Notes under the pieces: generated by a model
What the model was told of the DNA's origin: nothing
Seen by the model: only the letters and a program-made list of their open reading frames with translations
Database searches by the model: none
Shown here: piece after piece, positions 1 through 64,000 of the stretch
How positions within the stretch are numbered: the stretch's first letter is position 1
How the letters are laid out: every line of letters begins with the position of its first letter
Assembly (NCBI GenBank): GCA_905205665.1
Contig: CAJLEF010000002.1
Location: forward strand, 85,050-149,049
DNA: 64,000 nucleotides
Direction: 5' to 3'
DNA from: an uncultured Bacillota bacterium
Lineage (GTDB): Bacteria; Bacillota_I; Bacilli_A; RF39; UBA660
Program-made: the position numbers and the translations under genes

Positions 1-499
1 CACCAACTGCCTTTTTGGTTTCATAGTAAATGTAGGCTTTATCTTTTCTAATTTCAATATGAAAAACAAGTTCAGGATGATGAACATCTACTTTTACATT
101 TTCCTTATTTTTTAAGATTAAACCTCCAATACGACGACTCACTTCTAAACTTTCTAAAGGAAAAGTTTTATCACTTCTTTTGGTTTCTACTTTAAATGTT
201 TTAAAAGATAAATCTTTAACAAATAAAATAGTTTGTTTTTCAATTTCTTCTAAAGAGTTATTAATAAGTTCATAACCTGTAATAACTTCATGGATACCAA
301 AAGTATTTCTAACAATTTCTTCTACTTCATCGAAACGGTCTTCTGTTTTGACAAACATTCTACCTTTATCATAAGTAATCTCGATGTCATATTTGCAAAG
401 TCTTTTTTCAAGATTTTGTTTTAAAGTTTTTAAAAACATATTAATATTATCTTTTTTCGTATTTAATTCGGCATATTTAATTAAAATAATTTTTTCCAT
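1..499 (-). CDS. thiI: tRNA 4-thiouridine synthase ThiI, N-terminal part (the 3' portion of the gene lies beyond the window start)
   Basis: The minus-strand frame is open to position 1. ATG at 497-499 is preceded by AGGAGG. The N-terminus MEKIILIKYAELNTKKDNINMF resembles the ThiI N-terminal/THUMP region. It lies directly downstream of a cysteine desulfurase, as in the Firmicutes nifZ-thiI pair. Confidence 0.75.
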   Translation of the reverse strand, partial: MEKIILIKYAELNTKKDNINMFLKTLKQNLEKRLCKYDIEITYDKGRMFVKTEDRFDEVEEIVRNTFGIHEVITGYELINNSLEEIEKQTILFVKDLSFKTFKVETKRSDKTFPLESLEVSRRIGGLILKNKENVKVDVHHPELVFHIEIRKDKAYIYYETKKAVG

Positions 500-521
500 A
501 AAAACCTCCTGATTTTTTTTA

Positions 522-611
522 TTAAGCTGTTAAAAATAAGTAAATGGTACCACTGATGATAAGACCAATTAAAATAATAGCAAAAATAATAAGTAAATAC
601 CCTTTTTTCAT
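522..611 (-). CDS. possible 29-aa hydrophobic peptide (MKKGYLLIIFAIILIGLIISGTIYLFLTA)
   Basis: Small ORF between the desulfurase and thiI. Its ATG overlaps the desulfurase TGA stop. It encodes a single predicted TM helix. There is no other support. Confidence 0.2.
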   Translation of the reverse strand: MKKGYLLIIFAIILIGLIISGTIYLFLTA

Positions 612-1750
612 TCTTTATTCTCCCTACTTAAAACAGATAATCTTTGATAAACCATTTTAAAGCAACCTAAGAAACGATTAATTTCATCAGTTGTAGTAAC
701 ATAAGAAAGACTAATTCTTAAAGTACTTGAAGCTCTTTTGCGGTCATTATATAAAGCCATTACAGATGTCGATAATTCCCCACTGGCACACGCAGTATTG
801 GTACTTACATAAATCTCATATTCTTCTAAGGCATGTAAAAAAGTCTCCGCTTTAATATTTTTAAAAGAAATATTTAAAATATGAGGAATAGATATTTTCG
901 TTTGATTAATTAATACTCCATCATATTTACTAAGTTCGGTAACAATTCGTTCATTTAGTCTCTTAACAAAATTTTCTCTTTTATCTAAGTCTGTCGTAGC
1001 AAGTCGAATGGCTTTTGCAAAAGAAACAATTAAAGGTACGGGTGGTGTTCCTGGATTTAACATATTGACATGCCCACTGCCGTATAAAATTGGGGTTAAA
1101 TTAACAGAAGCTTTTTTATAAAGCAAACCAATTCCTTTAGGTCCAAAAATCTTATGAGCAGTGATACTTGCTAAATCAACATCATGAAAATTAACTGGTA
1201 TTTTACCTAAGGCTTGTGTCATATCACTATGAAAAATAGTATTAATATTTTCTTTTTTAATAATTTGACGAAGCATTTTTAAAGGTTGTCTTACCCCGGT
1301 TTCACTATTTACAGCACAAATACTTACTAAAATCGTGTCATCTCTTACAAGTCTTTTTAAATCTTCAAAATCAATAAGACCTTCTTCATTATTATCTACT
1401 ACACTAACTTCAAAACCAATACTTTCTAAATATTTACAAATTTTATAAATAGATGGATGTTCTAATCTGGAAACAATAATGTGATTTCCTTTTTTTATAT
1501 TAGCTAAAGCAGTACCAATTAAAGCTAAATTATTACTCATGGTGGCGCCACTTGTAAAAGTAATTTCGCTTTCTAAAACATTAAAAATATCACTAATTTG
1601 TTTAATAGCACTATTCATGAGTGCTTTTGATTTTAATCCTAAATTATGTAAACTATTAGGATTTCCTGAAAAGTCTCTTGTTGCTCTTATATAAGACTCT
1701 AAAACATCATAACTTACTGGTGTCGTTGCACTGTAATCTAGATATATCAT
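608..1750 (-). CDS. cysteine desulfurase (class V aminotransferase, NifS/NifZ/IscS-like)
   Basis: 380-aa ORF. The PLP-lysine context SITAHKIFGPKGIG and the SGELSTS region are typical of NifS-type desulfurases. It is adjacent to thiI. Confidence 0.85.
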   Translation of the reverse strand: MIYLDYSATTPVSYDVLESYIRATRDFSGNPNSLHNLGLKSKALMNSAIKQISDIFNVLESEITFTSGATMSNNLALIGTALANIKKGNHIIVSRLEHPSIYKICKYLESIGFEVSVVDNNEEGLIDFEDLKRLVRDDTILVSICAVNSETGVRQPLKMLRQIIKKENINTIFHSDMTQALGKIPVNFHDVDLASITAHKIFGPKGIGLLYKKASVNLTPILYGSGHVNMLNPGTPPVPLIVSFAKAIRLATTDLDKRENFVKRLNERIVTELSKYDGVLINQTKISIPHILNISFKNIKAETFLHALEEYEIYVSTNTACASGELSTSVMALYNDRKRASSTLRISLSYVTTTDEINRFLGCFKMVYQRLSVLSRENKE

Positions 1751-2322
1751 TTTACTTCACTCCCTAACAATATAGCTTCTACTTGTTGCCAATCATAAAC
1801 TCTTTTTATATTCAGATTAGTAAGTTCTTCAAAAGAATATTTTTGATTATGAAGCTGATCCATTAACAATTTGGTTTCGCCATATCCTTTTAAATTACTT
1901 ACTTTATCATCAATTTTAATATCACACATAATAATATCTTTACTACCCGTCAAAACTATTTTTTTAGGGTCAATAAAGGGCATATTTTTTAAAATCCATT
2001 CATATTTATATTTGGCCATAATACTACTTTCTTTAATTCTTCTTTTATCTACGAAAGCAGACACAATATAAATTTCATAAAAATGACTTAGCTTTTCAAT
2101 AACGCCAAGTGCATCTGGTAATATCATCGCATCATCATAAACATTAACATTTTGGTAAAAATAATCTAAAAAATCTTGTTTTTTATCTTCTGCAATAATA
2201 TCTTCGACAAAATAAGTTTTGATATCTTCGTATTTATAATTAGTATTTAAATATTTATTTACTTCTTTTAAATAACTTGGGGAACAGATTGTTTCGTCTA
2301 AATCAATCATTATTTTTTTCAT
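1747..2322 (-). CDS. HAD-superfamily hydrolase, 5'(3')-deoxyribonucleotidase-like (NT5C/YorS-like)
   Basis: 191 aa. The N-terminal motif IDLDETI matches DxDx(T/V). The distal KIDDK motif is typical of the NT5C-type HAD family. Start and stop overlap the neighbouring genes. Confidence 0.55.
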   Translation of the reverse strand: MKKIMIDLDETICSPSYLKEVNKYLNTNYKYEDIKTYFVEDIIAEDKKQDFLDYFYQNVNVYDDAMILPDALGVIEKLSHFYEIYIVSAFVDKRRIKESSIMAKYKYEWILKNMPFIDPKKIVLTGSKDIIMCDIKIDDKVSNLKGYGETKLLMDQLHNQKYSFEELTNLNIKRVYDWQQVEAILLGSEVK

Positions 2323-2352
2323 ATTTACTCCTTAACTATTACCATTATAGAG

Positions 2353-2390
2353 AAAAAAAGCGTTAAGTTCAAGAATTTTTATGACTTAAC
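2353..2390 (-). terminator. rho-independent terminator after ezrA
   Basis: Minus strand: GTTAAGT-15 nt loop-ACTTAAC-GC-TTTTTTT, immediately after the ezrA stop. Confidence 0.5.
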
Positions 2391-2395
2391 TCTTT

Positions 2396-4111
2396 CTAAC
2401 GATATTCTTCCATTAATTTTTTATAAATGCCTGGTTCAACTAAATTGATAGCATTAATGGCATTTTCTAAAGAATGTTTAAAATCACCTTTATAAAATAG
2501 TTTTTCGGCTTTAATAAGTCCTATTTCTACTTCATCATTTATAGGACGATACCGATTGCCATAAACAATAGCGGTTTCAGCCATTTTAGCCGTTTTCACT
2601 GTTTCTTTAGTTGTATTAAAAACTTTTAAAACTAAATCTCTTGCCGTATCTACTCTTGTATTTAGTACTTTAATGGATATAGGTGTTTTTTCAAGTTCTT
2701 GAACCATATTATATATAGCTTCTGTTGCTTCACCTAATTCAACAAAGTAGTTATCAGGAATAATAGGTAACTTATAAGAACGAATTTCTTTTTTAGCTTG
2801 ATTTAATATTTCTTTCATTTCTTCTAATTGATCTTTTGCTCTTAATTCGTCTTCTTTTAAACTACCAAAAGTTCTTAAGGCTAATTCTAATTTTTCTTCT
2901 GTTTTAGATACTTTTAAATTTAAAACTTCCATTTCTTTAGCTAAATGAGAATAAGAAACGGTTTTACTCCGTCCGGCTTCAATTACTTCATCGTATTTTT
3001 CATGTTCTTCTTTTAATTCGGCAGTTATTTTATAAACAATCGAAACATCTTCTTCTGATAAATCATAACTGTATTTTATTTCATCTAATTTTCCTTCTAA
3101 AGTATGATTTATTTTTTCTAATTTGGTAATTTTTAGTAAAATAGTTCTTAAAAAATCATTATAAATTTTACGAGATATTTTTTGTTTATCAAATTCATTA
3201 TAAATAGAGTCAAAATAATCACTCATTGTTTTTAATTCAAAAATACTATCTTCAATATTTAAAACATTAAGTCTTTGAAAAATATCGGTGATTTTCTTAC
3301 TAGATTCGGTAATATTGTAAGGAATGTTTAAGTAATCTAAGTTATAACCATCTTTAGTTAAATTTTTAGCCATATTACTAATTTCACTAATTTTTTTAGG
3401 TATGACATTTTTGCCCATGGAAATGATTGTAGGGGCTTCTTCAATGACTAATTTTAAGTTACCAGTTAAATCATCTATGGCTTTAACAATTTTACTAACT
3501 TCTTGATAAGACTTTTTATCCATCGCTGATTCAAAGGCACCGAATAATTTATCGACATTTTCAAATTGCAGCTCTAAAGGACTGCTTACTAAAGTATATT
3601 CATTTTTATGTTCATTATATTTAGTTAAAATAGCCCGATATTTTGCTTTTAATTTAGTAATCGTTTCTCTATTTTTCTCTTCGCTTAAAGTTATTTCTTT
3701 GATTTCATTTAGTAAAAAAATAGCTTTTGTTTTGACAAAGTAGATATCAAGTTCAATATTAGCAAGTTGTTCTTTTAACGCTTTATAATCTTTTTTATTA
3801 AAACTATTTTCAGCATCTAATAATAAATCGGTAAGGCGGTCCATATCTTCGTTTTTGATTGTATCAAAACGTTTTTGCCATTTAGCAAGATTGCCTTCTA
3901 AATCACTTCCTAAAATTAAAGGTTCAACTTTTTTAAATTCGGCCATTAAATTAGCTGAAACGATTAAGTTTTTATCTCGTTCTAACTCATCTAATTGTTT
4001 TCGATATTTTTTCTTTTCCCGATTAGATAAAACAAATAAAACAATCGTGATGGTTATGATTGTTAGAAAGTAACACGCAATCCCTAAAATTATAAACAAA
4101 TCCTTGCTCAT
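2396..4111 (-). CDS. ezrA: septation ring formation regulator EzrA
   Basis: 571 aa with a single N-terminal TM helix followed by long coiled-coil repeats. Size, architecture and position next to nifZ-thiI match Firmicutes ezrA. Confidence 0.8.
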   Translation of the reverse strand: MSKDLFIILGIACYFLTIITITIVLFVLSNREKKKYRKQLDELERDKNLIVSANLMAEFKKVEPLILGSDLEGNLAKWQKRFDTIKNEDMDRLTDLLLDAENSFNKKDYKALKEQLANIELDIYFVKTKAIFLLNEIKEITLSEEKNRETITKLKAKYRAILTKYNEHKNEYTLVSSPLELQFENVDKLFGAFESAMDKKSYQEVSKIVKAIDDLTGNLKLVIEEAPTIISMGKNVIPKKISEISNMAKNLTKDGYNLDYLNIPYNITESSKKITDIFQRLNVLNIEDSIFELKTMSDYFDSIYNEFDKQKISRKIYNDFLRTILLKITKLEKINHTLEGKLDEIKYSYDLSEEDVSIVYKITAELKEEHEKYDEVIEAGRSKTVSYSHLAKEMEVLNLKVSKTEEKLELALRTFGSLKEDELRAKDQLEEMKEILNQAKKEIRSYKLPIIPDNYFVELGEATEAIYNMVQELEKTPISIKVLNTRVDTARDLVLKVFNTTKETVKTAKMAETAIVYGNRYRPINDEVEIGLIKAEKLFYKGDFKHSLENAINAINLVEPGIYKKLMEEYR

Positions 4112-4193
4112 TTTACTCCCTACCTTCTATCTATGCTATTATTGTATCATATTTTATAGGAGTTTAAATCCCTAAATTGCAGAGATTGTCAAA

Positions 4194-4886
4194 TTATAGA
4201 CTACAGTTATCTTTTAAAGTTAAAGGAATTTGATACTTAACAGGTTCTTTATTTTCTTTTGTAGCTTCAATTTCTACTTGTAAAGCATTTTCTAAATACA
4301 TCTTACAAGAATGAGAATAATGATCAATATTAAACTCGACAGTTTTTAAATACTTTGAAAGAGTAATAGCTTCTCCTTCATAAGTAGCACTTTTAATTTC
4401 GGTTTTAGCACCATCTACAACTTCATATAATTTACAAGAAATATCTGTATATTTTTCATTAGGATTTTCCCCGCAGTAATCAATATTTGATATGTAAATA
4501 GCAGTTTTACTTTTGTTATAGGCAATACTTCCCGAAAGAGTAAAATCTTTACAAGAAGCATTTAAGGTTTTGAATTCAAATTCACGAGGTATTGTTGCAT
4601 AATAAATAGCAAGGCCACCTAATAGTAAAATTATAGAAATAAGACTTATTAAAAGAATTTTTTTAGATTTCTTTTGCTTTCTTTCTCCTTCTAATAACTC
4701 ATCTAAATTCATGTTATAATCTTCACACATTTGTTTTAAAATAGCAATATCTGGAATATTTTTAGCTGTTTCCCATTTACTAACAGCTTGATAGGTAACG
4801 TTATATTTAGAGGCTAAATCTTTTTGAGTTAAGCCCTCTTTTTTACGTAATTCTTTTATAAAGCGAGACACTTTTTCTGGATCCAT
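4194..4886 (-). CDS. membrane-anchored XRE-family HTH regulator (HTH - TM - about 115-aa Cys-containing extracytoplasmic domain)
   Basis: The HTH reads LRKKEGLTQKDLASKYNVTYQAVSKWETAKNIPD, followed by the TM segment ILLISLISIILLLGGLAIYY. The start is moved to MDPEKV (ATG at 4884-4886) behind AGGTGG. The track ORF runs on to 4940. Confidence 0.7.
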   Translation of the reverse strand: MDPEKVSRFIKELRKKEGLTQKDLASKYNVTYQAVSKWETAKNIPDIAILKQMCEDYNMNLDELLEGERKQKKSKKILLISLISIILLLGGLAIYYATIPREFEFKTLNASCKDFTLSGSIAYNKSKTAIYISNIDYCGENPNEKYTDISCKLYEVVDGAKTEIKSATYEGEAITLSKYLKTVEFNIDHYSHSCKMYLENALQVEIEATKENKEPVKYQIPLTLKDNCSL

Positions 4887-4966
4887 TTTTCCACCTACTT
4901 CTCTTTTCAAAATTTTATAATAGAACAAAAACCTCGTCAAGAAAAAAGATAATCCATAAGACTATC

Positions 4967-5545
4967 TTAGTTTAATAATTCATTAAGTTGCTTTAAAGCT
5001 TTTAAGAAAGCTTCTTCTTTTTCATAAGCAAAGATTTTTTCTTCGACACCACTTTTTTCTTCTGATGAATATGGTATTTTAGGTTCTCCAGGAATAATCT
5101 CAAAATTACGAATGTTAACAACTGGTTCTTTTGGAGTATCTAAAGTGATTTTTTTAACTGGAATCACATCATCTACCATTTCTTCCTTAGTATAATAAAT
5201 TTCTTTTTGTTTAACACCATTTACTAGTTCATCATAACTTATGATGGCATTGTTTTCTTGTTCTTCTTCGTAAGCAGTCAAATCAATAGTAGGTTTTGGA
5301 CTTTCGTCAATAGCATTGATAATACTTTGTAAATCAATATCCTCCTCTTTTTCGATATTCATAGTTAACTCCTTATTATTCTTTTCTTCTTTTATTTCTT
5401 CTACATTTTCTTCTTTTTCTGTTTCAATAACATAAATTAAAGAAACAATTAATATAATTAACGCGATTACAGCAAAATAAAGAACGTAATCAACGATTGA
5501 AAGACTACTTAATATTTGAACGATATCTTTAAAAATATTTATCAT
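4967..5545 (-). CDS. hypothetical membrane-anchored acidic (Glu-rich) protein
   Basis: N-terminal TM helix followed by an E/K-rich low-complexity region. The start is set at ATG 5543-5545, 5 nt after AGGTGG. The track uses an upstream GTG. Confidence 0.5.
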   Translation of the reverse strand: MINIFKDIVQILSSLSIVDYVLYFAVIALIILIVSLIYVIETEKEENVEEIKEEKNNKELTMNIEKEEDIDLQSIINAIDESPKPTIDLTAYEEEQENNAIISYDELVNGVKQKEIYYTKEEMVDDVIPVKKITLDTPKEPVVNIRNFEIIPGEPKIPYSSEEKSGVEEKIFAYEKEEAFLKALKQLNELLN

Positions 5546-5578
5546 ACTTACCACCTATTACTAATATAGCAAAATCTT

Positions 5579-5608
5579 AAAAAAATAGCCATCTTATTTG
5601 ACTATTTT
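5579..5608 (-). terminator. rho-independent terminator after paralog P1
   Basis: Minus strand: AATAGTC-loop-GGCTATT followed by T7. Confidence 0.45.
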
Positions 5609-5638
5609 TTATGTTTTAGACATTTTTTTGACAATATT

Positions 5639-6859
5639 TTAATTATTAATATTTAAATGATACGGATTTTCTTTACTACCATCACCTAAAATATTTGTCT
5701 TTTTAACAAGAGTGATAACCGGTCTAAAAAACAAATTGGTATCTTCTTGAATATCTTTTATTAAAGAACCATTTGACATAACCGCGATGTAGTTTGTTTT
5801 ACCATTTTCTTTTTTATTAGGTGTCATAGTCCACCAAGAACTTTGTAAGTTAGGAAGATATAAATAATAATCCTTATTTTCATTCGTAGTTGCTCCGGCA
5901 AACATGACTTCATCCGCGGTTAAAGTAGCAATTTTTTTAGATAAAGAAGTACCATTACAAGCATTAGTAGGATTTGCTTCTTGAAATAAACGACTATTAG
6001 AAAGATATTCTATTTTGCCATTTTCATCTAAGTTAACGCTGTTATCATAACAATATCTCGTGCTAGCAATATAACTATCATTATCCATTAAAAGTGTATT
6101 ATAAAACTTTTCTAATTCGGTATTTAAATTACTTGTCACAAAATCATTATTACCAAGAGCACTTGTTACATTAAAAGGTATCATTGCTTCAGTAATACTA
6201 TTTAAAACTAATTTAACTGTTTTATCTTCATTTATTTTAACAATGCGCCACATTTGATTGGCAAACATTACATAATTATTTTCAACCTTACCGCGAAAAT
6301 AATAAACATCCCCATCTTGTTCTGCTTTTCTTATTAAACCATTTTCTTCTTGACTTTCTAAAATGGTATTATTTTGTAAAATAACACTGGCAAAACTATT
6401 ATCAATTTCTTCAATATCTGTTTCAATTTCAAACGTTAAAGCATTTTTTAAAGGATTTGAAATATCCATAGTATATCGATGTGTTTCTTGTGGTTCAATT
6501 TCAATACGACTACCTAATAATGTTTTAGAAAATGAAGAAGAAAAACTTTCAAATACTTGATTGTTAGATTTCAAAGTATAACTTGCTTCATCGGCATTTA
6601 AAACATTAGTTAATTTTACATAATAATACTTAGTATCATCAGAATGATTTGTCACTGAAAATTCTATTTTTTCAGTCTCATTATTTACTTTTATTTTGTT
6701 GCCATTTATATAATTTATAGAAAGTTCTTCTGTTACTAGAGTAAGAGCCTCTCCATAAGTTTGATTTAATCTATATTTACGATATTCAGAAAAAACAAAT
6801 AAACAAGCAAGGAAGATGATAAAAATTATAACCAAAGCGATTATATACTTTTTTTTCAT
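5639..6859 (-). CDS. exported/membrane-anchored paralog-family protein P1 (divergent member)
   Basis: N-terminal TM. It shares the family motifs YYFRGKVENNYVMFANQMWRIVKIN, LTADEVMFAG, SWWTMTPN and FRPVITL...GDGSKENPYHL with P2-P5. Alternative starts lie at 6865 and 6868. Confidence 0.7.
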   Translation of the reverse strand: MKKKYIIALVIIFIIFLACLFVFSEYRKYRLNQTYGEALTLVTEELSINYINGNKIKVNNETEKIEFSVTNHSDDTKYYYVKLTNVLNADEASYTLKSNNQVFESFSSSFSKTLLGSRIEIEPQETHRYTMDISNPLKNALTFEIETDIEEIDNSFASVILQNNTILESQEENGLIRKAEQDGDVYYFRGKVENNYVMFANQMWRIVKINEDKTVKLVLNSITEAMIPFNVTSALGNNDFVTSNLNTELEKFYNTLLMDNDSYIASTRYCYDNSVNLDENGKIEYLSNSRLFQEANPTNACNGTSLSKKIATLTADEVMFAGATTNENKDYYLYLPNLQSSWWTMTPNKKENGKTNYIAVMSNGSLIKDIQEDTNLFFRPVITLVKKTNILGDGSKENPYHLNINN

Positions 6860-6896
6860 GGCCATCAACCCTTCTTATAATATAAGTATATTAATT

Positions 6897-6912
6897 TGAC
6901 AAAGATATGTCA
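6897..6912. promoter_or_regulatory. palindrome TGACA-AAGATA-TGTCA overlapping the predicted -35 of the P1 promoter (candidate operator)
   Basis: Inverted repeat seen directly in the sequence. On the minus strand, TTGTCA (6897-6902), a 17-nt spacer and TATAAG (6874-6879) form a plausible promoter. Apart from a one-nucleotide difference in spacer length (N6 here, N5 there), the TGACAAA...ATATGTCA core is the same as in the palindrome at 9803-9823. Confidence 0.35.
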
Positions 6913-6954
6913 ATTTATTTTGAAGGACTTGACAATTTTTTTAAGCCTTCCATC

Positions 6955-8307
6955 CTAAGCAACAACATAGGGATCGGTCATGGTACCACTTCCTGTAATA
7001 GTCACATCAGAGCGAATATTGATTACTGGTGTTAAAGAATAATTACTTCCAGAAGTATAGGGATCATCAAATCTTCCAACAGCATCAATGATAAATACAT
7101 AAATTCCCCAATAAGTTTTATCAAATGGATTATAACCTCCTACAGGTGTCATGGTCCAAATATTTTTGCCAGTAGTTAGAAAGCATTTATAACAACTTTT
7201 TTGATAATTATATCCACCATTAAAATCACCACCACCATAGCCAGATAACATTGCTTCATCTGCACTTATTAAACCAACAGGATAAGTTAGTGCCTTATTA
7301 CCAACGTTTGATGATGTAATCGTATAAAAATCATTAGTATTTTCACATGACAAACTTGGTGTTCCATGTGAAATTCTTAAATACCCATTATAATAAGTAG
7401 TAATCGTACCTGTTCCAACACCAGACTGCAAATTCAGGGTTGAACGATCACCACAAAAGCCTGTTTCTTTATCTAAATAATTGATATAAGAATTAAGGTT
7501 ATTTTTAAAAAAATTATCATTATTCTGTTTTATAACTGATGAAATCAGCAAACCATGTTGTTTATTTTCTTCATACATATACCCAACATACATATTATTA
7601 CTATAATTATTAAAAAAAGAACTTGACATTGCTTGCCTATCATCAGATATTTCCCCATTCTCGTGGGCACTTGTTCCATCATAGATCATTCTTATGGAGC
7701 CATTACTATTAATACGAACAATTCGCCAATAAAAACCTGCGAATTTAACATAATTATTTTCTACCGAACCTCTGTAATAATAAGTTGGCTTTCCATCATA
7801 GTCTGTTGTTTCAAAAATACCCTTTTCGTGTGATTCACATGATGAATCATCACAAGCTGACTTTGTAAAATCTGGAGTATAACTATTCACTTCAATATTT
7901 CCTAAGGTGGTTTTTACTGTTTTGGCTGTTTTATTAAAATATAAAGTACATTTAGTTCTTGTATTTGTAGTCGCACTATAATTATGATAATCTCCGATAA
8001 ATTTCCAACCAGCATTATCCCAAGTTGGAACAACGCCATTATTACAATTTGATTTTGTCTCATCTAAAGTGTAACCTGTATTTTGAAGAGGCATATTTCT
8101 TGATATAACGCCATCTATATAATAAGCAAAATAAATATCTCCTGGATCTTCTACTGTTCCATTGATAACATCAAAATCTTTCCTTTCTTCATAGAAAGCA
8201 TAACTTTGATAAAAAATTACATAACCCGTTATAATGCCAATCATAAAAACAAATACGATTATGGCTATTTTTTTAGGCTTTTTTATTTTAAATTTTTCTA
8301 ATTTCAT
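6955..8307 (-). CDS. exported paralog-family protein P2
   Basis: 450 aa. N-terminal TM/signal with SYA|FYEE. Blocks are near-identical to P3/P4/P5, for example PTYYYRGSVENNYVKFAGFYWRI(V/I)RINSNGSIRMIYDGTSAH. It starts 12 nt after the P3 stop, behind GGTGGTGA. Confidence 0.8.
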   Translation of the reverse strand: MKLEKFKIKKPKKIAIIVFVFMIGIITGYVIFYQSYAFYEERKDFDVINGTVEDPGDIYFAYYIDGVISRNMPLQNTGYTLDETKSNCNNGVVPTWDNAGWKFIGDYHNYSATTNTRTKCTLYFNKTAKTVKTTLGNIEVNSYTPDFTKSACDDSSCESHEKGIFETTDYDGKPTYYYRGSVENNYVKFAGFYWRIVRINSNGSIRMIYDGTSAHENGEISDDRQAMSSSFFNNYSNNMYVGYMYEENKQHGLLISSVIKQNNDNFFKNNLNSYINYLDKETGFCGDRSTLNLQSGVGTGTITTYYNGYLRISHGTPSLSCENTNDFYTITSSNVGNKALTYPVGLISADEAMLSGYGGGDFNGGYNYQKSCYKCFLTTGKNIWTMTPVGGYNPFDKTYWGIYVFIIDAVGRFDDPYTSGSNYSLTPVINIRSDVTITGSGTMTDPYVVA

Positions 8308-8319
8308 CTTTTCACCACC

Positions 8320-9669
8320 TTAACTAACAACATAAGGATCAGTCATAGTGCCACTTCCTGTAATAGTGACATCAGAACGAATATTGATTACTGGACGAAG
8401 ACCATACGTGCCGTAAGTATAATTATCATCGATAAGACCAGAACCACCCACAGAAAACAAAAGTGCAAGCCAGTCTGTAAAACCAAATGGATTATATCCC
8501 CCAGCTGGGGTTATAGTACAGAATCCACTTCCAGTTACTAAATAACTGCTGTTATTTGATTTCATTCTAGTATAATAGCCATCAAATACTCCTCCAGCAT
8601 GACCTGCAAGTACAACTTCATCGACTGTGATTAAACCTGTGGGGTAACTTAATTTTTTGTTACCACTTGACGCACTTGCTACGGTGTAATAATCATTGGC
8701 GTTTTCACAAGTAAGTGTTGGAGTACTTTCTGCTACTCTTAAATACCCCTTATTATAAGTAATCACGATTCCCGTTCCGACTCCACTTTGCCGATTTAAA
8801 TTAGAACGGTCGCCACAGAAACCAGCATTCGTATCTAATTTTGAAGCATAACTAGAAAGTTTATCGGTATAAAACTTATCTACATTTGTTTTAATAATTG
8901 AAGATGTTCCCGTTCCATTAGCTTCACCTGATGTGTACATATAACCTACATACATATTGTTGTTATAATTCGGATTAAATTGACTTGTGCCATATTGTCT
9001 ATCTTCTGATGCTTCACCATTACTATGAGCACTTGTTCCATCATATATCATTCTAATAGAACCGTTGCTATTGATACGAATAATTCGCCAATAAAAGCCC
9101 GCAAATTTCACATAATTATTTTCTACCGAACCTCGGTAGTAATAAGTAGGATTGCCATCTGTATCTGTTGTTTCATAAATCCCCTTTTCGTGTGATTCAC
9201 ATGTTTCATCATCACAAGCTGATTTGGTGAAATCTGGAGTATAATTATTTACTTCTATATTTCCTAAGACAGTTGAAACTGTTTTGGAAGTTTTATTAAA
9301 ATACAAAGTACATTTGGTTCTTGTGTTTGTTGTGGCACTATAACTTGTATAATCTGTTACTCCTTGCCACGTACTATGATTCCAATTTATTTTTACTCCA
9401 TTCGTACAATTAGATTTAGTTTCATCCAAAGTATAACCTGTATTTTGCTTAGGCATTTCTCTTGATATTTCTCCATCAATATAATACGCAAAATAAATAT
9501 CTCCTGGGTCTTCTACCGTTCCATTTATGACATCAAAATTTTTATTTTCCTCATAAAAAGCATAACTTCTACCAAATAAAAAATATCCCAGTAAAAGGCC
9601 AATGCCTATTAAAAATAGGTTTATACTTGTTTTCTTTATATTCTTAACTTTAAATTTTTCTAATTTCAT
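8320..9669 (-). CDS. exported paralog-family protein P3
   Basis: 449 aa counted from MKLEKFKV (ATG 9667-9669 behind GGTGAG). This start is homologous to the P2 start. The track ORF extends to 9771 only because no stop codon intervenes. Confidence 0.8.
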   Translation of the reverse strand: MKLEKFKVKNIKKTSINLFLIGIGLLLGYFLFGRSYAFYEENKNFDVINGTVEDPGDIYFAYYIDGEISREMPKQNTGYTLDETKSNCTNGVKINWNHSTWQGVTDYTSYSATTNTRTKCTLYFNKTSKTVSTVLGNIEVNNYTPDFTKSACDDETCESHEKGIYETTDTDGNPTYYYRGSVENNYVKFAGFYWRIIRINSNGSIRMIYDGTSAHSNGEASEDRQYGTSQFNPNYNNNMYVGYMYTSGEANGTGTSSIIKTNVDKFYTDKLSSYASKLDTNAGFCGDRSNLNRQSGVGTGIVITYNKGYLRVAESTPTLTCENANDYYTVASASSGNKKLSYPTGLITVDEVVLAGHAGGVFDGYYTRMKSNNSSYLVTGSGFCTITPAGGYNPFGFTDWLALLFSVGGSGLIDDNYTYGTYGLRPVINIRSDVTITGSGTMTDPYVVS

Positions 9670-9732
9670 TTTCTCACCACTATTACTATGCCCATATTTT
9701 TCTATTCTAACACGACTTATTATGTCATATTT

Positions 9733-9761
9733 ATGATAACATAGTTTATTTTTCAAGACAA
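9733..9761 (-). promoter_or_regulatory. predicted sigma-A-type promoter of P3-P2
   Basis: Minus strand: TTGTCT, a 17-nt spacer, then TGtTATCAT (extended -10), about 65 nt upstream of the P3 start. Confidence 0.4.
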
Positions 9762-9802
9762 TAGTTAGCATGACATTTCATACCGTGTTTTTTCATACAA
9801 TA

Positions 9803-9823
9803 CTATGACAAAATATGTCATAG
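9803..9823. promoter_or_regulatory. 21-bp palindrome CTATGACA-AAATA-TGTCATAG (candidate operator in the P3 / XRE divergent region)
   Basis: Perfect 8-bp arms seen directly. It lies between a TACAAT -10-like box (9796-9801) and the RBS of the XRE gene. Additional ATGACAT half-sites occur at 9721-9729 and 9770-9776. Confidence 0.45.
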
Positions 9824-9832
9824 GTGAGAGTT

Positions 9833-10042
9833 ATGATTAAAGAATATCGAAAAAAAAGAGGCTATACCCAAGAAAGGCTAGCCGAAGAATTATTTATTTC
9901 TACAAGACAATTACAACGAATTGAAAAAAATGAAACCAGTACGACACTGGAAACATTAAAAAGAATTAAAAAAATATTAAAAATACCATCTGAAGAAATG
10001 GTCCAAATTTTTGAAGATAAAGATGAAGTTAAAAACCCTTAA
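9833..10042 (+). CDS. small XRE-family HTH transcriptional regulator
   Basis: 69 aa from MIKEYRKKRGYTQERLAEELFISTRQLQRIEKNE (classic Cro/CI HTH). It is divergent from P3. The track starts at an upstream GTG (9824). Confidence 0.75.
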   Translation: MIKEYRKKRGYTQERLAEELFISTRQLQRIEKNETSTTLETLKRIKKILKIPSEEMVQIFEDKDEVKNP

Positions 10043-10760
10043 TCTCTTGTAAAAATTGTTTACTTTTTAAGTAAAGACCTGTATAAGAACTATAATAAGC
10101 CGTTAGAAAATTATCTAACTCTTTTTTTATATCATCTTTAATATCTATTTTAGTAATTTTTGATATATCAATATTCATAAATAATTTTAAATAATACAAA
10201 GTTTTTTTAGAATATAAAATCTCATTAGTATAACAATTTTGACAAATCATCCCTCCATTATCTAAAGATAACGTGATTAAATTAGAGGTAGATTTACATT
10301 TGACACAAGAATCTAAGTTTAAGGAAACTCCTAAAAGAGGTAAATACTTCACCTCTAAAATATTAGTTAAGATAGCAGCATCTAAGCCTTGATTCATCTT
10401 ATTTAAAGTTACTAATAAATAATCTAATAATTTTGTTTCGTTACTTTCTTTATATACTTGGGTTGTTAAATCTGTCACATAATTTAAATAACCAATAAGT
10501 GTAATATCTTCGTGTAAGCGAGGATAATTATCAATAACATCAACTTCTTTTAAAATAGAAAGATTATCTTCTTTATAATAGATGTAAAAATAACCATAAG
10601 TAAATTTAGAAGTGCCACTTCTTAACTTACTTTTCATTTGTTTAGCCCCTTTGGCAATAAGACCAATAAGACCATATTCATGGGTTAAAAGGTAAACTAA
10701 AAGTGATGAGTCTTTATAATCAATTGTTCTTACAACGAAACCCATCACTTTTGTTATCAT
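10029..10760 (-). CDS. recO: DNA repair protein RecO
   Basis: 243 aa. RecO-like N-terminal OB region (GFVVRTIDYKDSSLLVYLLT) and a Cys-x2-Cys...Cys-x2-Cys zinc motif (CVKC...CQNC). It sits downstream of era, as in Firmicutes. Confidence 0.85.
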   Translation of the reverse strand: MITKVMGFVVRTIDYKDSSLLVYLLTHEYGLIGLIAKGAKQMKSKLRSGTSKFTYGYFYIYYKEDNLSILKEVDVIDNYPRLHEDITLIGYLNYVTDLTTQVYKESNETKLLDYLLVTLNKMNQGLDAAILTNILEVKYLPLLGVSLNLDSCVKCKSTSNLITLSLDNGGMICQNCYTNEILYSKKTLYYLKLFMNIDISKITKIDIKDDIKKELDNFLTAYYSSYTGLYLKSKQFLQEIKGF

Positions 10761-10846
10761 AATTCCACATCTTTTCCTTTATATTTTAAATAGTACTTAA
10801 TTTCTCCTGTTTCTTTAAATTTATTCCATGCTTCTTTTTTTGTCAT
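10757..10846 (-). CDS. YqzL-like small protein (29 aa, not in the ORF track)
   Basis: MTKKEAWNKFKETGEIKYYLKYKGKDVEL resembles the YqzL family (W-x-F-x-x-TG-x-I-x-x-YL-x-YK). It sits between era and recO exactly as yqzL does in Bacillus. Its TGA overlaps the recO ATG. Confidence 0.5.
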   Translation of the reverse strand: MTKKEAWNKFKETGEIKYYLKYKGKDVEL

Positions 10847-10901
10847 ATTCTCTTCTTCCCTTCTAATATTATCTTGGGAAGAAAGAAACTATTTTATACA
10901 A

Positions 10902-11801
10902 TTATTTTAAATTTAATTCATCAAAACCTAATTCTTTTAAGAAAGCTTGTTTTTCTTTCCAATTACGAATAGTTTTAACATATAATTCTAAGTAAACTTT
11001 TTTACCTAAAAGATTTTCTAACTCTTTACGTGTTTCGCTTCCAACTAATTTAAGTCTTTCGCCACCTTTACCAATAACAATCTTTTTAATAGATTCTCTA
11101 TCAACAATGATATCAACATTAATATTTACAATATCTTTTTTCTCTTCAAAAGCTGTTGTAACACAGGTAAGAGCATGAGGAACTTCTTCAATAGTTGCAT
11201 TAAGAAGTTTTTCTCTTACAAGTTCACTTGCCATAAATGACATAGGACTACTTGTAACCATATCTTCGTCAAAGTAACGAACATTACCAGATAAATACTT
11301 TTTGATTACTTCTAATAAACGTTCCATATTATCTTTTTTTAAAGCACTAACTGGAACAATTTCACAAAAAGGATATAAATCTTTATAAGCAATAATAGAT
11401 TCCATAATTTGTTCCCTTTTTAATTGATCAATTTTATTTAAAACTAAAATAACAGGAATATTATTATTTTTTAAATTTTCTAAAATATATTTATCACCTT
11501 TGCCAAGACCAGAAGCAGCATCGACAACAAGTAAAATAGCATCTACATCCTGCATCATGGCATAAGATTCTTTATTTAAAATTTTACCTAATTTATTCTT
11601 AGGTTTAGCGATACCTGGCGTATCTAAAAAAATGATTTGACTATGTTCATCATTATATATTCCTTGAATAATATTACGTGTCGTTCCCGCTTTATCAGAA
11701 ATAATAGCCACTTTAAAATCTAAAATAGCATTTAAAAGAGTACTTTTACCAACATTTGGGCGACCAATAATACTTACAAAACCACTTTTCAAATTTTTCA
11801 C
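10902..11801 (-). CDS. era: GTPase Era
   Basis: 299 aa with G1 GRPNVGKST, G3 DTPG, G4 NKID and a C-terminal KH domain. Confidence 0.95.
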   Translation of the reverse strand: MKNLKSGFVSIIGRPNVGKSTLLNAILDFKVAIISDKAGTTRNIIQGIYNDEHSQIIFLDTPGIAKPKNKLGKILNKESYAMMQDVDAILLVVDAASGLGKGDKYILENLKNNNIPVILVLNKIDQLKREQIMESIIAYKDLYPFCEIVPVSALKKDNMERLLEVIKKYLSGNVRYFDEDMVTSSPMSFMASELVREKLLNATIEEVPHALTCVTTAFEEKKDIVNINVDIIVDRESIKKIVIGKGGERLKLVGSETRKELENLLGKKVYLELYVKTIRNWKEKQAFLKELGFDELNLK

Positions 11802-11803
11802 CC

Positions 11804-12244
11804 CTATCTTAATATATTTAAGCTTTCTAAGATCTCATCTTGTAAAGAAAACATAATTTCTTCATCTTTTTTGCTTTTCATATGATCATAACCTAATAAA
11901 TGTAAAAGACCATGAACAACTAAAAAAGAAAGTTCTCTTTTTTCAGAATGACCATATTCTTTAGCTTGTTCTTGCATCTTTGGAATAGAAATAAAAATAT
12001 CTCCTAAAATTCTAAATTCATCAAAATCATCAGGACTATCTTCCAAAGCAAAACTAATCACGTCTGTCGCGCGGTCTACTCTTCTTCTTTCCTTATTTAT
12101 TTGATGAATTTCTTCATTATCCACAAAAATAATAGAACAAATAGCATTATGAACATTTTCATGTTCAAAAACTTTTGTTATCACTTCATCTAAATATTCA
12201 TAATTTTGATAACCATAATTATCATTAATCTCATATTGATTCAA
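11804..12244 (-). CDS. ybeY: rRNA maturation endoribonuclease YbeY
   Basis: 146 aa with the HGLLHLLGYDH zinc motif. It lies upstream of era. Confidence 0.9.
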   Translation of the reverse strand: MNQYEINDNYGYQNYEYLDEVITKVFEHENVHNAICSIIFVDNEEIHQINKERRRVDRATDVISFALEDSPDDFDEFRILGDIFISIPKMQEQAKEYGHSEKRELSFLVVHGLLHLLGYDHMKSKKDEEIMFSLQDEILESLNILR

Positions 12245-12265
12245 AATAATTCCCCCTCGCGTTTC

Positions 12266-12883
12266 TTAAAGTAGATTAATACCAATATAATTTAAATACC
12301 ATAATAACACAATAACGAATAATAAAACACATAAAATGTTATAAAAAGTATCACTTCTTAAAAATCTTGGCAAATGCTTTTTAATAGCACTTAGCCCAAT
12401 ATAAAGTAAAAAGCCTATAATAGCCCCAACAACATTAAGTAAAATATCATCAACATCAAAACTACGTCCAATATAATGTTGAACAAGTTCGACAGTAGAA
12501 CTCGTAATTAAGCTTATAAATAAGATATGGCTTACTTTACTTGCTTTGACATAGCCTGAAACAAAATAGCCAAATGGAACAAAAAGTAAAATATTTCCTA
12601 TAACATTTAAATAAAAACCATGAGTCCCTACTTTATAACGTAAAATTTCAGTAAAAGGTACTAGATTTAGACCACTCGAAGTATTTAGTTCAGCATTCGT
12701 AAGCAAATCAAACAAAAGGAGTGCATAAACTACAAAAACTAAGTTTAAAAATTCTTTATAAAAGACAAATTTTTCATTATTAACATGCAAATATGTCACT
12801 CTTATAGATGTAATGACTACTAAGAAAATAGTAAGCATGGGCCAAATATTTTGAAAAGCACCCTCAATTAACTCTAGTTCCAT
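12266..12883 (-). CDS. VanZ-like family membrane protein
   Basis: Polytopic 205-aa protein. VELVQHYIGRSFDVDDILLNVVGAIIGF matches the VanZ-like signature. Confidence 0.65.
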   Translation of the reverse strand: MELELIEGAFQNIWPMLTIFLVVITSIRVTYLHVNNEKFVFYKEFLNLVFVVYALLLFDLLTNAELNTSSGLNLVPFTEILRYKVGTHGFYLNVIGNILLFVPFGYFVSGYVKASKVSHILFISLITSSTVELVQHYIGRSFDVDDILLNVVGAIIGFLLYIGLSAIKKHLPRFLRSDTFYNILCVLLFVIVLLWYLNYIGINLL

Positions 12884-12886
12884 AAT

Positions 12887-13999
12887 TTATTCCCCTTTGG
12901 TAAATTCTTGGGTTTGGGCGATATTTTCTAAAACAACCACAAAAACCTCTACCACCATTGTACTATCATTTACTTCTTTTTTCAAAACTTTTTTCGTCAA
13001 AATCTTCTCTTTATCTTTTAAAGTACTTTCTACTTTTGAAGTAGCTTTTAAAGTAGCTTCCTCTAAGGCTTCTTCTTCACTATAAATTTTTGCTTGTTTT
13101 TCTTCTTCGTTTTGTACAACAAAATATAACTTTTGACCAAATAAAGAAAACAAAAGATGTTTTTCTTCCGAAAAATTAGTTAATCTATTTTTAAAGATGG
13201 GCGTGTCATTTAATTTAAAATTCCATCTTTTTTTGCCTGTTTTTGTTGCTTCTTCATAGGTTAAAGGAATACTCACAGTTACTTTGTACCAAACTTCAGC
13301 ATAAATGCTTCCCTTAGCGCAAGTGTATCCCACTTCTTCTTCATTATTTTTAATAATACCACTTATTAAAATATCTCCTTTTTTAACCGCGTCATTTTGC
13401 TTTACTAAGGACATCCCCTTTTCATATACCATTTCTTTAATTATCCCATCTTTTAAAGCAACAAGATGACATAATTTTTCTTCATGATTAGGGTCATTTA
13501 ATTTTCTTTCTTCAACCCTAACAATATAATTCATACCTTTTATTTCTATTTCTAACCATTCTAATTTATCAGGAAAAGAATTTAAAATATCTTCTTTGAT
13601 TTCTTCTAACTCATTATAGTTTTTTTTCCAGGTATTTTTTTTAATTCCTCTTTCTGCGAGTTCTATTTCTAAAAAATCTCTGATTTCTTTACTTTCATGA
13701 ATAACATTCACTGAAACCATGACATGAGAAAGTAAAAATAACAAAATAAGTCCTATTAAAGAAGAAAAAAGAAAAATACGATTTTGATATATCTTTTCTT
13801 TTACTCTTGAAAGACCTATATTTTTTTCATCTAAAATTTTAACAAACCACATTTTTTTGATTTTTTCTTTATCTTGCCTATCTATTTTGACATAGCAAAC
13901 ATCTTTTTCTTCTTTAATTTCATAAAGTGTTATTTTCTCTTTAAATGTCCGTATTAAAAAGCGGTTTTTATCTCGTAATTTTAATTTAAGCCATATCAT
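12887..13999 (-). CDS. yqfD: sporulation protein YqfD-like
   Basis: 370 aa with a central TM segment. Its position directly after a YqfC/YabP-like gene and upstream of ybeY-era matches the Bacillus yqfC-yqfD context. Confidence 0.65.
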   Translation of the reverse strand: MIWLKLKLRDKNRFLIRTFKEKITLYEIKEEKDVCYVKIDRQDKEKIKKMWFVKILDEKNIGLSRVKEKIYQNRIFLFSSLIGLILLFLLSHVMVSVNVIHESKEIRDFLEIELAERGIKKNTWKKNYNELEEIKEDILNSFPDKLEWLEIEIKGMNYIVRVEERKLNDPNHEEKLCHLVALKDGIIKEMVYEKGMSLVKQNDAVKKGDILISGIIKNNEEEVGYTCAKGSIYAEVWYKVTVSIPLTYEEATKTGKKRWNFKLNDTPIFKNRLTNFSEEKHLLFSLFGQKLYFVVQNEEEKQAKIYSEEEALEEATLKATSKVESTLKDKEKILTKKVLKKEVNDSTMVVEVFVVVLENIAQTQEFTKGE

Positions 14000-14238
14000 T
14001 TTTGAAACCTCATTTCTGTTAATTCACCTTCAATTAAAATTTCATTTTTGGAAAGCTTTACAACACGAAATTGGGTACCACATAACTCTAATTTAAAATT
14101 GGGTAAAACTAGTAAAATTTTATCTTCTTTTAAAATTTCAATATCCAAAAAGCCATAAACATGAATAAAAGAAGCCCAACAATCAATAAAATAATCTTTA
14201 TCATATAAAAAATTTTTAATTGTTTTGTAAAGATGCAT
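13996..14238 (-). CDS. yqfC: YabP/YqfC-family sporulation protein
   Basis: 80 aa. It overlaps the yqfD start by 4 nt. Size and context are as in Bacillus yqfC. Confidence 0.6.
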   Translation of the reverse strand: MHLYKTIKNFLYDKDYFIDCWASFIHVYGFLDIEILKEDKILLVLPNFKLELCGTQFRVVKLSKNEILIEGELTEMRFQK

Positions 14239-14290
14239 TCTATCACCTATGACATTCTATGCCAAAAAAAAGAAGAATTTTCGCTTAAAA

Positions 14291-14890
14291 TTAGCTAGCT
14301 TTCTTCTTTTTTAAAATATATTCATCAATATTTAAAACTTCGATTTTATTTTCAGGCTCTTTAGTTTCTTGTTTTAAAGGTATTTTATTAAGTGTATCTT
14401 CTTGTAAAAATTTTTTAATGTAATTATCTCTTACCATAAATAAACGTATTTTTCTTTGTTCTTCGTAATCACAAGCATAAAAATTATTTAAAAATTTATC
14501 TTTATTTTCTTTCATACTCGTAATCGTTTGTTTAAATAAAAAAGAGGTATGTGTTTTTGTTAAATCATGTCTAAAACGACTATATAAAACATTTAATATT
14601 TTTTGAGCTTCTTTTAGTTCCAATAATTTGGTTAGAGAAAACGTTAAAATCTTTTCATCTTCAATAATAAAATTTTCGACTTCTTGCCATTTATTATTTT
14701 TATTTAGTTTAAAAATGGCCAGGCAATCCGGATTTGTTTCTGTAATCGTAGAATCATACTGTTTTATTTTTTCAAGAACACCAGCTCTTCCCATTGTTAA
14801 AAACAACTCATCAATTTTATCAATGTTTTCCATAAGAGCAATATAATCTTTTTGAAATGGTCTTTTAACCCCTAAAGCATATGTCGTCAT
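14291..14890 (-). CDS. hypothetical protein
   Basis: 199-aa ORF behind AGGAGG. No motif recognised. Confidence 0.5.
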   Translation of the reverse strand: MTTYALGVKRPFQKDYIALMENIDKIDELFLTMGRAGVLEKIKQYDSTITETNPDCLAIFKLNKNNKWQEVENFIIEDEKILTFSLTKLLELKEAQKILNVLYSRFRHDLTKTHTSFLFKQTITSMKENKDKFLNNFYACDYEEQRKIRLFMVRDNYIKKFLQEDTLNKIPLKQETKEPENKIEVLNIDEYILKKKKAS

Positions 14891-14994
14891 AAAATACCTC
14901 CTTTAAACAGCTAAGAGTGTATTATATCAAATTTCATAGTGATTGTCAAAAGACGTATTTTTTGCTACACTTAGAAAGAAAGGATTTGATATAA

Positions 14995-15366
14995 ATGGAT
15001 TGTTTATTTTGTAAAATAGCTCATCATGAGGTAGAAAGTAAAATATTATACGAGGACGATAATTATATGGCTTTTTTAGATATCGACCAAGAAGAAGCAG
15101 AAGGTCATACTTTAATTATTCCTAAAAAGCATTTTGAAGATTATATGGCATTAGATAGTAAGACTTTAAATGATATGTTTGAAATTGCTCAAAAATTAAA
15201 TAAAGATTTAATGACAAAATTAGATAAAAGTGCTTGTACTCTTCTTTTCAATTATGGAGACTCTCAAGTTATCAAACATGTTCATCTTCATTTACTTCCT
15301 AATTTTTTATATGAAAAAGGAACTAAAAATATTGATGAAGTTTATAAAAAATTAAAAGAAGCCTAA
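14995..15366 (+). CDS. HIT-family (histidine triad) nucleotide hydrolase
   Basis: 123 aa with the HVHLHLLP histidine triad and an N-terminal CxxC. Confidence 0.85.
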   Translation: MDCLFCKIAHHEVESKILYEDDNYMAFLDIDQEEAEGHTLIIPKKHFEDYMALDSKTLNDMFEIAQKLNKDLMTKLDKSACTLLFNYGDSQVIKHVHLHLLPNFLYEKGTKNIDEVYKKLKEA

Positions 15367-16646
15367 CAAGACTTCTTTTTTGGTGTCAATGTAAAGACAC
15401 TATAAGGATAAGAATTAATATTTTGAGTTAACTCTTTAACTTTTGAAACGGTTAAATTTTCTAATATTTCTTTTTCATTTGTTAAAATTTGCCCAAAAGT
15501 TGTAAGAGAGAAAACAAAATAATCATTTACATTTTCAACATCTTCGTAATTAGTCACTAAATTAGCTATCTCAGCTTTCACTTTTCGTAAAATATCTTTT
15601 TCATCATATTCTAGATGGTGAAGTTGCTTTATGACACTTTCTAAAGCTTTATCTGGGTCCTCAGACCGAAATACTATTTGAGCCACTAAATAATCACGTT
15701 CTAAATAAACTTGCGTATCTAAACTTAAGCCTAGTTTATCTTCAAAAAATTTCTCTTGATATAAAGAAGTCACTCCATAATTAGCTTCTAAAAGTAGACT
15801 ATAAGCATCTAATAAAAGAACTTTATCAAAATTATTTGCCTCACTTTTAATAGGCACTTTTATAGAAATAAGGGTTTTAGGTACCTCGACATTACAAGAA
15901 ACTTTCTTTTCTGGAGTAACGATATCTTGAGGTTCCTGATAAACTTCTTTTTCAGGTTTTATAAAGGATGGAAAGGTTTTCTTTTTTTGATTTTCTAAAA
16001 CGATTTTAAAGACTTCTTCAGGGTCAACATTTCCCGTCACAACTAAAAAGCTATTTAAAGGATGATAAAAAGTTTGATAAAAAACTTGTAAATCTTTTAA
16101 AGTGATTTTTTCAATGTCTTCTTTAGTACCTGTTCCACAGACATGATTATGATAAGTTTGAAATAAAGTTTCATTCACCCCATATAAAGAAAGGCGATTT
16201 ACATTATCACTTTGAATACGTGCTTCTTCGATAATTGGTCCTCTTTCTGTTTCAAAAGCATTTTCATTAAATTCTTTAGTTTGAATGCTATCTAATAATA
16301 AATTTAGATTTTCTTTTAAATGGTTAGAACCAACAAATTCATAAACGGTTCGGTCAGGATAAGTGGAAGCATTAGAATAAGCATGATTTTTTTGAAACTT
16401 ACTAAGTAAAGAAACATTTTCTTCATCTTTACACATAATATGTTCCAAGTAATGAGCAACTCCCATGGGAACATGAATTTCTTCATCACCCTTTTTAAAA
16501 TGAATATCTTCTGCTCCACATAAATAAGTTAAAGTTCCTTTAAAAGAATTAGCTTTTTCTTGTACCCATACATATACTCTTAAACCATTTTCGCAAATAC
16601 CCTCATAAACATACTCGTCTATTCCTTCAATTTTAATTGTTTTCAT
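15363..16646 (-). CDS. M16-family zinc peptidase (insulinase-like, catalytic subunit)
   Basis: 427 aa with the inverted zinc motif HYLEH (HxxEH). Confidence 0.8.
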   Translation of the reverse strand: MKTIKIEGIDEYVYEGICENGLRVYVWVQEKANSFKGTLTYLCGAEDIHFKKGDEEIHVPMGVAHYLEHIMCKDEENVSLLSKFQKNHAYSNASTYPDRTVYEFVGSNHLKENLNLLLDSIQTKEFNENAFETERGPIIEEARIQSDNVNRLSLYGVNETLFQTYHNHVCGTGTKEDIEKITLKDLQVFYQTFYHPLNSFLVVTGNVDPEEVFKIVLENQKKKTFPSFIKPEKEVYQEPQDIVTPEKKVSCNVEVPKTLISIKVPIKSEANNFDKVLLLDAYSLLLEANYGVTSLYQEKFFEDKLGLSLDTQVYLERDYLVAQIVFRSEDPDKALESVIKQLHHLEYDEKDILRKVKAEIANLVTNYEDVENVNDYFVFSLTTFGQILTNEKEILENLTVSKVKELTQNINSYPYSVFTLTPKKKSC

Positions 16647-17907
16647 GCGCTTCCTCCTCTAAAACATAAGACATTAAAAAGACAAGTTTCTCGCCAAAAT
16701 TTTTCACATCTTCAAAAGTAACTTTAGGGATTTCTTTTTGAAATTCTTCATAGGTAGGTGAATTATCTATCTCATGAAAATAATAATTATCCATAAGACT
16801 ATAAATACTATCTTGATTTAGTTTTAAATCTTGTAAATATTTTTCTTTTTGAATATTTAGTAAACTAGTGTCAAACTCTCCTTTTCGCATTTCTTCTAAA
16901 CTGTTTTCAATACAGGCTTTTGCTTTATCTACATTTTTTTGATTTAATCCAACATAAATATTCAATAAATTGTCTCTTAAAATAGCTTGACAACCACAGA
17001 AATAGCATAAGGAATTATCCACTCTTAAAGATTTTGTCAACTTATCATCCATACCTGAAGAAGAACCAAATAATCGCATAAATATAGGTGACACAAAATA
17101 TCTTTCAAAAGAAGTTAATTCTTTAAATTCATATAACATAAGTAATTGAGTTTGATTAAACGGTCCTTTTTCTTTGTAGTTTTTAACTGGATACATTGCC
17201 TCATTGGTTCTGGTAATAAATTCTTCTCTTAAAGTCGCCTTTAAATGAAAATATTTATCTAATAGAGAAGCTACTTTATCCATATCTAAATTTCCAATCA
17301 CCGTAACGTCACAAGGACTTTCTATAAGTTTTTCATAAGCTTCAGCAACATCTCTTGAATTTAGTTTATTTAACTCTTCATGGGTACCTAAAAGGCCTTG
17401 ACTTAGAAAACCATCTTTATATAAAATTTTTCTACTTTCCCTGATAGCATAAGTCATTGGCTTTTCCTTGTATCTATCCATTGCTGAAGAAAGTTTCTCT
17501 TTATGAATTTCAAAACTTTTTTCATTCCATTTGCCCTTTTCAATATGAGGATTTTGAAGGATATTTGCAAGAAAAATAATCACATTTTCTAAATAATCTT
17601 CTTCTTTGACATATTTTGGATCTAAAATTTCGGCCCCAAAAGAAGTAAAAAGAGTGTAGCCCATTCGGGAAATTTGCCTTGAGCAGTCCAAGTTATAAAG
17701 TTCTTCTCTTTTAATCATCATTTCTCTTTTTGTTTTATAATCATTTGAGGTATAGCCCATTAAACGACTTAAAAGATTTTGACAAGTAACATTACAATTT
17801 CGAATATCACATTTAAAATTTATTTCAATATTAACGGTTCTAAATTTATCTGTTTTAATGGTGTAAAGATTGCCCGTTTTTAAAGCATATTTTTTATATT
17901 CCATCAT
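16633..17907 (-). CDS. M16-family peptidase-like protein (no HxxEH; probable non-catalytic partner)
   Basis: 424 aa. It is translationally coupled to the downstream M16 gene, in a YmfF/YmfH-like pair arrangement. No HxxEH motif was seen. Confidence 0.65.
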   Translation of the reverse strand: MMEYKKYALKTGNLYTIKTDKFRTVNIEINFKCDIRNCNVTCQNLLSRLMGYTSNDYKTKREMMIKREELYNLDCSRQISRMGYTLFTSFGAEILDPKYVKEEDYLENVIIFLANILQNPHIEKGKWNEKSFEIHKEKLSSAMDRYKEKPMTYAIRESRKILYKDGFLSQGLLGTHEELNKLNSRDVAEAYEKLIESPCDVTVIGNLDMDKVASLLDKYFHLKATLREEFITRTNEAMYPVKNYKEKGPFNQTQLLMLYEFKELTSFERYFVSPIFMRLFGSSSGMDDKLTKSLRVDNSLCYFCGCQAILRDNLLNIYVGLNQKNVDKAKACIENSLEEMRKGEFDTSLLNIQKEKYLQDLKLNQDSIYSLMDNYYFHEIDNSPTYEEFQKEIPKVTFEDVKNFGEKLVFLMSYVLEEEAHENN

Positions 17908-19025
17908 ATCCCTACTTTCTCATAACAACTACCAAAATAATCATCAGTCATTCCTGCTAAAAAATCTATCACTTTTCTTTCGTTAGAAGTGTTTTTTTGA
18001 TAAGCTTCATTTTTATAATTCAAAAAATCTTTAAAAATAAGCGACTTTCGATTATCATTTTTTACATCTTGTAAAAAAACGTTAAATAAAGTTTCATATC
18101 TATGAGTAATTTCGTTCTTTTCTTTTTCGGTTAGAGACTTGTCATAAATATTCACATAATTAAACTTTTTTAATTCTTTAATCGCTTCAAAAACGTCGTC
18201 ACTTAATTTCAAATAAGGTTTACCAAAGCTATTATGGATAAGGTCCATAATTATAGTATTAACAATTTCTCTATTTTTAACACCTAAAATTTGACGAATA
18301 TTAATAGGAATATCTTCTTCTTTAATAATACCTAGAATACGAGCGTCTTCAATGTCTTTCCCAAGATAAGCAATAATATCACTTACTCTTACTACGCACC
18401 CTTCCAAGGTCATCGGTACAAGTGTTTTTACAAAATCTTTTTCAGTATAAGTTCTTTCGTATTCTTCTAAAAAAGTTTCTTTGGTTTTCTTTTGGGGACG
18501 ATACTCTTGTAATTCTAATTCACCATTATGACATAAAATACCATCTAAAACTTGTAAGGTAATATTTTTACCAAAGCCTTTATTTTCTAAATTCATTAAA
18601 AGGCGGACACTTTCCACATTATGGTTAAAATAGCCTTCATTATGTTCTTCACTAATTTTACTTAACACGGATTCGCCAAAATGACCAAAAGGGACATGTC
18701 CCAAATCATGACCAAGACTTGCTGCTTCGATTAAGTCTTCATTTAAGCCTAAGGCTCTACCAATCGTCCTAGCAATCTTACTCACATATTGAACATGAAG
18801 CATTCTTTTGGTAATATGATCATTTTTATGTCCTGGAAAAACCTGCGTTTTATCACTATACCGAATAAAAGCATAAGAATAAATAATCCTGTCAATATCT
18901 CTAAAGAAAGGTCCACGCATGTCTTCTTGTTCTTCTAAAAAACGTACTGCCTCTTCATCTTTTGTCGCATAAATACTTAAATTTTGATTATGAATTTTCA
19001 TATTAGCTTTAATTTGTTCGTCCAT
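17904..19025 (-). CDS. HD-domain dNTP triphosphohydrolase-like protein (dGTPase family)
   Basis: 373 aa with HDLGHVPFGH and a downstream D-containing HD-domain motif. Confidence 0.8.
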   Translation of the reverse strand: MDEQIKANMKIHNQNLSIYATKDEEAVRFLEEQEDMRGPFFRDIDRIIYSYAFIRYSDKTQVFPGHKNDHITKRMLHVQYVSKIARTIGRALGLNEDLIEAASLGHDLGHVPFGHFGESVLSKISEEHNEGYFNHNVESVRLLMNLENKGFGKNITLQVLDGILCHNGELELQEYRPQKKTKETFLEEYERTYTEKDFVKTLVPMTLEGCVVRVSDIIAYLGKDIEDARILGIIKEEDIPINIRQILGVKNREIVNTIIMDLIHNSFGKPYLKLSDDVFEAIKELKKFNYVNIYDKSLTEKEKNEITHRYETLFNVFLQDVKNDNRKSLIFKDFLNYKNEAYQKNTSNERKVIDFLAGMTDDYFGSCYEKVGI

Positions 19026-19078
19026 ATATATCCTCTTTTCTAATAAGTTTGAAAGAAAAAAAGCTGTTTAAAACAACT

Positions 19079-20218
19079 TTATCTAAAATAGAGCAAATAC
19101 CCTAAAAAGCCTAAATAAATAATTAGACAAATAAGACCATTTAATTTATTTTTAGAATTTTCTTTTTGTTGAATGCCTGTCATCATCGCGGCTAAAACAC
19201 CCGCAATCAAGCCACCAATGTGGGCAGCATTATCAACACCAGTTACCATAAAGCCAAATAAAATATTAATAATAATTAAAGGAATAATTTGATTATTAAA
19301 AATAGTTCCTAGGTAAACACGATACTGACTACCAAAATAAACTAAGGCGCCCATAAGACCAAAAATAGCTCCAGAAGCCCCAACGCTTATCACATTTGGA
19401 GTAATGACAGAGCTCATTAAACTCGCCCCAATTAAACTCGTAAAATAAATAATAAGATACTTTTTCTTACCCGCAAAGTTTTCTACTTGGGTTCCTATTA
19501 AATAAAGTGAATACATGTTAAAAAGTAAATGAAGGATACCACCATGTAAAAAGCCCGCTGTAATTAATCGCCACCATTCACCATTTAACACAAGCACACT
19601 ATTTAAAGCCCCATATTTTAAAAGAGCACTACCAGATAAGACGCCACCGGATAAAATAAAGGTAATGAAGAAAACTAAAACATTGATAGCTATTAAAACA
19701 TTCGTCACAACTATTTTTTTAGGACTAAAAAGTTTTTCGTAAGTTTTGTTTTCTTTTTCTGTTTTAGCATTGATATCATTTGCCACGTTAAGCATTAAAT
19801 CAATACCTTCTTCTTGGGCCAAAAATTTATCATTGATATCCGGAAATTTATTAAGTAAATTTTCATCCGTAATAGCCTTCTCATCCGTAATAGCTACAGA
19901 TTCAATGGTTTTACTTTCCTCAAAGTGAACATCATCATTGACATCTAATAAAATATTTAAGGCATTCATAGACCAAGAAAGCGTTTTTCTTTTTACTTGG
20001 CGCATGACATTATGTAACTTAACTAAATCAAATTCATATTGTTCTTCATTATGAATATAGTTGGCATTAATACGAATAATTTTATAAGGTCCATTTTGAT
20101 TTTGAAGCCAAATCTCATCTTTAACTCCATTTACAATCATGGGACTGTAATCTTCTTCTGTGACAAAGTAATGAACAAGTCGCATAAGAATCTCATCTTT
20201 TGTTTCCATTGTAAGCAT
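19079..20218 (-). CDS. rhomboid-family intramembrane serine protease (YqgP/GluP-like)
   Basis: Cytoplasmic N-domain followed by a polytopic core with GASGAIFGLMGA (GxSG) and AHIGG. The start is set at MLTMETKDE (ATG 20216-20218), 10 nt after GGAGG. Confidence 0.8.
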   Translation of the reverse strand: MLTMETKDEILMRLVHYFVTEEDYSPMIVNGVKDEIWLQNQNGPYKIIRINANYIHNEEQYEFDLVKLHNVMRQVKRKTLSWSMNALNILLDVNDDVHFEESKTIESVAITDEKAITDENLLNKFPDINDKFLAQEEGIDLMLNVANDINAKTEKENKTYEKLFSPKKIVVTNVLIAINVLVFFITFILSGGVLSGSALLKYGALNSVLVLNGEWWRLITAGFLHGGILHLLFNMYSLYLIGTQVENFAGKKKYLIIYFTSLIGASLMSSVITPNVISVGASGAIFGLMGALVYFGSQYRVYLGTIFNNQIIPLIIINILFGFMVTGVDNAAHIGGLIAGVLAAMMTGIQQKENSKNKLNGLICLIIYLGFLGYLLYFR

Positions 20219-20283
20219 TTTTTGAAAACCTCCTACGTATATTATTTTACTAAAATTCATATCATTAGTAAAGGGTGATACCG

Positions 20284-20607
20284 ATGCTTTATTATTTAAT
20301 TTTGCTCATTTTATCCACTTCTTTATTAAGCATTTCTTTAGGAAAAGCTTTATTAAAAGAAAGCGATAATGACCTTTATTTTTTACTTTTTTGCAATTGT
20401 ATTTTTTTAATTTCAACCACAGCTTTTTATTTTACTTTTCAAGAATTATTTTTAAGTTTGTGCTCTTCTTTTTTTCTTTTAGGATATGCCCTTCTATTAC
20501 TTATAAAATTAAAGAAAATAAACCATAAACTATTATTAATTGATTACCCTTATTTTCTTTTTACTTCAGGATTATTTTGCTATATGATTTTCATCATTTT
20601 CTTCTAA
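20284..20607 (+). CDS. possible small polytopic membrane protein
   Basis: About 107-aa, very hydrophobic ORF divergent from the rhomboid gene. Its 3' end overlaps the rluD 3' end by 36 nt. No homolog recognised. Confidence 0.3.
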   Translation: MLYYLILLILSTSLLSISLGKALLKESDNDLYFLLFCNCIFLISTTAFYFTFQELFLSLCSSFFLLGYALLLLIKLKKINHKLLLIDYPYFLFTSGLFCYMIFIIFF

Positions 20608-21480
20608 GTTATCTAAGAAATTTTGGAATACTTCCGGTAAAGGTACTTCGAAATGCAATTTTTCTTTCGTGATAGGCTCTTCAAAAGTAACTTCATGAGA
20701 ATGAAGAAATTGGCCAAAACCCTTAATTTCTTCCTTGCCATACACTGGATCATTAAACAAAGGATAGCCAATATAAGCCATGTGAACTCTTATTTGATGT
20801 GTTCTTCCTGTTTCCAAAACACATTCAATTAAGGTGTATTTGTCATATCTTTTTAATACTTTTACTCTTGTAACGGCATGTTTACTATTTTTATCAGTAA
20901 CACACATTTTTTTACGATTTTTTTCATCTCTTCCTATGGGAGCGTCTATCACAATATTATTATTTTGTAAAATGCCTTTAACTAACGCAATATATTTTCT
21001 TTCAACTCTTTTATTTTTAAAATCATCTGCTAAAACTTGATGTGCTTCATTATTTTTAGCGACTAACATTAATCCTGAAGTATCTTTGTCAATACGGTGA
21101 ACAATACCTGGGCGATTTTCTTCACCTTCACTTAGGTTAGTATGATATAAAAGACCATTCACTAAAGTATGTTCTTTATTACCACTTCCAGGATGGACAA
21201 CTAAACCAGATGGCTTATTTACCACGATGACATTTTCGCTTTCATAAACAATATCTAAAGGCATTTTTTCTGGTGTCAAAGGGATATCTTCTACATATTC
21301 TTTAACAATCGCAATTTTATCATTTTCTTTGATTTTATAGGAAGTTTTAACTGGTTTATCATTCACTAAAATACACTCGGTCTCAAGCATTTTAGCAATG
21401 GTACTTCTTGATTTTTCTAAAACTTCGCTTAAATATTTATCTATTCTTTCATTATTTTTTTCACATATAAATTCTTGCAT
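20572..21480 (-). CDS. rluD: RluA-family 23S rRNA pseudouridine synthase (RluD-like)
   Basis: 302 aa with an N-terminal S4 domain and the catalytic motif HRIDKDTSG. It follows lspA, as in Firmicutes. Confidence 0.85.
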   Translation of the reverse strand: MQEFICEKNNERIDKYLSEVLEKSRSTIAKMLETECILVNDKPVKTSYKIKENDKIAIVKEYVEDIPLTPEKMPLDIVYESENVIVVNKPSGLVVHPGSGNKEHTLVNGLLYHTNLSEGEENRPGIVHRIDKDTSGLMLVAKNNEAHQVLADDFKNKRVERKYIALVKGILQNNNIVIDAPIGRDEKNRKKMCVTDKNSKHAVTRVKVLKRYDKYTLIECVLETGRTHQIRVHMAYIGYPLFNDPVYGKEEIKGFGQFLHSHEVTFEEPITKEKLHFEVPLPEVFQNFLDNLEENDENHIAK

Positions 21481-21483
21481 ATT

Positions 21484-21933
21484 TTACCTACTTTCTAAAG
21501 TTAATATAAGAAGAAAAGCTCCCACGACAATCATAATGTCAGCTAGATTGAAAATTGGATAATGATATCCCCAAAAGTTAAAGGATAAAAAGTCTGTCAC
21601 AGCTCCATAAAAAATACGGTCTAATAAATTCCCTACCGTTCCCGCTATTAAACACACGTAGCTGATATTTTTTAGACAGGTTTCTTTTATCTTAGAAGAC
21701 ATTTTAAAAAGAATAAATAAAATCAGAATATTTAAAAGAATAAGGACTCCTACATTACCATTTAAAATACTCCAAGCTCCGCCCGTATTAAAAGCTAATT
21801 CCAATTTAAAAAAATTGGGAATAACTGTAATACTTTTGCTTTTCAAAATAATTCTCATAAAGGCTTTACTTACATGATCTAAAATTAATAATAAAGTAAA
21901 ACCAATTAACTTTTGTATCTTCTTTTTTTTCAT
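21484..21933 (-). CDS. lspA: lipoprotein signal peptidase II
   Basis: Motifs AFNTGGAWS and FNLADIMIVVG. The start is set at MKKKKIQ (ATG 21931-21933). Confidence 0.85.
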   Translation of the reverse strand: MKKKKIQKLIGFTLLLILDHVSKAFMRIILKSKSITVIPNFFKLELAFNTGGAWSILNGNVGVLILLNILILFILFKMSSKIKETCLKNISYVCLIAGTVGNLLDRIFYGAVTDFLSFNFWGYHYPIFNLADIMIVVGAFLLILTLESR

Positions 21934-22052
21934 AGTTTCCTCTTCACAAGTCATATTATAACATGTGACTTTATGACAAACAAGAAAGAAAAATAATAAG
22001 ATGGTGTTTATGAATTGTAAACTTTACATCGTTGTAATTTATATATTTAAGC

Positions 22053-22084
22053 AAAAAAATAAGAAAGTCATTAATAACTTTCTT
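22053..22084 (-). terminator. rho-independent terminator after the 253-aa orphan gene
   Basis: Minus strand: AAGAAAGT-8 nt loop-ACTTTCTT-A-TTTTTTT, 4 nt after the stop. Confidence 0.55.
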
Positions 22085-22087
22085 ACA

Positions 22088-22849
22088 TCAATTATTTTTA
22101 GGTTTAAGACTACGGCTTATTCCCTTATCTTCAAGATTAGTATTTGATATTGTCATAGAAGAATCTTCTGTAACTGTCGAAAAATGAGCATTTGACATAG
22201 TTTCAAAGTGACCTTGTTGACTATTTACATTTTTATTAATAAAATCAATATTACTCTTTACAATATCATTTGCTTTTATCTTTTCGGCAATTTGTTTTTT
22301 TAAATCATTTAATCTTGTCCAATAGATAGATTCATCAAAAGATTGATGAGTAGCACCTTTTTTAGAAATATTCTCTATATATTCAATGGCTAGAGCATGT
22401 AATGAAATTAAGTCTTTTTCACAGTCAGGATAAGTATTAACTTTTATAAAATTCATTTCTACACTTACTGTTTTAGTAAAATCAAAAAGTTTATCTTTTT
22501 CTTCTAATGTTTTGGAAACATTATCTGATTTAAAATGCCAGTCTTTATCATTTTGAAAAGAAGTTGTATTTTGTTGGGTATAGCTTTTAGATTTATGAAA
22601 TAAATTTAATCCCTTCATTCTACTAAAAAATTTATTTTGTTTCTTTATTCCTAAACTCATTTCTAATACTTTATTTAAATTTCTTATTTGTTTATCAAGA
22701 ATTATATTTCTTAAAATTCTTTCTGTTGCAATACTAGCTCCAATAACTAGCATAAAACCAACGCTACGTTGAAGAACAAATAATGTGATTTCATTCAATG
22801 TAACATATTGGTTCAACATCTCAATTATTTTAATCCCTATATCATGCAT
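22088..22849 (-). CDS. hypothetical protein (orphan, one N-proximal hydrophobic segment)
   Basis: 253-aa ORF with its own terminator. No motif recognised. Confidence 0.5.
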   Translation of the reverse strand: MHDIGIKIIEMLNQYVTLNEITLFVLQRSVGFMLVIGASIATERILRNIILDKQIRNLNKVLEMSLGIKKQNKFFSRMKGLNLFHKSKSYTQQNTTSFQNDKDWHFKSDNVSKTLEEKDKLFDFTKTVSVEMNFIKVNTYPDCEKDLISLHALAIEYIENISKKGATHQSFDESIYWTRLNDLKKQIAEKIKANDIVKSNIDFINKNVNSQQGHFETMSNAHFSTVTEDSSMTISNTNLEDKGISRSLKPKNN

Positions 22850-23125
22850 AAAAAGTAATTTTTATTATAGATATTATTAAAATGTTTGTCGACGGAAGTA
22901 GACTAACATTTTAATTTCTCACCAAAACACATAATCTTTTAAAGAATTAATTCTAATACTTTTTATTCTTTTAATTGACATAACAATTGTAAATTTTATG
23001 TCAACTTTTTGATCTTTTTCATATTTTTTTGATGTTTGTTCAATGAAAAAAAAGGAAATCGAAGATTTTTCTTGTATATATAAGTAGAAGGTAATTTATC
23101 TACCTACTTAGAAAGGAGAAAAAAT

Positions 23126-23980
23126 ATGTATATTGATTTAATGGAAGATTACTGGATAAAAAATATTCTTGGAAATGAAGAGTACACAAGACCACTCGAA
23201 ATTATTACCGAAAATGTTTTAAGATTACCTAAAGGAATTTTAGAAAAGCAAATCGAGATTAAAAGTCATGAATATCCTATTAAAAAAGCAACTTATAAAG
23301 AAAAAAATATCAGGGCAGATGTATTTGCTTTTCTAGGAAAAGATGTCATTCTAAATTTAGAAGCTTATAAAACTTTCAATGAAGAAAATTTACGAAAGTC
23401 AAATGTTTATCTATGTCGTGGTTATAGTAGTCAATTAAAGAAGAGCATGCCATATCGTAAGATGAAAAAATTCATTCAAATTAATTTAGTAGATCATGTT
23501 AAAAGAGGTGTTTTACAAGACAAGTTAGTTCAAAGATATTTTTTAGAAGAACAAGGATATCCTTTAACAGATGACATTCAAATTTATTACATACGACTTG
23601 ATTTACTAGATAAACTTAATTATAATGTAGGCATAAGTGATGAAGAGTTTTTAGATATTTTAAGATATTTAAAAGCAAAAGGTGAAGAAGAAAGACAAAA
23701 ACTAAAAGAGAAATGGAGAACAATTATGACAATGGATGAGTATATGAATGCCCTTTTAAGTGATGAAGTTATGAACGAAGAAAGAAGTATGTTTAAAAAA
23801 GCTCGTGACTACGGTCGTGAAGAAGGAATTGATATTGGCAAAAATGAAGGAAAAAAAGAAGAACGTATCCTAATAGCTAAAGAACTTTTAAAAATTGGTA
23901 TTCCTTTAGAAAAGATTACGATTGCCACAGGACTTTCTAAAGAAGAGTTAAAAAAATTAGAAATTTCTACTTCATTTTAG
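23126..23980 (+). CDS. Rpn/YhgA-like PD-(D/E)XK nuclease family protein (putative transposase/recombination-promoting nuclease)
   Basis: 284 aa. The N-terminal half has a D...(V/I)xNLEAY core like the PDDEXK_2 D...IEMQ motif. The C-terminal tail EGIDIGKNEGKKEERILIAKELLKIGIPLEKITIATGLSKEELKKL is typical of this family. A strong AGGAG RBS precedes the start. Confidence 0.6.
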   Translation: MYIDLMEDYWIKNILGNEEYTRPLEIITENVLRLPKGILEKQIEIKSHEYPIKKATYKEKNIRADVFAFLGKDVILNLEAYKTFNEENLRKSNVYLCRGYSSQLKKSMPYRKMKKFIQINLVDHVKRGVLQDKLVQRYFLEEQGYPLTDDIQIYYIRLDLLDKLNYNVGISDEEFLDILRYLKAKGEEERQKLKEKWRTIMTMDEYMNALLSDEVMNEERSMFKKARDYGREEGIDIGKNEGKKEERILIAKELLKIGIPLEKITIATGLSKEELKKLEISTSF

Positions 23981-24006
23981 GAAGATTAAAAAAATCTTCT
24001 TTTTTC
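23981..24006 (+). terminator. rho-independent terminator after the Rpn-like gene
   Basis: GAAGATT-AAAAA-AATCTTC-TTTTTT, starting 1 nt after the stop. Confidence 0.6.
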
Positions 24007-24026
24007 ATTCTTAAAAAAGATATGAT

Positions 24027-24653
24027 TTAAGAAGATAATTGTAAAATCTCATAACATTCTTTAATGTCATTTAAAGAATTTTCATCGTCTAAAGCACTTT
24101 TGCAAGCTTCACTTGCTAAAAAATCATTTAATCTTTTCTGTAAATATTCCACACTACTCTTAATCGTATATTGATAGCTTTCTAATTCTTGAATAAATTC
24201 TTTAATAATTTGATTTTTATCAGGTTCATAATGATAGTTTTCATCTTTTAAAGCATAATGTAGGGCTTCTTTATCATAAATAAGACCAAGAGTTATTTTC
24301 TCACTATGACTGACATCAACGTTCTTTCCCACCATTACTTTTTCTTCATCATCATATTTTAAATTCACCATAGCTTCATAAGGAATAGTAATTTTTAAAG
24401 CGTAAAGTTCTTCACTTGGAAATAAATTCATGCAAACATCTTGAAAAGATGGAATACCCGCAAATAAGTAAAGGGTTCGTTTAGAATTACTTTTTAAAAC
24501 AGCGTCAATATTTTTATTACTTGAAATATAATAAAGCCCTTCATTATAAGCTTTTTTCATTATTTCACGCGATAAAAGAAGAGGATCATCATAAGCCCTG
24601 TCGCCATACATGAATTTTAAAAAGTAACTTGTGAGAATAATCTTGACGTTCAT
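24027..24653 (-). CDS. hypothetical protein
   Basis: 208-aa ORF. No motif recognised. Confidence 0.5.
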   Translation of the reverse strand: MNVKIILTSYFLKFMYGDRAYDDPLLLSREIMKKAYNEGLYYISSNKNIDAVLKSNSKRTLYLFAGIPSFQDVCMNLFPSEELYALKITIPYEAMVNLKYDDEEKVMVGKNVDVSHSEKITLGLIYDKEALHYALKDENYHYEPDKNQIIKEFIQELESYQYTIKSSVEYLQKRLNDFLASEACKSALDDENSLNDIKECYEILQLSS

Positions 24654-24696
24654 ACCTTACACTCTTTCTACTTTTTAAGTATACAATAACTTTACA

Positions 24697-24927
24697 CTAA
24701 AATTCAACTAAAATTACATCTTCACCTATTTTTTTGATTTGAGAAAAAGATACATGCACTTCTTCATTCTTGCGCCAAAACTTCCAAAAACTATAATTTA
24801 ATACAACGAAATAATTAATTTTGCCATCATAAGATACTTCCGCATCAATAATTCTCCCAATCTTTTTACCATCATCTAAATTGACAACATCTTTCTTTTG
24901 TAAATCAGATAAATTCACAAACATCAC
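24697..24927 (-). CDS. YlmC/YmxH-family (PRC-barrel) sporulation protein
   Basis: 76 aa. LSDLQKKDVVNLDDGKKIGRIIDAEV matches the YlmC/YmxH pattern (LSEL-x-GKEVINL-x-DG-x-LG-x-I-x-D). Confidence 0.6.
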   Translation of the reverse strand: MMFVNLSDLQKKDVVNLDDGKKIGRIIDAEVSYDGKINYFVVLNYSFWKFWRKNEEVHVSFSQIKKIGEDVILVEF

Positions 24928-24957
24928 CTTAATAAAAAGTATGAAAAAAATGGATTA

Positions 24958-25857
24958 TTATAACCCATTTAAATAATCAATAACTCGTGTTGCACAAATA
25001 GTTCCATCACTTGTTGCCGTCGTAAGTTGCTTGACATCTTTTTTTAAAACATCTCCGGCTAAAAATAAACCTGGAACGGGTGTTTCTAAATCATGATTTA
25101 CTAAAGGATAACCACTTTCATCTAGTTTCACTAAATCCTTTAAAATATCGGTATTAGGTACACTTCCTATCGCTATGAAAACACCATCTGTTTTTAGAAG
25201 CATTTCTCTTTTATTTTGCTCTAGCAAAATTTCTTCAATCGTATCTTTTCCTTTTATTTCTTTTAAAATAGCATTATAAATAAAAGAAACATTTTCTTTA
25301 TTTTTTAAATTAGCCACTTTAATAGGTTCTGCTCGTAAAATATCACGACGGTGAATAATGTAAACATGTTTACAAATATCAGAAAGATAAAAGGCATCAT
25401 CAATCGCGGTATTACCTCCCCCAATAATAGAAACAATTTTATCTTTAAAGAAAGCTCCATCACAAGTGGCACAATAAGAGAGACCTTTTCCTAAATATTT
25501 TTCTTCATCAATTTCTAATTTACGAGGATGGGTTCCAGAAGCTAAAATAACCGTTTTACTCACATATTCATTATCCTCGGTCTTAACAAAAAATACACCT
25601 TGATCTTTTCTGATCTCTAAAGCATTTTCGTAGCGTAATAAAACGCCCAGTGAGGATGCTTGTTCATAAAAAGCTTGACCTAAAGCCATTCCCCTTACCT
25701 TTGTAAAACCAGGGTAATTTTCCACATAACTTGCTTTGGTAATTTGTCCGCCAAAAGTTTCTTTTTCTAAAACTAAAACATTCTTACAAGCTCGTTTTAA
25801 ATAAATCGCTGCCGTAAGACCTGCTGGTCCTCCTCCAATAATGATTGTATCGTACAT
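24958..25857 (-). CDS. trxB: thioredoxin-disulfide reductase
   Basis: GGGPAG FAD motif, redox-active CATCDG and the GGGNTA NADPH motif. The start is set at MYDTIIIGGGPAG. Confidence 0.9.
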   Translation of the reverse strand: MYDTIIIGGGPAGLTAAIYLKRACKNVLVLEKETFGGQITKASYVENYPGFTKVRGMALGQAFYEQASSLGVLLRYENALEIRKDQGVFFVKTEDNEYVSKTVILASGTHPRKLEIDEEKYLGKGLSYCATCDGAFFKDKIVSIIGGGNTAIDDAFYLSDICKHVYIIHRRDILRAEPIKVANLKNKENVSFIYNAILKEIKGKDTIEEILLEQNKREMLLKTDGVFIAIGSVPNTDILKDLVKLDESGYPLVNHDLETPVPGLFLAGDVLKKDVKQLTTATSDGTICATRVIDYLNGL

Positions 25858-25928
25858 TTTAAAACCTACTTTCAAAAGCATTATAACATATATACTAACT
25901 TGTGCAAATAACTTTATTTTATAACTTC

Positions 25929-25957
25929 TTGACGTCTATAATATTAAACTTTATAAT
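25929..25957 (+). promoter_or_regulatory. predicted sigma-A promoter (TTGACG-17 nt-TATAAT)
   Basis: Hexamers and spacing read directly, about 25 nt upstream of the AGGAGG RBS of the 267-aa gene. Confidence 0.45.
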
Positions 25958-25982
25958 AAATGTATTTTAGAAAGGAGGCTTT

Positions 25983-26786
25983 ATGAATCAGAATTTTAAA
26001 GAAAGTCAGTTAAATGGGCAATATCAGCAAATTCCTCAAGGAGTTATCAAACGTATTCTAAAAGAATATGAAAAAGCAAAAAATTTACCTCGGCTTCAAT
26101 ACCAAGAACTCACTCCTTATTTTGAAAGCGAAAAAGAATTATTTGCCATGTGCCAAGATTTTTTTACCTATTTTCCTTTTTTAAAAGAAAAACAAGAAAA
26201 ACTTAAAACTTTTGAAAAAAGAACATCTTTTATAAGACAACAAGATAGTTCAAAATATCGTGGCCTCACAGAAAGAGATTTATTTGGAAAACCTTACTTT
26301 AAACTTTACTACAATCATACCTTAGAAGATTTGATGGTCTTAAATCATGAATATGCTCATGGATTTTATTGGCAAAATTTCTATACATATATGGAACAGT
26401 CTTTTATATCTGAACTAGAAGGTTACTTTTTTGAATATCTTACTTTTGTTTTTCTAAAAGAGAACAAAATCCTAACTTTAAATGATGAAACAAAAATAGA
26501 AAATAACAATTCCTGGAGCATTAAAGAAATGTTTACCAAATTTATGCATGGTTATAACTATGTTAATGGAAATGATCATACTTTAAATAATCAGTATTAT
26601 TTAACAATTAAAAATGTCAATTTAGAGGAAGAAGCTACTTACCTTTATTCCTACATTATTCATTCTTACTTAGAAAGAATGGCTAAAAGTGACTTAGAAA
26701 AAAGTTTTTACTATTTTGAATGTTTAAAAAGAGAAAAAGATAGAAACGAAGCTAAACTTATTTTAAAGAACTTAAAACACTACTAA
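25983..26786 (+). CDS. hypothetical protein with HExxH motif (possible zinc metallopeptidase)
   Basis: 267 aa. The single HEYAH motif (LNHEYAHGFYW) is the only evidence. The family was not recognised. Confidence 0.5.
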   Translation: MNQNFKESQLNGQYQQIPQGVIKRILKEYEKAKNLPRLQYQELTPYFESEKELFAMCQDFFTYFPFLKEKQEKLKTFEKRTSFIRQQDSSKYRGLTERDLFGKPYFKLYYNHTLEDLMVLNHEYAHGFYWQNFYTYMEQSFISELEGYFFEYLTFVFLKENKILTLNDETKIENNNSWSIKEMFTKFMHGYNYVNGNDHTLNNQYYLTIKNVNLEEEATYLYSYIIHSYLERMAKSDLEKSFYYFECLKREKDRNEAKLILKNLKHY

Positions 26787-26979
26787 TTAAATCAATATTA
26801 TCAATAGCTTCACTTATTTTATCAGTAGCTCTTTCATGATAAAGTTCTTTCATGTTATTTTCAAATTCTTTGTAAAGCATAGGGTTTCGATTTAAATATT
26901 TAAACCATTGTGAGTTTTCTTTTAAATATTGATACATTTTAGGGTTATCTTTTAATTGTTTTTGCAAAAATAAATCCAT
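26758..26979 (-). CDS. YlbE-like protein
   Basis: 73 aa. YLKENSQWFKYLNRNPMLYKEFE resembles the YlbE family (I-x-x-QP-x-WY-x-x-LSRNP). It pairs with a YlbD-like gene. Confidence 0.5.
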   Translation of the reverse strand: MDLFLQKQLKDNPKMYQYLKENSQWFKYLNRNPMLYKEFENNMKELYHERATDKISEAIDNIDLISSVLSSLK

Positions 26980-26981
26980 TT

Positions 26982-27332
26982 TTAATCCTCGAAAAAGTGA
27001 TTGATTGGTCTTGGCACTTTAGGAATAGCGGCAGTTAAAGGTGTGGTAGTCTCTGCCTTACCTGTTAACTCACTTACTAAATTCAAAGCTTTTTGTGCCG
27101 TTTTAATATGTTCTTGGATGGAATTCACATCAATATTTTTTAATTTATCCGTAATGTTTTCACTTAAGACCTCACTAGAAGAATTTAAATAAGGACTCCA
27201 AGCTTTATTATCTTCCCCATAAATATCATAAAGTTCATAAAAAGATTGCCAAGTCATTTTACCATCTTTGACATAAGAAACAAGTTCAGGATGCATTCTG
27301 GCAAAGTTTTTAAATAATTCTTTTTTATTCAT
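26982..27332 (-). CDS. YlbD-like (putative spore coat) protein
   Basis: 116 aa. FARMHPELVSYVKDGKMTWQSFYELYDIYGEDNKAW resembles the YlbD-like family. It lies immediately upstream of the ylbE-like gene. Confidence 0.5.
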   Translation of the reverse strand: MNKKELFKNFARMHPELVSYVKDGKMTWQSFYELYDIYGEDNKAWSPYLNSSSEVLSENITDKLKNIDVNSIQEHIKTAQKALNLVSELTGKAETTTPLTAAIPKVPRPINHFFED

Positions 27333-27369
27333 AAAAAATCACCTACTACATTGTATGCAGTAGGTGATT
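27333..27369 (-). terminator. 11-bp perfect hairpin plus U-tract after parC; its 3' arm contains the RBS of the ylbD-like gene
   Basis: Minus strand: AATCACCTACT-11 nt loop-AGTAGGTGATT-TTTTT-ATG(ylbD-like). Confidence 0.55.
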
Positions 27370-27373
27370 ATTT

Positions 27374-29866
27374 TTATAATTTAAAATCGTCTAAATCAAA
27401 ACTTACTTGAGTTGGTGATGGTTCTTCTTCTTTTTCACTTTCTAAAGGAATTTCTTTTGGTTGTTCTAATTCCACTTTTAAAAGGGTCATTAAAACTTTT
27501 TTCTTTGATACTAAAGAACCTGTACTATTAATATCCATGATGGGAATTTCTGTATTTTTTACATTTCCTTGAATATCTTCTCCAATGATGGTAATCTCTG
27601 ATTTTGCGGTTGTTTTCAAAACAGATACAATTTCATAATTGACACTTTTTACTTTTTTAAGTAAAGTAGCTCCTCTTTTAGCTCTACCCGTTAATACTAA
27701 ATCTGAAACTTTAATACGTTTCATCGTATTTTGATTTGTAAGAAGCGTTAAGTATTCTTCTTCATTTAAGGAAATGGTATCCATGACCTCGTCATCTTTT
27801 AAAATAATACCTTTGACTCCGATACCTCTTGTACCAACTAAAGGAATTTCTAAACGGTCAAAATAGCAATAATAACCATTCTTAGTTACCATCAAAACAT
27901 TTTTATCAGCTAAGATAGATGTAACAACTTCATCGTTTTCTTTTAATTTCATCGCTCCAATGGCTTTAGATGTTCGACTTACTTCGAAATCTTTCATCTT
28001 CGTTCTTTTAATCATTCCCATCTTTGTCACAGAGATAACTTCGCCATCACTTTGGTAAATCATAGCCGAAACTACTTTTTCTTCAGGGCTTAAACTTACC
28101 ACATTGTTAATGTGTTTGCCTAAATCTTTCCACTTTGCTTCAGGTATTTTATGAACAGGCATGAAAATATAATTGCCTAAGTTCGTAAAGAATAACAAAT
28201 TATCTTGAGTTGTGACATCAAATAAATGGGTCATATAATCTCCTGGTTTTAAAGTCGTTTCTTCTTTTCTCGCAGCATAGGCTTTGGCACTCATTTTTTT
28301 GACGTATCCTTCATGTGTTACCATAACAACAACATTTTCTTTAGGAATCATACTCTTCATATCAATTTTAAGTTCGGTAACATCAGCTTTTATCTCGGTT
28401 CTTCTTTCATCGCCGTATTCTTTTTTGATAACTTTAAGTTCTTGTTTCATAACATGTTTTAAAGCTTCTTCATTATTTAAAATTTGTTCCCAAACATACA
28501 TATCTTTTTCTAATTTAGCCATTTCATTTTGAATATCCACAATATCGGTATTGGTTAAACGATAAAGTTGTAAAGTAACGATAGCTTCCGCTTGTTCCAT
28601 AGTAAAAGCATATTCTTTGACTAAGTTTTCTTTCGCATCGGCTTTATTTTTACTTTTTCTAATCGTCCCAATAACTTCATCTAATATACTAATGGCTTTC
28701 ATTAAGCCTTCTAAAATATGAAAGCGAAGACGGGCGGCATCTAAATCAAATTTAGTTCTTCTTGTAATAACACTCTTTTGATGAGCAATAAAAGCGTCTA
28801 AGATTTCTAAGATACCGACAAGACGTGGTCTTCTATTTACAATTGCCACCATGTTAAAGTTGTAGTTAATTTGTAAATCTGTATTTTTTAAAAGATAATT
28901 TAAAATAAGCTCGGCATTGGCACCTTGTTTTAAATCAATCACAATTCTTGCCATATGTTCATGGTCTGATTCATCAATAACATCATTGATACCTTCAATT
29001 TTTTTATCAATTTTAATATCCATGATTTTCTTTATAAGTTGTTCTTTAATCACATCATAAGGAATCGAATGAACAATAATTTGTTTTTTTCCTTTTTCTT
29101 CAACGATTTCGGTTTTAGCTTTTAAAATAACTTTCCCTTTACCTGTTTTATAGGCTTCTACTAAGCCTTCTTTGCCTTCTATTACTCCAGCAGTTGGAAA
29201 ATCTGGACCTGGCATAATATTCATAATCGTTTCTAAAGTACAATTAGGAGATTCAATACGTTTAATCGTCGCATCAATGACTTCACTTAAATTATGAGTG
29301 GGAATATTAGTCGCATAACCCGCGGAAATACCAGTAGAACCATTTACCAAAAGATTAGGAAAATAAGCAGGTAAAACGGTTGGTTCTAACTCGGTATCAT
29401 CAAAGTTATAAGTCATTTCCACGGTATTTTTCTTAATACCTTCTAGCATGACTTCCGCAAATTTAGAAAGTCTTGCCTCGGTGTAACGCATCGCGGCGGC
29501 ACCATCACCATCAATCGAACCATTATTACCATGAATATCAATTAAAGTTTCTCGCATTTTCCAATTTTGACTCATTCTAATTAATGCATCATAAATAGAT
29601 GAATCACCATGTGGATGGAAATTACCCATAATATCTCCGACTGCTTTGGCACTCTTACGATATGGTTTATTATGGGTAAAGCCTGAAATATACATAGCAT
29701 ATAAAATACGCCGTTGGACTGGTTTTAAACCATCACGTACATCTGGTAAAGCTCTTTCTTGGATGATTTCTTTTGCATAACGACCAAAGCCTGTTTCCAT
29801 GATTTCTTCTAGGCTATATTCATATATTTTTTCAATAATTGTTTTTTCTTCTGTTTTCTTTGACAT
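27374..29866 (-). CDS. parC: DNA topoisomerase IV subunit A
   Basis: 830 aa. FGRYAKEIIQERALPDVRDGLKPVQRRILYAM is the ParC-type N-terminus (VQRR rather than the GyrA VHRR). No GyrA-box (QRRGGKG) was seen in the C-terminal domain. It follows parE. Confidence 0.85.
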   Translation of the reverse strand: MSKKTEEKTIIEKIYEYSLEEIMETGFGRYAKEIIQERALPDVRDGLKPVQRRILYAMYISGFTHNKPYRKSAKAVGDIMGNFHPHGDSSIYDALIRMSQNWKMRETLIDIHGNNGSIDGDGAAAMRYTEARLSKFAEVMLEGIKKNTVEMTYNFDDTELEPTVLPAYFPNLLVNGSTGISAGYATNIPTHNLSEVIDATIKRIESPNCTLETIMNIMPGPDFPTAGVIEGKEGLVEAYKTGKGKVILKAKTEIVEEKGKKQIIVHSIPYDVIKEQLIKKIMDIKIDKKIEGINDVIDESDHEHMARIVIDLKQGANAELILNYLLKNTDLQINYNFNMVAIVNRRPRLVGILEILDAFIAHQKSVITRRTKFDLDAARLRFHILEGLMKAISILDEVIGTIRKSKNKADAKENLVKEYAFTMEQAEAIVTLQLYRLTNTDIVDIQNEMAKLEKDMYVWEQILNNEEALKHVMKQELKVIKKEYGDERRTEIKADVTELKIDMKSMIPKENVVVMVTHEGYVKKMSAKAYAARKEETTLKPGDYMTHLFDVTTQDNLLFFTNLGNYIFMPVHKIPEAKWKDLGKHINNVVSLSPEEKVVSAMIYQSDGEVISVTKMGMIKRTKMKDFEVSRTSKAIGAMKLKENDEVVTSILADKNVLMVTKNGYYCYFDRLEIPLVGTRGIGVKGIILKDDEVMDTISLNEEEYLTLLTNQNTMKRIKVSDLVLTGRAKRGATLLKKVKSVNYEIVSVLKTTAKSEITIIGEDIQGNVKNTEIPIMDINSTGSLVSKKKVLMTLLKVELEQPKEIPLESEKEEEPSPTQVSFDLDDFKL

Positions 29867-29874
29867 CTTTTCAC

Positions 29875-31776
29875 CTACTTTCTAAAGTCATCTTCTAAGG
29901 TAAAGTCGACATTTTCATTAATCCATTCTTTTCTTGGCATTACTTCATCACCCATTAAAACATGGATTCTTTTTTCCGCAATTGCCGCATCGGTTAAAGT
30001 CACTCTTAAAAGTCTTCTATTATGTGGGTCCATCGTTGTTTCATAAAGTTCACTCGCATCCATTTCACCAAGACCTTTAAATCTTTGAATTTTATAATTG
30101 CCTTTTAAAGTCTTTTTCCTTTCTTCCAATTCTTCATCAGTGGCAATATATTCTTTACCCTTACCTGTTTCAATTGAGTATAAAGGAGGTGTCGCGATAT
30201 AAAGCATACCTTGTTCAATTAAAGGACGCATAAAACGGTAAAAGAAAGTGATTAATAAAATTTGGATATGTGAGCCATCGACATCGGCATCGGTCATGAT
30301 AATGATTTTGCCATAATTACTTTCTTTATAATCAAAGTCAGCCCCAAGACCTGCACCAATCGCATACTCAAGTTGTCTTAATTCAGCATTTCCCTCAATG
30401 TCTTTACTACTTGCTTTTTCACAGTTTAATACTTTACCACGAAGAGGCAAAATGGCTTGGGTTTCGCGGTTACGATGCGATTTAGCAGAACCACCGGCAC
30501 TATCTCCTTCGACCAAGAAAAGTTCATTTTTCATAAAGTTTTTACCCGTTGCTTTGGCAAGTTTCTCACTAAGAACTCTTTCTTTATTACTCTTCGTCGT
30601 TCCTTTACGAACACTCTCACGAGCTTTACGAGCGGCTTCACGAGCCATTTTACTTTTTTGAGCTTTTTCTAAAATACTTAAAGCGGTATCTTTATTTTCT
30701 TCTAAAAAGAATTTTAAACTTTCATAGGTAACGCCTTCGACAGCACTTCTCGCTTCTGGGGTACCTAGTTTTCCTTTTGTTTGACCTTCAAATTGTAAAA
30801 GCTCTTCAGGAATTTTAACTGAAATAACCGCGGTCAAACCTTCTCTTACATCACTACCATCTAAAGAAACGTCTTTACCTTTTAAAACATTATTATTTTT
30901 AACATAATCATTAAAGGCTTTCGTAATACCTGTTTTAAACCCGACTTCATGCGTACCACCGTCACTCGTTTTAACGTTGTTAACAAACGATAAAATTTGT
31001 TCATTATAAGAATCGGTATATTGCATAGCAATATCAACTTCAATCTTACTTTTAACATTATCAAAATGAATGACTTTACTTAAAGGAGCCTTATTTTCAT
31101 TGATGTATTCCACGAATGAAATAATCCCGTTTTCATAATGGTATTTGTTACTTAAATTATCTTCTTCATCAATAATTTCAATGGTTACATTGGAAAGTAA
31201 AAAAGCACTTTCTTGCATTCTTTCACAAATGGTCGTAAAAGAAAAATTACAATTTTTAAATATTTCTTTATCGGGTAAGAAAGTAACAGTTGTTCCTGTT
31301 TTTTTTGTTTCCCCAATTTGATGCAAAGGAGTTTTAACATGTCCACCCTTTTCAAATTCAATTTGGCTAATTTTTCCTTCTCGACAAATAGTGACTTCCA
31401 TGTAAGTAGATAAAGCATTTACAACAGAACCACCAACTCCGTGAAGTCCTCCGGATACTTTATAACCGGCATTTTCAAATTTACCACCGGCATGTAAAAC
31501 CGTATAAATAACTTCCGGCGTACTTTTACCACTTTCATGCATACCAATAGGTACACCACGACCATTATCAGAAACGGTGATAGAACCGTCTTTGTGCATC
31601 ACAATTTTAATGGTATCGCCATAACCATTAATAATTTCATCAATGGAGTTATCGACAATTTCCCAAACTAAATGGTGCATACCTCTTTTATCTGTTGAAC
31701 CAATATACATACCTGGTCTTTTTCTGACGGCCTCAAGTCCCTCTAAAATTTTAATAGAATGTTCATCATATGCCAT
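29875..31776 (-). CDS. parE: DNA topoisomerase IV subunit B
   Basis: 633 aa with the GHKL ATPase N-terminus (LEGLEAVRKRPGMYIGST) and the Toprim motifs EGDSAGG and DADVDGSHI. It is paired with parC. Confidence 0.85.
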   Translation of the reverse strand: MAYDEHSIKILEGLEAVRKRPGMYIGSTDKRGMHHLVWEIVDNSIDEIINGYGDTIKIVMHKDGSITVSDNGRGVPIGMHESGKSTPEVIYTVLHAGGKFENAGYKVSGGLHGVGGSVVNALSTYMEVTICREGKISQIEFEKGGHVKTPLHQIGETKKTGTTVTFLPDKEIFKNCNFSFTTICERMQESAFLLSNVTIEIIDEEDNLSNKYHYENGIISFVEYINENKAPLSKVIHFDNVKSKIEVDIAMQYTDSYNEQILSFVNNVKTSDGGTHEVGFKTGITKAFNDYVKNNNVLKGKDVSLDGSDVREGLTAVISVKIPEELLQFEGQTKGKLGTPEARSAVEGVTYESLKFFLEENKDTALSILEKAQKSKMAREAARKARESVRKGTTKSNKERVLSEKLAKATGKNFMKNELFLVEGDSAGGSAKSHRNRETQAILPLRGKVLNCEKASSKDIEGNAELRQLEYAIGAGLGADFDYKESNYGKIIIMTDADVDGSHIQILLITFFYRFMRPLIEQGMLYIATPPLYSIETGKGKEYIATDEELEERKKTLKGNYKIQRFKGLGEMDASELYETTMDPHNRRLLRVTLTDAAIAEKRIHVLMGDEVMPRKEWINENVDFTLEDDFRK

Positions 31777-31860
31777 ATTATCACCTCTCTAAAGTTTCTA
31801 AACCTAGTCCAGTATATCATTAAAGCGCCCTTTTTTTCAAGGAAGAAGCGCATTTTCTTA

Positions 31861-31895
31861 AAAAGAAAAACTACAGACAAACCGTTTATCTGTAG
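31861..31895 (-). terminator. rho-independent terminator after nrnA
   Basis: Minus strand: CTACAGA-11 nt loop-TCTGTAG-TTTTTCTTTT. Confidence 0.55.
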
Positions 31896-31903
31896 AATTT
31901 AAC

Positions 31904-32878
31904 TTAATCTATTTTTAAAGTTTCTTTTTTATAAGTTTGACAAACTTCGTCTAAATCTTTTAATAAATTATCAATGTCTTCTTTACTTTTCGTTCGAACA
32001 CCAGAAGCCATTTTATGACCTCCTCCATGATAACGAGCCGCGATTTCATTGATAACAGGTCCTTTACTACGAATATTTACTTTGTATATTTCTTGCTTTT
32101 CATCATAAGTAACAAACGTCCAAACATAAATATCCTTAATAAAATTAAAATCGTTAATCATATTAGAGGCTGTCGAAGAATCAACACCATACTTTTTAAC
32201 ATCTTCCGCTGAAATATTTAAGTAACCAAACCCATTTTCAGTCACAATCATATTAGAAGATAGAAAACCTCTAAACCTAACTTCTTCTAAAGGTCTTTCA
32301 TATAATTTTTCATAACATTTAGTAAAGTCAAGATGCGTTCTTTTTAAAAGTTTTGTGACAATATCAAAGGTATCTATGGAAGTATAAGAAAGTAAGAAAC
32401 GGTCACTATCTGAAACAATACCTAAAAATAAATTTTCAGCCACCTTAGAAGATATCTCATAATTACTCGTTAATAAAAGTTCGGCAATCATTTGACAAGT
32501 ACTTGAAGCTTTATCATTTACCCATTCCAAGCCATGAAAATCTTCCTCAAAAGGATGATGATCAATTTTAATCACTTCTTTATATTTGAAGTTTTCAATC
32601 CCATCGACACGGTAGAAGTTTGGAACATCTAAAGTAATTAATAAAGCGTTTGTAAGTTTCGATGTATCTACTCTGTCTAAAAGACCATATTTTTTAAATT
32701 TTGAAACACCTGCACCTACTGCATAAACATGTTTTTTAGGATATTTTTCTAAAATGGCATCCCGCATGGCTATTTGACTACAAATAGCGTCTGGGTCAGG
32801 TCCAATATGACGAGCAAGAACAATCGTGTCGTATTGTTTTATTTTTTTTAGTATTTTTTTCATGATGTTTGTATTCAT
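31904..32878 (-). CDS. nrnA: DHH/DHHA1 phosphoesterase, oligoribonuclease/pAp phosphatase NrnA-like
   Basis: 324 aa with the motifs HIGPDPDA, DHH (KIDHHP) and GGGH (DHHA1). Confidence 0.8.
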   Translation of the reverse strand: MNTNIMKKILKKIKQYDTIVLARHIGPDPDAICSQIAMRDAILEKYPKKHVYAVGAGVSKFKKYGLLDRVDTSKLTNALLITLDVPNFYRVDGIENFKYKEVIKIDHHPFEEDFHGLEWVNDKASSTCQMIAELLLTSNYEISSKVAENLFLGIVSDSDRFLLSYTSIDTFDIVTKLLKRTHLDFTKCYEKLYERPLEEVRFRGFLSSNMIVTENGFGYLNISAEDVKKYGVDSSTASNMINDFNFIKDIYVWTFVTYDEKQEIYKVNIRSKGPVINEIAARYHGGGHKMASGVRTKSKEDIDNLLKDLDEVCQTYKKETLKID

Positions 32879-32902
32879 CTGGTTCCCCCGCTTCTACTTT
32901 TA

Positions 32903-34105
32903 TTATTTATTTTCTTTCGCGTATGAAAAAGCATCACGAGCAATCATTACTTCTTCATCAGTTGGTACAACGTATACATCAATGGTAGAATCATCGGTAG
33001 TAATTTTACCTTCATGAATATCATGGTAACTTGCAATTTGTTCATTAAATTCATAATTACATTTAACACCCATGAATTTTAATTTATTTAAAATTTCTTT
33101 ACGTTCATAAGCCCCATTTTCACCAACACCTGCCGTTAAAATAATGGCATCGCATCCTTCAAGTTCAAAATAGTATTTAGCAATATAATCTACAATTCTT
33201 CTTGTAAACATATCCATTACTTTTAAGGCTGTTGGATCATTTTGTTTACATCCATCATAAATATCACGCATATCACTATAACCATTAGATAAAGCATAAA
33301 CGCCGCTTTCTTTATTTAAAACATGATTAATTTCTTCGGTACTTAAGCCTGTTTTTTCCATAATATAAGGAATAATTGTGGCATCGATATCCCCACAGCG
33401 TGTTCCCATGATAAGACCCGCATTAGGCGTAAATCCCATAGAAGTATTAACACATTTACCATTTTTAGTAGCCGTAATACTTGCCCCAGAACCAATGTGA
33501 CAAATAATAAGTTTTAAATCATCACGTCCTAATTTTTGAGCCATATATTCTGCAATATAACGATGGCTTGTACCATGAGCCCCATATTTTCTAACTCCAT
33601 ATTTTTGGTACCATTCCATTGGAAGAGCATATAAATAATTTTCTTCTTTCATGGTTTGATGAAAAGCAGTATCAAAAACAACAACTTCTGTCGCATTTGG
33701 AACTACTTCTTTTGCAGCTTTAATACCTAAAACAGCTGCAGGATTATGTAAAGGAGCAAGAGAACTTAAAGAAGCAATATCTTCGATAACTTCATCAGTA
33801 GCTACGACACTCTTATTATAATGATCAGCTCCTTGAACAACCCGGTGGCCAATTCCTTCAATTTCATCTAAACTTAAAACTATTTTATGACTTAATAATT
33901 CTTCAATAAGTAAGGAAAAAGCATCGGTATGACTTTTTAATTCGACTTCTTTTTTTTCTTTCATACCGTTATACTTGATAGTATAAAAACTTCCAGAAAT
34001 ACCTATTCTTTCAAAGTATCCACTCATCAAAACCTTTTCTTCTGGCATCTCAAAAGCTGTAAACTTTAATGAAGATGAACCAGCATTTACTGATAATATT
34101 TTCAT
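32903..34105 (-). CDS. ackA: acetate kinase
   Basis: 400 aa. MKILSVNAGSSSLKF N-terminus, HRVVQG, and GHGTSH-like and TAGVGENG motifs. Confidence 0.95.
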   Translation of the reverse strand: MKILSVNAGSSSLKFTAFEMPEEKVLMSGYFERIGISGSFYTIKYNGMKEKKEVELKSHTDAFSLLIEELLSHKIVLSLDEIEGIGHRVVQGADHYNKSVVATDEVIEDIASLSSLAPLHNPAAVLGIKAAKEVVPNATEVVVFDTAFHQTMKEENYLYALPMEWYQKYGVRKYGAHGTSHRYIAEYMAQKLGRDDLKLIICHIGSGASITATKNGKCVNTSMGFTPNAGLIMGTRCGDIDATIIPYIMEKTGLSTEEINHVLNKESGVYALSNGYSDMRDIYDGCKQNDPTALKVMDMFTRRIVDYIAKYYFELEGCDAIILTAGVGENGAYERKEILNKLKFMGVKCNYEFNEQIASYHDIHEGKITTDDSTIDVYVVPTDEEVMIARDAFSYAKENK

Positions 34106-34178
34106 AATTTTTCAACTCCTATATATAATATATCAGAAAACAGGCATTTTTACCATTAAAAAAAGAGAAAAACTCTCT

Positions 34179-34322
34179 TTATAAACAAGTTGGCCCTGTG
34201 CCAACATTTCGAGTTAGTTTTGCTCTATCTTCAAAAATCATTGTAAAGTCATCATAAGAATTTAATAAAGTTTCTTTATCTAACTTACTTTTACTTGTTT
34301 CCCAAATATCTATCTTTTTCAT
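34179..34322 (-). CDS. possible 47-aa protein (MKKIDIWETSKSKLDKETLLNSYDDFTMIFEDRAKLTRNVGTGPTCL)
   Basis: Short ORF not in the track. It is followed immediately by a hairpin plus T-run (about 34160-34182, minus strand). No homolog recognised. Confidence 0.3.
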   Translation of the reverse strand: MKKIDIWETSKSKLDKETLLNSYDDFTMIFEDRAKLTRNVGTGPTCL

Positions 34323-34387
34323 AAGATCACCTAACTTTATTATGTATAAAATATTCTTTTCTATACATTTTAATAAGGGTGAAATAA

Positions 34388-34531
34388 ATGAATTATTTTA
34401 ATCAAGAAATCAAATGTACTGTTTCTAATTGCAAGTATTTTAACGCTGGAAAGCAAAGATGCATTCTAGGCTCTATTTTAATAGGTCAAGATAACTTTAA
34501 AACCACTTGTGAAAGTTTCGAAGAAAAATAA
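34388..34531 (+). CDS. DUF1540-type small Cys-rich protein (47 aa, not in the ORF track)
   Basis: MNYFNQEIKCTVSNCKYFNAGKQRCILGSILIGQDNFKTTCESFEEK shows the pattern C-x-V-x-x-C...C......T-x-C-x-(T/S)-F typical of DUF1540. The RBS is AAGGGTGA. Confidence 0.55.
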   Translation: MNYFNQEIKCTVSNCKYFNAGKQRCILGSILIGQDNFKTTCESFEEK

Positions 34532-34555
34532 AGAGCTCTATTCTTTATTTTTTTC
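34522..34555. terminator. bidirectional hairpin between the convergent DUF1540 and glycosyltransferase genes
   Basis: AATAAAGA-7 nt loop-TCTTTATT, flanked by an A-rich run on one side and a T-run on the other. It overlaps both stop codons. Confidence 0.45.
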
Positions 34556-35701
34556 ATGTTTAATTTCTTCCCAACCTAAGCTCGGATGAATTAAACACCT
34601 TAAAAAAGCATGCAAATAAGAAAACATAAATATTGGATGATAAAATAACACTTGAAAATATAATTTTTTACTTAATTTTGTTTCTTTTTGAAATAAATAT
34701 AAATAATAAATTGTACAAAGAAAAAAAATAAAGTAAAATAAAAGAGGAAGAAAAATAATACTTTTAAAACCAGTTAAATACATTACCCAGAAAACAAGAC
34801 CAAAAAGATAACACAAATAAGGAATAATTCCTAAATACATTTGCATAATTGCTCCTTTATTAGAAGGATTTTCTTTTAATTTAGCTTTTAATAATTTGTG
34901 ATAATAAAAATAATTTTGAAAATAGCCTTTTATCCAACGACTTCTTTGTTTAATACTTTTTTGATAATCTTCTGGTTGTTCATCATAAAATTTAGCCTTT
35001 TCATTATAATGAACGGAAATATTTTCTAAAGTGTAATATAAAGAACTTTCATAATCTTCTGTCAAAGAATGAAAAGGAAATGTTTGCCATTTTTGAATAT
35101 ATTCTCCACTGATATAATAGCCTGTTCCTGATAAAATCTTAGCTCCTTTTTGGTTACGAAAACTATTTATAAAAGTAAAGGTAAGCCCAGCACAGATAGG
35201 AAAATAACTTTTCTTATTTTTTAAAGCTCGGTAACCTGTAGAAATATCATAACCTTCACAATAATCTTCAATCATATATTTTAAATAATCTTTATCTAAG
35301 ATGTTATCGGCATCAAAAATAAAATACATATCATATATTTTGTTTTGATGGCACAAATACTCAACTATTTCTTGTAAAGCATATCCTTTAGTTTTTAACT
35401 CTAGGTTTTGCCTTACAAAATAGTTCATGTGATGTTTTTTGGTAATCGCAACCGTTTTATCTTGTTCATCTTCCACGATGACATAGACATCTTTCAAGAT
35501 AGAAGATGACTGATTTTCAATAGAGATAAGAAGACTTTCAATAACTTTAGATTCATTACGAGCTGGTATTAAGATGGCTATCCTTTCAGGCGCTTTCCTT
35601 ACTTTTTTCTTTAAAGGTTCATCTTTCTTTAAAAGGATACTAACCGAAGTAGAAAGAAATAAGCCTAATAAAAAAAAGGCCAAAGAAACCCAAGCGGTCA
35701 T
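34538..35701 (-). CDS. membrane-embedded family-2 glycosyltransferase (processive type)
   Basis: 387 aa. N-terminal TM, then ILIPARNES, DADN and QRSRWIKG (Q-x-x-RW), followed by 3-4 C-terminal TM helices. Confidence 0.8.
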   Translation of the reverse strand: MTAWVSLAFFLLGLFLSTSVSILLKKDEPLKKKVRKAPERIAILIPARNESKVIESLLISIENQSSSILKDVYVIVEDEQDKTVAITKKHHMNYFVRQNLELKTKGYALQEIVEYLCHQNKIYDMYFIFDADNILDKDYLKYMIEDYCEGYDISTGYRALKNKKSYFPICAGLTFTFINSFRNQKGAKILSGTGYYISGEYIQKWQTFPFHSLTEDYESSLYYTLENISVHYNEKAKFYDEQPEDYQKSIKQRSRWIKGYFQNYFYYHKLLKAKLKENPSNKGAIMQMYLGIIPYLCYLFGLVFWVMYLTGFKSIIFLPLLFYFIFFLCTIYYLYLFQKETKLSKKLYFQVLFYHPIFMFSYLHAFLRCLIHPSLGWEEIKHEKNKE

Positions 35702-36378
35702 TTTTGCACCTCAATAATTACCATATTTGTATAGCTTTCCTTTAGTTTTTCATCTGGATAATAAGTATCAAAAAATCTACCTACAAAACTTATAGGTTGT
35801 ATCCCATTATGTCTTAAAGTTTGTCTTATAAGAGCCCCCCATGACACGGTAAAATCAGCTATTAAAATAACTAATAATGTTTTGGTAAGAATCGTCCCAA
35901 ATTTAATAGGAAAAGACTCAACAATGTTAGATATTAAAGGATAAACTACTTTAACAAGTAAAAGAGCAAGTAATCCCCAAACAAAAGCATAAGGAATGGT
36001 TGTTCGCCCATTAATGTTTAAAAATTCATTCGTATAATCCCAACTAACAGTTCCTAAAAAAGTTTCTTGTAAAAAGGAAATTAAGTACTCAAAACCTCCT
36101 CCAAGTAAAGCCCCATAAAAAATTGTTTGATAATCTGGTCTTTTTTTTCGGCCTAAAATTGCTATCATTAAAACGGCGCCCATACCGTAAATAGGACTAA
36201 TAGGTCCATATATAACACCTCTTCTTAGTTGCCAAACAAGTTCATGATGATAGTGAAAATGTATAACTAAATTTAAGATTTCTTCATAATAAGCACCAAA
36301 AACACAACCTACTAAAAAGATCCAAAACATTTTGTAAAAACACATTCCACTGGCAAATTTTTGTTCATCTTTAGCCAT
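35698..36378 (-). CDS. polytopic membrane protein, 'putative ABC-transporter type IV' (CmpB/PF06541-like)
   Basis: 226 aa with about 6 TM helices. The IYGPISPIYGMGAV motif resembles that family. It overlaps the GT2 start by 4 nt. Confidence 0.5.
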   Translation of the reverse strand: MAKDEQKFASGMCFYKMFWIFLVGCVFGAYYEEILNLVIHFHYHHELVWQLRRGVIYGPISPIYGMGAVLMIAILGRKKRPDYQTIFYGALLGGGFEYLISFLQETFLGTVSWDYTNEFLNINGRTTIPYAFVWGLLALLLVKVVYPLISNIVESFPIKFGTILTKTLLVILIADFTVSWGALIRQTLRHNGIQPISFVGRFFDTYYPDEKLKESYTNMVIIEVQK

Positions 36379-36435
36379 AATAATACCTCAAATCTGCATT
36401 TATTTTATCATGAATTTAGAGGATTGTAAATTTTT

Positions 36436-37794
36436 TCAATTTAGTTCATATGGGTCATTTTTTGTACCGCTTCCTTTGATGTTAACATCAGAGCTGGCAT
36501 TAATAACAGGGCGAAGACCATAAGCGACACTCACATTACCATCTTCAACACTACTATAGTAGGAAGGCGTAACAACAAAAGCAAGAGCTATCCAATCGAC
36601 TCCGCCAAAATAATTATATCCTCCTACTGATGTCATTGTCCAAAAATAATCACCAGACGTCAAGTAAACTCTATTATTTTTTTTCATATGACTATAAGTG
36701 CCATCAAATAAGCCACCTGCATAACCTGCTAGCAGAACTTCGTCCACTGTTATTAAACCAATCGGATAAGTTAAAGACTTATTGCCACTTGAAGCGGTAG
36801 ATACTGTATAATAATCACCTTCATTTTCACAAGCTAATGTCGGAGCACTTGCTTCTACTCTTAAATATCCTTTATTGTAAGTAGTAACTGTTCCTGTTCC
36901 AACACCGCTTTGATTGTTTAAATTAGAACGGTCGCCACAGAAACCAGCATTCGTATCTAATTTTGAAGCATAACTTGAAAGTTTATCCGTATAGAACTTA
37001 TCATTGGCTGTTTTAATTGTCGAAGAAGTGCTTGTACCATGATCTTCTCCAGATGTATACATATATCCCATATACATATTGTCATTATTGTTTATATTAA
37101 ATTGACTTGTCCCATATTGTCTGTCTGTTGATGACTCACCATTTTGATGAGCACTCGTACCATCATAAATCATTCTGATAGAACCATTACTGTTGATTCG
37201 TATAATACGCCAAAAATAACCTGCAAATTTGACATAGTTGTTTTCCACTGAACCACGGTAGTAATATGTAGGTTTAGCGTCTGTGTCTGTTGTTTCATAA
37301 ATACCTTTTTCATGGGATTCACATGATGAATCATCACAGGCTGACTTTGTAAAATCTGGAGTATATGTGTTAACTTCAATATTTCCTAAAGCCGTTTTTA
37401 CTGTTTTAGCTGTTTTATTAAAATATAAAGTACATTTTGTTCTTGTATTTGTTGTAGCACTATAATTATGATAATCACCAATGAATTTCCAACCAGCATT
37501 ATCCCAAGTTGGAACTACTCCATTATTACAGTTTGATTTTGTTTCATCTAAAGTGTAGCCTGTGTTTTGAAGAGGCATATTTCTTGATATAACGCCATCT
37601 ATATAATAAGCAAAATAGATATCTCCCGGATCTTCTACGGTTCCATTTATGACATCAAAATCTTTTTTTTCTTCATACAAAGCATAGGATTTATAAAACA
37701 AATAACTACTTATAGAAAGTAAAAGAAATCCTATGACCAATATGACATAAGATTTTCTTTTATAATTATTTTCTTTATATTTTTTTAATTCCAT
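36436..37794 (-). CDS. exported paralog-family protein P4
   Basis: 452 aa from MELKKYK (ATG 37792-37794 behind GGTGAAGATA). This start is homologous to the P2/P3 starts. The 5' half is about 90-95% identical in DNA to P5 and P2. Confidence 0.8.
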   Translation of the reverse strand: MELKKYKENNYKRKSYVILVIGFLLLSISSYLFYKSYALYEEKKDFDVINGTVEDPGDIYFAYYIDGVISRNMPLQNTGYTLDETKSNCNNGVVPTWDNAGWKFIGDYHNYSATTNTRTKCTLYFNKTAKTVKTALGNIEVNTYTPDFTKSACDDSSCESHEKGIYETTDTDAKPTYYYRGSVENNYVKFAGYFWRIIRINSNGSIRMIYDGTSAHQNGESSTDRQYGTSQFNINNNDNMYMGYMYTSGEDHGTSTSSTIKTANDKFYTDKLSSYASKLDTNAGFCGDRSNLNNQSGVGTGTVTTYNKGYLRVEASAPTLACENEGDYYTVSTASSGNKSLTYPIGLITVDEVLLAGYAGGLFDGTYSHMKKNNRVYLTSGDYFWTMTSVGGYNYFGGVDWIALAFVVTPSYYSSVEDGNVSVAYGLRPVINASSDVNIKGSGTKNDPYELN

Positions 37795-37820
37795 TATCTT
37801 CACCATAGTTTCCTATGATG

Positions 37821-37853
37821 ATTATAACAGATACCCCCCCCCCCGACTGTCAA
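37821..37853 (-). promoter_or_regulatory. P4 promoter: TTGACA - GTC-G11-TATCTGT (21-nt spacer) - TATAAT with TGn extension
   Basis: Read directly on the minus strand. The -10 is at 37821-37826 and the -35 at 37848-37853. About 27 nt separate the -10 from the ATG. Confidence 0.55.
37834..37844 (-). repeat. homopolymeric tract, C11 on plus strand = G11 on the coding strand
   Basis: Counted directly: ataCCCCCCCCCCCgac. Confidence 0.95.
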
Positions 37854-37854
37854 G

Positions 37855-38762
37855 ACGGTTTGGAGAGTTTATAATATCTTTATACCACTTTGACAGAGGG
37901 TATATAATATAAATAATTTTAGAAAGGAGTAATTTTATGGCTAAAAAATATGATAATAATTTTAAATCTATGATTGTTAATTTAATTTGTAATGAAAAAC
38001 ATTCTACTATTAAAACTGCTGAACAATTTGAGATTCCTCTCAAGACTGTTGAAAAATGGATTACTGCTTACAACAAAAATAATAGATGTTTTGATTCCGA
38101 TTATAAAACTCAAAGTCAAATTATCGATGATTTAAAAAAACAAATTTCTAGATTAGAAAAAGATAATGAAATACTAAAAAAAACGATTACTTTATTAGCA
38201 AAAAAGGAATAAAGAGGTTTGAAAGTGCTGAACTATTAGTTTCAAAATATAATTATAAGCTTAATGAAGTCTATAATGCTTTAAATATTAATAAATCTTC
38301 TTATTTGTATTGGAAATGTAAAGGGAAAAATAATCTAAATAAGTTAGCTACTTTTTGTCAGCAAATTGTTTCTGTTTATGCTGATTCAAATGGAGTTTAT
38401 GGTGCACCCAAAATAGCTGCTGTTTTAAAGACAAAAGGCATTACTTGTTCCACTTCTAATGTTTCCAAAATCATACATAGATTGGGCATTAGAAGTATTG
38501 TTTCTAAGAAATTTCCTCATAGAAAAAGTAATTTAACAGACAAAGAAAAATCCTTAATTATTAATTTAATTAAAGATTTAGAAATTAACAAAATCAATCA
38601 AGTTTGGACTACTGATATTACTTATATTCAAACTATCAACGAAGGCACTTTTTATCTGATTTCTTTCTTTGACTACTTTTCCAAAAAAGTTGTTGCATGG
38701 GGTTTATTTTCTGACCAAAAAACAGATAAAATTTTAAAGGTTTTAGATGATGCTATTGAAAA
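37855..38762 (+). mobile_element. IS3-family insertion sequence remnant (left part only; 3' end deleted)
   Basis: OrfA plus a -1 frame OrfB N-terminal portion with an A_AAA_AAG slippery site. OrfB stops after the first catalytic D (WTTDITY) region. No inverted repeats were identifiable, so the boundaries are approximate. Confidence 0.75.
37937..38212 (+). CDS. IS3-family transposase OrfA (HTH)
   Basis: 91 aa. The HTH (KTAEQFEIPLKTVEKWI) is followed by a leucine-zipper-like tail (LKKQISRLEKDNEILKK), typical of IS3/IS150 OrfA. Confidence 0.8.
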   Translation: MAKKYDNNFKSMIVNLICNEKHSTIKTAEQFEIPLKTVEKWITAYNKNNRCFDSDYKTQSQIIDDLKKQISRLEKDNEILKKTITLLAKKE

Positions 38763-38766
38763 AAGA
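38203..38766 (+). pseudogene. IS3-family transposase OrfB, truncated (lacks most of the DDE/rve domain)
   Basis: The -1 frame is open from the slippery site at 38200-38206. It contains GAPKIAAVLK and NQVWTTDITYI (first D) and ends at ...DDAIEKR, then reads into flanking DNA. Confidence 0.7.
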
Positions 38767-38786
38767 TTGCAATTTCTTACAATCTT
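38758..38786 (-). terminator. rho-independent terminator after P5
   Basis: Minus strand: AAGATTG-10 nt loop-CAATCTT-TTTTTC. The U-tract abuts or overlaps the point where IS homology ends. Confidence 0.5.
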
Positions 38787-38801
38787 GACACTTATTTGAC
38801 A

Positions 38802-40154
38802 TCAATTAACAACATATGGGTCTGTCATAGTGCCGGTTCCATTAATGGTGACATTAGATTTTAAATTAATAACTGGGCGCAGACCAATCTCAACACCAGG
38901 GCTACGGTCGACAATTTTACCAGTGAAGCTCATAGTGAACACAAACGTAGTTGTATCAAGATATCCAAACGGATTATAGAACCCGGCAGGTGTCATAGTC
39001 CAAAATACATTTTCTGAAATCAAATAACTTCCATTATTTGATTTTTGATGGCTATATTCGCCATCAAAGACACCACCGGCATGACCAGCAAGCATTGTTT
39101 CATCAACAGTGATTAAACCAATCGGGTAGTCTAATTTTTTGTTACCACTTGAAGCGCTGGTTACTGTATAATAATCACTGGCATTTTCACAGGCAAGGGT
39201 TGGTGCACTTTCTTCTACCCTTAAGTATCCTTTATTGTAGGTAATAACGGTTCCTGTTCCAACTCCACTTTGTTTATTTAAATTAGAACGGTCCCCACAG
39301 AAACCAGCATTCGTATCTAATTTTGAAGCGTAACTTGAAAGTTTAGCGGTATAGAACTTATCCACATTTGTTTTAATTGTTGAAGATGTTCCTGTACCAT
39401 GGGCCTCACCCGATGTGTACATATAGCCTACATACATGTTGTTCTTATTATTTGGATTAAATTGACTTGTGCCATATTGTCTAACCGCTGATAATTCGCC
39501 ATTCGCGTGAGCACTCGTTCCATCATAAATCATTCTAATCGAACCATTACCGTTAATACGAATAATTCGCCAATAGAATCCTGCAAACTTAACATAATTG
39601 TTTTCTACCGAACCTCTGTAATAATAAGTAGGCTTTCCATCATTGTCTGTTGTTTCATAAATACCCTTTTCGTGAGATTCACATGAAGAATCATCACAAG
39701 CAGACTTTGTAAAATCTGGAGTATAACTATTCACTTCAATATTTCCTAAAGCCGTTTTTACTGTTTTAGCTGTTTTATTAAAATATAAAGTACATTTGGT
39801 TCTTGTATTTGTGGTCGCACTATAATTATGATAATCACCAATAAATTTCCAACCAGCATTATCCCAAGTTGGAACAACGCCATTATTACAGTTTGATTTT
39901 GTTTCATCTAAAGTGTAGCCTGTGTTTTGAAGAGGCATATTTCTTGATATAACGCCATCTATATAATAAGCAAAATATATATCACCAGGATCTTCTACGG
40001 TTCCATTTATGACATCAAAGTCTTTCCTTTCTTCATATAAAGCATAGGATTTATAAAATAAATAACTGCTTATGGAAAGTAAAAGAAATCCTATGACTAA
40101 TACGACATAAGATTTTCTTTTATAATTATTGTCTTTATATTTTTTTAATTCCAT
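38802..40154 (-). CDS. exported paralog-family protein P5
   Basis: 450 aa from MELKKYK (ATG 40152-40154). The family blocks are as in P2-P4. Confidence 0.8.
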   Translation of the reverse strand: MELKKYKDNNYKRKSYVVLVIGFLLLSISSYLFYKSYALYEERKDFDVINGTVEDPGDIYFAYYIDGVISRNMPLQNTGYTLDETKSNCNNGVVPTWDNAGWKFIGDYHNYSATTNTRTKCTLYFNKTAKTVKTALGNIEVNSYTPDFTKSACDDSSCESHEKGIYETTDNDGKPTYYYRGSVENNYVKFAGFYWRIIRINGNGSIRMIYDGTSAHANGELSAVRQYGTSQFNPNNKNNMYVGYMYTSGEAHGTGTSSTIKTNVDKFYTAKLSSYASKLDTNAGFCGDRSNLNKQSGVGTGTVITYNKGYLRVEESAPTLACENASDYYTVTSASSGNKKLDYPIGLITVDETMLAGHAGGVFDGEYSHQKSNNGSYLISENVFWTMTPAGFYNPFGYLDTTTFVFTMSFTGKIVDRSPGVEIGLRPVINLKSNVTINGTGTMTDPYVVN

Positions 40155-40180
40155 TATCTTCACCATAGTCTCCTATGATG

Positions 40181-40212
40181 ATTATAACAGATACCCCCCC
40201 CCCGACTGTCAA
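40181..40212 (-). promoter_or_regulatory. P5 promoter: TTGACA - GTC-G10-TATCTGT (20-nt spacer) - TATAAT with TGn extension; A9 tract upstream
   Basis: Read directly. The -10 is at 40181-40186 and the -35 at 40207-40212. It is a duplicate of the P4 promoter apart from tract length. An A9 run (T9 at 40223-40231 on the plus strand) lies in the UP-element position. Confidence 0.55.
40194..40203 (-). repeat. homopolymeric tract, C10 on plus strand = G10 on the coding strand
   Basis: Counted directly: ataCCCCCCCCCCgac. Confidence 0.95.
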
Positions 40213-40286
40213 GGGACTTTTATTTTTTTTTGACTGTTAGTAAGTATTAAAATTTTCCCTAGTCACAATTTATTTTAATTTTATAA

Positions 40287-41099
40287 TCATTCATTATTTT
40301 TAAATACACTGGCTATTTCATAACCTAAGAAAGTAAAAATGCTTAATGTCAACAAATTAGAAGAATTTAAAAAAGGAAAGATTTTTAAATAGAAAAAGTA
40401 AATGGAACTTAAAAGAAAAATAAAGATAAGAAGCCAAGTCGTTTCTTGATGTTTCTTAAAACACCAAGCCATAATTTTAACCATTATTAAAATACCTAAT
40501 AACGTTCCCACAATAAAAAGGAAAAGTTCTTGTAAATGCATAAAAGGATAAGCCATCAAATTTAAAATATATGTGTAACTACCAAGACTTACATAAGTAG
40601 CCGTTGCACTGATACCAGGTAAAACCATACATAACGCATCAATAATTCCCAAGAAAAACACATAAAAATAAGATATAAAGGATGAGTCAAAATGAAAAGT
40701 ATTAAAACGAATATGATTATAAAAATAGATTAATAAAAGTAAAATTATTAAAAGAAAAAAATAATCTTTCTTTTTTATCTTGGTATTTTGGTACACCGTT
40801 GGCACCGTTCCTAAAATAAGACCACCAAAAAAAGTCATCGTATAAAGGTAATAATTCTCCGTCAAAAATAAGACAAGTTTGCTTCCTAAAAAAATAGAAA
40901 GTAAGATACCACATCCTAAAGGAAATAAATACTTAAAGCTCTCTTTTTTGTTTTTAAAAAAAGAATTAATTTTTAAAATAGCTTCATCATAAACACCCAG
41001 TAAAATAGCCAAAATAGCGCCTGATACTCCTGGTATTACTTTGCCAAGACCAATTATAATACCTTTTAGAAAAAGAAAAAAACTTTGCATAGGCTTCAC
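40287..41099 (-). CDS. DUF368-family membrane protein (PopT-like undecaprenyl-phosphate translocase family)
   Basis: 270 aa, polytopic, with the duplicated motif PGVSGA / PGISAT characteristic of DUF368. Confidence 0.7.
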   Translation of the reverse strand: MKPMQSFFLFLKGIIIGLGKVIPGVSGAILAILLGVYDEAILKINSFFKNKKESFKYLFPLGCGILLSIFLGSKLVLFLTENYYLYTMTFFGGLILGTVPTVYQNTKIKKKDYFFLLIILLLLIYFYNHIRFNTFHFDSSFISYFYVFFLGIIDALCMVLPGISATATYVSLGSYTYILNLMAYPFMHLQELFLFIVGTLLGILIMVKIMAWCFKKHQETTWLLIFIFLLSSIYFFYLKIFPFLNSSNLLTLSIFTFLGYEIASVFKNNE

Positions 41100-41128
41100 C
41101 TAGTAAAGTTTATTCTTTTAAAACATAA

Positions 41129-43282
41129 TTATTTCTCAATCTTTTTTTCTGGTTTAGGAAGAGTAGCCTTACGAGAAAGATTAAGTCGTCCCCGATTATC
41201 ATAACCTAAACTTTTAACGGTAATTTCATCGCCAACTTTTACAATATCTTTTGGCTTATTTACTCTTTCATGAGCAAGTTCTGAAACATGAACAAGTCCT
41301 TCACAGTTAGGCCATAAAGAAACAAAACAGCCAAAATCTTCTACTTTTGTGACAACTCCGGTATAAATTTTATCAGGTTCTACTTCTCTTACCACATCTA
41401 AAATCATTTCTTTTGTTTTTTGAATGATATCTGTGTCTGTATGGTAAATAATAACTCTGCCATCATCTTCTAAATCAACTTTGACGGCATCTTTATCATT
41501 TACGGTAGCAACATGACTTGCTTCTAAAATAATTTTCGTAATCATTTCGCCCCCACGACCAATCACGTCTTTAATACGGTCTGGATTAATTTTGAATGTT
41601 TCAATCTTAGGAGCGTATGGACTTAATTCTTTTCTTGGTTCTTTAATACAATCCGTCATAACATCTAAGATTTCTAAACGAGCTTTTTTAGCTTGAGCTA
41701 AGGCTTCTTTTAAGATTTCTTTAGTTACGCCCTTAATTTTGATATCCATTTGTAAAGCCGTGATACCATCTTTAGTACCGGCAACTTTAAAGTCCATATC
41801 TCCCATGTGATCTTCAAGACCTTGAATGTCTGTTAAAATCGTGTATTTTTTAGGATCTTCTTTAGAAGTAATAAGGCCCATAGCAATGCCCGCGACTGGA
41901 GCTTTGATTGGTACACCAGCGGCCATTAAAGATAAACAGCCTGCACAAATGGTAGCTTGGCTGGATGAACCATTACTTTCTAAGATTTCAGATACAACAC
42001 GAATCGTATATGGGAATTCTTCTTCAGAAGGAATCACATAAGATAAGGCTCTTTCTCCTAACGCACCATGGCCAATTTCTCTTCTTCCCGGTGAACCGTA
42101 ACGTCCTATTTCACCAACTGAAAAAGCAGGGAAATTATAATGAAGCATAAATCTTTTAGTATCTTCAATACCAAGGCCATCTAAAATTTGATGTTCCCCA
42201 ATAGCGCCTAAAGTCGTCGTAGCTAAACTTTGGGTTTGCCCTCTTGTAAAGACAGCTGAACCATGACATCTTGGCAATAAATCAATGCAAGCATCTAAAT
42301 GTCTTATTTCGTCCATTTTACGACCATCTGGACGAATATGTTTTTCAGTAATTAATTTTCTTACGACATCACCTTCTAAGTTATGAAGGATTTTACCGAC
42401 TTGTTTAATTTTATCATTTAGATTTTCATCTTCTAAATAAACATTAGTAAAATAGCCAATCGTTTCTTGTTTTAAACTTTCTACTTGTCTTACAGATTCC
42501 AATTTATCTTTAATTTGAATTCTTTTAAACATTTCTTCTTCAGCGTAACTAATTACTTGACTTTCAATATCTTTATCAAGTTCTGCCTTGTCAAGTTCTA
42601 CTTTTTCTTTACCAATTTCATTAATAATTTCTTTTTGGAAAGCACAAAGTTTTTTAATAGCTTCATGTCCAAATAAAATACCTTCTAGAATTTCTTTTTC
42701 ACTACATTCAGCAGCGCCAGCCTCGACCATACAAATAGCTTCGCTAGTTCCCGCAACGGTTAAATTCATTTTGGATTTTTCAAGTTGTTCAACACTTGGA
42801 TTAATAATATATTCTTTACCAATTTTGCCAACAACAACACCCGAAACAGGACCATCAAAAGGAATCTCAGAAATACCTAAGGATAAAGAAGAGCCAAATA
42901 AAGCTGCCATTATGGGTGAGTTATCTTGGTCTACAGATAAAACGGTATTGATAACTTGGATTTCATTTCTTAAGTTTTCATCAAACATTGGTCTTAAAGG
43001 ACGGTCGATAATACGAGCCGCTAAAGTTGCTTCGTCACTAGGACGTCCTTCTCTTTTAATAAATCCGCCTGGAATTTTACCTACGGAATAAAGTTTTTCT
43101 TGATATAGAACTTGTAAAGGAAAAAAATCTTGGGTGATAACATTCGTTCCCATAACAGAAGCACTTAAAACAACGGTATCGCCGTAACGAACTAGGCAAG
43201 CACCATTGGCTTGTTTGGCAAGCCAACCTGTTTCTATAACAATTTCTTTACCAAAAAAATCGAGTTTAAATTCTTTTTTCAT
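41129..43282 (-). CDS. pnp: polyribonucleotide nucleotidyltransferase (PNPase)
   Basis: Two RNase PH domains plus KH plus S1 ([13 protein letters not shown]). The start is set at [13 protein letters not shown] behind AAGGAGA. Confidence 0.95.
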
Positions 43283-43327
43283 ACATTCTCCTTTATAAAG
43301 AAAAAGAGACACTAAAAAGATTAGTGC

Positions 43328-43597
43328 CTATTTTCTTAAATTTAATTTTTTAATTAATTCACGATAAGATACAACGTCGTTTTCTTTTAAATAATTTAAA
43401 AGTTTTTTTCTTCTTCCGACTTTCATTTGTAAACCACGTTTAGAATGATAGTCATGAATATGAGTTTTGAAATGTTCTGTTAAGTTGTTAATATCTTCAG
43501 TTAATAAAGCAACTTGAACTTCAGCACTTCCTACATCATTCTTATCTTTTTGAAATTCTTTAATGATTTCAGCTTTTCTTTCTTTAGTCATAGCCAT
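43328..43597 (-). CDS. rpsO: 30S ribosomal protein S15
   Basis: 89 aa from MAMTKERKAEIIKEF... The ATG is 8 nt after GGAGG. The track ORF starts 6 codons earlier. Confidence 0.95.
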   Translation of the reverse strand: MAMTKERKAEIIKEFQKDKNDVGSAEVQVALLTEDINNLTEHFKTHIHDYHSKRGLQMKVGRRKKLLNYLKENDVVSYRELIKKLNLRK

Positions 43598-43687
43598 AAT
43601 CTTTTCCTCCTTCATTTATATAATCGGTTTATCCAAAGTAATTGACGAGGAAGTCAGAAAACTTCAGAAAAACTTCATTACTGGATT

Positions 43688-43716
43688 AGTATAATATATT
43701 TTAAGAAAGATTGCAA
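43688..43716 (-). promoter_or_regulatory. predicted rpsO promoter (TTGCAA-17 nt-TATACT) followed by an about 85-nt structured leader
   Basis: Hexamers and spacing read directly. The leader contains nested complementary segments (CCAGTAAT...ATTACTTTGG and GAAGT...ACTTC). Confidence 0.4.
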
Positions 43717-43726
43717 ATACTTTTAC

Positions 43727-44113
43727 TTAAATTTGCAAGTAACTTTTAATATTATCTCTTAAAGAATAATAATCTGGGACAATTAAATCACTTTCATTCA
43801 CCCCAACTAAAACAGGTTCATACTTTTTATAGTTTAAAAGACACGCTCTATCATAGCCTTCAACTGCTAAAGAAGCAATCGTATCTACAGGAATATCAAA
43901 TTTATGACGAAGATATTTTTCTTCGGTGTAGTCTTTTAAATTAATTTGTTTTCCCACATAAATTTGTAAGGATTCCCCTTTTTTTAGACATAGTTTAACA
44001 CCCGTAATAAGGGGCACAGATAATTCTAATTGTTTATCTAAAAAAGGTAAAGTACTTGCTAATGGTTGGAATTTTGTATAAGAATTTTTACCAATAATAA
44101 ACTGTGATCCCAT
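43727..44113 (-). CDS. hypothetical protein (128 aa)
   Basis: The start is set at MGSQFIIGK behind the strong RBS AAGGGGGA. The longer track ORF overlaps the upstream gene. Confidence 0.45.
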   Translation of the reverse strand: MGSQFIIGKNSYTKFQPLASTLPFLDKQLELSVPLITGVKLCLKKGESLQIYVGKQINLKDYTEEKYLRHKFDIPVDTIASLAVEGYDRACLLNYKKYEPVLVGVNESDLIVPDYYSLRDNIKSYLQI

Positions 44114-44168
44114 TGTAATTCCCCCTTCGCGCTTTTCTATTCTACCATGATCAGTTTTAAAGTACAAC

Positions 44169-45509
44169 TTAATTAGGGTAATAAAGGGCCCTTTGACCAA
44201 ATAAATTATAAATTTTATTAAACTGGGTTCTATCATATCTTTTAATAGTGCCTGTAAAAGAATCGGATACTAAAACACTATGATTACTAAACCCCATAAT
44301 AACCACACTATGTAAATCACCAAGCCAGTTGATTCTTTCACCTGTTGGTTTATAAATCCAAGAGTTATAAATTTCAGTATCTATAAGATTAATGGAAATC
44401 CATACTTGCACAGGAATACCATTTTGCACAAAATTTAAAACACTATCTAAGGAATGTCCTGTGTAATCAATCATACCAGTTTTAAACTTGTTAGCCACCG
44501 TTTGAATTGGCTTTTGATAAACACCATAGCCATCCGGATTTCTTGGATCTCCTACAAATTCTATCTCAGGATTACCTCCATATAAAGTACCATCTTCTAA
44601 GTAAGGAGCATCTCCTTTTGGCAAAGCTTCGATGATTTCATTAAGGGTAACATTTACGTTATAAAAACGCAGTAAATTATAAAGGGCAACACTTTCACAG
44701 CCATTAGGATAATTAGGATATTGAGAAAAAGTTGGAAAATTAGAAATTTCATAAGTAACTTCTTTCGGAATAATAGTAATTGTCCTTTTTTCTTTTGCAG
44801 TATTTCCTAAAGAGTCTGATGCTTCATAGTAAATAGTATACGTTCCTGGCACTTGATAATTTACTTTACTATCATCTACTGTAAAACTAACCGTCCCAAA
44901 TCTTTTGTCTTCAGCCGTGACACCTGCATATAAATCTACCGTTTCTCCCACCTCAATAATAAGGGAAGATAACCCTTCAAAAACAGGAGGATCTTTATCT
45001 TCAATAATATTAAGGGTTGCATCCATATTGGCTTGATTACCATATTTATCCGTGACAATAATATTTACGGCTTGACCACCTAATTTCTTTTCAACCACGA
45101 TAGGTTCCATCGAATACTCTGATAAATCTTCGACATTTACAATAAAATCTTCAACCGTTGGAAGTTCTTCATCAATATAAATTTCTAAATCCTGTACTTC
45201 TATTAAAGGAGCAGTCGTATCTACAATTTTAACAAGGATAGAATAAGTAAAAATATTTACCTTTAGTTTAACTTGATAATTTCCAACCTCTTTTAAAGCA
45301 CTTAAATCTATATCCGTACTAGCCATTAGTTTTTCATCATTAATTAAGTCACTTAAAGAAATACTCTCGCCATATTCCTTAATAACATCTTTATTTATTC
45401 TTCTACCAATTTGAAAATAAAAGAAAGCATAACAACTACTTAGTATAACGAGAACAATTATAACAACACCTAATACTTTCAGCACTTTTTTATTACTTTG
45501 AGACACCAC
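44169..45509 (-). CDS. membrane-anchored protein with Ig-like repeats and a C-terminal C39-like (YvpB-type) cysteine peptidase domain
   Basis: N-terminal TM, then repeated about 70-aa beta-rich segments (DTTAPLI.., DKDPPVF..). QYPNYPNGCESVALYNLL is the papain-like Cys motif of Peptidase_C39_2. Confidence 0.6.
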   Translation of the reverse strand: MVSQSNKKVLKVLGVVIIVLVILSSCYAFFYFQIGRRINKDVIKEYGESISLSDLINDEKLMASTDIDLSALKEVGNYQVKLKVNIFTYSILVKIVDTTAPLIEVQDLEIYIDEELPTVEDFIVNVEDLSEYSMEPIVVEKKLGGQAVNIIVTDKYGNQANMDATLNIIEDKDPPVFEGLSSLIIEVGETVDLYAGVTAEDKRFGTVSFTVDDSKVNYQVPGTYTIYYEASDSLGNTAKEKRTITIIPKEVTYEISNFPTFSQYPNYPNGCESVALYNLLRFYNVNVTLNEIIEALPKGDAPYLEDGTLYGGNPEIEFVGDPRNPDGYGVYQKPIQTVANKFKTGMIDYTGHSLDSVLNFVQNGIPVQVWISINLIDTEIYNSWIYKPTGERINWLGDLHSVVIMGFSNHSVLVSDSFTGTIKRYDRTQFNKIYNLFGQRALYYPN

Positions 45510-45704
45510 AGTTTACCACATACCTTTTATCAAATATATCATAATTAATAGGTAGATAAAAGAAGACATTTTCATTTATGTCAAGTCACTTTTTAAAATT
45601 TTCTTTCATAAAATAGGATAAGATTCTTTCTTTCGCACTTTTTAGCAACTTAAAAGAGGTTATGTTTTTTCCTATGTAAAAATAAATACACAAGGAGTAT
45701 GTGT

Positions 45705-46184
45705 ATGATTGATGTTGGTGAAAAAATTAGATATATAAGAGAAACTTATGATGTGAAAGGAAATGAACTGGCCGATATTTTAAACATTTCAAAATCTTCG
45801 ATTTCACATTACGAAAAAAATGACCGCGATGTTCCTTTACGAAATCTGGTCAAAATATCCAATTACTTTGATTTATCTTTAGATTATATTCTCAATTTAA
45901 CAGATATTAAACGTTATGAAGATTTAAAAAAGCCTGTCGATTTAAAAATCACTAGTGAAAGAATTAAACAAATTTGTTTAGATCAAAAATGGACGAATGT
46001 AAAAATGGCGAAAATACTTAATACAACCGAGTCAAATATCAGGAAGTATAAAACCGGTCAAACGCTTATCTTAACTGCTTTTGCTTTAGAGCTTGCCAGC
46101 AAATATAACTATTCTTTAGATTGGTTAACAGGTCGAACAGAAAATAAATTTATCAAAAAAGACATCTATCAAAAATCAAGATAA
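45705..46184 (+). CDS. XRE-family regulator with two HTH domains
   Basis: HTH1 is IRETYDVKGNELADILNISKSSISHYEKNDR. HTH2 is CLDQKWTNVKMAKILNTTESNIRKYKTGQ. The start is at the ATG 7 nt after AAGGAG. Confidence 0.7.
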   Translation: MIDVGEKIRYIRETYDVKGNELADILNISKSSISHYEKNDRDVPLRNLVKISNYFDLSLDYILNLTDIKRYEDLKKPVDLKITSERIKQICLDQKWTNVKMAKILNTTESNIRKYKTGQTLILTAFALELASKYNYSLDWLTGRTENKFIKKDIYQKSR

Positions 46185-46196
46185 ATGTCTTTTTTT
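46155..46196. terminator. bidirectional terminator between the dual-HTH gene and rplT
   Basis: AAAAAAGACAT-19 nt loop-ATGTCTTTTTT, which gives a U-tract on both strands. Confidence 0.5.
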
Positions 46197-46197
46197 A

Positions 46198-46764
46198 TTA
46201 TTTTAAATTGCTAATTAATTCGTCTTTTTTCATAGTAGAATAACCTTTTAAGCCTTGTTCTTTAGCAACTGCTTTTAATTCAGCTAAAGTCATTTTACTA
46301 TAATCTTTTGTAGAAGCTTCTTCTTTAACTTCTTCTTTCTTTTCTACTTTTTTTGAAGTTTTTTCTTCTTTTACTTCTTCTTTAACAGCTTTTGTCTCTT
46401 TAACTCCGCCATTTAAAGCTTTTTTAGAAACTTCAACTAACTCAGTGAAAGCCTTAGGATTATCGATAGCTAATTCACTTAACATTTTACGGTTGATTTC
46501 AATACCAGCAATTGATAAACCGTTCATGAATTTAGAATAACTAATATCATTCATACGGCATGCTGCATTGATACGTGTAATCCAAAGTTTTCTGAAATCT
46601 CTTTTCTTTTGACGACGATCTCTATAAGCATAAGCTCCACTATGGAAAACTTGTTCTTGAGCCGTTTTATATAAACGATGTTTGCTACCAAAATATCCTT
46701 TTGCTTGTTTTAATACTTTTCTTCTTCTGTTTTTAGAAACAGTTCCGCCTTTAACTCTTGCCAT
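46198..46764 (-). CDS. rplT: 50S ribosomal protein L20 with about 70-aa C-terminal extension (KE-rich linker plus Rho_N/SAP-like motif)
   Basis: The N-terminal about 117 aa are canonical L20 ([26 protein letters not shown]...). The ORF continues to 188 aa and ends with [31 protein letters not shown]. Confidence 0.9.
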
Positions 46765-46779
46765 ATTTACACCACCTTA

Positions 46780-46977
46780 CTAGATAACAGATTTAATTCT
46801 GCTAGCTTCTCCTTTGCTTAATGTTCCTTTGTTACGTCTTTGACGAATTTGTTTTGCACTATCTTTACTTGTTTTATGGTTACTGTTACTTAATTTGTAA
46901 GAAAGTTCACCATTTTTTTTCTTTTTAAAAACTTTGCTACTTGCTTTATGAGTTTTCATTTTTGGTCCTTTAGCCAT
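46780..46977 (-). CDS. rpmI: 50S ribosomal protein L35
   Basis: 65 aa and very basic, with a PKMKTHK N-terminus. It lies between infC and rplT. Confidence 0.85.
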   Translation of the reverse strand: MAKGPKMKTHKASSKVFKKKKNGELSYKLSNSNHKTSKDSAKQIRQRRNKGTLSKGEASRIKSVI

Positions 46978-46993
46978 TTTAACTTCCTTCTTT

Positions 46994-47518
46994 CTATTTT
47001 TTAGGTGCTAAGATGATATACATATTACGTCCTTCTTGTTTTACTGGCGTTTCTATAGTACTCATCTCATTTAATTTTTCAGCAAATTTATTTAATACTT
47101 CACGACCTAATTCTGGATGAGCCATTTCTCTTCCTCTAAAACGAATAGAGGCTTTTACTTTGTGCCCACGTGTTAAATAATCTCCTGCATTTTTAACTCT
47201 TGTTTCAAAATCATGAATGTCAATGTTGACTGATAAACGATATTCTTTAAGTTCTTTATTCGTTTCTCTTTGTTTTTTCAAAGCATCTTTTTGCTTCTTT
47301 TGTTTCTCATAACGATACTTGTTATAATCCATGATTTTCCCAACAGCTGGAGTGGCATTACCACTCATAAGTACCAAATCAAGACCAGCAAAATTGGCAA
47401 TTGTTTTGGCATCTTCTAAAGATTTAACACCCATTTGTTCTCCATTAGGTCCGATTACCATTAATTCACTTACGCGAATATTATTGTTAATTGGTAATTC
47501 ATCCGTCTTCTTTGCTAT
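46994..47518 (-). CDS. infC: translation initiation factor IF-3, probable non-AUG (ATA) start
   Basis: IF-3 N and C domains (INNNIRVSELMVIGPNGEQMGV...). GGAGG (47528-47532) lies 9 nt before an in-frame ATA (47516-47518). The upstream part of the track ORF covers a terminator hairpin. Confidence 0.85.
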   Translation of the reverse strand: MAKKTDELPINNNIRVSELMVIGPNGEQMGVKSLEDAKTIANFAGLDLVLMSGNATPAVGKIMDYNKYRYEKQKKQKDALKKQRETNKELKEYRLSVNIDIHDFETRVKNAGDYLTRGHKVKASIRFRGREMAHPELGREVLNKFAEKLNEMSTIETPVKQEGRNMYIILAPKK

Positions 47519-47684
47519 ATCAATGCACCTCCATACAATGAAAAAGATGGATAGAAACCCTATCCACCTATTCATTTAAACAATTTTATAAAGATTTTTT
47601 CTTTTATTGTTTTAACCCAGTACTATGATACTAAGGTGAACAGATGGATAACTGTTTCTTCGTTCTTTTTCTATAACGTATTCA
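47519..47684 (-). promoter_or_regulatory. infC-rpmI-rplT leader with an intrinsic terminator hairpin (47541-47566): L20-leader-type attenuator candidate
   Basis: Minus strand: TGGATAG-GGTTT-CTATCCA-TCTTTTTC, about 10 nt upstream of the SD. An additional stem is AACAG-TTATCCAT-CTGTT. The arrangement matches Firmicutes L20-mediated attenuation. Confidence 0.45.
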
Positions 47685-47713
47685 ATACTACCAAAGTTAT
47701 ACGTCTTTGTCAA
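47685..47713 (-). promoter_or_regulatory. predicted infC operon promoter (TTGACA-17 nt-TAGTAT)
   Basis: Hexamers and spacing read directly, just downstream of the eno stop. Confidence 0.45.
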
Positions 47714-47721
47714 TCATTTTT

Positions 47722-49023
<1,302 letters not shown>

Positions 49024-49084
49024 TTATTCCTTCTTTCGAGTTATTATTATACCACTTGAAAATATTTAGGTAAATACTTGATGA

Positions 49085-49921
49085 CTAAATTGTTTTGAAA
49101 ACAAACCGATAAATATCGTCATCTTTTTCGTAAATACCGACTATTTGGTCGTTATGGGTCACAAAAATAAGGTCATCTTTGGCTTCTAAAGCAAGCTTAT
49201 TACCATTTTTAACACGTCCAAAATTGACTTCATCTAGTTCTACTTTAGGATAAAGAAATAAATTTTCTAAAGTTTTTAAAGGATAAGTTTCGTTTAAATC
49301 ATTTACGTTAACACATTCTTCTAAAGAAATGTTACCTTGTTTTGTCCTTTTTAAAGAGGTCATGGTTGCCACCATTTCCATTTCACTTGCCAAGTCTTCA
49401 ATCAAGCTTCTAATATAAGTACCTTTAGAAACTAATACCCGAAAAGTAATTTCATCTTTTGATATATCTAAAACCTCTAGTTCTTTAATTTGTACTTGTC
49501 TTTTAGGTAAGGAAATTTCAATATTTTCCCTTGCATATTCATACAATTTTTTCCCATTTACTTTCACAGCAGAATATTTAGGAACCGTTTGTAAGTACTC
49601 TTTGGGAAATTTGGCAAAACATTCCTTAATTTTTTCTTCAGAAGGGTATTTATCATCCCTTTTTATAATTTTACCGGTAACATCCCCCGTATCTGTTAAA
49701 ATGCCTAGTTTCATCGTAGCAATATATTCTTTTTCATAAGCGGTAATTTTTGAAACCAACTTAGTGTAAGAACCCAAACAGACCACCAAAACACCAGTAG
49801 CAAGTGGATCAAGTGTACCAGTATGTCCTACTTTTTTAGTATGATAAATTTTGCATATTTTATTAACGACATCACGACTTGTTACCCCTGACTCTTTATT
49901 TATAAATAATACACCATTCAT
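49085..49921 (-). CDS. truB: tRNA pseudouridine(55) synthase
   Basis: 278 aa with the GHTGTLDPLATGVL catalytic motif. Confidence 0.9.
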   Translation of the reverse strand: MNGVLFINKESGVTSRDVVNKICKIYHTKKVGHTGTLDPLATGVLVVCLGSYTKLVSKITAYEKEYIATMKLGILTDTGDVTGKIIKRDDKYPSEEKIKECFAKFPKEYLQTVPKYSAVKVNGKKLYEYARENIEISLPKRQVQIKELEVLDISKDEITFRVLVSKGTYIRSLIEDLASEMEMVATMTSLKRTKQGNISLEECVNVNDLNETYPLKTLENLFLYPKVELDEVNFGRVKNGNKLALEAKDDLIFVTHNDQIVGIYEKDDDIYRFVFKTI

Positions 49922-51333
49922 TAAATACCCCTTAAAACTCTTTTTAATTCTTTTTTCATCGTTTCTTTGGCATAAACTGTTTTGGCAATTTTAATATCCT
50001 CTTCTGTTGGCAATTCATAATTTCCTGTTATAATATTGATTTGATCGCCATCCTTAATACGATAGTTTTTTTCAACACTATTACCATTTACAATGGCTAA
50101 ACCCATATGTAGTCCAATAGTGGTATGAATGGAGTAAGCAAAATCCAGGGCAGTAGCGCCTTGAGGCAAACTACGACGATGACCATCACGATCAAAAAAA
50201 TCGACTGTTTTCTTAAAAATATCTTTTTCTATCTTCTGAAAGAAAGCCTTATCATTAGAAGATTCATCATCAAAAGTAAAAACAGATTGAAACATTTGAA
50301 AGCCACCACGATGAAGGAAACTATCATAACTCATTCCATAGGCTGCGGTTGTTTCCATTTTTTTATCTCTAATTTTAACTAGATAGTTTTCTCCACTTGG
50401 TGAGGTAATAATATCATGTATAGAACGATAATCATTTGGCTTTGGATTACTAATAAAGTCCACAACCGATTTTGAAGGATATAAACCATTAACTATTCCT
50501 AAAGCCACATAACAATCTTTAAGATTTTGTAAAATAATTTTTAAAGATATCATATCTTCTGAAGCTTTTTGATTTTTTTTATAACGTTCAAAATCAAGAT
50601 ATAGACCATATAAATTTTTAATACGATACGTCACTTGACTAGCTATTTTTTCACGTGTCAAACCATCTTGAACGCTGGTCATAATGTCTTTCATTTCATT
50701 TTCTGACTTTAAAGCTAATATTCTTTCTTCTTCTGCGACAGCTTGATATTTATCAGGATAGGTATATTGAAAACAAATATCTTCTAACTCATTTTTAATA
50801 CGATAAGCCCCCGTTCGTTCCGCTAAAGGGATGTAAACTTGAGTTGTTTCTAGTATTTTTCTTTTTCTCGTTTCTTCACTCCAGTACTTAGCAGTCCTCA
50901 TATTATGAAGACGATCAGCAAGTTTTACTTCCACTACTCTTATATCACTAGCACATGAAGTCATTAATTTTCTTAAAGAAGCATAGGTAATAGCCTGTTT
51001 AGACATATCCACCCGTCTTCCTACTTTCGTAACACCTTCGACAAGTTTCACCACATCTTGACCACGTTCATTTTGAAAAAGACTTAAAATATCTTCAGCT
51101 GTGTAGTCAGTATCTTCAATAACGTCATGTAAAAGTCCTGCACAAACGGTCGTACAGTCTTTTTGACTATCAAGAAGAATCTGAGCAACCGCAATAGGAT
51201 GTGTTACATATTCTTCTCCACTTTTACGATACACCCCGTTATGAGCATTCACAGCAAACTGATAAGATTTTAAAATATCTTTTTGTTCTTCTTCACTAAA
51301 TCTTTCTAATCCATTAAGTAACATACGTTCCAT
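49921..51333 (-). CDS. RelA/SpoT-homolog: HD hydrolase plus degenerate synthetase-like plus TGS domain, no ACT/RRM (470 aa)
   Basis: Hydrolase motifs HPIAVAQIL, LLHDVIEDT and ADRLHNMRT are intact. The synthetase region is alignable (YRIKNLYG, DMISLKII, DYRSIHD) but has LVKIRD where EIQIRT is expected. The TGS domain is at the C-terminus (LPQGATALDFAYSIHT). Confidence 0.8.
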   Translation of the reverse strand: MERMLLNGLERFSEEEQKDILKSYQFAVNAHNGVYRKSGEEYVTHPIAVAQILLDSQKDCTTVCAGLLHDVIEDTDYTAEDILSLFQNERGQDVVKLVEGVTKVGRRVDMSKQAITYASLRKLMTSCASDIRVVEVKLADRLHNMRTAKYWSEETRKRKILETTQVYIPLAERTGAYRIKNELEDICFQYTYPDKYQAVAEEERILALKSENEMKDIMTSVQDGLTREKIASQVTYRIKNLYGLYLDFERYKKNQKASEDMISLKIILQNLKDCYVALGIVNGLYPSKSVVDFISNPKPNDYRSIHDIITSPSGENYLVKIRDKKMETTAAYGMSYDSFLHRGGFQMFQSVFTFDDESSNDKAFFQKIEKDIFKKTVDFFDRDGHRRSLPQGATALDFAYSIHTTIGLHMGLAIVNGNSVEKNYRIKDGDQINIITGNYELPTEEDIKIAKTVYAKETMKKELKRVLRGI

Positions 51334-51350
51334 ATTTTGTCACACTCCTA

Positions 51351-51383
51351 AAACAAAAAACAGACGCTAAGTAGAGTCTGTTT
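51351..51383 (-). terminator. hairpin plus U-tract 20 nt upstream of the RSH gene RBS (terminator of the upstream operon or a leader attenuator)
   Basis: Minus strand: AAACAGAC-10 nt loop-GTCTGTTT-TTTGTTTT. Confidence 0.5.
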
Positions 51384-51423
51384 ATCTATTCTCATTAAAA
51401 ACTCCACTTCGTTCAATGATTTC

Positions 51424-51452
51424 ATACTATCATTTAAAAAAAGTAGTGTCAA
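51424..51452 (-). promoter_or_regulatory. candidate promoter TTGACA-17 nt-TAGTAT lying upstream of the 51351-51383 hairpin
   Basis: Hexamers and spacing read directly. It is located between the GNAT stop and the hairpin. Confidence 0.35.
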
Positions 51453-51463
51453 GAAATAATATT

Positions 51464-51895
51464 TTAAAGTAACTTATGCATGTGCCCATTGCTTTCTTTA
51501 AAACCTATTTTTTCATAAAAAGCCTGACTTTGGTTGCATGCATCTAAAAAGCAACTAGTTAAGAAAGTTTCATAATATTCTCCAATAACATTTTTCTTTC
51601 TTAAAACATACTCTAGAAGTTCTTTGCCTATTTGTTCTTTTTGATAATCCTTTTTTATAAAAAGTTGATCAATATATAAGGATTTTAAATTAACACTGAC
51701 ATAACAAGCCCCTATAAGTTCAACTTCTTTAAAAGCTCCAAAGACTAAAACTTTACCATTTAAGATATTTTGTTCATAAAAAGTTTGATTAGCATTTAAA
51801 TAATCAACATCCATATCAAAACATTCAAATCGCAGGTATTCTAATTGTTTCACAAGATTTTCATTTGGCAATATCAGTTTATAAGTAATGTTCAT
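51464..51895 (-). CDS. GNAT-family N-acetyltransferase
   Basis: 143 aa. The LFIKKDYQKEQIGKELLEYV segment fits the acetyl-CoA binding motif A (Q/R-x-x-G-x-G/A-like). Confidence 0.65.
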   Translation of the reverse strand: MNITYKLILPNENLVKQLEYLRFECFDMDVDYLNANQTFYEQNILNGKVLVFGAFKEVELIGACYVSVNLKSLYIDQLFIKKDYQKEQIGKELLEYVLRKKNVIGEYYETFLTSCFLDACNQSQAFYEKIGFKESNGHMHKLL

Positions 51896-52911
51896 TAGAT
51901 TTCCTTACTACGAAGTTGACCACAGGCAGCTGATATTTTACCACCAAATTCTCTTCTTACGGTAACATTTATTTTCTCTTTATATAAAGTATCATAGAAA
52001 GCATTGATATTTTCTTTCGGACTTTTTTTGAACTCGATATGATTCGTTTCATTATAAGGAATTAAATTAACATAGACATTCATCCCTCTTAAAAGATTGG
52101 CTAGTTCTTTCGCGTGACTCACTTTATCATTAACATTATCAAGCATAATGTACTCGATCGTAACACGTCTATTAGTTTTAAGAATATACGCTTTAATAGA
52201 AGACATTAACTCATCCATTTTATAGGCTTTACTAATTGGCATTAAAAGATTTCTTAAATGATCATTTGGGGCATGTAATGATATAGCTAAATTAATTTGT
52301 AAAGGAAAGTCACTTAGCTCTTTAATTTTTGGAACTAAACCACAAGTAGATAAAGTAATATGACGGGCCCCAATTTGAATACCTTTCGCGTCATTAATAA
52401 TTAAAATAAATTTCATCACATTATCATAGTTATCTAAAGGTTCCCCGATTCCCATAATAACCACAGAATTAATCTTTATGCCACTTATTTTTTCAATAGC
52501 TAAGATTTGCCCTACCATTTCTGATGTCTCTAAATTACGAACTTTTTTAAGACGTCCTGATTCACAAAAACGACAACCCATATTGCAACCCACTTGGGAA
52601 GACACACAAACAGAATTCCCATAGTTATGTTTCATCAAAACAGCTTCTATCTTTTCGCCATCTTGAAGTTCAAATAAAAACTTTTCCGTATCGGTATCAA
52701 TTTCTCTTTTTATGAGTTTAGGAAGATAAAGAGTAAAATCATTTTTCAATTTTTCTCTGATTTCTTTTTTTATATTAGAAAATTCTTCAATATTTTCACA
52801 TCTTTTTTGATAAAGCCATTCAAAAACTTGTAAAGCTTTGAACTTCTTTTCACCAATACTTTCAAAATAATTTTCTAACTCTGTTCTCGTAAGACCATAT
52901 AAATTCATCAT
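51895..52911 (-). CDS. rlmN: 23S rRNA/tRNA (adenine-C2)-methyltransferase RlmN (radical SAM)
   Basis: CNMGCRFC radical-SAM cluster and a C-terminal AACGQL motif. The start is set at the ATG 6 nt after GGAG (track: 52962). Confidence 0.9.
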   Translation of the reverse strand: MMNLYGLTRTELENYFESIGEKKFKALQVFEWLYQKRCENIEEFSNIKKEIREKLKNDFTLYLPKLIKREIDTDTEKFLFELQDGEKIEAVLMKHNYGNSVCVSSQVGCNMGCRFCESGRLKKVRNLETSEMVGQILAIEKISGIKINSVVIMGIGEPLDNYDNVMKFILIINDAKGIQIGARHITLSTCGLVPKIKELSDFPLQINLAISLHAPNDHLRNLLMPISKAYKMDELMSSIKAYILKTNRRVTIEYIMLDNVNDKVSHAKELANLLRGMNVYVNLIPYNETNHIEFKKSPKENINAFYDTLYKEKINVTVRREFGGKISAACGQLRSKEI

Positions 52912-52927
52912 GATCATCTCCGTTTCT

Positions 52928-52949
52928 AAAAAAGCGTAGAAATCTACGC
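52928..52949 (-). terminator. short hairpin plus U6 overlapping the fmt stop codon (weak terminator or processing site between fmt and rlmN)
   Basis: Minus strand: GCGTAG-ATTT-CTACGC-TTTTTT. The fmt TAG stop lies in the stem. Confidence 0.35.
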
Positions 52950-53879
52950 GTTTATTTGCCAATTTAAAATTGTTTCTTTTTGAACACCATTTAAATAATC
53001 TTTGGTATTCATAGCTTTTTTACCAAAAGGTTTTAAATGCGTTACATAAATCGTTCCATCTAACACATCAATACCAATACTATTTTTGGTTACTTCTCTT
53101 ACTTTACCTGGAGTGGTATTTGAATGAGGGACAAATGAGGCTTCTAAAATTTTAAATTCCTCACCATTTACTAAAATGTTAGCTGTAGGAAAAGGATTTA
53201 AACCTCTTATTTTATTAATGACTTCTTCACCACTTTTATTTAAATCAAGTCTTTCATCTTCTCTTTTAATATTGTAAGCATAACTTGCCTTTTCTTCGTC
53301 CTGTTTTTCTCTTTCGTTCGTGTGATTGATAATGCTTGGTAAAGTTTCTATTAAAAGATTAGCTCCTAAAGACGATAATACTTCATGAAGGGTACCTACA
53401 TTATCTTCTGGTTTGATATCATAGATAACTTTAGAAATCATATCTCCCGTATCCATACCTTTATCCATATACATAATGGTAACACCTGTTTGTTTTTCTC
53501 CATTAATTAAAGCCCAATGGATGGGTGCTCCCCCACGATATTTGGGAAGTAAAGATGCATGAACATTAAAAGCACCTAACTTAGGTAAGTTTAGTAGAAC
53601 CTCAGGAATAATTTGCCCATAAGCACAAGTAATAATTAAATCAGGCTTAGATGCCATGATAGGTTCATAGTCTTTTCTTATTTTTTCAGGTTGAAAAACA
53701 GGAATATTGTGTTTTACAGCGATTTCTTTCACGGGTGTCATTTGTTTTACTTTTTTTCTTCCTACCTCTTTATCTGGTTGACTAACGACTAAAACTACCT
53801 TGGTATTTTCTATCAATTTTTCTAATACAGGAACCGCAAAAGTAGGTGTTCCCATAAACACAACTCTTTTTTCTTTCAT
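52944..53879 (-). CDS. fmt: methionyl-tRNA formyltransferase
   Basis: 311 aa with RVVFMGTPTFAVPVL, NVHASLLPKYRGGAPI and a C-terminal formyltransferase domain. Confidence 0.95.
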   Translation of the reverse strand: MKEKRVVFMGTPTFAVPVLEKLIENTKVVLVVSQPDKEVGRKKVKQMTPVKEIAVKHNIPVFQPEKIRKDYEPIMASKPDLIITCAYGQIIPEVLLNLPKLGAFNVHASLLPKYRGGAPIHWALINGEKQTGVTIMYMDKGMDTGDMISKVIYDIKPEDNVGTLHEVLSSLGANLLIETLPSIINHTNEREKQDEEKASYAYNIKREDERLDLNKSGEEVINKIRGLNPFPTANILVNGEEFKILEASFVPHSNTTPGKVREVTKNSIGIDVLDGTIYVTHLKPFGKKAMNTKDYLNGVQKETILNWQINA

Positions 53880-53884
53880 ATGCC

Positions 53885-54565
53885 CTACTTTCTAAGATTT
53901 AAAGAATTATTATCTAAACTGTAATCTAAATTGTTAAAATATTCATCTAAAAGATCTCTTAGCTCTGTTAAGCTATAACTATCTTTGACTTCGTTTTCTG
54001 GTAGCCAATCTTGCCAATCTAAAATACGCCCATAAGTAACATCTAAACTGGTATCATAAGTATAGTCTTTATTAAAATCAACATAGTTTTGAGAAACTGT
54101 GTTATTTTGATAATTAATGGTATCGGTTGCCATAAAGCTTTTATCGGTATCAGCTCCAATAAAATATAAGCTTTGGATAGTACTATAGGCTTTTTTAGGA
54201 GAATCTGCTTTTACTTTATGATCATATTTATCATAGTAGGTAGTCTTTTTAACTTTTGCAAAACTACCATTTACAAAGTAATAATCACGGCTTTCTTTAG
54301 GGTCTTCATTTGGAGTATCTGTAATTAACCATATTTTATCACTATCATATAACTCTATACCCCGCATTGTGTCAAACACTTTATCTTCAGCTTTAGATGA
54401 GTATTCTACAGCTTTTTTGCCTAAACTCTTGGCTTTATTTAACCATTCTATTTTCTTTTCTTCATAATTTTTATCACTAGCTTCAACAACTAATGGATTT
54501 GTTAACATAAGAGTACCTATTAAAGTATAAGCACCCATTCTTTTTATTAATTTATAATTTTTCAT
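53885..54565 (-). CDS. hypothetical secreted protein
   Basis: 226 aa with an N-terminal signal-like segment (AYTLIGTLMLTNPLVVEA|SD). No motif recognised. Confidence 0.5.
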   Translation of the reverse strand: MKNYKLIKRMGAYTLIGTLMLTNPLVVEASDKNYEEKKIEWLNKAKSLGKKAVEYSSKAEDKVFDTMRGIELYDSDKIWLITDTPNEDPKESRDYYFVNGSFAKVKKTTYYDKYDHKVKADSPKKAYSTIQSLYFIGADTDKSFMATDTINYQNNTVSQNYVDFNKDYTYDTSLDVTYGRILDWQDWLPENEVKDSYSLTELRDLLDEYFNNLDYSLDNNSLNLRK

Positions 54566-54635
54566 TAATATCCCCTCGTTTCACTGATAATATATTACGG
54601 CACTTTCCTTGAAAAAGCAAGTTACGTATCGTTTT

Positions 54636-56792
54636 TTAAAAATTAAAATCAATATCTAAATCTACTTTAGTATAGGTAAATAAATCTTTTAAAACGGGTA
54701 CTAATAAATCTGCCTTTTTATATTTGATACTTATCTCAAAATGATAAATTTTATTCATCATAAACACATTGGCAGCGGTTGGTCCTAAAATAATATAACC
54801 ACTATCTAAATTTTGTTCTAAATAATTTTTAGCTTTCTTAGCTTCTTCTGCTACTTTCTCGTAGTCTTTGCTCTTAAAAATTAAATTAGCTAAATAATAA
54901 AAAGGTGGGTATTTCAAGGTTTTACGAATATTCATCTCATACTTATAGAAAGAAAAATAATCATTTTTAGAAACACATTTCATAATATAATTATCAGGAT
55001 TAAAGGTTTGTAAAACGACTTCACCTTTTTTAGTATTTCTACCAGCTCTTCCACATGTCTGGGATAAAAGGGCGAAAGTTTTCTCGTTACTTCTATAATC
55101 TGGAATATTCAAAGTAGCATCCGCATTTAAAATGCCTACTAAAGTCACGTTAGGAAAATCAAGACCCTTACTTATCATTTGAGTGCCTAGTAAAATATCA
55201 TATTTTTGGTTTTGAAAATCTTCAATAATTTGTTCATGCGTACCTTTTTTAGCGGTGGTATCTCTATCCATCCTAATAATTTTGGCCATAGGAAATTTTT
55301 TTTCTAAATACTCTTCTAATTTTTCCGTTCCCATACCATAATCGTTTAAGCCTTCTTCATGGCAGTTAGGACAAAGAGAACTATAATACTTTGTATAGCC
55401 ACAGTAGTGACAACGAAGTTGATTAATTTTTTTGTGATAGGTCAATGTAATCTGGCAATTAGGGCAGCGATAAGTAAAACCACAATTAGAACAAGTTAAA
55501 GTGGTACTATACCCCCGACGATTAAGTAAAATCATAACTTGTTCTTTCTTTTCTATTTTTTCAGTTATTTTATTTTCTAATAACCGACTAATAATCGGAT
55601 GACTTTTTTTGTTTTCTTCCGCCATATCGACTAAATAAACCTCTGGTAAAACGCTATCTTTAGCTCTTTTACTTAAATAAGTATATTCAAAAACTTTTTT
55701 ATGAGCTCTTGCCATCGTACTTAAAGAAGGTGTTGCACTTCCAAGAACAACTGGAGCATGATGAATTTCACTTCTTTTTAAAATGACGTCTAACGCATGA
55801 TAACGAGGATTATTTTCTTGTTTATAAGATTCTGAATGTTCTTCGTCTAAAATAAAAATACCAATATTTTTTAAAGGCGCAAAAGAAGCACTTCTCGCTC
55901 CAATAACAATGGAAACTTCTTCTTTTAATATCTTTCGCCATTCATCATATTTCTCAGCATCAGAAAGTCCCGAATGTAAAACCGCAATATTTGTTTGAAA
56001 TACTCCTGTAAACCTTTCAATAAGTTGCGGTGTCAAACTGATTTCTGGAACTAAAACTAAAGCTGTTTTACCTTCTTTTAAGACATCTTTAATAAGATTG
56101 ATATAAACCTCTGTTTTACCAGAACCAGTAACACCATGAAGAAGATAGGTTTTATTGGTATGAAATGCTTGTTTTATTTTCTCATATACCCTTTGTTGTT
56201 CTTCGTTAAGTGTTTTTTCGGTAGCTTTAGAATTTTTTATTTCATAACGATATTTTTCTTTATAAGTTTCTTGTAAAACATCTTTTTTAAGTAAAGTATT
56301 CATAGCCGAAGAACTAATAAAACTAATTTCTTTTTTTAGGATTTCTTCTTGTTCTTTAAAAGCTAAAATAATTTCTTTTTGTTTTTCATTTTGAGCTATC
56401 TTTAATGCCTCTTCATAAGGCATTTTAAGAGATAAATAACTCTGTTTTTTAATATTAATATTTGTCCCTTTTTTAGCTTTTAAAGCTTTAGGTAACATCG
56501 CATCATAACAGCTAGTAAGACTTGATAATGTTTTTTCGTGAAGAAATTTGCCTAAGATAAGCATTTCTTCTGTTAAAACCGGTTCTTCATCTAAAACTTC
56601 TAAAATCTCTTTGGGATTAAGAGGAGCTTCATCTGTTAAAGACACAATATAACCTTCCAAAGTTAAATGATTAAAAGGAATCAGTACTCTTTTACCAATC
56701 GCTATTTTATTTTCTAAAGAAAAAGGCACTTTATAAGTAAAAGTTTTATCTAATTTTTTATTTTTTATTTCTGTTAAAACGTTTATATACAT
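54636..56792 (-). CDS. priA: primosomal replication restart helicase PriA
   Basis: 718 aa with Walker A GVTGSGKT, DEEH and a Cys-rich zinc insertion (CSNCG..CPNC..CHYCG..CPNC). Confidence 0.9.
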   Translation of the reverse strand: MYINVLTEIKNKKLDKTFTYKVPFSLENKIAIGKRVLIPFNHLTLEGYIVSLTDEAPLNPKEILEVLDEEPVLTEEMLILGKFLHEKTLSSLTSCYDAMLPKALKAKKGTNINIKKQSYLSLKMPYEEALKIAQNEKQKEIILAFKEQEEILKKEISFISSSAMNTLLKKDVLQETYKEKYRYEIKNSKATEKTLNEEQQRVYEKIKQAFHTNKTYLLHGVTGSGKTEVYINLIKDVLKEGKTALVLVPEISLTPQLIERFTGVFQTNIAVLHSGLSDAEKYDEWRKILKEEVSIVIGARSASFAPLKNIGIFILDEEHSESYKQENNPRYHALDVILKRSEIHHAPVVLGSATPSLSTMARAHKKVFEYTYLSKRAKDSVLPEVYLVDMAEENKKSHPIISRLLENKITEKIEKKEQVMILLNRRGYSTTLTCSNCGFTYRCPNCQITLTYHKKINQLRCHYCGYTKYYSSLCPNCHEEGLNDYGMGTEKLEEYLEKKFPMAKIIRMDRDTTAKKGTHEQIIEDFQNQKYDILLGTQMISKGLDFPNVTLVGILNADATLNIPDYRSNEKTFALLSQTCGRAGRNTKKGEVVLQTFNPDNYIMKCVSKNDYFSFYKYEMNIRKTLKYPPFYYLANLIFKSKDYEKVAEEAKKAKNYLEQNLDSGYIILGPTAANVFMMNKIYHFEISIKYKKADLLVPVLKDLFTYTKVDLDIDFNF

Positions 56793-56850
56793 AATCCATC
56801 ACAAAGATATTTTAACATGGAATAATCTTTAAACAAAATAGTAATGTTTT

Positions 56851-56898
56851 AAAAAAACAAAAAAAGCCAGTCATCAAACTTATGAGTTTGAACTAGCT
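56851..56898 (-). terminator. rho-independent terminator after the HAD gene
   Basis: Minus strand: AGCTAGTTCAAACT-CATA-AGTTTGATGACTGGCT followed by TTTTTGTTTTTTT. Confidence 0.5.
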
Positions 56899-56926
56899 TT
56901 TTATTTCAAGATGATAAAGATAGTCA

Positions 56927-57493
56927 TTATTTTATTTTTTTACACTTACCTTTTTTGACAAGATACACATTTTCTGAGATTTCCATGAAAGGTTTGTCAT
57001 TATAAGAATCGGTATAAAAAGACTTTACTTTTGCTTTAGGAAAAACTTCTTTAAAAGTTTCAACTTTATTTTTTTGAAAATTAAGCATGGTAATCTTACC
57101 AGTTTCAATGTCTATTTTCGTATCCAAAATGTGATCTGTATTTAAAACATCTTTTATTTCTTCAATTAAAAAGGATGGACAAGCTGTGGAAATAACATCA
57201 TTAGGCGTAATTTTTTTTAACATATGAGGATAAAGTTTTTCGATATTTAAAAGCCAAAATTCTTTGATACATTTCAAAGTAAACTCCTTATTTTCCATAA
57301 AAACACCCATAAATTTTTCTAGACGTTTAACAAAATCCTCAGGTGATAAAAGACACAACTTATATAAAACTAAAAGATATAAAAAGTTAGGTAAATATTT
57401 TATGAGACTTTTTTTCTTTTTCACCATAAAAAGGGCAAAATCAAAAGAACTTTCGCCATTATAAATGGTATTATCAAAATCAAAAACTTTCAC
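56927..57493 (-). CDS. HAD-superfamily hydrolase (subfamily IB-like)
   Basis: 188 aa with an N-terminal FDFDNTI (DxDxT) and a distal TDSYNDKP motif. Confidence 0.6.
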   Translation of the reverse strand: MKVFDFDNTIYNGESSFDFALFMVKKKKSLIKYLPNFLYLLVLYKLCLLSPEDFVKRLEKFMGVFMENKEFTLKCIKEFWLLNIEKLYPHMLKKITPNDVISTACPSFLIEEIKDVLNTDHILDTKIDIETGKITMLNFQKNKVETFKEVFPKAKVKSFYTDSYNDKPFMEISENVYLVKKGKCKKIK

Positions 57494-57942
57494 TAACGAC
57501 TTTTCCCTTTCCTTTCCATTAATTCTTCTTCATAAATTCTTGCTTGGACTTCTTGTTGTAAAACTATTTTTTGTCTAATTTCATCTTCCAAAAGAGTAAT
57601 TTTTTTTAAGTAATTACGATAAGCTTTATTACCAAGCTCATGAAGATACTTATCTTTTAATATTTGTTTTGTTTTAGATAGTTCATTCATGGCTAGTTCA
57701 AATTCGCCATCGGTGGCATTTTCATCTAAATACATAACCATTTGAAAAAGGCGTTTAAAAACATGATTAAATTGAGCATTCAAAACATTTTTCTTAAGTT
57801 CTGGTTCGTAAATATATATTTCTTTCACATCAATAAAATTAGGTCGAGGACGAAGATTAAAAGAAAACTTCATTCCTCCCCATTTAAATTTACGATTTGT
57901 TCTTCTTTTTTTTCTTGTTTTATTTAACTCATATGAAACCAT
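57493..57942 (-). CDS. hypothetical basic coiled-coil protein
   Basis: 149-aa ORF with an Arg/Lys-rich N-terminus. No motif recognised. Confidence 0.45.
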   Translation of the reverse strand: MVSYELNKTRKKRRTNRKFKWGGMKFSFNLRPRPNFIDVKEIYIYEPELKKNVLNAQFNHVFKRLFQMVMYLDENATDGEFELAMNELSKTKQILKDKYLHELGNKAYRNYLKKITLLEDEIRQKIVLQQEVQARIYEEELMERKGKSR

Positions 57943-57953
57943 TTTAACCCCTC

Positions 57954-58616
57954 CTAATCAAGTAAGTCACTACGTCTTTTTTTGGTGTTTTCTAAAGCCA
58001 TCTCTTCTCGCCAGGCGTCAATTTTTTTATGATCACCGGATAAAAGAATATCAGGGACTTTCATTCCTTTGTATTCATATGGCTTTGTGTATGTAGGATA
58101 ATCTAGCAAGTTTTGGGTAAAAGAATCTTTTTCATGAGATGATTCTTTAATCACACCTTTTAAAAGCCTTGTTACCGCATCGGTTACTACCATGCTAGCT
58201 AACTCTCCACCCGTTAAGACATAATCGCCAATAGATATTTCCTCATCGACAAAAGAACGAATTCGTTCGTCAAAGCCTTCATAATGACCACACACTAAAA
58301 TTAAATGTTTTTCTTTAGATAAAGAAATGGCTTTTTGTTCTTTAAAAGGCACCCCTTGAGGGCACATCAAAATGACTTTGCTATCTGGTGTCTTATAATG
58401 CAAAATAGCTTCAATTAAAGGTTCACAACGTAAGACCATTCCTCCGCCTCCCCCATAAGGCGTATCATCTACTTGGTTATGAGGTAGTGTAGAAAACTCA
58501 CGAAAATCAATCACATTAATTTTAACAAGCCCTTTTTCTCGTGCTCTTTTTATAATAGATTCTTCTAAAAAGCCTTCAAACATCTTTGGAAAAAGAGTGA
58601 GAATATCTATTTTCAT
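57954..58616 (-). CDS. trmD: tRNA (guanine37-N1)-methyltransferase
   Basis: 220 aa. MKIDILTLFPKMFEGFL N-terminus and the SIGDYVLTGGE motif. Confidence 0.95.
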   Translation of the reverse strand: MKIDILTLFPKMFEGFLEESIIKRAREKGLVKINVIDFREFSTLPHNQVDDTPYGGGGGMVLRCEPLIEAILHYKTPDSKVILMCPQGVPFKEQKAISLSKEKHLILVCGHYEGFDERIRSFVDEEISIGDYVLTGGELASMVVTDAVTRLLKGVIKESSHEKDSFTQNLLDYPTYTKPYEYKGMKVPDILLSGDHKKIDAWREEMALENTKKRRSDLLD

Positions 58617-59092
58617 ATTATCAAGTCCTCCCCATTTTGGGTATAAATCGTTTTATCTTCTAGAGAAATTTCTTTAATAAATTCTTTTTGATAAGGAATA
58701 TAAAAAGTTTTAACCCCTTTTACCCTTAGCAAAATACCAACCTTATTATACATAATCTCTTCTACCTTGCCAAGTACTTTCCCATTTTCTAAGATAGAAA
58801 AACCTACCATTTCTTCTGGGATAATATCTTTACTTGATAAGGCACTTTCTTCTTTTTGAAAGTAAACTTTCTTATTGCGAAAATCTTCTACTAAGTTAAT
58901 ATCTTTAAGATTATCTAATTCTATTAAATAAAAGTGTTTAAAAAGACGGACTCCACTTATTTCGTGTTTTTCACCATTTATGTAAACTATTTGACCTTTT
59001 TTTAAAATTTGGTCTTTTAAAGAAAAATCACTGTAAAATTTTAACTCCCCTTTTACCCCATGAGTCATGGTCGTATATCCTAGATAAATCAT
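58613..59092 (-). CDS. rimM: 16S rRNA processing protein RimM
   Basis: 159 aa from MIYLGYTTMTHGVKGELK behind GGAGGT. A PRC barrel is at the C-terminus. It lies upstream of trmD. Confidence 0.85.
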   Translation of the reverse strand: MIYLGYTTMTHGVKGELKFYSDFSLKDQILKKGQIVYINGEKHEISGVRLFKHFYLIELDNLKDINLVEDFRNKKVYFQKEESALSSKDIIPEEMVGFSILENGKVLGKVEEIMYNKVGILLRVKGVKTFYIPYQKEFIKEISLEDKTIYTQNGEDLII

Positions 59093-59096
59093 TTTT

Positions 59097-59813
59097 TTAC
59101 CTCCTAAATTCATACATAATAATAGAAGCACATACCCCAGCATTTAATGATTCACAATTTTCATTCATTTTAATATGTAGGTAATCTGTAGCTTCTTTGG
59201 CAATACTTTCCTTTACACCACGTCCTTCGTTACCGATAATAAAAGCACTTTTTAAAGGAAAGATCATTTCTTTTAATTCTTTTCCTTTCGTAACATCCGT
59301 TGTATAAATACGATAACCACATTTCTTTAAATAAGGAATAAATTCTTGTAAATCTTTTCTAATAATATTTTTAGTAAAATGCATACCTTCCGTACTTCTT
59401 ATTACTTTCTCGTTATATAAATCCACCGTGTCTAGGCTAAGACAAATGGTATCAAAGGAAAAAGCCGAAGCACTTCTTATAATCGTACCTAAGTTACCTG
59501 GGTCTTGTAACCCATCTAAGATAATTAAAGGTCCATTTACTTCGTATTCTTTATTTTTATAAACGACCGCGAAAATTTCATCTGGTGTTACTTGCGAAGA
59601 TAATTTTTTTAAAATCTCTTTTGTCACGACGTAATGAGGACTAAAAGCGCTTTCTTTAGAAGATATAATTTCTCTAACAAGATTATTTTTTAATGCTTCC
59701 TCGACTAAATGGGCTCCTTCAACAAGATAAACTCCCTCAGCATCACGAAATTTTTTGTCTTTTAATTTTAACCAATATTTTACTTTTTCATTTTGTAAAG
59801 ATGTAATATTCAT
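59097..59813 (-). CDS. TrmH/SpoU-family RNA 2'-O-methyltransferase
   Basis: 238 aa with the SpoU motifs DGLQDPGNLGTIIRSA, IIGNEGRGV and ESLNAGV. Confidence 0.8.
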   Translation of the reverse strand: MNITSLQNEKVKYWLKLKDKKFRDAEGVYLVEGAHLVEEALKNNLVREIISSKESAFSPHYVVTKEILKKLSSQVTPDEIFAVVYKNKEYEVNGPLIILDGLQDPGNLGTIIRSASAFSFDTICLSLDTVDLYNEKVIRSTEGMHFTKNIIRKDLQEFIPYLKKCGYRIYTTDVTKGKELKEMIFPLKSAFIIGNEGRGVKESIAKEATDYLHIKMNENCESLNAGVCASIIMYEFRR

Positions 59814-60451
59814 TCTTTTAGCCTCCTTCTTGCCTCTTTATAATGAGGATAATATTCTTCCACATGCCGCCAGAAATTAGCACTATGATTGGCTTCATAA
59901 AAATGACAAAGCTCATGGATAATGACATAATCTAGTAAATCTAAATCTTTTTTTAATAGTTCACTATTTAAAGTAATTGTTTTTTGGGTTAAGTTATTCA
60001 CACCCCATCTGGTTTTCATTTTTCTAATCTTTAAAGTAAAAAAAGGAATGTTTTTAAAGAAAGGTAAAATACGTTCTACTTCACTTTTAAAAACTCTTTC
60101 GGTTTCAACATTATAAAACTTTTGCAAAGCTTGTTCGCTTTTTACATGAATTTTTTCAGCTTCAAAATAAGGATGAGAAACACTTTCATAAATAATTTGA
60201 TAAGGCTTGCCTAAATACCAAAAATCTTTATCTTTCAAAGCTTCTTTTTCTTTTTGCTTCAACATACTTATGATTTTAGGTTCATTTTCTTTAATAACTT
60301 TCATGATTTTTTTAGTTGTCATAAAAGGATTACAAGTAACCTCTAAAGTTTTTTCATCACGAGCTCTGATATATAAATTTTTATTATTTTTATAATGAAT
60401 CACAAGTTCAATTTCCTTATTATCTATTACTATTTTCATGTTATGTTTCAC
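59810..60451 (-). CDS. YgjP-like (DUF45/M48-related) metal-dependent hydrolase
   Basis: 213 aa with HELCHFYEANHS (HExxH...H). Confidence 0.7.
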   Translation of the reverse strand: MKHNMKIVIDNKEIELVIHYKNNKNLYIRARDEKTLEVTCNPFMTTKKIMKVIKENEPKIISMLKQKEKEALKDKDFWYLGKPYQIIYESVSHPYFEAEKIHVKSEQALQKFYNVETERVFKSEVERILPFFKNIPFFTLKIRKMKTRWGVNNLTQKTITLNSELLKKDLDLLDYVIIHELCHFYEANHSANFWRHVEEYYPHYKEARRRLKE

Positions 60452-62178
60452 TCCGTAATTTCACTATTAAGTAAAAAATCATATTGCAGTTTTTTACCAA
60501 GTTGATACATCTTTTTTAAAGTTTCTAATTCTGTTTTTTTTAATATTTTTTTATCATTTAAAAAAGATGACATTTTTTCAAAAATTTCTTCATTTTCATT
60601 CCAAAAATGACTATATAAGTAAATATAAGGATAAGATGATTTATCTATATTTTCTAAATCACTCTCCAAGTTATTTCTTATCTTTTGAATTTCTTTCATG
60701 ACTCTTTTACCTTCCACACTTTTATGACGAATGGTAAAAGCATAAAAAACAAAACAAATTGTTAATAAAAAAGATATCCAAGGTAAAACAAGAGTTACTT
60801 TAAAATAAATACTTGCAAACAAAACAAATAAAATAATAAGTAAGGCAAAAATACTTGTAATAATTTCTAGGCCATTCTTTTCGTAAAAGCCACATTTTTC
60901 GGTTTCTTTGATAACGCATAAACGCCACGAATTATAAAATTTCTTAAAACGATAGGCTGTCTCATTATTGGTCAAATATTTGTGCCATTCTTTTAACGAA
61001 AGTTTATTATCTTTTCCTACTTTTTCAAAAAGAAAATCAAGAATCATTTCTTCGGTATAATTTAAATTTTCTTTATTTTTCAAAGTTAAAGTATCTCTAC
61101 TATAAGTGATTTTTTCTTTTTGGAAAAGTTCTAATACAGAAAGGCAAAAAACACTTTTATGATTGCCATCAAAATAAAAATCACTTAAAATTGCGATGGG
61201 ATAAGAAAGTCCTTCTTTTTTTTCACTCTTCGCATTTTTACGGCGAAATCTAAGTAAAAATAAGCCCCAAAAACTGAATAATACCACAAGGAAAACTTTG
61301 CAAAAATTCATAATAACATTGGTAATTAATTTGGTTTGTTCTTCTTTTTGTTTATCTATTTGTAATTGTTCATCTTCTAATAAAATAATATCTTGATAGG
61401 CATTTAAACCACTTTGTTTGTCACTGGATACTGCTAAAACAACATCTTCATCAAAAAGGAAACGAACAGATACTTCTGTATTTCTCTTAAGTTTATTAAA
61501 GTTAGTTTGAATGGTTTTCGTATCTAAGATAATTGTTTTACTTGTAATATCTCCATGTAAAAAGCTTTTAAAAGTCTCGGTATTTAAGCGGTTAGGAAAA
61601 TGAAATCGAAGTGAAAAGCTAGGAATATCTTTATCAAAATTATTTCTTAAAAAGGACCAATAAAATTCTTCACAATCTAAGTGTTTTACTACCACATCGT
61701 AAATATCATACTCGATTAAAAAAGCAACATCCCCTTCTTCTTTTGTATAATAAAGAGTTAAATCTTTGCCATCTTGAATACTCGATTCCACATAATCTTT
61801 TTCTTTCGCATCTTCTTTATAATAAGCTTTTGTAAATTTAGTAAAATCTTTATTAAAAGTATCAAAAGTAATTTCATCATCAAGTGACAAATAACCTAAA
61901 GAAATATTTTCAAGACCCGTGCCATTATAAATGGCATCTTTTGTTAAAAGAGGAGGTTCATGTGTTTCTAAAGAAGCATTTTTATAAGTTAGCCGTCTAG
62001 AAAAACTAGAAAAGCTACCCGTTACTTCAATTAATTCTTTAACATGCATGCTGCCATCTTCTCTTAAAGTGACATCTACTAAAAAATTAGAAACGTCCAA
62101 TCTTTCTAAGGCATAAACATTTAATGGTAGTATAAGTAACAAAATAATGAAACTAAACTTCCTTATTTTTCTTTGCAT
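60448..62178 (-). CDS. DUF2207-like membrane protein
   Basis: 576 aa. A signal peptide is followed by an extracellular beta-rich domain (DVTLREDGSMHVKELIEV, typical of the DUF2207 N-terminus), then TM helices and a cytoplasmic tail. Confidence 0.55.
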   Translation of the reverse strand: MQRKIRKFSFIILLLILPLNVYALERLDVSNFLVDVTLREDGSMHVKELIEVTGSFSSFSRRLTYKNASLETHEPPLLTKDAIYNGTGLENISLGYLSLDDEITFDTFNKDFTKFTKAYYKEDAKEKDYVESSIQDGKDLTLYYTKEEGDVAFLIEYDIYDVVVKHLDCEEFYWSFLRNNFDKDIPSFSLRFHFPNRLNTETFKSFLHGDITSKTIILDTKTIQTNFNKLKRNTEVSVRFLFDEDVVLAVSSDKQSGLNAYQDIILLEDEQLQIDKQKEEQTKLITNVIMNFCKVFLVVLFSFWGLFLLRFRRKNAKSEKKEGLSYPIAILSDFYFDGNHKSVFCLSVLELFQKEKITYSRDTLTLKNKENLNYTEEMILDFLFEKVGKDNKLSLKEWHKYLTNNETAYRFKKFYNSWRLCVIKETEKCGFYEKNGLEIITSIFALLIILFVLFASIYFKVTLVLPWISFLLTICFVFYAFTIRHKSVEGKRVMKEIQKIRNNLESDLENIDKSSYPYIYLYSHFWNENEEIFEKMSSFLNDKKILKKTELETLKKMYQLGKKLQYDFLLNSEITE

Positions 62179-62198
62179 TTTTTCACCTTCTTTAAAAA

Positions 62199-63095
62199 TT
62201 AACCTTTTTTGACTTCGATAACTGGCAAGATGTATGCAGGTGTCGTGACAGACACACTTTGATAAGCATTCGATACATTACAAACCGAAGAATTTTTGCC
62301 ATCAATAATATTAAGTAAATGAAAAGGTCTTGGAAGTTTACTAACAAAAGAGCCTATTTCATCTTGTTTTAAAAAACGCACATAAATTTCTTGAGTAATT
62401 CTTTCATTACTACTATTGGTATAAGTCTTAGGATAACGAATACTACCGTTATTCGTAGTAAAGGTCTGAGCTACTAATTTTTCTTTTTTTAAAACGGTTT
62501 GTAAACCCGTATGATTTGAAAACCAATCTAACAAAGCTTTAGAAGTAATCGTTTGACCATAGTTTTGATTATTTATTTCTGCTGTAGTTGGTAAAAAAGA
62601 AGGCATACGATAAATATTATTGTTATAAAAATAGCAATATTCTTGCCCAAATGTACTATTTGAATTTACACTTCGACACGTTCTTACTAAGCACTTACTT
62701 TGCATTTTTCCATCTTGAGTGGCATCACAAGTTCCATAATATTCATTTTTGGTAGTTCCCATTCTTCCGACCGTATTTACCATTTCTTGAACAGTAAGAC
62801 CACGCGTCATAATCAAAGTGACAGTAGAACCATTATCTTTTACTACTAGCCAATCTTCTCTAGCAAAACTTACACTTTCCCCCACCGTATATGTTTTATT
62901 TTGCAGGCTTGAAACCAAATAAGCACTCTTTGCTTCTAAATTATCGTAAATATCTTTTTTTATTGCATTAACTAAAATTCTATTTTCGGAAGCCGTGGCT
63001 AAAATAGCGGCCATCAAAAGAGCAAATACTAAAAAAAAGGAATAAATTAAAGAAGTCGCAATAAAACCACCATTATTTTTCTTTTTTGGTAACAT
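62199..63095 (-). CDS. exported protein with a pilin-like N-terminus; possible distant relative of the P family
   Basis: 298 aa. It begins MLPKKKNNGG|FIATSLIYSFFLVFALLMAAIL (a basic leader, GG and a long hydrophobic helix, but no Glu at +5). It shows weak family-like motifs EDWLVVKDNGSTVTLIM and a terminal YILPVIEV. Confidence 0.5.
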   Translation of the reverse strand: MLPKKKNNGGFIATSLIYSFFLVFALLMAAILATASENRILVNAIKKDIYDNLEAKSAYLVSSLQNKTYTVGESVSFAREDWLVVKDNGSTVTLIMTRGLTVQEMVNTVGRMGTTKNEYYGTCDATQDGKMQSKCLVRTCRSVNSNSTFGQEYCYFYNNNIYRMPSFLPTTAEINNQNYGQTITSKALLDWFSNHTGLQTVLKKEKLVAQTFTTNNGSIRYPKTYTNSSNERITQEIYVRFLKQDEIGSFVSKLPRPFHLLNIIDGKNSSVCNVSNAYQSVSVTTPAYILPVIEVKKG

Positions 63096-63129
63096 GAATG
63101 TACCCCTTTCTTTTCTTTCTTCTATCTTA

Positions 63130-64000
63130 TCACAAAAGTGGACCGAAAATCCTTAAAATTTGGCCAATTAATAACTTCACTTTGGAATAATTTTTACATT
63201 CTTCTAAAGAAACTAAATGAGATTTTTCTATCATATCATGATAATCTTCGTTCATTTTAATAATAGCTTTTGTCTTATACATTAAAATAGCATCTTCAAA
63301 ATGAAGATATAAACTACGATAATCTAAATTCACGGTACCTACAATCGCTTCTGTACCATCTTTTAACATCATTTTTAAATGCGTAAAACCATCTTTATAT
63401 TCGTAAATTTCAATATTTTCTTTAATGAGTTCTTTGTAATAAGTTTTAGCTACATAATTTATTAATTTCTTATCAGGAATCCCTGGTAAAACAATTCTTA
63501 CTTTTACACCCTTTTTAGAAGCATAAATAAGTGAGCCAATAATCTCATTATCTACAATAAAATAAGGCATGGCAATATCTAATGTTTTTGTAGCTGTTTG
63601 AATTAAATAAAGATAACTCATTTTACCCGTACTCACTACATTTGTTGGCGATACTCCATAGAAATTAATAAAACCATCCTGTTTTTTTACCATATGTCTT
63701 TTGATATAAGGAGTATAGTCTTCTCTTTTGGTAAAGTTCATTAAGTTCCAAGATTCTAAAAATAAAACTGTCAAACTGTTAACAACAGAACCCTTTACTT
63801 TCAACATATTATCTTTCCAGTAGCCAAAACGTTTGATTTTATTAATGTATTCACTCGCTAGATTAATACCACCAGTATAAGCGATGTCGCCATCAATCAC
63901 GATAATTTTACGATGGTCGCGATTATTGTAGTGAGTAGAAACTAATGGAACAACAGGTGAAAATATTTCACATTTAATGCCATAATCTTTTAATATTTCT
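63130..64000 (-). CDS. cls: cardiolipin synthase (PLD superfamily), C-terminal about 290 aa; the 5' end lies beyond the window
   Basis: Two HKD motifs: HRKIIVIDG (at about 63900) and HLKMMLKDG...VGTVNLD. The frame is open to position 64000. The track start is an internal GTG. Confidence 0.85.
   Translation of the reverse strand, partial: EILKDYGIKCEIFSPVVPLVSTHYNNRDHRKIIVIDGDIAYTGGINLASEYINKIKRFGYWKDNMLKVKGSVVNSLTVLFLESWNLMNFTKREDYTPYIKRHMVKKQDGFINFYGVSPTNVVSTGKMSYLYLIQTATKTLDIAMPYFIVDNEIIGSLIYASKKGVKVRIVLPGIPDKKLINYVAKTYYKELIKENIEIYEYKDGFTHLKMMLKDGTEAIVGTVNLDYRSLYLHFEDAILMYKTKAIIKMNEDYHDMIEKSHLVSLEECKNYSKVKLLIGQILRIFGPLL

Follow-up and report, generated by a model that had tools for sequence, protein, structure and literature searches.

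What the three tandem genes of Locus A encode, and why such genes occur in several diverged versions side by side, is the question that this 64-kb stretch of DNA (the window) raises. We found that their products, P1, P2 and P3, are members of a very large and as yet unnamed family of probably exported, lectin-like proteins, which the lineage maintains in many diverged copies. The reading that we favor, with moderate confidence, is that P1-P3 are extracytoplasmic ligand-binding proteins (adhesins, receptor binders, or lectin-like proteins) that have been diversified within a switchable surface set.

Locus A contains three tandem members of a large paralogous family

An earlier note on this DNA had described three consecutive minus-strand genes in the order P3-P2-P1, and this arrangement was borne out by our open reading frame (ORF) calls (Table 1). 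P3 starts at 9669 with the residues MKLEKFK behind a GGTGAG ribosome-binding site, in agreement with the starts of its paralogs. The extension of its ORF up to 9771 is probably promoter DNA, and the DNA upstream of P3 is kept at the nucleotide level in two related loci (L080 and L003). The P1 ORF opens at 6868 (5639-6868), and its true start is likely the ATG at 6859, as in the homolog P0121. P2 begins exactly 12 nt past the P3 stop codon and has its own ribosome-binding site, GGTGGTG. The 12-nt gap and this site fit the proposed P3-P2 operon, as does the syntenic locus of a related, near-identical strain, which carries five tandem copies at 12- to 13-nt spacing compared with two here. Locus A is embedded in the core genes recO, era, ybeY, and ezrA, and this synteny is conserved.

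P2 and P3 are 67% identical (E = 0), and P1 matches the other paralogs in the C-terminal module alone (24-27% identity, E 1e-12 to 1e-18), a relationship that, judged from the alignments, is far beyond chance. These identities confirm the view of a paralog family with P1 as its divergent member. Two sister paralogs, P4 and P5, lie elsewhere in the window at Locus B. In total, the family comprises 7457 clusters at 50% identity, and a survey of related genomes of uncultured gut Bacilli gave 7-10 family copies per metagenome-assembled genome (MAG). P1-P3 and P5, the members scanned, stayed below the Pfam gathering threshold for DUF6273 (PF19789; 23.5 bits), P1-P5 gave no match to any other Pfam or NCBIfam model, sequence and profile searches found no related solved structure, and relatives in the databases are named "hypothetical protein" only, so that the description of the family as uncharacterized stands. 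Beyond what the earlier note described, these loci have a hypervariable hairpin, a divergently transcribed XRE regulator, and, in the sister copies, promoters with poly-G tracts; they also show mosaic recombination and differences in copy number.

The proteins share a common plan of an N-terminal hydrophobic signal or anchor segment, a small beta-sandwich, and a C-terminal module of ~290 aa (the C-module). The proposed N-terminal transmembrane or signal segment corresponds to hydrophobic helices in the AlphaFold models, at aa 11-33 in P3 and aa 4-32 in P1; in the P1 model (pLDDT 92.5), aa 40-150 then form a beta-sandwich and aa ~170-403 a DUF6273-like module. All the motifs that had been listed for the family are present in its alignment (A1), with the correction that P3 has FCTITP instead of WTMTP and that the C-terminal motif reads L-(R/T)-P-V-I-N. 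The cysteine pairs are C88/C120, C152/C157, and C285/C321, the last of which is invariant across 113 family sequences, P1-type ones included. Of 120 family representatives, 43 have a hydrophobic segment that closes with the pattern [STAG][YFW]A.[FYWL], compared with a background of 1.6%. In giant proteins, the C-module is repeated up to 11 times, alongside Flg_new, Big_3, fn3, and GH3 domains. This company, the invariant cysteine pair, and the predicted N-terminal helices are signs that would fit an extracellular location. Cleaved P2-P5 might simply be secreted, as wall-anchoring motifs of the LPXTG, SLH, or a similar type were not seen.

Table 1. Positions in the window of the genes, protein segments, and candidate regulatory sites discussed in the text
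Feature	Position	Strand	Remarks
P3 coding sequence	8320-9669	-	449 aa + stop; longest ORF to 9771
P2 coding sequence	6955-8307	-	450 aa + stop
P1 coding sequence	5639-6859	-	406 aa + stop; divergent paralog
P3 signal/anchor segment	9559-9669	-	aa 1-37, ending SYA-FYEE; P2 equivalent 8197-8307
P3 DUF6273-related C-terminal module	8323-9189	-	aa ~161-449; equivalents: P2 6958-7827, P1 5642-6352
P3 hypervariable hairpin	8398-8505	-	aa 389-424, between CTITP and RPVIN; P2 equivalent 7033-7143
P3 promoter-like site	9733-9761	-	TTGTCT-17-TATCAT, TG extension; consensus match only
P1 promoter-like site	6885-6913	-	TTGACA-17-TATACT, 11/12 matches
Operator-like cluster	9722-9823		palindrome CTATGACATATTTTGTCATAG at 9803-9823 and TATGACAT site at 9722-9729
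XRE-family HTH regulator	9833-10042	+	69 aa, divergent from P3; Pfam HTH_3, E 3e-13
P4 sister paralog, Locus B	36436-37806	-	sequence match
P5 sister paralog, Locus B	38802-40166	-	sequence match
G11 tract upstream of P4	37834-37844	-	between TTGACA and TGTTATAAT, 28 nt ahead of the P4 ORF; candidate phase-variation tract
G10 tract upstream of P5	40194-40203	-	same promoter context

The C-terminal module resembles DUF6273 in profile and predicted structure

From the order of its motifs, the C-module had been likened to DUF6273. P1-P3 themselves did not match DUF6273 at E ≤ 0.1, and P1 and P5 did not match it even at E ≤ 10. Homologs of P1 do match: P0134, which is 51% identical to P1, scored 29.2 bits over aa 222-374, i.e., its C-module, and P0136 scored 23.4 bits, just below the cutoff. 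Matches were obtained for 10 of 103 P1-type members (E ≤ 0.01) and for 12 of 58 distant representatives (best 7.5e-13). When the P1 model was searched against BFVD with Foldseek, four of the top seven matches were named DUF6273 proteins of phage (E 1.3e-6 to 1.2e-4, prob 1.0, 205-252 aligned columns). The profile searches and the AlphaFold/Foldseek comparisons on the family point to DUF6273 by way of the homologs and the P1 model, and the comparison has held up. By sequence and predicted structure, the C-module is a divergent, enlarged relative of DUF6273.

DUF6273 resembles a C-type lectin, and in phage receptor-binding proteins it carries C-terminal DGR variable regions (PMC10743442; bioRxiv 10.1101/2024.10.15.618418). 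It is also the N-terminal domain of the cell-wall-anchored IgA protease ThomasA of Thomasclavelia ramosa, where it precedes an M64 peptidase (PMC12402451). The described members of the Pfam family include, besides this ThomasA domain, the "tentaclins" and Mtd-like proteins that are DGR targets in gut phages. The proteins studied here share with them the profile scores of the P1 homologs, the fit of the P1 model to phage models, a presumed context of extracellular ligand binding, and a variable segment at the C-terminal end of the domain. They differ in the length of the module, which in P1-P5 is ~290 aa against a 172-position profile, in an added N-terminal YY[YF]RGxVENNYVxF hairpin, and, in P2-P5, in an insertion of ~45 aa. 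Unlike phage DUF6273 genes, moreover, the family genes are cellular and chromosomal, and their diversity is found without a DGR. Structural matches to solved C-type lectins were not significant with either model: E was no better than 1.5-2.5 (prob ≤0.15) when the weak P3 model (pLDDT 61.6) was compared with CEL-I, MBP-A, mincle, and the Lcl C-domain, and the PDB matches of the P1 model were generic beta-sandwiches that took up its N-domain.

Variation is concentrated in a hairpin of the C-terminal module

Sequence entropy reaches 2.1 bits in a hairpin of the C-module, compared with ~0.3 elsewhere. This hairpin (aa 391-424 of P3; 389-424 between the flanking motifs) occupies the C-terminal end of the DUF6273-like module, where the published DGR variable regions lie. 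Its dN/dS was 0.60, with 35% of pairs above 1, and that of the core was 0.14; the corresponding values were 0.49 versus 0.10 for dN and 0.86 versus 0.74 for dS. The genes are also mosaic. Between P5 and P2, nucleotide identity is 93-96% in the N-domain versus 51-70% in the C-half, and dS between P3 and its ortholog in L082 rises from 0.04 in the hairpin through 0.47 in the core to 1.01 in the N-domain. The sources of variation in the family are paralogy, mosaic recombination, and copy-number change.

Poly-G tracts and an XRE gene accompany family genes

Across 1.05 Mb of sequence, 29 of the 33 tracts of at least eight G residues are on the sense strand at the starts of family genes. These 29 tracts, which belong to P4, P5, and 27 relatives, are G9-G13 runs that either separate TTGACA from TATAAT or fall within the 5' part of the coding sequence, which points to probable phase variation. 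Tract lengths among the copies were 9, 10, 11, and 13, and the identical P4 protein is preceded by G11 here and by G10 in two other samples (L090 and L091). Since most tracts are exactly G10, their hypermutability is presumed. An IS3 remnant is present between P4 and P5.

Known contingency loci include the promoter poly-G/C tracts of Neisseria meningitidis porA and opc, the promoter poly-A tract of Mycoplasma hyorhinis vlp, and the poly-G genes of Campylobacter jejuni. P4, P5, and their relatives resemble these loci in carrying such tracts, in a 29% GC genome, exactly within the -35/-10 spacer or in 5' coding sequence, in the variation of tract length between copies and strains, and in forming a multigene, recombining family. 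They differ in that the distance between TTGACA and TATAAT in the assembled sequences, 20-21 nt, is not that of an ON state, and in that switching is here a prediction; furthermore, Locus A (P1-P3) has no poly-G tract and an XRE regulator instead.

This XRE gene is divergent from P3, and a divergent XRE gene is found upstream of 25 of 69 array-leading family genes. ATGTCAT and ATGACAT half-sites lie on either side of the P3 promoter-like site. The window contains 18 TATGACAT sites versus 6.2 expected, and three of them fall in an operator-like cluster that is conserved in L080 and L003 and partly in L015. P1 had been credited with its own promoter-like region, and such a site was indeed found upstream of it, in a region where promoter-like sites are no more numerous than in shuffled sequence.

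Discussion

According to the model that we favor, P1-P5 would be exported by a Sec-type N-terminal hydrophobic segment. In P2-P5, this segment ends in a conserved SYA-[F/L]YEE site and is probably cleaved, and in P1, it probably stays as a membrane anchor. The small disulfide-bonded beta-sandwich would form a stalk, and the binding surface of the C-module would include the beta-hairpin just ahead of the closing RPVIN strand. The hairpin is the diversified part: it differs among the many paralogs and evolves under relaxed or diversifying selection. Segments are exchanged between paralogs by recombination, and arrays grow and shrink through tandem duplication and deletion. At Locus A, the divergent XRE protein may act as a repressor through the putative TATGACAT operators; the P3-P2 transcript probably reads through into P1, which would also use its own promoter. 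For sister copies of the P4 and P5 type, slipped-strand changes in the poly-G tract of the promoter spacer probably turn expression on and off. The gut commensal would in this way have a surface whose binding specificities vary and can be switched.

Given that DUF6273 is a known gut-phage DGR target, the hairpin might instead be a variable region that a reverse transcriptase encoded elsewhere in the genome rewrites from a template repeat. It occupies the same end of the module, and the DNA on its borders is sharply conserved. We nevertheless regard this as very improbable. The 64-kb window contains no template-like second copy, and the 3' regions match paralogs only; no reverse transcriptase was found among the Pfam-annotated neighbors of the syntenic 21-kb locus (L080). 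Third codon positions in the hairpin are as variable as elsewhere, with no adenine-specific pattern, its dS equals that of the core and dN alone is raised, and orthologous copies across strains retain near-identical hairpins. The family is comparable to C-type-lectin-fold DGR proteins such as Bordetella phage Mtd and Treponema TvpA in its variable C-terminal hairpin or loop on a conserved scaffold and in its presumed receptor-binding role, but differs from them in that a template repeat, a reverse transcriptase, and an adenine pattern were not found in the loci examined and that the direct match to solved C-type-lectin folds was not significant. An origin of the genes as domesticated or resident phage receptor-binding proteins, or as part of a mobile element, would agree with the phage proteins among the best structural matches and with the IS3 remnant at Locus B. 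It seems just as far-fetched, however, considering the conserved core-gene surroundings of Locus A, the lack of phage structural genes nearby, and the count of 5 family loci in 2.9 million viral contigs versus more than 594 in bacterial genomes.

A different interpretation of the export signal is that P2-P5 are SipW-processed, TasA/camelysin-like subunits that form donor-strand-exchange fibers with lectin heads, with the membrane-anchored P1 as the base. The SYAFYEE end of the segment resembles the SipW-type GTYAYFxD, its motif class is enriched family-wide (see above), and some relatives with the same C-module truly match the models: P0260 matches TIGR04088 (23.2 bits, cutoff 19) and Peptidase_M73 (aa 2-75), and P0376 matches Peptidase_M73 at aa 20-92. 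We consider this interpretation unlikely, as neither model matched the N-termini of P2-P4 or full-length P1-P3 and P5, and hhalign of A1 against P0376 aligned columns 144-449, i.e., the C-module, and not the N-domain, which at ~90 aa is far smaller than TasA. In addition, a regex search of the window and of 1 Mb of related loci, a weak test, found no signal-peptidase motif. Slightly less plausible again is a role of the extracellular module in sensing or catalysis (as an FGE-like enzyme or a peptidase accessory, for instance), with the XRE gene reporting its signal. C-type-lectin-like folds include enzymes such as FGE, the DUF6273 domain of ThomasA adjoins a peptidase, and XRE genes are tightly linked to the family; yet the cytoplasmic tail has ~10-15 residues and no signaling domain, variation is greatest in a surface hairpin, unlike a catalytic site, and many paralogs per genome together with the predicted poly-G switching fit surface variation better.

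Diversified, extracytoplasmic ligand binders remain the reading that we prefer for P1-P3. More tentatively, the family may represent an undescribed contingency system of uncultured gut Bacilli, in which dozens of recombining C-type-lectin-like binders vary a putative ligand-binding hairpin, at the C-terminal end of the module that DGRs diversify in phages, by paralog exchange and selection rather than by a DGR, with individual copies switched by poly-G tracts in promoters or coding sequence or held by dedicated XRE repressors. Many diversified copies, some of them probably with on/off switches, are what would be expected of a changeable cell surface. If this is true, these commensals would vary antigenically and in adhesion much as Mycoplasma, Neisseria, or Campylobacter do.

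Locus A and its paralogs

The window has a GC content of about 29% and bears nearly all of its genes on the minus strand. ORF listing and inspection of the sequence confirmed the earlier note's description of Locus A as three consecutive minus-strand genes (P3, P2 and P1), with P2 starting 12 nt past the P3 stop codon behind its own ribosome-binding site. The P3 ORF is open as far as 9771, beyond the start assigned at 9669, and gene callers record it as a 483-aa protein (P0001, 8320 to 9771). The DNA of this 34-codon extension is conserved in other strains and holds promoter-like and operator-like sites; the extension is probably not translated. In tblastn searches of the window with P1 to P3, P2 and P3 were 67% identical, and P4 and P5, the sister paralogs of Locus B, were 67 to 76% identical to P2 and P3. 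The similarity of P1 to its paralogs was limited to the C-terminal two-thirds (24 to 27% identity; E values of 1e-12 to 1e-18).

Three cysteine pairs (C88/C120, C152/C157 and C285/C321) were identified, the last of which is invariant across 113 family sequences, P1 type included. All motifs previously listed for these proteins are present in the family alignment, with two corrections: P3 has FCTITP where the others have WTMTP, and the last motif reads L-(R/T)-P-V-I-N. The cysteine that replaces the otherwise conserved tryptophan is also found in the P3 ortholog of a related locus (L080), and it leaves P3 with a seventh, unpaired cysteine.

Downstream of P1 lie two genes, both syntenic in a related strain, of which one encodes an HTH_3 protein that has a transmembrane (TM) segment plus an extracellular Cys-rich domain and the other a TM protein of 195 aa whose tail is acidic; adjacency was the only tie to the family that we found for them. 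The window also contains a full-length homolog of the stage IV sporulation protein YqfD (Pfam E value, 5e-60), carried here by a lineage to which the labels “Tenericutes” or “Mycoplasma” are often given. Between P4 and P5 is an IS3-family remnant consisting of an OrfA-like HTH_Tnp_1 ORF and an OrfB with HTH_21 and a truncated rve core, which terminates exactly at the P5 stop codon.

Features of the window and of related loci fetched from other assemblies (L numbers)
Feature	Position	Strand	Remarks
Genes downstream of P1	4194-4940; 4967-5554	minus	
P1	ORF from 6868; likely start ATG 6859	minus	406 aa, same as homolog P0121
P2	6955-8307	minus	GGTGGTG in front of start
P3	8320-9669	minus	MKLEKFK start with GGTGAG ribosome-binding site; paralogs start alike
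FCTITP of P3	8506-8520		
TATGACAT site	9722-9729		P3-XRE intergenic region
Perfect palindrome CTATGACATATTTTGTCATAG	9803-9823		P3-XRE intergenic region
XRE (HTH_3) gene	9833-10042	plus	69 aa; divergent from P3
YqfD homolog	12887-13999	minus	
P4	36436-37806		full-length paralog (tblastn)
G11 tract	37834-37844	gene strand	28 nt upstream of P4 ORF
IS3-family remnant	37937-38799	plus	
P5	38802-40166		full-length paralog (tblastn)
G10 tract	40194-40203	gene strand	28 nt upstream of P5 ORF
Coding-region poly-G tracts	L007 9776-9785; L011 1851-1860; L021 96-105		one MAG
Other exported proteins behind poly-G promoters	L014 3050-4809; L011 4393-5710		
Split family copy	L001 4547-5897		ORFs of 247 and 233 aa
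Unrelated sequence ahead of P4 gene and G tract	L091 1-80		compared with window 37845-37870

A divergent branch of DUF6273

The motif order of these proteins had been likened to DUF6273 modules. P1 to P5 themselves were recognized by no Pfam or NCBIfam model, PDB sequence and profile searches found no relatives of solved structure, and the only database name among relatives, few of which are named at all, was “hypothetical protein.” By sequence, DUF6273 was reached through relatives. P0134, which is 51% identical to P1, matches PF19789 (DUF6273; cutoff, 23.5 bits) over the equivalent C-terminal region with 29.2 bits, and the P1 homolog P0136 scores 23.4 bits over that region, just under the cutoff. 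PF19789 was matched by 10 of 103 P1-type sequences and by 12 of 58 distant representatives, the latter with a best E value of 7.5e-13.

The AlphaFold model of P1 is confident (pLDDT, 92.5) and comprises a TM helix (aa 4 to 32), a nine-strand beta-sandwich (aa 40 to 150), a short helix, and an alpha/beta module (aa 175 to 403). Its top matches in a viral structure library were gut-phage “DUF6273 domain-containing proteins” (E values of 1.3e-6 to 1.2e-4, probability 1.0, 205 to 252 aligned columns). Foldseek searches of the PDB were not informative, the P3 model being too weak and the P1 matches being dominated by the N-terminal sandwich. The profile and structural matches bear out the likeness to DUF6273. 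The finding of the earlier note is real, and its interpretation is supported. The best description of the family is a divergent, enlarged DUF6273 branch of predicted exported, lectin-like binding proteins. DUF6273 forms receptor-binding domains in gut phages, in which the variable regions of diversity-generating retroelements (DGRs) lie at the domain C terminus (PMC10743442; bioRxiv 10.1101/2024.10.15.618418), and a wall-anchored IgA protease has it as its N-terminal domain (PMC12402451).

A hypervariable hairpin in mosaic paralogs

Among 53 close P3 relatives, most of the protein has a column entropy of about 0.3 bits, which rises to 2.1 bits at aa ~391 to 424, between (W/C)T(M/I)TP and RPVIN. 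This stretch is predicted to be a beta-hairpin in both the P3 and the P1 model, and it occupies the C-terminal end of the DUF6273-like module, which is also the end at which DGR variable regions of phages have been described. In a Nei-Gojobori analysis of 113 pairs, dN was 0.49 in the hairpin and 0.10 in the core, while dS was 0.86 and 0.74, respectively; dN/dS was thus 0.60 in the hairpin, with 35% of pairs above 1, compared with 0.14 in the core and 0.17 in the N-domain. DGR hypermutation was rejected: no template-like copy of the hairpin region was found within the window, third codon positions in the hairpin vary as in the rest of the gene, and dS is not raised. Elevated dN with dS close to that of the core means that the hairpin diversifies in its protein sequence, under diversifying or relaxed selection, and that a local mutator is not the cause.

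The paralogs are mosaics. At the DNA level, P5 is 93 to 96% identical to P2 in the N-domain and 51 to 70% identical in the C-terminal half, and it is 91 to 98% identical to P4 over the first 150 codons only. Comparison of P3 with its ortholog from a different sample gives dS values of 0.04 for the hairpin, 0.47 for the core, and 1.01 for the N-domain. Array size also differs: a near-identical strain has five tandem P3-type genes at its syntenic locus (gene order recO, XRE, array, P1, a 192-aa protein, HTH/TM, ezrA), versus two here. One family copy in a related locus (L001) is broken into two overlapping ORFs and is probably a frameshifted pseudogene; it is still preceded by a G11 promoter tract.

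Two styles of putative regulation

The region between P3 and the divergent XRE gene contains a promoter-like sequence, TTGTCT-17-(TG)TATCAT, flanked by ATGTCAT and ATGACAT half-sites. TATGACAW sites occur 18 times in the window versus 6.2 expected, three of them within this 100 bp. This intergenic region hardly changes in two related loci, and a more distant one retains the half-sites. In the fetched loci, a divergent XRE gene lies immediately upstream of 25 of 69 array-leading family genes, and the association extends to distant relatives (35 to 40% identity), whose regulator is of the double-HTH type. P1 was said to have its own promoter-like region, and TTGACA-17-TATACT (11/12 matches) can indeed be placed in the 95-nt P2-P1 gap. 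Since promoter-like matches were no commoner than in shuffled sequence, these promoter sites are placements, not proofs. Judged from these features, Locus A can be described as a putatively XRE-controlled array. It lacks a poly-G tract. A poly-A tract at the start of P1 was considered as a switch and rejected, as it is interrupted in a 97%-identical ortholog.

P4 and P5 are each preceded by a poly-G tract in the context CTTGACAGTC-G(n)-TATCTGTTATAAT, placed between TTGACA and TGTTATAAT; these tracts are the sole G/C homopolymers of at least 8 bases in the whole window. Across other MAGs, 27 relatives have the same arrangement ahead of them. We counted 33 such tracts in 1.05 Mb of related loci, most of them exactly G10 (length 10 in 25 cases, 11 in five, 9 in two, and 13 in one). 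Twenty-nine are sense-strand tracts at family gene starts, and most of these are bracketed by a TTGAC[ATG] box and an extended -10 box. Three of the other four have the same promoter-like context, two ahead of other exported proteins and one at a contig end. One of these two exported proteins has a P3-type N-domain and a different C-terminal part. At 20 to 21 nt, the assembled spacers do not have an ON spacing. One MAG has the tract within the 5′ coding region, after ATG AAG CAA AAA TAC GTT; read from the sequence, these proteins are in frame only with G9 or G12, and the G10 of the assemblies would be a translational OFF state. An identical P4 protein has a G11 tract here and G10 in two other samples.

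Two contigs (L017 and L090) end at the tract and a third (L089) just inside the gene start. L091 carries the same P4 gene and G tract behind unrelated upstream sequence that has no TTGACA box, a difference that could reflect recombination at the tract or an assembly join.

G tracts of this kind in a 29% GC genome are the classical signature of slipped-strand phase variation, known from porA/opc, vlp, and the poly-G genes of Campylobacter. The spacer length in the assemblies and the predominance of G10 are caveats to this reading. Regulation of the P4/P5 style may be described as poly-G promoter or coding tracts forming a putative switch. A literature search on phase variation in RF39 found nothing relevant.

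Export and the N terminus

P2 to P5 begin with a lysine-rich stretch, followed by a 17- to 20-residue hydrophobic helix and S-Y-A-[FL]-Y-E-E. Of 120 family representatives, 43 have a [STAG][YFW]A.[FYWL] motif at the end of the hydrophobic segment, compared with a background of 1.6%. In some relatives with the same C-terminal DUF6273-like part (C-module), this motif is a true SipW-type signal of the TasA/camelysin type: P0260 matches TIGR04088 above cutoff and Peptidase_M73 at aa 2 to 75, and P0376 matches Peptidase_M73 at aa 20 to 92. These matches and the shared signal-end motif would favor a TasA-like mode of assembly for P2 to P5 as well. However, P2 to P5 match neither TIGR04088 (NCBIfam) nor Peptidase_M73 (Pfam), and hhalign aligned the C-module alone, leaving their N-domain unaligned to the TasA-like region. 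A TasA-like N-domain is thus not supported, and the signal-end motif is the sole likeness of P2 to P5 to SipW-type signals. Cleavage of P2 to P5 after SYA is likely, but TasA-like assembly has a low probability because these proteins miss both models and their N-domain remains unaligned. A crude regular-expression search, which is a weak test, found no signal peptidase near the genes in the window or in 1 Mb of loci. P1-type proteins have no SYA-type motif and probably stay anchored via the N-terminal helix. The possibility that P1 is a lipoprotein (FLAC) was rejected, as the single helix cysteine is not conserved in the P1-type alignment.

Distribution and significance

A profile search with P1 to P5 returned 7,457 clusters at 50% identity with E values of ≤1e-3, of which 1,718 had E values of ≤1e-30. 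The C-module (profile positions ~152 to 449) is repeated up to 11 times within giant proteins, alongside domains of extracellular type such as Flg_new, Big_3, fn3, and GH3. A scan of genomes gave more than 594 family loci. Almost all are from MAGs of human, chicken, rabbit, or mouse origin, assigned to uncultured gut “Bacilli,” “Tenericutes,” “Mycoplasma sp. CAG:776/956,” Ca. Ventrenecus or Ca. Caccenecus. Individual MAGs have 7 to 10 copies, often as tandems of two to five. A prophage origin was rejected: Locus A is surrounded by the core genes recO, era, ybeY, and ezrA, and only 5 loci were found in 2.9 million viral contigs. The family is therefore cellular and not prophage cargo. It is among the largest of the uncultured small-genome gut Bacilli.

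These Bacilli, among whose MAG labels are “Tenericutes,” “Mycoplasma sp. CAG,” and Ca. Ventrenecus, are frequently found in the guts of humans and animals, and to our knowledge almost nothing is known about their contact with the host, phages, or other microbes. The family shows a predicted binding fold, hypervariability focused on a hairpin, gene conversion with copy-number change, and, in many copies, a promoter signature of putative phase variation. New here is a hypervariable, predicted binding hairpin at the module end that phages diversify by DGR, yet without a DGR, together with mosaic recombination and copy-number change and two putative styles of regulation (XRE arrays and poly-G tracts). 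If confirmed, the family would be the principal variable surface or adhesion system in its lineage, and the part of the DUF6273 scaffold that phages vary by DGR would be diversifiable by an entirely different genetic route. Concrete proteins would then be at hand for studies of binding and of immune recognition, for example by IgA.

Follow-up and report, generated by a model that had tools for sequence, protein, structure and literature searches.

Two homopolymeric G tracts inserted between the -35 and -10 elements of predicted surface-protein promoters are read here, with a probability of about 0.7 from sequence comparison, as slipped-strand phase-variable promoter switches, which would operate in an on/off mode or as volume controls. 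The tracts, G11 and G10, belong to the promoters of P4 and P5, two paralogous genes within the window (the whole 64,000-nt stretch of DNA from an uncultured Bacillota bacterium that was analysed). A poly-G switch at this position had been proposed in a first-pass annotation. Of this proposal, the switch itself is strongly supported by the conservation of the tract in position and strand, its length polymorphism from G9 to G13 and the presence of frameshift tracts within coding regions in sister species, while the part that set the ON state at G7-G8 found no support.

The upstream region of P4 reads, on the minus strand, C-TTGACA-GTC-G11-TATCTGT-TATAAT-catcaTAGgaaactATGgtgaagataATG, exactly as first described, and the same element with G10 is present upstream of P5 as had also been stated (Table 1). 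The spacers are 21 nt (P4) and 20 nt (P5), in line with the lengths given before. The P4 gene starts 27-39 nt downstream of this TTGACA/TGnTATAAT promoter, the tract being located by sequence between -35 and -10. The cassette combines an A-rich UP-like stretch with a perfect -35 and a perfect -10 extended by TG, followed by a leader of some 20 nt; as judged from these motifs, it is close to a maximal sigma-A promoter, with the spacer as its one apparent flaw. At 29.5% GC, the window carries only two G/C runs of 7 or more, those of P4 and P5, and a single further run of 6 or more, the C6 at 35835-35840, so that the rarity of such runs noted earlier by eye is borne out for the entire window. Base composition gives an estimated chance expectation of about 6e-4 G/C runs of 10 or more per 64 kb. 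Since the P4 and P5 tracts are paralogous, they should be counted as one evolutionary origin. The longest A/T run of the window is the A9 at 40223-40231, located upstream of the P5 -35. A stretch of A(6-9)TAAAAG is found directly upstream of the -35 in many cassettes, the number of A's differing between loci, and could represent a second, weaker length-variable element. Search against Rfam detected no RNA family anywhere in the window.

Table 1. Positions of the P4 and P5 promoter elements, the genes and the intervening insertion element within the window.
Feature	Position	Strand	Basis or remark
P4 gene, for a 452-aa member of a large hypervariable protein family, predicted to be secreted or anchored by its N-terminus	36436..37794	-	
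Leader with in-frame TAG stop, GGTGA ribosome-binding site and optional upstream ATG at 37806	37795..37820	-	sequence and variants
P4 candidate extended -10, TGtTATAAT	37821..37829	-	21 nt from TTGACA; TATAAT itself at 37826-37821
G11 homopolymer, P4 promoter spacer	37834..37844	-	sequence; homologous cassettes G9 to G13
P4 candidate -35 hexamer, TTGACA	37848..37853	-	exact sequence
IS3-like element, about 0.9 kb, between P5 stop codon and P4 promoter	37877..38766 (ends approximate)	+	
P5 gene, 450-aa paralogue	38802..40154	-	82.5% identical to P4
P5 promoter cassette, TTGACA-GTC-G10-TATCTGT-TATAAT	40181..40212	-	spacer 20 nt
P5 cassette parts	TTGACA 40212-40207; TATAAT 40186-40181	-	
G10 homopolymer, P5 promoter spacer	40194..40203	-	orthologous locus L077 likewise G10
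A-rich stretch A9TAAAAG, candidate UP element adjoining the P5 -35 upstream	40215..40231	-	motif recurs in other cassettes

The position of the tract relative to the reading frame determines what it can influence. An in-frame TAG is present between the -10 and the first ATG, which places the G tract outside the reading frame; with this TAG between tract and ATG, and with no ATG upstream, the window tracts differ from the intragenic frameshift type. Being upstream of the ORF, they can act on transcription only. In homologues that are devoid of the first ATG, the conserved GGTGA is retained before the ATG equivalent to 37794, and the start of P4 at 37794 assigned in the first-pass annotation is thus reasonable.

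Comparison of the tracts among relatives drew on 76 loci of representative genomes, on 6 located in metagenome contigs and on 51 surrounding identical proteins in other samples. These related loci, 628 kb from uncultured gut Bacilli, contain 91 G/C runs of at least 8, every one of them poly-G on the gene strand, and nearly all were located directly 5' of, or within the first codons of, genes for this family or for other predicted exported proteins. Cassettes were identified by a pattern including an exact TTGACA, the hexamer being present also in the copies listed without this requirement. A total of 66 cassettes were detected in 35 flank contexts, with tract lengths of G9 (4 copies), G10 (46), G11 (10), G12 (3) and G13 (1), plus two copies with the interrupted tract GGCGGGGGG, which was the sole find when short or degenerate tracts were sought among the cassettes. 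The upstream flanks differ among these copies and the 3 nt following TTGACA vary. A single metagenome-assembled genome (prefix CAKOHH01; loci L001-L007) carries at least 11 cassette copies. A separate pattern scan of metagenomes, allowing tracts from G4 upward, yielded just 6 stretches with 7 cassettes, all of G9-G10.

Three arrangements could be distinguished. Arrangement A, the type found in the window, is TTGACA-NNN-Gn-TATCNNN-TATAAT. Arrangement B, detected in more distant species, consists of TTGACA or TTGAAA, 7-9 nt, and G9-12 abutting TATAAT, giving spacers of 18-19 nt, near the optimum. In arrangement C, found in sister species, the tract is located in the first codons (among others, L019 at 4776, L022 at 2901, L027 at 1851, L030 at 2981, L032 at 2981, L039 at 2971 and L040 at 2969), and the ORF is open only at tract lengths 3 apart (G9/G12). 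The arrangement C tracts are G9-G11, most assembled copies being G10 and out of frame, and a few being in frame. As read from the sequence, arrangement C is unambiguous in that such a tract could serve only as a frameshift contingency switch. That arrangement C occurs in this very family of proteins offers the best indirect case for a switching role of the promoter tracts as well.

The comparison of tract length across strains and assemblies, recommended in the first-pass annotation, revealed polymorphism in 7 of the 10 flank contexts for which at least 3 samples were available, all from short-read metagenome assemblies, in which consensus errors may produce differences of +/-1 within G10 and several contigs stop at the cassette or close to it. 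The allele sets at orthologous loci were G10/G9, G10/G11, G11/G13 and G9/G10/G11. For six loci, flank identity was determined from 1,450 nt on the downstream side and at most 40 nt on the upstream side, and the three polymorphic loci among those measured showed 0-1 substitutions across a flank of about 1,490 nt. Five loci vary in pure tract length, and for four of these the data come in part from contigs longer than 15 kb; many contigs are 15-140 kb. The tracts of the window (G11 and G10) and those of the homologues (G9-G13) are within the range of about 8 or more in which a homopolymer is regarded as hypermutable. The GGCGGGGGG allele, detected in two unrelated samples (L104 and L107, gene P0095), is associated with protein and flanks identical to those of the G10 alleles; with nine positions and a 19-nt spacer in place of G10, it is possibly a 'locked' allele.

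The spacing of the promoter elements allows a prediction of the expression state. In this lineage, pairs of relaxed -35 and -10 elements (TTGAnn/TAnAAT) peak at a spacer of 17 nt, and the promoters of family members with arrangement C are TTGAAA-17-TAAAAT or TTGTTA-17-TACAAT. Against this norm of 17, the spacers of 20-21 nt in the window are clearly out of register and make an OFF or low basal condition the most likely one for the assembled sequence. If the promoters are indeed phase-variable, G10-G11 is probably the OFF or low state, as far as motif spacing can tell. The spacers of all 66 cassettes are 19-23 nt, and a spacer of 17-18 nt was found in 0 of 66; no natural tract length among these copies gives a spacer of 17 +/- 1 nt. 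The earlier designation of G7-G8 as the ON geometry found no support, since none of the 66 cassettes has a tract of fewer than 9 positions. The lengths cluster sharply around G10. Either the ON variants never form the majority, or the ON state is not set by classical spacing.

Three other ways of restoring the register were considered and rejected. The hexamers that could act as alternative -35 elements in register at G10-G12 (ACAGTC, CAGTCG and AGTCGG) are unlike TTGACA, an alternative -10 at TATCTG would leave a spacer of about 13 nt, and shortening of the G tract by adoption of the A-form cannot, by our own estimate, recover 3-4 bp.

Taken as phase-variable switches, the tracts would work as follows. 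Each G tract would be a hypermutable simple-sequence repeat inside a sigma-A-type promoter, in which slipped-strand mispairing at replication adds or removes G's, presumably at a high rate within the population. Gain or loss of G's would alter both the distance and the rotational phase between -35 and -10. With transcription starting downstream of the cassette TATAAT, as we infer, the -35 would not be properly usable at G10-G11 (20-21 nt), and the promoter would be OFF or would give a low basal level through the extended -10 alone. The ON state would correspond to rare shorter variants, the ON lengths being predicted from the spacing. The outcome would be a heritable yet reversible change in transcription of a predicted surface-protein gene, presumably under the control of tract length, and many independently switching copies per genome would generate combinatorial surface diversity.

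A more far-reaching reading is that the lineage operates a large poly-G 'phasome' on a single hypervariable surface-protein superfamily, composed of frameshift tracts and a portable promoter cassette, in which the cassette is either non-classical, its 20-nt G10 spacer being read through a factor or a G-tract-specific DNA structure, or an extreme OFF-biased form of bet-hedging, with ON cells always a small minority. The cassette is 2-6 bp out of register in 66 of 66 assembled copies. We regard this reading in its entirety as unlikely.

Doubtful as well is the view that the cassette is an element of fixed length, for which the G10 spacer of about 20 nt is the working state, used with a MerR-like activator that makes up for the excess spacer length, or with a protein or DNA structure specific to G/C runs, the length differences being noise. 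MerR-type promoters use spacers of 19-20 nt; G10 is the mode in 46 of the 66 cassettes, the spacers are never 17-18 nt, and a weak inverted repeat, TGACAG...CTGTTA, surrounds the tract. Against this, tracts from G9 to G13 occur at loci with otherwise identical measured flanks, and the inverted repeat is not conserved in variants with TTGACActc or tatcattTATAAT. G10 is also the mode of the coding tracts, where it is out of frame, and the mode therefore looks like a mutational equilibrium and not a selected working length. While the spacer length fits the MerR type, dyad symmetry is missing from this spacer, which consists of a run of G, and no MerR-family gene is in the neighbourhood. The neighbours of P4 and P5 are a PopT-like gene, the IS element, CmpB and a GT2 glycosyltransferase, no regulator gene of any kind being next to either copy.

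It is improbable that the tract is a neutral passenger, hypermutable but with hardly any effect of its length on expression, transcription being constitutive and driven from TGnTATAAT independently of the -35. The perfect -10 with its TG motif is in agreement with this possibility, as an extended -10 could render a promoter largely -35-independent and lessen the effect of tract length; so are the absence of in-register copies (0 of 66) and the integrity of most ORFs despite the apparently OFF spacing. That most downstream ORFs are intact indicates maintenance of the genes. A neutral G10, however, should decay at 29.5% GC, yet the tract is kept in place, on the gene strand, in dozens of paralogues and in several species, and coding-region tracts exist elsewhere in the same family. 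In one variant (L023) the TG motif is missing, yet TTGACA and G10 are retained. The recurrence of TTGACA and the A-rich stretch alongside the tract suggests that the -35 matters, which also counts against a neutral tract.

An origin of the runs or their length differences in sequencing or assembly (poly-G from two-colour chemistry, or homopolymer miscalls) is very improbable: the assemblies are short-read throughout, +/-1 in G10 is error-prone and contigs often break near the cassette, but the tract is surrounded by conserved unique flanks in assemblies of many independent studies and assemblers, is inside long contigs with 8-45x coverage, recurs as the interrupted GGCGGGGGG allele in two unrelated samples, and is present also in runs ERR209619 and ERR636383 of projects registered in the early to mid 2010s, which by our own reckoning predate two-colour instruments. 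Such errors could account for a part of the length variation, not for the existence of the tract.

P4 and P5 belong to a family with more than 3,800 members in public data, exclusively from assemblies of uncultured gut 'Bacilli', 'Tenericutes', 'Mycoplasma sp. CAG:776' and 'Candidatus Ventrenecus', the hosts being present in assembled human gut metagenomes of Hadza, Nepalese and other origin. The use of TGA as the stop codon of P4 and P5 indicates the standard genetic code. Five paralogues are present in the window, at 5639-6868 (distant), 6955-8307 and 8320-9669, together with P4 and P5, of which only the last two carry the G tract; the region upstream of the tandem set (5.6-9.7 kb) is ordinary. 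A small gene of the XRE-type helix-turn-helix class (MIKEYRKKRGYTQERLAEELFISTRQLQRIE...; about 9809-10030, plus strand; read by eye) is found immediately upstream of these tandem paralogues (5639-9771, minus strand), in divergent orientation. The three tract-free tandem paralogues may be conventionally regulated.

Neither P4 nor P5 gave a match against Pfam and NCBIfam, even at E=10, and a profile search of PDB sequences with both was equally without match. An exact-protein look-up of P4 returned nothing on record, and megablast of the locus against phage and plasmid collections gave no match. The distant paralogue at 5639-6868 is 27% identical to P4 over 295 aa (E=1e-16), and two of its relatives, P0136 and P0221, pass the threshold of DUF6273 (PF19789). 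With P4 itself below any Pfam match at E=10, its link to DUF6273 would be one of transitive homology only. At the N-terminus of P4, a charged stretch leads into a hydrophobic helix (helix 3-42 in the model), and from this membrane helix and the distant DUF6273 relatives P4 can reasonably be predicted to be a surface or secreted protein. Directly after the helix, at residues of about 36-42 of P4, a [ST]-Y-A-[LM]-[FYW] motif is kept across divergent members, which we take to resemble the SipW-dependent (TasA-type) signal peptides. The SipW-like motif hints at cleavage and export, not at a permanent anchor. AlphaFold prediction with 23 close homologues was useless (pLDDT 38.7), and rose to pLDDT 59 and pTM 0.58 when 38 sequences of greater diversity were supplied. 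Foldseek search of the PDB with the better P4 model gave nothing significant, the faint hints being C-type-lectin-like with probability of 0.16-0.18.

P5 and P4 form a tandem pair split by the IS3-like element, which contains a 91-aa orfA and a truncated 164-aa orfB with a partial rve domain. In a nearly identical strain (L077, 5800-7360), a single gene is located between the PopT-like and CmpB-like genes, in place of the segment 36436-40213 of the window. This gene has the upstream flank and 5' end of the P5 type together with G10, and its protein is 99% identical to P4. The single chimeric gene in one strain and the P5-IS-P4 order in the other indicate that the two differ by duplication or by recombination-mediated deletion between paralogues.

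Poly-G gene starts in L083 (13645-14556), L028 (780-1686) and L109 (1-546) are closely preceded by the same IS3-like element, again divergently oriented. The copy in L083 precedes a different gene, and that in L109 is inserted at a locus which is IS-free in other samples (L108, L110-112). This recurrence points either to target preference for such intergenic sites or to spread by recombination. The IS element as the carrier of the promoter was rejected: the majority of cassettes are not near any IS, and in L001 the shared 'ataaagatattataaactc' stretch occurs in the absence of the element. In L080 (2482-2700) and L083 (13440-13644, minus strand), a cassette carrying G10 or G9 precedes the decayed beginning of a family gene that has lost its ATG, and about 170 nt downstream there is a gene for a different membrane-anchored protein (MEKKKRNIL...) with its own TGtTATAAT. 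This layout indicates that the cassette can come to sit before other genes. The cassette-bearing family gene in L015 (2887-3080) shows a 28-nt deletion between short direct repeats within the membrane-helix region, breaking the frame, which points to a gene in decay or to an error of assembly.

Promoter tracts of this kind have been described in several bacteria. In Treponema pallidum tp0126 and Neisseria meningitidis porA, poly-G is located between -35 and -10, the optimum spacer being 17 nt (PMC7864442). As in the cassettes studied here, a gene for a surface or outer-membrane protein has a sigma-70-type promoter with the tract in its spacer, and tract length sets the -35/-10 distance. Their natural lengths, however, include the 17-nt optimum, while the 66 copies here range from 19 to 23 nt with none in register; in addition, the host here is an uncultured gut commensal of a Gram-positive lineage, in which the cassette is multiplied over many paralogues. 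Transcription of the T. pallidum genes tprE, tprG and tprJ requires a tract of G8 or fewer, while most tprL amplicons, representing the tract in vivo, are G9, with the G8 reporter active and the G10 reporter near background (PMC7864442). The tpr genes likewise form a putative surface-protein multigene family with a G tract (about 7-12) for each copy, and their pattern of activity at G8 and near-background output at G10 would be a partial precedent, by analogy, for OFF-biased promoters in the present family. In contrast, the tpr tracts are at or next to the -10 and the transcription start, with no clear -35/-10 spacer, the mechanism is stated not to be one of spacing, and the proteins are unrelated.

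For Mycoplasma hyorhinis vlp, PMC10502178 (citing Citti and Wise 1995) describes indels in promoter poly-A that switch transcription of each gene ON or OFF independently and produce combinatorial surface variation. Likewise, vlp is a variable surface-protein family, in a small-genome relative among the Bacilli/Mollicutes, with a highly conserved 5' promoter and leader cassette including a homopolymer for each gene. The vlp tract is poly-A, and the genes encode lipoproteins that contain internal repeats; here, in contrast, the tract is poly-G, and the DUF6273-related proteins have a signal anchor but no lipobox and are encoded in the standard genetic code. The phasomes of Campylobacter and Helicobacter and the pilus G-tract of Bifidobacterium breve consist of rare G/C runs of about 8-13 that are concentrated in surface-structure genes and switch by slippage (PMC6321876, PMC2823697, PMC9187656). 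These organisms are similarly AT-rich or gut-associated, and the coding tracts of the sister species are of the same type, but the tracts known there are mostly intragenic and act by frameshift, while those of the window are upstream of the ORF. The class of mechanism is thus already known from porA, tp0126/tpr and vlp, while the lineage and the protein family are new. In agreement with the earlier remark that no such switch had been described for this protein family, no such paper for these organisms was found in the literature searched.

Mapping of phase variation in the gut microbiome has centred on invertible promoters and methylation, and homopolymer switches are known chiefly from pathogens. 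The tracts are most likely a new member of the known switches. Two aspects reach past the single locus, namely a putative lineage-wide poly-G phasome with transcriptional and translational tracts on one protein superfamily, and the unexplained absence of in-register promoters among the 66 assembled copies of arrangement A. The lack of any in-register copy presents a concrete puzzle as to how such promoters fire. Strain-level analyses of such metagenome-assembled genomes would miss a whole layer of variation, and the G tracts probably cause assembly breaks. Host IgA, mucus glycans or phages are candidate partners with which the protein family may interact. Taken together, the tracts suggest that abundant, uncultured and genome-reduced gut Bacilli diversify their surface through dozens of independently switching poly-G tracts.

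Follow-up and report, generated by a model that had tools for sequence, protein, structure and literature searches.

What does a run of ten G residues do between a perfect -35 hexamer and a perfect extended -10, in front of a gene (P5) whose paralog (P4) lies behind the same promoter core with a tract of eleven? We addressed this question in a stretch of 64 kb of DNA (the window) with a GC content of 29.5%. The reading that we favour, with a probability of roughly 0.7, is that the P5 promoter belongs to a set of copies of one modular, slippage-driven contingency cassette serving a family of surface proteins.

On the minus strand, positions 40212 to 40181 read TTGACA GTC GGGGGGGGGG TATCTGT TATAAT, with a tract of G10, exactly as an earlier note on this DNA had claimed. 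The features of the P5 locus are the following:

40287 to 41090, minus strand: DUF368/VCA0040-like gene, which flanks the P5 promoter and serves as anchor for orthologous loci
40223 to 40231, minus strand: A9 run, within the A-rich block AAAAAAAAATAAAAG
40207 to 40212, minus strand: -35 hexamer TTGACA, within the conserved 9-mer TTGACAGTC
40194 to 40203, minus strand: G10 tract in the P5 promoter spacer
40181 to 40189, minus strand: extended -10 TGtTATAAT, kept in all cassettes
40152 to 40180, minus strand: short leader CATCATAGGAGACTATGGTGAAGATA with ATG; the leader is common to all cassettes
38802 to 40166, minus strand: P5 open reading frame, 454 aa from the first ATG

The whole spacer between the two hexamers (40206 to 40187) is 20 nt long, not 17, with the TG at 40189 to 40188 and the -10 hexamer TATAAT at 40186 to 40181; a standard promoter scan allowing spacers of 16 to 18 nt called neither the P5 nor the P4 promoter. 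As expected of loci of the porA, tp0126 and vlp type, a homopolymer of about 8 nt or more separates a recognisable -35 from a recognisable -10, and by their hexamers both window tracts are placed in a textbook sigma-A promoter. Two other ways of reading this segment were rejected: TATCTG, taken as the -10, lacks the invariant final T and would leave a spacer of 13 nt, and a TTG-initiated leader reading frame through the tract meets a stop codon at every tract length and has no Shine-Dalgarno sequence. The first ATG of P5 lies at 40166, 14 nt past the -10, and a second one (40154 to 40152), preceded by GGTGA, begins the sequence MELKKYK; this second ATG is probably the real start codon, since MELKKYK fits the family-wide N-terminus M-x-L-x-K-[FY]-K.

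UP elements of the rrnB P1 type are A/T-rich blocks at -40 to -60 (Ross 1993, Estrem 1998). In the P5 promoter the block AAAAAAAAATAAAAG, which contains the A9 (40231 to 40223), ends 4 nt upstream of the -35 and falls at about -40 to -60 from the expected transcription start site, in agreement with the earlier suggestion that the A9 sits where an UP element would be expected. We take this block to resemble the A-rich proximal subsite of such an element, with the difference that, behind an over-long spacer, it would shift out of register together with the -35. In some cassettes, ACAGTCAA is found about 20 bp upstream of TTGACAGT, and the two form a near-inverted repeat flanking the A-tract (window 40232 to 40239 and 40204 to 40212; also in L005, L019 and L021), which could be a regulator site or a mere remnant.

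The P4 side of the comparison comprises these features:

37821 to 37853, minus strand: P4 promoter TTGACA-GTC-G11-TATCTGT-TATAAT, with a 21-nt spacer
36436 to 37806, minus strand: P4 open reading frame, 456 aa
37861 to 38800, plus strand: IS3-family remnant, with its left end, TGGAGAGTTTATAATATC..., at 7 bp from the -35 of P4
37937 to 38212, plus strand: orfA of the IS3 remnant
38305 to 38799, plus strand: truncated orfB of the IS3 remnant

With its -35 at 37853 to 37848, G11 at 37844 to 37834 and -10 at 37826 to 37821, all on the minus strand, the P4 promoter differs from that of P5 in the core by a single G and is otherwise identical, which is what had been claimed; the claim that identity stops one base past the -35 was likewise borne out by pairwise alignment of both upstream regions. 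The IS3 remnant proposed upstream of P4 is indeed there, 7 bp upstream of the -35, and shows the marks of its family: an orfA with HTH, an orfB with rve core and a terminus starting with TG. HTH_Tnp_1 gives a borderline match (24.0 against 24.1 bits), the truncated orfB contains HTH_21 and rve, and the element retains its left end (TGGAGAG...), while the right end is missing. The same IS3-family left end (TGGRGAGTTTATAATATCTTTAT...; window 37861 to 37900) was also observed in several genomes (L004, L026, L060 and L003), where it precedes the -35 of poly-G cassettes by 6 to 8 bp and, in L060, adjoins a tract of the intragenic type described below. This neighbourhood could reflect a target preference of the element or its co-transfer with the cassette.

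The P5 promoter had been described as a simple duplicate of that of P4; it would be more accurate to say that both belong to a cassette that was counted about 40 times across related genomes. A scan for TTGACAGTC-N4-24-TATCTGTTATAAT, run on one genome per species and also on metagenomes, located the element at species level in three related Hadza-gut MAGs, with at least 15 copies in one MAG, and the metagenome scan added more. The cassette is about 60 bp long and recurs about 40 times in related gut MAGs (about 41 after deduplication), often in tandem arrays. Hits in L001, L011, L014, L016, L018, L023, L024 and L027 were discarded as chance matches to the flanking hexamers, without poly-G. The conserved unit starts about 7 nt before the -35 and reaches to the end of the leader CATCATAGGRAACTRTGGTGA, and this leader is joined to at least two types of N-terminus, MELKKYK and MSLKKFK. 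Upstream of the unit, three contexts were found: (i) the A-rich block AAAATAAAAG, which about 17 of 39 cassettes have, P5 among them; (ii) the stop codon of the preceding paralog, in tandem arrays; and (iii) the left end of an IS3-family element, as at P4. The A-rich block is missing from cassettes that follow IS ends or stop codons. What had been taken for native AT-rich DNA at P5 is this conserved block, and its recurrence among cassettes lends mild support to the UP-element idea. At the P5 site itself, the DUF368-side promoter is resident in every strain seen.

The tract is G10 in 29 of these cassettes, G11 in 8, G9 in 2 and G12 in 1, and in 1 further copy it is interrupted (GGCGGGGGG). Lengths from G9 to G12 correspond to spacers of 19 to 22 nt. 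Among the approximately 41 cassettes no G6 to G8 allele, the predicted ON form, and no state with a functional spacer of 16 to 18 nt was observed, which leaves the ON state hypothetical. The string TTGACAGTC-Gn-TATCTGTTATAAT provides a ready signature for scoring switch states in metagenomes.

In the mechanism that we propose, a cassette would consist, in this order, of an optional A-rich UP-like block, TTGACAGTC, the G tract, TATCTGTTATAAT and a leader with Shine-Dalgarno sequence and start codon, and would drive the expression of paralogous, membrane-anchored surface proteins in a lineage of uncultured gut Bacilli. Slipped-strand mispairing would change the number of Gs, presumably in a reversible manner, and with it the spacing and the rotational register of the extended -10 relative to the -35 and the A-tract, and the transcription of each copy would be altered independently of the others. 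Tracts of G7 to G8 would give the canonical spacer of 17 to 18 bp and are predicted to be ON. The G10 of P5 and the G11 of P4 probably represent low or off states, because their spacers measure 20 and 21 bp; at these lengths at most basal transcription, from the extended -10, would be expected. By analogy with the systems discussed below, combinatorial expression of P4 and P5 is plausible. A 17-nt spacer is present in the poly-G-less P3 promoter and in another promoter of the window; a count of TTGACW-N-TAHAAT spacings, aimed at the spacer that this organism prefers, yielded too few sites.

The closest precedents are N. meningitidis porA and T. pallidum tp0126, both controlled by a poly-G tract between -35 and -10, in which slippage alters the distance between the hexamers and thereby the transcription level, with an optimum of 17 nt (PMC7864442). 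The cassette shares with them a G homopolymer in the spacer of a sigma-70-type promoter of a surface-protein gene; however, it is multicopy, with tens per genome and a perfect extended -10, all the states seen are 2 to 5 nt longer than the optimum, and it is known from sequence alone, in a low-GC, uncultured gut Bacilli commensal. A second precedent comes from T. pallidum tprE, tprG and tprJ, which are transcribed only with 8 or fewer Gs in the tract (PMC7864442), a rule that matches our prediction of ON at G7 to G8. Like the genes analysed here, tprE, tprG, tprJ and tprL are paralogs coding for surface antigens, each with a separate poly-G tract (about 7 to 12) at its promoter. The tpr tract, however, lies beside or within the region of the -10 and the transcription start site and its mechanism is not spacer-based, and the Tpr proteins are outer-membrane beta-barrels, unrelated to the single-pass DUF6273-like proteins of this family.

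The vlp genes of Mycoplasma hyorhinis are said to carry poly-A in each promoter spacer and, reportedly, combine a conserved promoter and 5' region with a homopolymer in each copy that gives independent, combinatorial ON/OFF states (Yogev et al. 1991, Citti & Wise 1995). Here too a multigene family has a spacer homopolymer in each copy, and the host lineage is Mollicutes-like; the differences are that the tract is poly-G and not poly-A, that the products have no lipobox cysteine and that the family is devoid of the internal tandem repeats behind Vlp size variation. A reference for the vlp system, Rosengarten & Wise 1991, is listed in PMC11868660. The intragenic poly-G genes of Campylobacter jejuni and Helicobacter are comparable in that tracts of G8 to G12 stand out in an AT-rich genome, and their translational mode is the one that sister species use for the same gene family (PMC8355987, PMC3025981), whereas in the window the tract lies in the promoter and not in the coding region. 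P5 and P4 appear to exemplify a known mechanism, the homopolymer contingency promoter, in a lineage and a gene family for which it had no earlier description; our literature searches found no description of this gene family or promoter. Slippage contingency loci are known mostly from pathogens (Neisseria, Haemophilus, Campylobacter, Treponema, Mycoplasma), and what stands out here is the scale, the modularity and the uncultured commensal host: the same logic appears, with tens of cassettes per genome, in a genome-reduced lineage of the human gut. If the switching is real, it would produce stochastic surface variation and point to strong pressure from IgA and/or phages.

In sister species, genes of this family carry the poly-G in the 5' part of the coding sequence, at one of two positions. 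The first, ATGAAGCAAAAATACGTT-Gn, is in frame at G9 or G12, and the second, ATGTTC-Gn, at G8 or G11; the reading frame is lost in about 8 intragenic copies, mostly at G10, and kept in 2. Judged from these reading frames, the intragenic tracts are a case of translational phase variation, and they are an independent sign that poly-G switches this family, with most copies off. Tracts of G9 to G11 within the first codons were observed as type C in L052, L053, L059, L062, L067 and L069, and as type B in L035, L047, L058, L064 and L060. Other relatives have TTGAAA-N7-G11/12-TATAAT or TTGACW-N8/9-G9-T-TATAAT, with spacers of 18 to 19 nt.

The P5 locus also bears the marks of recombination. In the strain represented by L104 and L126, a single chimeric gene lies between DUF368 and the CmpB-like gene, where the window has two genes and the IS. 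Counted from the second ATG, its sequence matches the window P5 locus at 100% between -300 and +274, G10 and A9 included, and P4 at 100% from +177 onward (compared with window 37520 to 39977). It follows that a single crossover, located between +177 and +274 in the conserved 5' region, separates the two arrangements; it deleted or inserted 2,360 bp that comprise the body of P5, the IS remnant, the second promoter and the 5' end of a paralog. That the P4 promoter came in together with the IS is not proved by L104, since a deletion between tandem 5' regions would account for this arrangement just as well. In other samples, different gene bodies are found behind the same DUF368-side promoter (P5 at 99 to 100%; alleles at 94% and 92%). 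Three distinct contexts were seen upstream of the P4-type gene, and P0001, the closest relative of P5 elsewhere (94%), is located at recO-ezrA in other strains. In L127, both P5 and the junction between P5 and the IS match the window at 100%. Since bodies are reassorted behind shared promoters, the conserved promoter and 5' region also act as a recombination handle.

These observations allow a broader proposal, which we hold to be rather doubtful: that of a mobile, modular switch cassette that occupies three positions (the promoter spacer and two intragenic ones), reassorts by recombination in the 5' region, often together with IS3, and in which G10 may be functional in a non-canonical way. 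If it is true, a major gut lineage would run a surface-variation system of tens of loci by undescribed rules. The narrow range from G9 to G12, with its sharp mode at G10, could indicate that G10 is itself a selected functional state, and the perfect extended -10 may render the promoter largely independent of the -35.

A related alternative, which we judge unlikely, is that the tract does switch or modulate transcription, although not through the spacer between -35 and -10, G10 and G11 being active and the tract, next to an extended -10, acting on promoter melting, on DNA shape or on the placement of a regulator at TTGACAGTC. It would account for G10 being the mode in every design, whatever its mechanism, for the constancy of G10 at P5 in 7 of 7 samples and for the lack of any G6 to G8 allele among those seen; TTGACAGTC is kept as a 9-mer, with the near-inverted ACAGTCAA about 20 bp upstream in some copies, the G tract of distant relatives abuts TATAAT or TATAAA with -35-like hexamers at 11 to 14 or 18 to 19 nt, and tprL and opc offer precedents (PMC7864442). 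Against it, TTGACA is a perfect -35 whose distance from the -10 would be exactly 17 bp at G7, the analysis brought up no candidate regulator, and the sister copies that can be read by frame are mostly OFF at G10. The last point means that a mode at G10 does not imply an ON state, and we retain spacing between the hexamers as the preferred basis of the switch.

To compare tract length between samples, the same locus was gathered from different samples by exact-protein look-ups. At three loci with identical protein and flanks, the tracts were G10 in three samples and G9 in two (P0107), G10 in two and G11 in two (P0019), and G10 in two and the interrupted GGCGGGGGG in two (P0110), bearing in mind that one-G differences in Illumina assemblies of G9 to G11 tracts can be errors. 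Look-ups with P5 (454 aa) and with DUF368 from its GTG start gave no exact match; the DUF368 protein from an internal ATG (267 aa) succeeded. The earlier note had made length heterogeneity at the window tracts one of its tests. In assembly consensus such heterogeneity is seen at P4, where the locus with the same IS-side junction and a protein 99.3% identical has G11 in the window and G10 in L137, and it is not seen at P5, where the locus, anchored on the identical DUF368 protein, has G10 in the window and in six spanning contigs (7 of 7). Within one genome, that of the window, the two tracts, 2,360 bp apart, differ (G10 at P5, G11 at P4). The A9 is invariant at the P5 locus (11 of 11 sequences, the window and 10 contigs), and four P5-locus contigs end inside the G tract. 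More generally, many metagenome contigs were seen to end in or beside a poly-G cassette (L130 to L133, L122, L123 and L110 to L112), a warning that assemblies of this lineage fragment at these elements. The exchange between GGCGGGGGG and G10 at one locus according to sample, with identical flanks, was observed in L113, L115 and L022, and the interrupted tract may be a 'locked' allele.

The homopolymer content of the window bears on the same question. No G/C run reaches 7 except the G10 of P5 and the G11 of P4, and no A/T run reaches 9 except the A9 of the P5 promoter. Runs of G9 are expected 0.02 times and were found at 2 loci, while 45 ± 10 A9 runs are expected from dinucleotide shuffles and 1 was found; by the run-length spectrum, about 27 A/T runs of 9 or more are expected, against 1 seen. 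Up to A/T8 and G/C6 this spectrum agrees with the Markov expectation; beyond these lengths it breaks off, the sole exceptions in 64 kb being the G10, G11 and A9 of the P5 and P4 promoters. The absence of all other long runs implies selection against them and retention of these three by selection, and it suggests that long runs are strongly mutable and are purged in this genome.

It could still be argued that the tract is fixed and does not switch, the one-G differences being sequencing or assembly errors at a difficult homopolymer. G10 at P5 in all spanning assemblies would agree with this, some of the variant contigs are short and of low coverage, and homopolymers that reach 9 are prone both to errors and to contig breaks. 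Each variant length was, however, found twice, in independent samples and studies, an interrupted allele exists, and the purging of all other long runs from the genome argues for high mutability; moreover, a fixed tract would turn the out-of-frame sister copies into a mass pseudogenisation of an otherwise intact family. Taking both sides into consideration, we regard a fixed tract as distinctly unlikely. That the element is no promoter at all, with hexamers that resemble the consensus by accident and P5 transcription that reads through from pnp and DUF368, is most improbable, for although no intrinsic terminator was detected between DUF368 and P5, the same element stands in many unrelated contexts (IS ends, stop codons of paralogs, rbfA or ftsX) with a perfect TTGACA and TGnTATAAT kept throughout.

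The proteins behind the two promoters, P5 and P4, are 83% identical, with the first approximately 130 residues nearly identical and the divergence growing towards the C-terminus. The family is large, with more than 6,800 clusters at 90% identity among 8,000 candidates scored, essentially all of them unnamed; the gut MAGs of origin bear the labels uncultured Bacilli, Tenericutes, 'Mycoplasma sp. CAG:776' or Candidatus Ventrenecus. Neither P4 nor P5 has a Pfam match even at E<=10 or a sequence match in the PDB, and neither reaches the gathering threshold of DUF6273 (PF19789); relatives about 40% identical show weak C-terminal matches to DUF6273, of 28.2 bits and lower, against a cutoff of 23.5. 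An AlphaFold model of P5 (mean pLDDT 72.7, pTM 0.70) has an N-terminal membrane helix at residues 15 to 38 followed by a globular, beta-rich ectodomain. In a Foldseek search with this model, the top match and only significant PDB neighbour was 9qa6, the IgA peptidase of Thomasclavelia ramosa (E 5.7e-4, TM 0.29, 315 columns), residues 31 to 322 of which are annotated as DUF6273. The N-terminal domain of this peptidase so annotated has no known function (PMC12402451). Considering the model, its 9qa6 neighbour and the weak DUF6273 matches in relatives, the P5 product is most likely a single-pass, surface-exposed, DUF6273-like protein. The N-terminus of P5, MVKIMELKKYKDNNYKRKSYVVLVIGFLLLSISSYLFYKSY, contains no cysteine and has no lipobox, and P5 is not a lipoprotein. 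A link between the ectodomain and immunoglobulin binding is pure speculation.

Downstream of P4 (window 36379 to 36435 and 34538 to 36378), a CmpB-like gene and a GT2 glycosyltransferase gene follow, 57 nt away, and no terminator-like site was found after P4; a switch at P4 might also affect this glycosylation operon through read-through. A GT2 gene is also located downstream of another member of the family (L113/L114). Three further paralogs, P1 to P3, form an operon-like row at 5639 to 9771, without poly-G, adjoined by a small, divergently oriented XRE-type HTH gene (9824 to 10042). The promoter of the first gene of this row resembles TTGTCT-17-TATCAT with a TG extension, and P1 to P3 may be a constitutively or conventionally regulated set.
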